Below, piece by piece: positions 1 to 24,667 of a DNA stretch of 24,667 bases. The stretch covers positions 1 to 24,667 of the forward strand of contig JAUWKS010000048.1 in the NCBI GenBank assembly GCA_030614005.1. The letters are read 5' to 3'. Positions within the stretch are counted from its first letter, which is position 1. Each line of letters opens with the position of its first letter. The notes beneath the pieces were generated by a model. That model did not search any database, was not told the origin of the DNA, and saw nothing but the letters and a program-made list of their open reading frames with translations. Source of the DNA: Candidatus Heimdallarchaeota archaeon (GTDB lineage: Archaea; Asgardarchaeota; Heimdallarchaeia; JABLTI01). Made by a program: the position numbers and the translations under genes.

Positions 1-9475: not shown

Positions 9476-10336
9476 TCATCCGAAGTCTGAAAGAAGAGCA
9501 ACTGCATTAGGTCCCGTATGAGCAGAAATGGTACATTTTGTTCTTATGATTTTAATTTCTGCTTTTGGCACTTTAGCTAGAACGATCTTCTTCAATTTCT
9601 GTGCATTTGCCTCGTCGTTGGAATGAATAATAGTATACTTTCTTGGAAAACGAGTGTACTTTTCAGTTGTTAATTCAACAAGTTTTACTAATCCGTCATC
9701 AACATTGGATACGGTAGCTGCTGTCTCGTTTGTTCCTGCTTCATTTACTCGAGTAATAACTTTCTTTCGAAGAAGCCTAGCTAGATAATATTTCGTTAAA
9801 CTGATACGTCCTCCCAAATGAAGATATTTCAAAGTCGGAATAAAGATATACGTTTTCAGTAATTTTACTAGCTCATTCAACCTAGTAATTATTTTGTCAA
9901 TTGCCCATCCTTTTTCAATTAAATCGAGTGCTTCTTCTGCTAAGAAGACTTCTGGATAGGATGCATTCAACGAATCAACGAGATGAACCTTCACATTAGG
10001 ATACTGCTTTTCTAAGAATGTTACTGCTAATCGAGCACTATTCAAAGTGCCACTCATTGCAGAGCTTATACAAATAACGATAATTTCCGTTGCACCTTCT
10101 TTAGCTAACTCTTCGTATACTACAAGAAATTCTTTTGGAGAAGGTTGGGAAGTTTTTGGAAGGAAATCTGGATCAGTTTCATAATAACTGTAATGCTTGT
10201 CTAAATCAAAATTCCGATCTTCCTTATAGCTCTTATCATAGTAAGTTACACTTAAAGGAATAACCTTAATCCCATGCTCATCGGCATAATCCCAAGGAAT
10301 ATCAGATGAACTATCAATTATAATTCGAATTGCCAT
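9476..10336 (-). CDS. degV: DegV/FakB family fatty-acid-binding protein
   Basis: Motifs IIIDSSSDIP, PKTSQPSP, ISSAMSGT, YLHLGGRI and ISAHTGP. ATG 10336 is preceded by GTGA. Confidence 0.9.
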   Translation of the reverse strand: MAIRIIIDSSSDIPWDYADEHGIKVIPLSVTYYDKSYKEDRNFDLDKHYSYYETDPDFLPKTSQPSPKEFLVVYEELAKEGATEIIVICISSAMSGTLNSARLAVTFLEKQYPNVKVHLVDSLNASYPEVFLAEEALDLIEKGWAIDKIITRLNELVKLLKTYIFIPTLKYLHLGGRISLTKYYLARLLRKKVITRVNEAGTNETAATVSNVDDGLVKLVELTTEKYTRFPRKYTIIHSNDEANAQKLKKIVLAKVPKAEIKIIRTKCTISAHTGPNAVALLSDFG

Positions 10337-10527
10337 TTTTATCACTAACAACTATCTCTGAAATTAAGCTATTACTCCAATCATCTTATAAATAAATTTG
10401 GTAAAAAAATCAGAAGAAGAAACTAAATACCAAGTTTCTTTCTTTTGGAATCGATATGATTAACAATTCCTTACTCTAAAGTAATTTAATGAGAAACTTC
10501 TATATTGACTTATTTGTTGAATTAGGT

Positions 10528-11364
10528 ATGCAATTAGTAATTCTCGGATCTGGGCAAGATGCAGGGGTTCCGCAAATTGGTTGTTATTGTGATAATTGTG
10601 TAAAGTCTCGAGAGGATAAGACTTTTCGAAGGTTGGGTCCATCCATCGCTTTAATGGATTCAAAGAAAAAATTCTGTTATTTAATTGATGCATCACAAGA
10701 TCTAAAGGATCAGATCGACATGATTAACGAATTATTACAAAAGGACCCATCTGAAAAAAGTTTTCCAATTGATGGTATTTTCCTAACTCATACTCATTAC
10801 GGACATATTGCTGGTCTTTGGTCCCTAGGAAAAGAGTGTATTGATATTAAAAAAATAATTATTCATTGCACACAAAAAATGAAGCAATTTCTAGAAAATT
10901 ATCACCCTTTCAAACATCTAATCGAACAAGAGAATATTACTCCTATACCTTTTGAAATTGGCACAAAGCAACATTACAATGAGTTTTCTATTTCTTCATT
11001 TGAAGTTCCTCACCGAAATGAATATGTTGATACAGTTGGATACATTATTCATGCAACTAAAACTGTAGTCTATTTACCAGACTTAGATTATTGGACAGAA
11101 GAAATACTAGCAATAATCGAACAAGCAGACATTGCCATAGTCGATGCTTCCTTTTATTCAAAAGATGAATTACCACGAATGACCAATGTTCCACATCCAC
11201 CTATGATAGAAACAATGGAACGCTTGAAAGATTCTACAACAGAGATTTACTTTACTCATTTCAACCATACAAATAAAACACTTGATGTAACAAGTAAAGA
11301 AAGAAAGGAAACCCTTGAAAAAGGGTTCAAATTAGCTTATGATGGATTGATTATCGAGGTATGA
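10528..11364 (+). CDS. Metallo-beta-lactamase-fold protein, PqqB-like
   Basis: 'LGSGQDAGVPQIGCYCDNC' (PqqB-type CxCxxC), 'LIDAS', 'FLTHTHYGH', 'VPHRNE', 'YLPDLD', 'DASFY' and 'FTHFNHTN'. Start placed at ATG 10528 by family N-terminus. No other pqq genes are nearby. Confidence 0.8.
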   Translation: MQLVILGSGQDAGVPQIGCYCDNCVKSREDKTFRRLGPSIALMDSKKKFCYLIDASQDLKDQIDMINELLQKDPSEKSFPIDGIFLTHTHYGHIAGLWSLGKECIDIKKIIIHCTQKMKQFLENYHPFKHLIEQENITPIPFEIGTKQHYNEFSISSFEVPHRNEYVDTVGYIIHATKTVVYLPDLDYWTEEILAIIEQADIAIVDASFYSKDELPRMTNVPHPPMIETMERLKDSTTEIYFTHFNHTNKTLDVTSKERKETLEKGFKLAYDGLIIEV

Positions 11365-11418
11365 ATTATTTTGGTGAGAGAATTAAATGAAAAAGAAAAG
11401 AAAATGAGATCTGAATTA

Positions 11419-12291
11419 CTATCTTTTATCTTTCTCGCGCTTATCTCGAAGCATGTCCATATATTCACCTGTGACTTCTGTCATTCCTGCTTCTATAGCC
11501 TGTTCATTGATTTGTCGAACAACTCTATTTATGAATATTCGAGGAACTTTGACCAGCTTTTCACAAGCCTCATCGGTCCAATCGACCATTGGATCACACC
11601 TAGTTACTGCGTATCTAATTGTAGAAACATCAATACCCTTTGATTCAGGGATAGCCAATTTATAAGGTTTAGAGTGTTTTGTAAACCAGAAATTAGCATT
11701 ATTTCTATAGCCATAATCAATAGGCAATTTTGGAAATCCTTTCCCCTCAAATAAAGCTTGTTTCCACTTACTTTTCATAACAATTTTATCTATTAGAAGA
11801 ACCATATGACATTCTGATGTATTGTCATCCACATAAGCTGGTTCATTTGGATCAATTGTGCACTCAAAGATTTGAACAGCTTCTTCAACAATTTCCGGAT
11901 ATTGTTTACCAGCTTCTCTCTCTTCATCTGTTCTTGTTGATGGTAGAAGAGTAAAGATGCTATTTGCCATTTTTTCTTCTGTGGTCTCTCCAGGAAATCC
12001 TAACATCACACAATTTTCCATGTATTTCTTATCATCTTCTATAAAATTAATCGAACATACTCCAGTTCTAAGAATATTTGTAGCTGTGTTGCTAGTAGAA
12101 CGGGCATTTAATTTCATAGCATGTCTTCCTTCACCTGCTATTCTATAAGGAAAGCACAAAGAATATGGACCTAAGTTTGTTTTACCTGATTCAGATACTG
12201 TACCAATTAACACAACTGGCATTGGAAAAAAACTTGATGTTTGATAGAAATTATCCAAGATTTTTAAATTTTCGAATTTTTTATCTGGCAT
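11419..12291 (-). CDS. Flavin-reductase-like (FMN-binding split-barrel) protein with a C-terminal PCP_red-like domain
   Basis: 'FPMPVVLIGT..ESGKTNLGPYS..' and 'S.TA.NILRTG.CSINF' fit the flavin reductase-like fold. The C-terminus 'WTDEACEKLVKVPRIFINRVVRQINEQAIEAGMTEVTGEYM' matches the PCP_red pattern. Start ATG 12291 preferred (alternative TTG 12306). Confidence 0.7.
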   Translation of the reverse strand: MPDKKFENLKILDNFYQTSSFFPMPVVLIGTVSESGKTNLGPYSLCFPYRIAGEGRHAMKLNARSTSNTATNILRTGVCSINFIEDDKKYMENCVMLGFPGETTEEKMANSIFTLLPSTRTDEEREAGKQYPEIVEEAVQIFECTIDPNEPAYVDDNTSECHMVLLIDKIVMKSKWKQALFEGKGFPKLPIDYGYRNNANFWFTKHSKPYKLAIPESKGIDVSTIRYAVTRCDPMVDWTDEACEKLVKVPRIFINRVVRQINEQAIEAGMTEVTGEYMDMLRDKREKDKR

Positions 12292-12414
12292 ATCTCTATA
12301 ATTCAACTTGATTGTTATAAATATTATTGATTATGGATAATAATGTACATAAAATAAAAGGTTATTGAAATAATAAAAAGTGGAAAATATAATTCCATCA
12401 TTAGGACAATTTTA

Positions 12415-12567
12415 TTATCGTCCTGCACCGATGCCGATGATGTGTCCACAGCTGGTGCAATAAGCCATTGCTACTAAATCTCTGGGAAATTTACTATGCT
12501 CATGTGCTAATTGTTTGTATTTAATGTGTCCAGACTTTCCACAACCCGGACAAATAGGTTCTACCAT
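12415..12567 (-). CDS. Small CPxCG-type zinc-finger protein (50 aa; absent from the ORF track)
   Basis: MVEPICPGCGKSGHIKYKQLAHEHSKFPRDLVAMAYCTSCGHIIGIGAGR*. Two Cys knuckles, GGTGA SD at 12575-12579 and tandem TAA TAA stops. An in-frame alternative ATG lies at 12582. Confidence 0.8.
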   Translation of the reverse strand: MVEPICPGCGKSGHIKYKQLAHEHSKFPRDLVAMAYCTSCGHIIGIGAGR

Positions 12568-12766
12568 TTTTTTTTTCACCATTTAACTCATTTGATCTAC
12601 TTTTATCTGAGTCATTTAACTTTTTAGCATTTTCGCTTTGCTAGTTGTGTCAATATTTACTTGAATAAAACTACATATGCGATTTTCCTTTACACATTTG
12701 TACCTAGAATGATTAATAAATAATAATGCCTCTCTTTTGAAGGGTAAAAATTGAGGAAAAATACAA

Positions 12767-13309
12767 ATGAGTGTTAACAGTACAAGTGATATTGAAAAAA
12801 TAGAGAAGATATCTCTATTGAATGGAGCTTATAGGCCATGTCGCAAGTTTCTCTTCATATCAATTTTTGGGATACTATTAGGCTTTTTTTTCATCATTGC
12901 ATTTGTTATCTTAATCGCGGACGCAGATGGATGGGTATTAGTTTTGGTCTTTATTGGTGCGTTCATTCTCATTGCTTCTGTGCAGACGTTGAATAGATTT
13001 GTTTCACCAAATAGAGCTTACAAAAATGTAAAAGAAAAAATGAAAGCCAATGATATCGACGGGCTTCTAAACCAAGCGAAATATTCAGTAAATGCATCTC
13101 TTTTAGATAATGCCATAATGCTGTTTAGTTTATATGGATTAATTGATATGACTCGTACTGAAGTTATACCAATTTTACTAGAGCACCATATATATGCCCA
13201 AAAGGACCCGAAAAAAATGCGTGAGTTCATTCAACCAATGCACATATTATCAAGGAAATTGGGCTATGCAAGTTATCTTGATCTTTTAGCAAGATATGGA
13301 CAGGAATAG
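12767..13309 (+). CDS. Hypothetical membrane protein (2 N-terminal TM helices plus a helical soluble domain)
   Basis: Hydrophobic segments at aa ~28-51 and ~55-72; GAGG SD upstream; no family recognised. Confidence 0.65.
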   Translation: MSVNSTSDIEKIEKISLLNGAYRPCRKFLFISIFGILLGFFFIIAFVILIADADGWVLVLVFIGAFILIASVQTLNRFVSPNRAYKNVKEKMKANDIDGLLNQAKYSVNASLLDNAIMLFSLYGLIDMTRTEVIPILLEHHIYAQKDPKKMREFIQPMHILSRKLGYASYLDLLARYGQE

Positions 13310-13356
13310 CTTTTCTGTTCATTAAATTTATTATCTTGAATGCCATTTCACTTCAT

Positions 13357-14160
13357 ATGGCATCCCAAGGAGTAATTTTTGATATCAAAAAATACGCTAT
13401 TCATGATGGACCGGGCATTCGAACGACCATTTTCTTTAAAGGATGCCCTATGGATTGCTGGTGGTGCCACAACCCTGAAAGTCAGATGAAAGAACCTGAA
13501 CCTTTTAACGATTCGTTGAAAACAAATTCACTATATCTATGTGAAAATGATGGGGAAATTATTGGAAGAAATGTTTCAGTGAAAGAGGTAATGAAGGAAA
13601 TCGAAAAGGATATTATCTTCTACGAGGAATCAAATGGAGGGGTTTCCTTTTCCGGAGGAGAACCTTTGATGCAAAAGGATTTCTTAAATGAGTTATTGAT
13701 TAATTGTAAAAAAAATGGTTTACATACAACTCTAGATACTGCTGGTTGTGTTTCCAAAGAAATAATTCTCGAGATAGCTCCTAATGTTGATTTGTTCCTT
13801 TATGATTTGAAACTCATGGATGATAAAAAACACCAAAAATATACTGGAATATCGAATAAAGAACTATTAGAAAATCTACTGTTACTCTCTGAAATGAAAT
13901 GTAATATTATTGTTAGAATTCCAATTATTCCAACAGTAAATGATAGTAAGGAAGATATTGTTGACTTCGGCAAATTTATTCAAAAACTCAATATTATTCG
14001 CGTAGATCTTCTACCATATCATTCCATTGGTGAGGAGAAATACAAGAAGCTTAAGAAAGTAAACCGAATGAAAGAAATCATTCCTCCATCAAAAGAAAGG
14101 ATAGAGGAAATCATGAAACAACTCGAGAGCTTTGATTTAAATGTTAGTATCGAGGTTTAG
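13357..14160 (+). CDS. Glycyl-radical enzyme activating protein (radical SAM), short form without the ferredoxin insert
   Basis: 'HDGPGIRTTIFFKGCPMDCWWCHNPES' (GRE-AE signature with CxxxCxxC), 'GGVSFSGGEPLMQ', 'HTTLDTAG', 'LFLYDLK' and 'LLPYH'. Lies 2 nt upstream of the GRE. ATG 13357 preferred over TTG 13336. Confidence 0.92.
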   Translation: MASQGVIFDIKKYAIHDGPGIRTTIFFKGCPMDCWWCHNPESQMKEPEPFNDSLKTNSLYLCENDGEIIGRNVSVKEVMKEIEKDIIFYEESNGGVSFSGGEPLMQKDFLNELLINCKKNGLHTTLDTAGCVSKEIILEIAPNVDLFLYDLKLMDDKKHQKYTGISNKELLENLLLLSEMKCNIIVRIPIIPTVNDSKEDIVDFGKFIQKLNIIRVDLLPYHSIGEEKYKKLKKVNRMKEIIPPSKERIEEIMKQLESFDLNVSIEV

Positions 14161-14162
14161 CT

Positions 14163-16526
14163 ATGCTTGAAAGAATCCAACAATTACGCTCGCAATCCAG
14201 AAATGCACCACCAACTCTTTCGATAGAACGTGCTAAACTTATTACTGATTTTTACAAAAGTGGAGAAGTAGAAAAAGTTTCCACTCCTATTGCTCGAGCT
14301 CTGGCTTTCAAATATCTACTCGAGAACAAAGAGATTTGTATCAATGCAAACGAATTAATTGTTGGAGAAAGAGGAGAAAAGCCAAAAGCCACTCCAACGT
14401 ATCCCGAAATTTGTTGTCATTCTATGAAAGATTTAGAGATACTAGACTCGAGGGAGAAAATATCATTCAAAGTCACATCTGAAACACGAAAGATTACTCG
14501 AGACGTAATTATTCCTTTTTGGAATGGACGATCAATACGAGATAGAATTTTTGTTGAAATAGATACCAACTGGATTAATGCTTATGAAGCAGGTATCTTT
14601 ACTGAGTTTATGGAGCAGAGAGCACCAGGGCATACTGTTGCTGATGGAAAAATATTCGCAAAGGGATTCAATGATTTCAAAGATGAAATCAGAGTAAGTA
14701 TTGAAAAATTAGATTTTGTAAATGATTCCGAAGCTCTAGATAAACGAGAGCAATTGAAAGCAATGGAAATCGCTGCAGAGGCGATAATACTCTATGCGAA
14801 AAGGCATGCAGAAAAAGCATTAGAATTAGCAGAAGCAGAAACCGATGCTAAACGAAAGAAAGAACTGAAATTAATAGCAAAAATTTGTTCTAAAATTCCA
14901 GCGGAAGCTCCAACTAATTTCTATGAAGCATTGCAACATTATTGGTTCATCCATCTCGGAGTAATATCTGAATTAAATACATGGGATTCATTTAATCCAG
15001 GTAGATTAGATCAACACCTATATCCATTCTATAAACAAGAAGTAGAAGCAGGAAAGTTGACGGCAGATGAAGCGAAAGAATTGCTTAAAGCGTTTTGGGT
15101 TAAATTCAACAACCAACCTGCACCCCCAAAAGTTGGTGTAACAGCTGAAGAAAGCAACACCTACACTGATTTTTGCACAATTAATTTAGGCGGCTTACTT
15201 GAAAATGGAGAAGATGGTGTAAATGAATTATCCTTTATGATTTTAGATGTAATAGAAGAAATGAGAATTTTACAACCAGGATCAAACGTTCAAATAAGTC
15301 GTAAAACACCAGATGAATTTCTGAAGAGAGCACTGAAAATCATAAGCACTGGTTTTGGACAACCATCTATATTCAACACTGATATTGTAATCCAAGAAAT
15401 GCTACGCGTTGGAAAAACAATAGAAGATGCAAGAAATGGTGGAACCAGCGGTTGTGTAGAAACAGGTGCTTTTGGGAAAGAAAATTACAATCTTACAGGT
15501 TATTTCAATCTAGTAAAAATACTAGAAGTAACCCTACACAATGGGGTTGATCCAAGAACAGGAAAAGAACTAGGATTAAAAACAGGTGACCCGGTGAAAT
15601 TCAAATCATTTGAGGAATTATTCTCTGCTTTTGAACAACAAGTAAATTATTTCATTGATATTAAAATAAAGGGAAATAACATCATCGAACGAATTTGGGC
15701 AAAATACCTTCCTTCACCATTTTTATCAATAATTATAGACGATTGCATTTTATCAGGAAAGGACTACAACGCTGGAGGAGCAAGATACAACTCAAGCTAT
15801 ATCCAAGGTGTTGGACTTGGAAGTATTACTGATAATCTGACATCCTTAAAATACAATATTTTTGATAAGAAAAATCTGTCAATGGATGAATTACTAACAG
15901 CAATGAAGGATAATTTCAAAGGAAAGGAAGAACTGCAAAAAGCATTAATTTGTAAAACACCAAAATTCGGAAATGATGATGATTATCCAGATGCGATAAC
16001 ACAACAAGTTTTTGAAGTCTACTTCAATGCAATTGATGGCAAACCAAACACAAAAGGTGGTCATTATAGAATCAACCTTCTTCCAACAACAGTTCATGTT
16101 TATTTTGGCAGTGTCATTGGAGCAATGCCAGATGGAAGATTTGCTACTGAACCGCTATCTGAAGGAATTTCCCCAGTGCAAGGAACTGATGTTAAAGGTC
16201 CCACTGCAGTATTAAAATCAGCAAGTAAGATTGATCATATTAAAACGGGTGGAACATTGCTAAATCTGAAGTTTACTCCGAGTTTCCTAGAAACAGAAAA
16301 AGGGATAACAAATGTTGCTCATTTGGTGAGAGGATATTTCAAACTCGGAGGACATCACATACAATTTAATGTTGTTTCTTCGGAGATACTTAAAGAAGCA
16401 CAAAAAAATCCTGAAAAGTATCGAAATTTAATTGTTCGTGTTGCAGGGTATAGTGATTATTTCATTAATCTCGGAACAAAATTGCAAAATGAAATAATTC
16501 GAAGAACTGAACATGGAACTTCGTAA
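14163..16526 (+). CDS. hypD: Glycyl-radical enzyme, trans-4-hydroxy-L-proline dehydratase (HypD)-like
   Basis: Cys loop GTSGC431VE and Gly loop RVAG762Y. F149, H157, D275, S331, D336, F337, E433, Y447 and T642 line up with a constant +3 offset to C. difficile HypD F152/H160/D278/S334/D339/F340/C434/E436/Y450/T645/G765 (HypD numbering recalled from the literature, not aligned computationally). It has a single Cys (not the CC of PFL). GAGGT SD upstream. Confidence 0.88.
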   Translation: MLERIQQLRSQSRNAPPTLSIERAKLITDFYKSGEVEKVSTPIARALAFKYLLENKEICINANELIVGERGEKPKATPTYPEICCHSMKDLEILDSREKISFKVTSETRKITRDVIIPFWNGRSIRDRIFVEIDTNWINAYEAGIFTEFMEQRAPGHTVADGKIFAKGFNDFKDEIRVSIEKLDFVNDSEALDKREQLKAMEIAAEAIILYAKRHAEKALELAEAETDAKRKKELKLIAKICSKIPAEAPTNFYEALQHYWFIHLGVISELNTWDSFNPGRLDQHLYPFYKQEVEAGKLTADEAKELLKAFWVKFNNQPAPPKVGVTAEESNTYTDFCTINLGGLLENGEDGVNELSFMILDVIEEMRILQPGSNVQISRKTPDEFLKRALKIISTGFGQPSIFNTDIVIQEMLRVGKTIEDARNGGTSGCVETGAFGKENYNLTGYFNLVKILEVTLHNGVDPRTGKELGLKTGDPVKFKSFEELFSAFEQQVNYFIDIKIKGNNIIERIWAKYLPSPFLSIIIDDCILSGKDYNAGGARYNSSYIQGVGLGSITDNLTSLKYNIFDKKNLSMDELLTAMKDNFKGKEELQKALICKTPKFGNDDDYPDAITQQVFEVYFNAIDGKPNTKGGHYRINLLPTTVHVYFGSVIGAMPDGRFATEPLSEGISPVQGTDVKGPTAVLKSASKIDHIKTGGTLLNLKFTPSFLETEKGITNVAHLVRGYFKLGGHHIQFNVVSSEILKEAQKNPEKYRNLIVRVAGYSDYFINLGTKLQNEIIRRTEHGTS

Positions 16527-16633
16527 TATATATGAGAAAAAAGATAATTTAGAGATAGACAGGAATAATATGGAAAAAATAAAGTCTTCATTTTAGCTAG
16601 TTAGGAAACTAAAATTATTGTGGGAAATAGCTT

Positions 16634-17434
16634 ATGACGAAAAAATCAAACCAACAATTAACAAAGGAAGAAAAATTAGTTGTAAAGGATTTGAAAAAGA
16701 AATATGTTAAATCCCCTAATTTGTATTTTGTCGTTGAAGAGGAAGGACATATTGTTAGAATAGATCTTGATCAAGGAGGGGATAGGGAGCCAGAAGTGGA
16801 TGTAACTAGACTGCCAGAATCTTTCAAGAATCTCAAATGGTTAAAAAAATTAAGAATCCATGACAATGATTTATGTGAACTGCCAGATTGGCTTGGGGAG
16901 TTATCAGCTCTTGAAGATTTATGGTTGAATGATAATCCAATAAAAAATTTACCTGAATCAATAAGCAATCTAACAAAACTTAGAAAATTGAATATATCTC
17001 ATCAACAAAGATCGCTTAAATGGTCTGATCATAGAATAACTCAATTGCCAGAATCTTTTGGCAAACTGAGAGCACTTGAAATACTTGACTTGGTAGATAA
17101 TAGAATATCTAGCTTGCCTGATTCTTTTGGTGAGCTAAAATCACTCAAAGAATTATATATTAACAGTAACGAGCTGTCAGTTCTTCCAGATTCTTTTGGT
17201 GATTTGAGTTCATTGGAGATTCTAGATTTAAATAACAACAAACTTGAAACTCTACCAGATTCTTTTGGTAATTTACAATCATTAAGAGAGTTAAATTTGG
17301 GAATGAATAGTTTAATATCACTTCCTCCCTCTTTTGCAAATTTAACGAACTTGGAAGAACTCGAAACTTATAGTAATCAATTTAATGAAACTGCAGAAGA
17401 ACTCCTTGAACATTTGAATAAAAAGCAAAAATGA
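16634..17434 (+). CDS. Leucine-rich-repeat protein
   Basis: About 8 repeats of 'LP.SFG.L..L..L.L..N.L..' with a 23-aa period, after a short N-terminal cap. Confidence 0.93.
   Translation: MTKKSNQQLTKEEKLVVKDLKKKYVKSPNLYFVVEEEGHIVRIDLDQGGDREPEVDVTRLPESFKNLKWLKKLRIHDNDLCELPDWLGELSALEDLWLNDNPIKNLPESISNLTKLRKLNISHQQRSLKWSDHRITQLPESFGKLRALEILDLVDNRISSLPDSFGELKSLKELYINSNELSVLPDSFGDLSSLEILDLNNNKLETLPDSFGNLQSLRELNLGMNSLISLPPSFANLTNLEELETYSNQFNETAEELLEHLNKKQK
17048..17392 (+). repeat. Degenerate 69-bp tandem coding repeat (LRR units)
   Basis: Pro codons start repeat units at 17048, 17117, 17186, 17255 and 17324 (exact 69-nt period). The first four read CCW-GAW-TCT-TTT-GG; the fifth reads CCT-CCC-TCT-TTT-GC. 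Confidence 0.85.
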
Positions 17435-17489
17435 TAGAAACTACTATTGTTTTAGCTCGTTTCTTTTCCTTCTATAAACTAAAATTTGT

Positions 17490-17666
17490 TTAGTGAAAAT
17501 TATTGATATTACTAATATCAATTATATCAATTCCAGATTGCTCTTCTGTAACAATAGCTGAATTATTTGCAACAGATATTTTTTCAGTCCAATAGCTAAG
17601 TCCTAATTCACTGATTTTAGTTATTTCACTTGGATTAGTAATATTGAGAATTGCTGTGTAATTATT
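17490..17666 (-). pseudogene. Start-less relic of an LVIVD-repeat (beta-propeller) gene
   Basis: Open frame NNYTAILNITNPSEITKISELGLSYWTEKISVANNSAIVTEEQSGIDIIDISNINNFH* resembles about 1.5 LVIVD repeats ('I.NITNP..I..I', 'V....A.V.....GI.IIDISN'). No ATG; in-frame stops lie immediately upstream (17667-17669, 17676-17678). Confidence 0.6.
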
Positions 17667-17821
17667 TTAAAAAACCTAATTCCTATTTTTTAACCGCAGA
17701 TTTTTCCGACGAATATAGTGTTTTGCACGAAAATCTTTTGCCACAAAATATTGCTTTAAATATCAAGAGGGTAGGTTTAACCTTGGAAGAGTTTATTGAA
17801 TTGAAAACTCTGGTGTTTAAG

Positions 17822-18694
17822 ATGAAGAAAAGAATTATTACATCAATATTTATTATCGCTCTTACTCTCTCTTTGCCTCTTAGTGCAAGTCAAGGGTTAA
17901 GCGTTGGGGACTCTTTTACCTTTGAAGTAAAAGTCGCTTCTGGGAACTTTGAGTACATTGACGGAGTAACTACTATTTCAGGTGAAACAGATAAATTCCG
18001 TGTTGGTGATACAGCTGTAAACAAAGGCAGTCAATTGGATGTCGAAGTAACTAATATTGGAGCAAGCACTGTTAGCTTTGATATCGATCAGGATGGCGTT
18101 AATTTAGCTTCTCCTACATCAAGTGAATTAGGTTTTGCCTTGAGTCTTATTATTTATACTCTTTATCCTTTCATGGTAATGGGTATTTCTAGTGGATCTG
18201 TTCTTGCTGTTGATCCAGATAAAGGTGTCAGTTTAGGGGATATTTGGTATATTGCTCCTCCAACTATGGATTGGGATAGTGTTTATGATACTTTTAATAA
18301 CACTGATAATTGGGCGCCATATTTCTCAGCTTACAATCAATCTGAAGCGGATATGTCTGTAACAACTTCTGCTACTTGGTTTGATGGTGGTGAAACATTA
18401 CGTTTCATTGTTAGTGCTGCAGGTAATTATGTAATCGCTGCTGAAAGCACTGATCTATTAATTATACACGCAGTTGAATTCCATTACAATACTACTAGTT
18501 ACGTCCTCCAAGGATACGATATAAAAACAGCCATATCTGGAGATTATAAAGGAGATTCAACCACATTCAGTTTATCTGCTGAAATTGCAGAGGAGTCGTA
18601 TACTCGAAGAATTGGTATAGAACCTCTTGCTCTCATTCTTGGAATAATTCTATCTTCTGGAGTTCTTGTAATAATCAGAAAACGAAAGAAATAG
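17822..18694 (+). CDS. Secreted surface protein with C-terminal TM/basic-tail anchor (resembles the Asgard choice-of-anchor S family)
   Basis: The real start is likely ATG 17822 (GGTG SD; MKKRIITSIFIIALTLSLPLSASQG signal peptide), not TTG 17651. Beta-rich body; ends in 'LALILGIILSSGVLVIIRKRKK'. The family name is from memory only. Confidence 0.7.
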   Translation: MKKRIITSIFIIALTLSLPLSASQGLSVGDSFTFEVKVASGNFEYIDGVTTISGETDKFRVGDTAVNKGSQLDVEVTNIGASTVSFDIDQDGVNLASPTSSELGFALSLIIYTLYPFMVMGISSGSVLAVDPDKGVSLGDIWYIAPPTMDWDSVYDTFNNTDNWAPYFSAYNQSEADMSVTTSATWFDGGETLRFIVSAAGNYVIAAESTDLLIIHAVEFHYNTTSYVLQGYDIKTAISGDYKGDSTTFSLSAEIAEESYTRRIGIEPLALILGIILSSGVLVIIRKRKK

Positions 18695-18712
18695 TTATGA
18701 ATTTCCAGACTA

Positions 18713-18776
18713 TTTTTTCTTTTCTCTTTTTTTTTATTTTTTAATAGAAAAAAATTCAATAGAGAAGATTCTCTAT
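18713..18776. terminator. Bidirectional terminator zone between convergent genes
   Basis: A long T-rich tract (18713-18742) follows the + gene. On the - strand, hairpin ATAGAGA-AGAT-TCTCTAT (18759-18776) is followed shortly by a T7 run. Confidence 0.5.
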
Positions 18777-18794
18777 CAAACAAATAATAGATAA

Positions 18795-21158
18795 TTATTC
18801 TTCTTCTTTTTTGGTTTCATTGTTTTCTGTAGAGCCCTCTAAACCAAATGAATATCCACTGTAGATTGTTTCCAAAATATCTTTTTCATGTCCAGTTGCA
18901 TCGCTAAAGTCTTCAATTACTTCATCCTGAGGTGATTCAATTAAATCTTCACCTTCAGTAGATTGACTTATTGTTGATCCTATTACTGATAGAGTTTGGC
19001 TGTTTCTAGGTAATGGTTGTCTACTTCTACGTTTCTTTATTTGTCTCACTGAAACGAAAATCAATAGACTTGCGATAGCTAAACCAATTACTAGATAAAT
19101 CACCCAATTATTTGATGAGGTTTGTATAGTATATATTTCAACTTCAATATTGTAGTTGCCATTTCCAGACAATTTGGAAATTTCTAGATATACTTCACCT
19201 AGACTCTGTATTATTTTATAACTTAGTTCAGTAGTTGTTGTTGAGGAATCATCGTCAAATGCTAATAACACATCAGCATAATCAACAAGAAAAATTTCAA
19301 GAGAGATATTTAGTTCATGTGTTACTGTAATAGTAATAGTATCAACATTATTTGTATTGATACTATAATAATCTCGAGGATCTCCTAGTGGCAAGGAACC
19401 AGTAAATGTACCCCCATAAATATGAACAGCTGTAGATAATGAGTCACCAGCATCTCTTCCAGAATCGCCATCATTTTGAGTGGAGGGAGGAGGACCAGTG
19501 CTATCAGCCAAGCTAATTGAAAAAATATAATCGCCATCACCTGCTGCTTTGGAAATTCTAACAAAATAATAACCATATGTAGTAGGTCCATAGACAAGCT
19601 GCTCAGTAGAACCACTATTTGCACTCATAGCAATGAAGTTGTAAGCTGCATCAAAGAGGCTTAAATCAAAATCTGTTCCTGTTGAACCAGATAGAGTGAT
19701 GGTAATATCTCTATTACTAGTTGAGTAGAATTTATAATAATCAAAAGAATCACCTATAGGAAGAGTGCCACTATAAACACCGGTAGAAATTGTTAATGCG
19801 TCAGCAAAATTTGAACCAGCATCTCTACCTGTATTGGCATCATTCTGTAATGGATTAGTTTCATAATCGAATTCAAAATAACCATAGAAATTACTCATAT
19901 TAACAGACAAAGTTGAATTTATACCACCAGTGTTGCAATAGAGTTTTACAAAACTGAGTGTTTGATTTATACCATAATTGCTACTATGCCAATAAAGGAG
20001 ATTACTATTATCTGATAAATTATACAAGTGCAAAGAGAGAAAGTCTCCTGTTCGATTTATTGCGATAGTAATATTTCCAGTGATTCCAGCAGAACCCATC
20101 GAGGTGTTATATTCATCAGCTATACCATATGGATAACCTATAGCTGAATACTGACCTGATGAATTAGTCAAACTATCCTCAACTGAATGCCTGCCGATAG
20201 TAGAATTCGGATTAAGATTGCCCTCAAAATCGTAAATGCTTGAAAGTAACAAACCAAAAGAGCCTATACTTTCATCTGATGTGTAATTATAATAGACATC
20301 CACACTAACATAAAAGTCTGAACAATTACCAAGTAAACCCAATTGGAAATTGTAGGTTTCATTATTATTCTGTTTAGTTGTTTCATTATCATAATAGAAA
20401 TCCAGACCAGAGGAACTTTGTGAACTTTGAATATATGAGGAATTCGTCTCCAGTTGAAAATAAGAGAAATCAGTTACTAAAAGATCAGTTTCGGTTATGG
20501 AAAACACTTTGATGTTATCAAATCTAGCTTGATGCGAAGTGCCATCAGTATAGGCATAGATATTTACATAGCAGTAATCAATTTCCCCTTGATCTATCCC
20601 TGGGAGATAATTGTCAAGACAATAACTTAGGTTTCTATTATTTGTGATAACATGGTCGCTTATTGTCACAAATGAATCAATGAAACTTGCAACACGGATA
20701 TTCTTTTGTGTGGAAGTATCGCTCCAAATATCATTATCACTTAGATAATATCTAACGAACCCTAAATCTCCTGAAGAATCAGAACAAAATGTGAAATAAA
20801 CTGATGCTAGTGCATTCAAAGAAAATGTTGTAGAGTACAAGTCAGCATCGATAAGAGCATTCCAATCCAATAAATGACTAACTGATACCAACCTTAATGA
20901 TCCAGCGGAAGAGGATTGAACACTGAGATAACTACTAATAGTTTCTGTTGAATACCCACCAGAGTTCAATTGTACAGACCATTTCTCTAACCCGTATGTG
21001 AAATCTTCTGAAAAGAAGGTGGTTGTTATGTTTTCAGAGTTGTTACTCAATTCATTGGGTAATGACTGAGCTTTGATTGTTGAGCTATGCTGCATTACAA
21101 AACCAATAACCAGAAGAAATAGAATTATACCAACTGCGAAAAGACTTTTTTTCCTCAT
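18795..21158 (-). CDS. Type-I membrane surface protein with beta-rich N-terminal domains and two tandem PPC-like (pre-peptidase C-terminal) domains
   Basis: ATG 21158 with GGTGA SD (21163-21167) and a signal peptide. Two 123-aa repeats start 'QNDANTGRDAG' (19847) and 'QNDGDSGRDAG' (19478), with 'G.LP.GD..DYY' and 'L.G..GTDFDL.L.D'. TM WVIYLVIGLAIASLLIFVSV is followed by a basic then acidic tail. No protease catalytic motif seen. Confidence 0.75.
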   Translation of the reverse strand: MRKKSLFAVGIILFLLVIGFVMQHSSTIKAQSLPNELSNNSENITTTFFSEDFTYGLEKWSVQLNSGGYSTETISSYLSVQSSSAGSLRLVSVSHLLDWNALIDADLYSTTFSLNALASVYFTFCSDSSGDLGFVRYYLSDNDIWSDTSTQKNIRVASFIDSFVTISDHVITNNRNLSYCLDNYLPGIDQGEIDYCYVNIYAYTDGTSHQARFDNIKVFSITETDLLVTDFSYFQLETNSSYIQSSQSSSGLDFYYDNETTKQNNNETYNFQLGLLGNCSDFYVSVDVYYNYTSDESIGSFGLLLSSIYDFEGNLNPNSTIGRHSVEDSLTNSSGQYSAIGYPYGIADEYNTSMGSAGITGNITIAINRTGDFLSLHLYNLSDNSNLLYWHSSNYGINQTLSFVKLYCNTGGINSTLSVNMSNFYGYFEFDYETNPLQNDANTGRDAGSNFADALTISTGVYSGTLPIGDSFDYYKFYSTSNRDITITLSGSTGTDFDLSLFDAAYNFIAMSANSGSTEQLVYGPTTYGYYFVRISKAAGDGDYIFSISLADSTGPPPSTQNDGDSGRDAGDSLSTAVHIYGGTFTGSLPLGDPRDYYSINTNNVDTITITVTHELNISLEIFLVDYADVLLAFDDDSSTTTTELSYKIIQSLGEVYLEISKLSGNGNYNIEVEIYTIQTSSNNWVIYLVIGLAIASLLIFVSVRQIKKRRSRQPLPRNSQTLSVIGSTISQSTEGEDLIESPQDEVIEDFSDATGHEKDILETIYSGYSFGLEGSTENNETKKEEE

Positions 21159-21254
21159 ATTCTCACCAAATATCACTATGCAATTCCTTAACAATTGAAA
21201 TTAGCTATTTGCAAATATAAACTTTTACAAATAAAAATTGATAGAAAAATGTTC

Positions 21255-21276
21255 AAGTAGAGAGGGTTCTCTACTT
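21255..21276 (-). terminator. Putative terminator hairpin downstream of plsY
   Basis: Perfect 9-bp stem AAGTAGAGA-GGGT-TCTCTACTT, 17 nt past the stop, followed on the - strand by T-rich tracts. Confidence 0.55.
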
Positions 21277-21293
21277 AACATATGATTTGGTAA

Positions 21294-22061
21294 TTAGTCT
21301 TCTTCTTTTTTAGCTTCAGATTTTTCAGTGTCGAATTTCTCACTGAATTGTTGCCCTTCAGACATTTTTAAGGTCCATTCCTCTCCTTTAACAGCTGCTA
21401 TTAAGCTTGGAATGTGCCTTGGTAGTTGAGCTATCCACATACCTAGTGCTATGAAAAACTGTGCCATAAACAAAGTAACAGTCCCTGCAATAACTATTGG
21501 CCATTCTAAATGAATTGCTGTCCAAGGCGGACCGAACCCCATAAACATCGCAACGGGAACGTAGAATATTGCTGATAATACTGTTGATACCCTTGTAGGT
21601 ATTTTAAAAATACCTATCATTAAACCAAATGGTAGAAAATAGACGATTAGAACGAGAGGATTCACCCAAAACAGAGTTCCAATGAATACTGCTGATCCAC
21701 GTCCTCCTTTAAATTTTAAGAAGGGAGAATGATTGTGACCTAAAATACATAATGCTGGTCCAATAGTAACTGCCAATGTGTGCCATATTGGTGAATCATT
21801 TACAAAAGTGTCCATGGAGAAAATCCAATCCAATAATGCAATTGGAATAAAACCTTTCAGAATATCAACGAACATAACTGTAAGACCTATTGGTAACCCG
21901 TAAGTCATAACAGCATTAAATCCGCCTGGGTTTCCAATATTAAAATTCCTGAGATCTTTGCCTGTTGCTAATCTCCCAATGATTACAGAGTATGGAATAG
22001 AACCACTCAAAAATGAAGCTAGTAATCCTAGCACGAGCCACAAAATATTGATGAGAGCCAT
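21294..22061 (-). CDS. plsY: Glycerol-3-phosphate acyltransferase PlsY-family protein (divergent active site)
   Basis: 'SFLSGSIP', 'DLR...GNPG..N', 'DILKG', 'LGHN.SPFLKFKGGRG' and 'RH.......G.E'; multiple TM helices; GGTGA SD (22068-22072). Confidence 0.85.
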   Translation of the reverse strand: MALINILWLVLGLLASFLSGSIPYSVIIGRLATGKDLRNFNIGNPGGFNAVMTYGLPIGLTVMFVDILKGFIPIALLDWIFSMDTFVNDSPIWHTLAVTIGPALCILGHNHSPFLKFKGGRGSAVFIGTLFWVNPLVLIVYFLPFGLMIGIFKIPTRVSTVLSAIFYVPVAMFMGFGPPWTAIHLEWPIVIAGTVTLFMAQFFIALGMWIAQLPRHIPSLIAAVKGEEWTLKMSEGQQFSEKFDTEKSEAKKEED

Positions 22062-22368
22062 TTTTATTCACCTAGAATCTTCTACATTACCATTGCTATA
22101 CCCCTTATTAATTTTTCAGCTGGTTTTTGTGTAGATTTTCTATGGAAATTGGGATCTTAAATTTAACACTTATCGAGTTTCTTGGTTGTATAGTGATTTG
22201 ATTACTAGGGTATTGTATTTTCCAATATCTGGATGAGACCTTAAGTAACTCTAGAAAACTGATTTAACTATTCCAACAGTTGATGCTGAAATAACATTAA
22301 GCAGAAAAATATAAAAGATAGTTAAATAATGAGTTCATTAATTCAAATTATGGATGAATGATTGTACA

Positions 22369-22890
22369 ATGATTTGGGTAACTCGAGATTATGTTCACGT
22401 CGATCGTGTAGCTTGTCCTTGGTTAATAAAACGCTTTATTGATATTAAAGCTCAGTTTATCTTTCTTGGAAAAGGTGAAATAGCCATTTTTGCTGAAAAA
22501 ACAGGCGCAATTCCGTATGATGTTAAAGGCGCTGAAATTGACCATTACAAAAAAGATGGAAAAGACTATTGTACTTTTGATGCGTTAATAGAAAAATACG
22601 AATTAAAAGATGAAGCCTTAGAGCTCCTTCAGAAGATTGTTAACGCAGCAGATTTAGGTAGATTTGAAGAAGAACCATTAGCTTTAGGTCTTGAAGCAAT
22701 CGCCTGTGGTGCGCCATTATTAACAAATTCTGACCATGAGTCTTTAGAAATGGAATTTCCGTTTTATGATGCTCTATATGCTTACCTTCAAGAAAAGATA
22801 ATTCATAAAAAGTATCCAGATGAACTCAAAAAATTCAAAACTCGTGGTGAGAAACAAGCTTTCGTAAAAGAGAAATTAAAAGAATGGTAA
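22369..22890 (+). CDS. Chromate-resistance protein ChrB C-terminal-domain (Chrome_Resist) protein
   Basis: 'WVTR..VHVDRVACPWLIKRFID..A.F.F', 'GA.PYD..GA', 'CTFDALIEKY.L.D.AL..L..IV.AAD' and 'GL.AI..G'. Start at ATG 22369 or 22354. Confidence 0.85.
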   Translation: MIWVTRDYVHVDRVACPWLIKRFIDIKAQFIFLGKGEIAIFAEKTGAIPYDVKGAEIDHYKKDGKDYCTFDALIEKYELKDEALELLQKIVNAADLGRFEEEPLALGLEAIACGAPLLTNSDHESLEMEFPFYDALYAYLQEKIIHKKYPDELKKFKTRGEKQAFVKEKLKEW

Positions 22891-23026
22891 AACTCTGCTG
22901 ATCTCAACAAGTAGAGTCTTGCTAAATTATTCTTCTTAATATTCTTTTTCCAATTTTTTTGTTTCTTCATTAAATTTCAAAGAAATGTTTTCTACAAATT
23001 TCACTTCCGACTACAAAAATAACAAA

Positions 23027-24229
23027 TTAAAAAATAGGTGTTTTTGTTGTATTTTCAACAGTGTTACAACCATTAAATTTAGCAAAGCTATTGAAACCCT
23101 GAACAAGTCTTTCAATTCTATCTTCCGTGAGTGAAACTCCGCCTTCAAAAGCCAACGCTTTTATTTCGAGTTTCTTTTGTGCTCTATGCGCTTTCAAATC
23201 TGCTCTCCCAATCAATTGATAACCATCTAAAATAGGTAGTGCAAAATAACCAAATTTACGTTTGGGTGCAGGGACATAACATTCGATTTTATAGTCATAA
23301 TTCCAAATTTTCGCTGGAAAATTTCTTTCTCGTATAATGTTATCAAAAGGAGTAAGGAATTTTACTTTGTTATTTTTGGCTTCTTTGTTTATTATTGATT
23401 CAAACTTTGGTATATTTTCTTTTAATGAATATTGCTTCTCTTCTTCATCTTCAATTTGAATTTTAACTAGTATATCGTTTTTAACACAGTCTTTCAGATA
23501 ATCAGTAATTGCTTTTTTATTGCGCTTCCAAAGATATTTTGCCGGTTCAGTACCTAAGTAAGTTTTCAATTCCTCCTCATTCGCAATGCCAATGGATGAA
23601 AGAATCGTTTTGATTAGGTACTCCGGAAGAAGATCATCACTCATAGGTTCAGTATCAATATTTGCTGGAACAACATTTTCAGTCAAATCAAATGTTTTCT
23701 GAAAATTCTTTCTGTAAGCTACGAGAAGTTTTCCTTGCAGAAACAAACACTCAAGAGCCATTTTCTCTACTTTCCAATCCCACCAGCCTTCGCTCTTCTT
23801 TGGATTTTCTTTTTTAAAATCTGTACTAGAAGTTAGCCCATTCTTTTTTACATGTGAATAGACTCTATCCATTACTGATTGATTTATCTTAATCCACTTA
23901 TTCCAATAACCAAACAAGCTTTTCTGATTATATTTTATTTTCCAAGCATAGAAAGGATATTCTTCAAAAGGCATTAAACACATCGCATGAGACCAAAACT
24001 CAAACAGTTTTTTTTCTTTGAGCCATTTCCAAACTTCTTTTTCTTGGTAATTTTCTAATCTGTTGAATAAAATTAAATCATGAGATCTTGCTACAACTGA
24101 AATTGTATCTATTTGTACATTATGAATATTTCTAACTACATCTAATACATTTTCAAACGAATTTGATACGCCAAGTCCTTGTTCCTCAATTATGAACTTT
24201 TGTGCAGTATCTCGAGTAATCTCAATCAT
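23027..24229 (-). CDS. YcaQ/AlkZ-family (winged-helix, HTH_42) crosslink-repair DNA glycosylase
   Basis: 'VQIDTISVVARSHDL.LFNR' (QxD motif as in YcaQ), 'LFE.W.H', 'GWWDWK', 'FL.PFDN.I..R' and 'Y..E.YVPA.KR.FGY..LPIL.G..L.GR.D.K'. Start at ATG 24229 (alternative TTG 24238). Confidence 0.88.
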   Translation of the reverse strand: MIEITRDTAQKFIIEEQGLGVSNSFENVLDVVRNIHNVQIDTISVVARSHDLILFNRLENYQEKEVWKWLKEKKLFEFWSHAMCLMPFEEYPFYAWKIKYNQKSLFGYWNKWIKINQSVMDRVYSHVKKNGLTSSTDFKKENPKKSEGWWDWKVEKMALECLFLQGKLLVAYRKNFQKTFDLTENVVPANIDTEPMSDDLLPEYLIKTILSSIGIANEEELKTYLGTEPAKYLWKRNKKAITDYLKDCVKNDILVKIQIEDEEEKQYSLKENIPKFESIINKEAKNNKVKFLTPFDNIIRERNFPAKIWNYDYKIECYVPAPKRKFGYFALPILDGYQLIGRADLKAHRAQKKLEIKALAFEGGVSLTEDRIERLVQGFNSFAKFNGCNTVENTTKTPIF

Positions 24230-24667
24230 AGATTTCAATCTCAGTCAAATCATATATTTCTTTAGTAGAATCTACTTATTACAATAATTTCTTTTCCAAT
24301 GAGATTTTATTGCACTCTTGTAAGAAACCCAGTTATGAATAATCACGCCTATGTAAGATCATTTCTTTCACCCAATAAAATATTATACTCAATAAAGAGC
24401 AGATTTGTTGTTATCGATTTCGTTTTTGTATTTTAAGATAAATTTGATTAATAATTTGAAAAATAGAAAAAACAACCCAATAAAGGACTTCAACTGTTGT
24501 CATGAAATATGGACAAATAGGACATGGAGAAGAATAAACGATTGAAGATCAAGTAATTTTGTGTAGCACGAGGAATACTTTCAGCAATCTCCAGAGAAAA
24601 GGACTTTAAACAAGGAAGAAGCATAGTTCTTTACTGACTGCCAAAAAGTCAACAGCCTTCGAGGCTC

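Follow-up and report, generated by a model that had tools for sequence, protein, structure and literature searches.

The window, by which we mean the whole analysed stretch of 24,667 nucleotides, comes from an archaeal assembly (GCA_030614005.1, here G000) and encodes a DegV protein and a member of the PlsY family. The question that this locus raises is whether the two genes provide a route by which fatty acids enter ester lipids, where acyl-phosphate made with the help of DegV is transferred by PlsY onto sn-glycerol-3-phosphate (G3P), as the initial annotation proposed. The question reaches beyond one contig. PlsY genes in Asgard archaea are a repeatedly cited hint of bacterial- or eukaryote-type ester lipids in the archaeal ancestors of eukaryotes, and in the accessible text of the relevant papers the copies in MAGs of the Heimdall, Loki, and Thor groups are considered as candidate lipid genes of the bacterial type (Villanueva et al. 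2017 as cited in Coleman et al. 2019, PMC6431249; Manoharan et al. 2019, PMC6737245; PMC13400652, 2026). Four features of the window bear on the question:

9118..9444, minus strand: YCII-domain gene (PF03795, 48 bits)
9476..10336, minus strand: DegV/FakB-type fatty-acid-binding protein (PF02645, 223.5 bits; TIGR00762, 242.8 bits)
13336..16526, plus strand: glycyl-radical enzyme activase (TIGR02494, 285.6 bits) and trans-4-hydroxy-L-proline dehydratase, HypD (NF043068, 1331 bits; cut-off 1100)
21294..22061, minus strand: PlsY-fold membrane protein ("clade B"), 255 aa (PF02660, 105.6 bits, profile positions 2-142 of 164)

Source of the contig and the DegV gene

Both families, DegV and PlsY, are typical of bacteria, and a few close relatives of the window DegV are labelled as "Zixibacteria" or "Bathyarchaeia" MAGs, which would fit a bacterial or chimeric contig whose archaeal context is a binning artefact. 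However, the entire window is syntenic with a 95-kb contig of a "Candidatus Heimdallarchaeota" MAG at 73-93% protein identity, and the GC content of the contig (0.334) matches that of the genome (0.335). In addition, orthologues of the PlsY-like gene that retain its residue pattern are present in 10 of the 11 other genomes of the same family, and contig C36 of this genome bears both a DegV and the archaeal ribosomal protein S3Ae. The relatives of the window DegV at 36-91% identity are, where named, nearly all from Asgard archaea, and bacterial DegV proteins appear only at 37% identity or below. We therefore find the artefact scarcely credible, the synteny and distribution data having effectively refuted it, and conclude that the contig comes from a Heimdall-group Asgard archaeon and is neither bacterial nor chimeric, in agreement with the archaeal origin first suggested for it.

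The DegV gene is intact, as originally described, and its coordinates agree exactly with the public gene call (286 aa from an ATG at 10336; the longest ORF, 9476-10351 on the minus strand, begins with a TTG at 10351). Its best PDB match is Staphylococcus aureus FakB2 (4X9X, E 4.9e-29), and in the alignment to that structure KTSQP (Thr/Ser), SSAMSGT (Ser), GGRIS (Arg), and SAHTGP (His) are all matched, so that the carboxylate-binding Thr/Ser, Ser, and His as well as the conserved Arg of FakB are all present. The protein passes the PF02645 and TIGR00762 cut-offs and misses the FakB1 equivalog NF038249 (124 vs 350 bits), a shortfall that is expected for a distant lineage. By sequence comparison, it falls within an Asgard-only clade. 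The dN/dS of the DegV gene is 0.06-0.10 (0.10 against a 91%-identical orthologue) and that of the PlsY-like gene is 0.07-0.12, and we conclude that both are real, intact, native genes under purifying selection. Archaeal-style Shine-Dalgarno sites had been claimed for both. The claim stands for the PlsY-like gene, which has AGGTGA about 10 nt upstream of its start, but the DegV start is preceded only by the weaker AGTGAT. DegV is followed 31 bp downstream, on its own strand, by the YCII-domain gene, and the two may be co-transcribed; among the called genes of a close relative (L062), no YCII gene was found beside the DegV.

The PlsY-like protein and its acceptor pocket

The assignment of the second gene to the PlsY family holds up well, since its PF02660 score greatly exceeds the gathering cut-off of 24.1 bits, but its TIGR00023 score of 82 bits is short of the PlsY equivalog cut-off (137.2 bits). 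An AlphaFold2 model of the protein (pLDDT 88.4, pTM 0.85) has the seven-helix PlsY fold as predicted, and with this model Foldseek returned only the PlsY structures 5XJ5-5XJ8 at E < 1e-6 (TM 0.80-0.83 by target). Alignment of the protein to 5XJ5 and to Escherichia coli PlsY gives the following residues at ten functional positions, with the Aquifex PlsY position in parentheses:

I42 (S35), N44 (N37), F48 (T41), N49 (N42), M52 (R45)
H109 (H92), R121 (K104), H216 (H177), S219 (N180), A222 (R183)

Structures and mutants of Aquifex PlsY assign roles to these residues (PMC5700162). Ser35, Arg45, Lys104, and Asn180 clamp the G3P phosphate, and the S35A, R45K, and N180A/Q/D mutants each lose more than 90% of activity, with the Km for G3P raised 5- to 36-fold. 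His92, Thr41, and the backbone of loop 104-107 form the acyl-phosphate site, where the Thr41 hydroxyl binds the acyl carbonyl and T41A is severely impaired. Asn37 is the oxyanion residue, His177 and Ser142 are the ligands of the glycerol 2-OH, and Arg183 lies on the phosphate exit path (PMC5700162).

The phosphate clamp is not retained in the window protein, where its four positions hold I42, M52, R121, and S219. On the acyl-phosphate side, N44, N49, H109, and the loop G119-G120-x-G122 are kept, and Thr41 is replaced by F48. His177 is kept as H216, and the Ser142 column is ambiguous in the alignment. The protein also ends in about 30 conserved residues, a C-terminal tail that bacterial PlsY lacks. 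Over the ten positions, the window protein and seven of eight sampled orthologues (61-93% identity) read I/V-N-F-N-M-H-R-H-S-A; the orthologue from G006 has Leu at both the Arg45 and His177 positions. Among 133 library relatives, 70 are exactly S-N-T-N-R-H-K-H-N-R and most others differ at one position. Acyl transfer onto G3P, the activity first proposed for this gene, is thus not borne out, because three of the four clamp residues are replaced unsuitably, the fourth is changed from Lys to Arg, and the equivalog cut-off is missed. Judged by these residues, the window copy probably acylates some molecule other than glycerol-phosphate.

On balance, we favor the view that the window encodes a PlsY-derived acyltransferase with a rebuilt acceptor pocket and a FakB-type DegV carrier, and that the two belong independently to a fatty-acid toolkit shared across the lineage. 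The PlsY-like protein would be a PlsY-derived membrane acyltransferase of seven helices. It probably still binds acyl-phosphate, its putative donor, because it retains His92, Asn37, Asn42, and the Gly-Gly-x-Gly phosphate hole, although the change of Thr41 to Phe means that use of acyl-phosphate is not assured. With the cationic and polar glycerol-phosphate clamp replaced by Ile/Met/Ser/Ala, the acceptor would most likely be an uncharged or lipidic hydroxyl rather than G3P or G1P. The acyl chain would be moved to that hydroxyl, a reaction other than the step that forms lyso-phosphatidate. The conserved neighbors of the gene (HypD, a choice-of-anchor S protein, and a ChrB_C-domain gene) hint at no acceptor.

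Paralogs, linkage, and pathway partners

G000 contains 19 DegV genes and six PlsY-like genes, and all six PlsY-like genes are non-canonical. Ser35 and Arg45 are both replaced by hydrophobic residues in the subclade of the window copy, a trait common to the copy on contig C17, and the copies on C123, C8, and C103 keep Ser35, Arg45, and Lys104 but have changes at Asn37, Thr41, and Asn180. In a FastTree phylogeny, which has many long branches that leave deep relationships uncertain, the window, C71, and C17 types form a supported clade (96), and the six paralogs are all placed in one set (95) that excludes E. coli PlsY as well as the PlsY of the cassette described below. The window's clade is small and its only named member is a protein from a Heimdallarchaeota MAG. 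Two of its representatives are publicly annotated as "glycerol-3-phosphate acyltransferase PlsY", yet the glycerol-phosphate clamp is gone, so a PlsY annotation alone is no evidence for ester lipids.

A DegV gene lies within 15 kb of three of the six PlsY-like genes versus 0.54 expected (P ~0.012), about 9% being the expectation for a random locus. On C103 the two are adjacent on the same strand, and gene coordinates place such pairs in congeners too. In the window itself, 11 kb and eight genes, encoded on both strands, separate DegV from the PlsY-like gene, and G010, the closest relative, has no DegV at this site. Thus these two genes have no specific linkage and are not a functional pair. 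The initial annotation had itself cautioned, correctly, that they do not form an operon and that FakA, PlsX, and PlsC are all missing from the window. We count as a Fak-PlsY operon a kinase, a DegV, and a PlsY that are adjacent and co-oriented, as in the congeners and in DPANN/Asgard cassettes, and the window has no such arrangement. The activase and HypD genes between the two are not part of a lipid module; HypD adjoins the PlsY-like orthologue in G004, G005, and G009 and is its convergent neighbor in several congeners.

A search of the whole G000 assembly, which is 90.4% complete, found no Dak2/FakA, PlsX, PlsC-type acyltransferase, GpsA, or G1PDH gene. GGGPS was not found in any of 12 family genomes searched, and CarS is retained. 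An operon of a Dak2 (FakA-like) kinase, a DegV, and a canonical PlsY is present in eight of ten genomes of the same genus, and no FakA-like gene was found in the assemblies of two congeners. In G010 (G010:C6:63777-66559) a Dak2+FakA_M gene is followed by DegV and then by a full-length PlsY (PF02660, 160.6 bits) that reads S-N-S-N-R-H-K-H-N-R at the ten positions; the operon PlsY is at most 38% identical to any G000 paralog. Synteny between contig C63 of G000 and G010:C6 reaches the last 150 bp of C63, and the cassette follows about 13 kb later, so the operon would lie past the contig end, that is, in an assembly gap. The FakA-like kinase (Dak2 and FakA middle domain, ~330 aa) encoded in most congeners is therefore probably encoded here as well. 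The window DegV would act as a soluble FakB-type carrier that binds the carboxylate of a free fatty acid and, if the carrier partners with this kinase, would hand the fatty acid over for conversion to acyl-phosphate. Because of the congeners' operon and the C63 synteny, fatty-acid activation and entry into ester lipids are plausible for the organism. What survives of the proposed fatty-acid scavenging is this organism-level route, which would run through a PlsY different from that of the window.

Alternative readings and known systems

The PlsY-like protein might still acylate G3P or G1P through a re-shaped pocket (e.g., with Arg121 and other residues) and make lyso-phosphatidate, as initially thought. 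It has the fold and Pfam membership of PlsY, H216 is kept, position 104 is still basic, and the pocket tolerates some variation, since bacterial PlsY uses both G1P and G3P according to the accessible text of PMC13400652. However, in Aquifex PlsY a change at Ser35, Arg45, or Asn180 alone is enough for the activity loss given above (PMC5700162), and here all three are altered together, two of them to hydrophobic residues, while the exit-path Arg183 is Ala. The TIGR00023 shortfall and the separate, fully canonical PlsY kept in congeners point the same way, and we regard continued use of glycerol-phosphate as improbable. Alternatively, the paralog may no longer acylate from acyl-phosphate, acting instead as an acyl-phosphate or lipid-phosphate hydrolase, as a lipid-binding or flipping protein, or with another activated donor. 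Such a change would be in line with the Phe at the sensitive Thr41 position, with neutralization of the entire cationic patch that directs the exit of phosphate, with the additional C-terminal tail, and with the lack of a detected FakA in this assembly. It is harder to reconcile with an Asn37 that is identical in the orthologues compared, with Asn42 and His92 that are found in all orthologues and paralogs compared, and with the intact glycine loop. Strong purifying selection fits a conserved active site, and the PlsY-like paralogs that adjoin DegV genes here (C103) and in congeners tie the family to fatty-acid handling. We consider a change of chemistry or a non-catalytic role unlikely.

A related doubt concerns the DegV proteins, the window copy included, which could work without any kinase to bind, buffer, or traffic fatty acids or lipids, the 19 copies then reflecting ligand diversity rather than acyl-phosphate synthesis. 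No genome of the genus has more than one FakA-like gene, against 19 DegV genes here, several DegV paralogs have lost the conserved His, and the window DegV locus has no kinase or PlsY partner and an evolutionarily labile position. But the window copy retains four of four FakB residues, every intact paralog aligned keeps the Arg, and the congeners' operon includes a DegV. Moreover, one FakA works with several FakB proteins in the bacterial Fak systems of S. aureus and Streptococcus pneumoniae. Kinase-free function is thus quite improbable in our judgment, and we retain the view of a FakB-type carrier alongside, but independent of, a rewired acyltransferase.

A bolder extension of this view is that Heimdall family f1 builds part of its membrane from fatty acids, with one FakA-like kinase, about 19 FakB-type carriers, and 7-11 PlsY-derived acyltransferases that differ in acceptor, the hydrophobic-pocket clade of the window acylating a lipidic acceptor such as a lyso-lipid, a mono- or diacylglycerol, or an ether-lipid core. 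We offer this as speculation that is rather unlikely to hold in full; if true, acylation of a lipidic acceptor would supply a PlsC-type second acylation or a neutral-lipid step that is otherwise apparently absent. The fatty-acid toolkit of this lineage is unusually large, with many DegV proteins, several PlsY-derived enzymes, and the FakA-like operon in congeners. The acceptor of the rewired paralogs, once identified, would define a new acyltransferase activity and would also reveal the actual lipids made by these close relatives of eukaryotes.

The surveys of the lipid divide (PMC6431249, PMC6737245, PMC13400652), in their accessible text, treat the Asgard genes as PlsY orthologues, and there they mention neither several paralogs in one genome, nor a lost G3P clamp, nor DegV and FakA-like genes alongside. 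Compared with bacterial PlsY (EC 2.3.1.275; PF02660, TIGR00023; Aquifex aeolicus 5XJ5-5XJ9, PMC5700162), the window protein shares the Pfam family, the seven-helix fold, Asn37, Asn42, His92, the Gly-Gly-x-Gly phosphate-hole loop, and His177. It differs in having Ile/Met/Ser for Ser35/Arg45/Asn180, Arg for Lys104, Phe for Thr41, and Ala for Arg183, in its length (255 vs ~200 aa) and extra tail, and in scoring under the equivalog cut-off. The congeners' operon and the Firmicute route from FakA/FakB to PlsY use the same three protein families, but in the archaeal kinase only Dak2 and FakA-like_M were detected, and it is without the FakA C-terminal domain. The FakB residues of the window DegV match those of the operon DegV and of S. 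aureus FakB2 (4X9X). Unlike the operon genes, however, the window genes are unlinked and have no kinase nearby, and the PlsY of the window is a different paralog with a rebuilt acceptor pocket.

Origin of the contig and the DegV gene

The assembly in which the window lies comprises 3.62 Mb in 126 contigs at 90.4% completeness and 3.4% contamination, the window being the whole of contig C75. The genome is archaeal, since contig C36, the site of a DegV gene, also encodes ribosomal protein S3Ae. Ten of the 16 window genes are collinear with counterparts on a 95-kb contig (C44, JABCTZ010000018) of the closest related genome, G010, a 'Candidatus Heimdallarchaeota' MAG, at 73-93% protein identity, and the GC content of the contig matches that of the genome (0.334 vs 0.335), so the contig is native. 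The archaeal origin that the initial annotation had supposed is borne out by this synteny, by the GC match and by the distribution of the genes across the family, which rule out a bacterial or chimeric contig.

Features of the window discussed here (coordinates, strand, description)
568-6159, FG-GAP/Big_7 surface-type protein, 1863 aa
6531-8333 (-), LctP-family permease, divergent; PF02652 103 bits, far under the TIGR00795 cut-off
9476-10351 (-), DegV ORF; PF02645 223.5 bits, TIGR00762 242.8 bits, full length
13336-16526 (+), glycyl-radical enzyme activase and trans-4-hydroxy-L-proline dehydratase (HypD); NF043068 1331 bits, cut-off 1100
16634-17434 (+), leucine-rich-repeat protein, 266 aa, without counterpart at the G010 locus
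18795-21194 (-), PPC-domain protein, 799 aa, without counterpart at the G010 locus
21294-22061 (-), PlsY-like ORF; PF02660 (G3P_acyltransf) 105.6 bits, profile positions 2-142 of 164

The public call for the DegV gene starts from an ATG at 10336 and is 286 aa long, in agreement with the extent first proposed (9476-10336). In an alignment with Staphylococcus aureus FakB2 (4X9X; E 4.9e-29), the Thr/Ser of KTSQP, the Ser of SGT, the Arg of GGRIS and the His of AHTG are all kept, and the initial claim of intact FakB residues stands. The genome contains 19 DegV matches, the window copy included, and one of these has an in-frame stop; the 17 intact ORFs in our alignment all have the Arg and the SGT Ser but differ at the His. 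The copy with an in-frame TAA (contig C35, 71937-72779) is likely a pseudogene, or two fragments.

Relatives of the window DegV at 36-91% identity are nearly all labelled as Heimdall, 'Asgard group', Thor or Gerd archaea, and a sharp drop separates them from the bacterial proteins, at 28-37% identity with E of ~1e-32 or weaker. Comparison with orthologues at 91% and 69% identity gives a dN/dS of 0.10 and 0.06, respectively. We conclude that the gene is specific to Asgard archaea, of long standing and under selection, rather than newly acquired from bacteria. It most likely encodes a FakB-type carrier that would serve the FakA-like kinase of the lineage.

The position of the gene is labile. A 656-aa prismane/hybrid-cluster-family gene on G010 contig C44 (locus L040, 7377-9347) occupies the site of the window DegV and YCII genes (9118-10351), a small variable spot within an otherwise syntenic block, and the 69%-identical DegV lies in a wholly unrelated neighbourhood. 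One metagenomic contig keeps DegV in the same block, adjoining a lactate-permease-like gene. In L062, a close metagenomic relative, the LctP-family permease follows immediately after the DegV orthologue, downstream and in the same orientation.

The PlsY-like protein

The PlsY-like protein scores 82 bits against the PlsY equivalog TIGR00023, whose cut-off is 137.2 bits. The Aquifex aeolicus enzyme (PMC5700162) clamps the phosphate of G3P with Ser35, Arg45, Lys104 and Asn180, holds the glycerol 2-OH with Ser142 and His177, and holds acyl-phosphate with His92, Thr41 and the backbone of residues 104-107, while Asn37 stabilises the oxyanion and Arg183 aids phosphate exit; single changes at Ser35, Arg45 or Asn180 cost >90% of its activity. 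We aligned the window protein with 5XJ5, Escherichia coli PlsY and 133 library relatives. At the positions of S35/N37/T41/N42/R45/H92/K104/H177/N180/R183 it reads I-N-F-N-M-H-R-H-S-A (I42, N44, F48, N49, M52, H109, R121, H216, S219 and A222 in its own numbering). An exact S-N-T-N-R-H-K-H-N-R is found in 70 of the 133 library relatives, and most of the remaining ones differ at one position.

This residue pattern is kept in seven of eight sampled orthologues (61-93% identity), with Val for Ile in two of them; in the eighth, from the related genome G006, Leu stands at both the Arg45 and the His177 position. The dN/dS of the gene is 0.07-0.12. An AlphaFold2 model built with 61 sequences reaches a pLDDT of 88.4 and a pTM of 0.85, and its significant PDB matches are PlsY structures only (TM 0.80-0.83 by target). 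From the residue pattern, the selection and the model, we conclude that the protein is a well-folded, selected PlsY derivative.

In the alignment, the acyl-phosphate side is largely kept, with the exception of Thr41, which is replaced by Phe, and hydrophobic or small residues stand in place of the glycerol-phosphate clamp and the phosphate exit patch. Because the clamp is replaced and single changes of this kind abolish >90% of activity in the Aquifex enzyme, normal G3P or G1P acyltransferase activity appears unlikely. The window PlsY, which the initial annotation had enlisted for the making of ester lipids or lyso-PA, should thus not be counted as evidence of lyso-phosphatidate synthesis. The protein would most likely be an acyl-phosphate-dependent acyltransferase with an acceptor other than glycerol phosphate, and the hydrophobic replacements suggest that this acceptor may be uncharged or lipidic.

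Among 1.84 billion library representatives, only three match the window protein at E <1e-30. The clusters behind the representatives of its clade hold one to seven sequences each; a Heimdallarchaeota MAG is the source of the sole named representative, and two others carry the pipeline label 'glycerol-3-phosphate acyltransferase PlsY'.

PlsY-like paralogs and their linkage with DegV

The genome has six PF02660 genes (on contigs C123, C71, C8, C17, C75 and C103), none with the canonical pattern. The copies on C123, C8 and C103 keep Ser35, Arg45 and Lys104 and are changed at Asn37, Thr41 and Asn180; the C71 copy reads T-N-M-N-R-H-Q-L-S-K, and the C17 copy, M-N-L-N-M-H-R-Y-P-D, resembles the window type. 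In a FastTree phylogeny, the window, C71 and C17 types form one supported clade (96), and a larger set (95) unites the six paralogs to the exclusion of E. coli PlsY and of the PlsY in the congeners' FakA-like/DegV/PlsY cassette, a grouping that we take as an indication only since the deep branches are long. PlsY-like genes number as many as 11 in congeners, and strong DegV matches 3-14.

The DegV and PlsY-like genes of the window lie 11 kb apart, with eight genes on both strands between them, including HypD and its activase. An operon or conserved pairing of the two is ruled out by the prismane-family gene at the DegV site in the closest relative, and conserved pairing is also countered by the different context of the 69%-identical DegV. 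The window pair alone would arise by chance at ~9%, and its pairing is not conserved. Across the genome, a DegV lies no more than 15 kb from three of the six PlsY-like genes, where 0.54 are expected under random placement (P ~0.012), and the two families are thus loosely associated; on C103, a DegV and a PlsY-like gene are adjacent and co-oriented. In congeners, DegV and C71-type PlsY-like genes are, judged by coordinates only, tightly interleaved in divergent or convergent pairs (G005:C8:15919-19507, G004:C91, G007:C92 and G010:C13, given as genome and contig), which suggests that such pairs may have been duplicated as units. Synteny with G010 contig C44 gives the contig order C75, C50, C115, and on this order two further DegV genes on C50 lie ~11-14 kb past the PlsY-like gene, separated from it by genes for an FtsX-like permease, a prolyl oligopeptidase, a TPR protein and a DUF4332 protein, with no lipid link.

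HypD, choice-of-anchor S and ChrB_C genes adjoin the PlsY-like orthologue within the genus only, and we rejected them as a clue to its function, as their orientation is convergent or divergent and none is linked to lipids. HypD is kept in congeners at 78-91% identity and is the convergent neighbour of the PlsY-like orthologue in three of them (G004, G005 and G009); a literature search on glycyl-radical enzymes in Asgard archaea gave no paper on HypD among its eight best matches. In the window, the leucine-rich-repeat and PPC proteins stand between HypD and the choice-of-anchor S gene on one side and the PlsY-like gene on the other.

Possible fatty-acid activation and the wider lipid genes

No Dak2/FakA, PlsX or PF01553 acyltransferase was found in the 90.4%-complete assembly. 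One Dak2 gene each is present in eight of ten genomes of the same genus. In G010 it forms a co-oriented, closely spaced trio on contig C6 that encodes a 330-aa Dak2 + FakA-like_M protein, a DegV and a canonical PlsY (S-N-S-N-R-H-K-H-N-R; PF02660 160.6 bits, full profile). Orthologues of none of the three were found in our assembly, where the best identities are 35-38%. This G010 contig is syntenic with our contig C63 (59,943 bp) up to position 59,787, at 74-95% protein identity; the cassette lies ~13 kb further along than the end of C63, and the next 40 kb has no orthologue anywhere in the assembly. Since synteny runs to the contig end and the 40 kb beyond has no counterpart, the likeliest reason for the missing cassette is an assembly gap and not real absence of the kinase.

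Profile searches found no GGGPS (PF01884) in this genome or in 11 others of its family, whereas it occurs in 11/14 and 3/3 genomes of two other Heimdall families, and tblastn with the GGGPS-like proteins of those families gave no match in this genome. PF01210 gives a single match above its cut-off (C72:1446-1793), whose ApbA domains (114.8 and 74.6 bits) make it a ketopantoate reductase and not the G3P dehydrogenase GpsA, and both PF13685 matches are ordinary Fe-ADH alcohol dehydrogenases and not G1PDH. One FGGY kinase is a candidate glycerol kinase, and with it a possible route to G3P, at 363 bits, under the cut-off of 590. The CDP-archaeol synthase CarS is present (C72:4222-4728, 133 bits), as it is in 38 of 41 genomes searched, so the archaeal lipid pathway is not simply gone. 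CarS is retained in a genome that yielded neither a G1PDH-like protein nor GpsA and, like the rest of the 12 in its family, no GGGPS. Families f1 (this one), f2, f4 and f5 commonly have DegV, PlsY-like and Dak2 genes, which are few or missing in f3, where GGGPS hits are most numerous, a descriptive pattern from related, incomplete genomes.

Our literature search on archaeal DegV/FakB, Asgard or other, and on PlsY in Heimdall archaea returned only known surveys, and it turned up no paper on Asgard DegV/FakA-like genes or on PlsY paralogs without the G3P clamp. Asgard PlsY genes have been known since 2017-2019 (PMC6431249, PMC6737245) and were named again in 2026 (PMC13400652). The use of scavenged fatty acids that the initial annotation proposed for the organism is still plausible by way of the canonical cassette, but not through the window PlsY.
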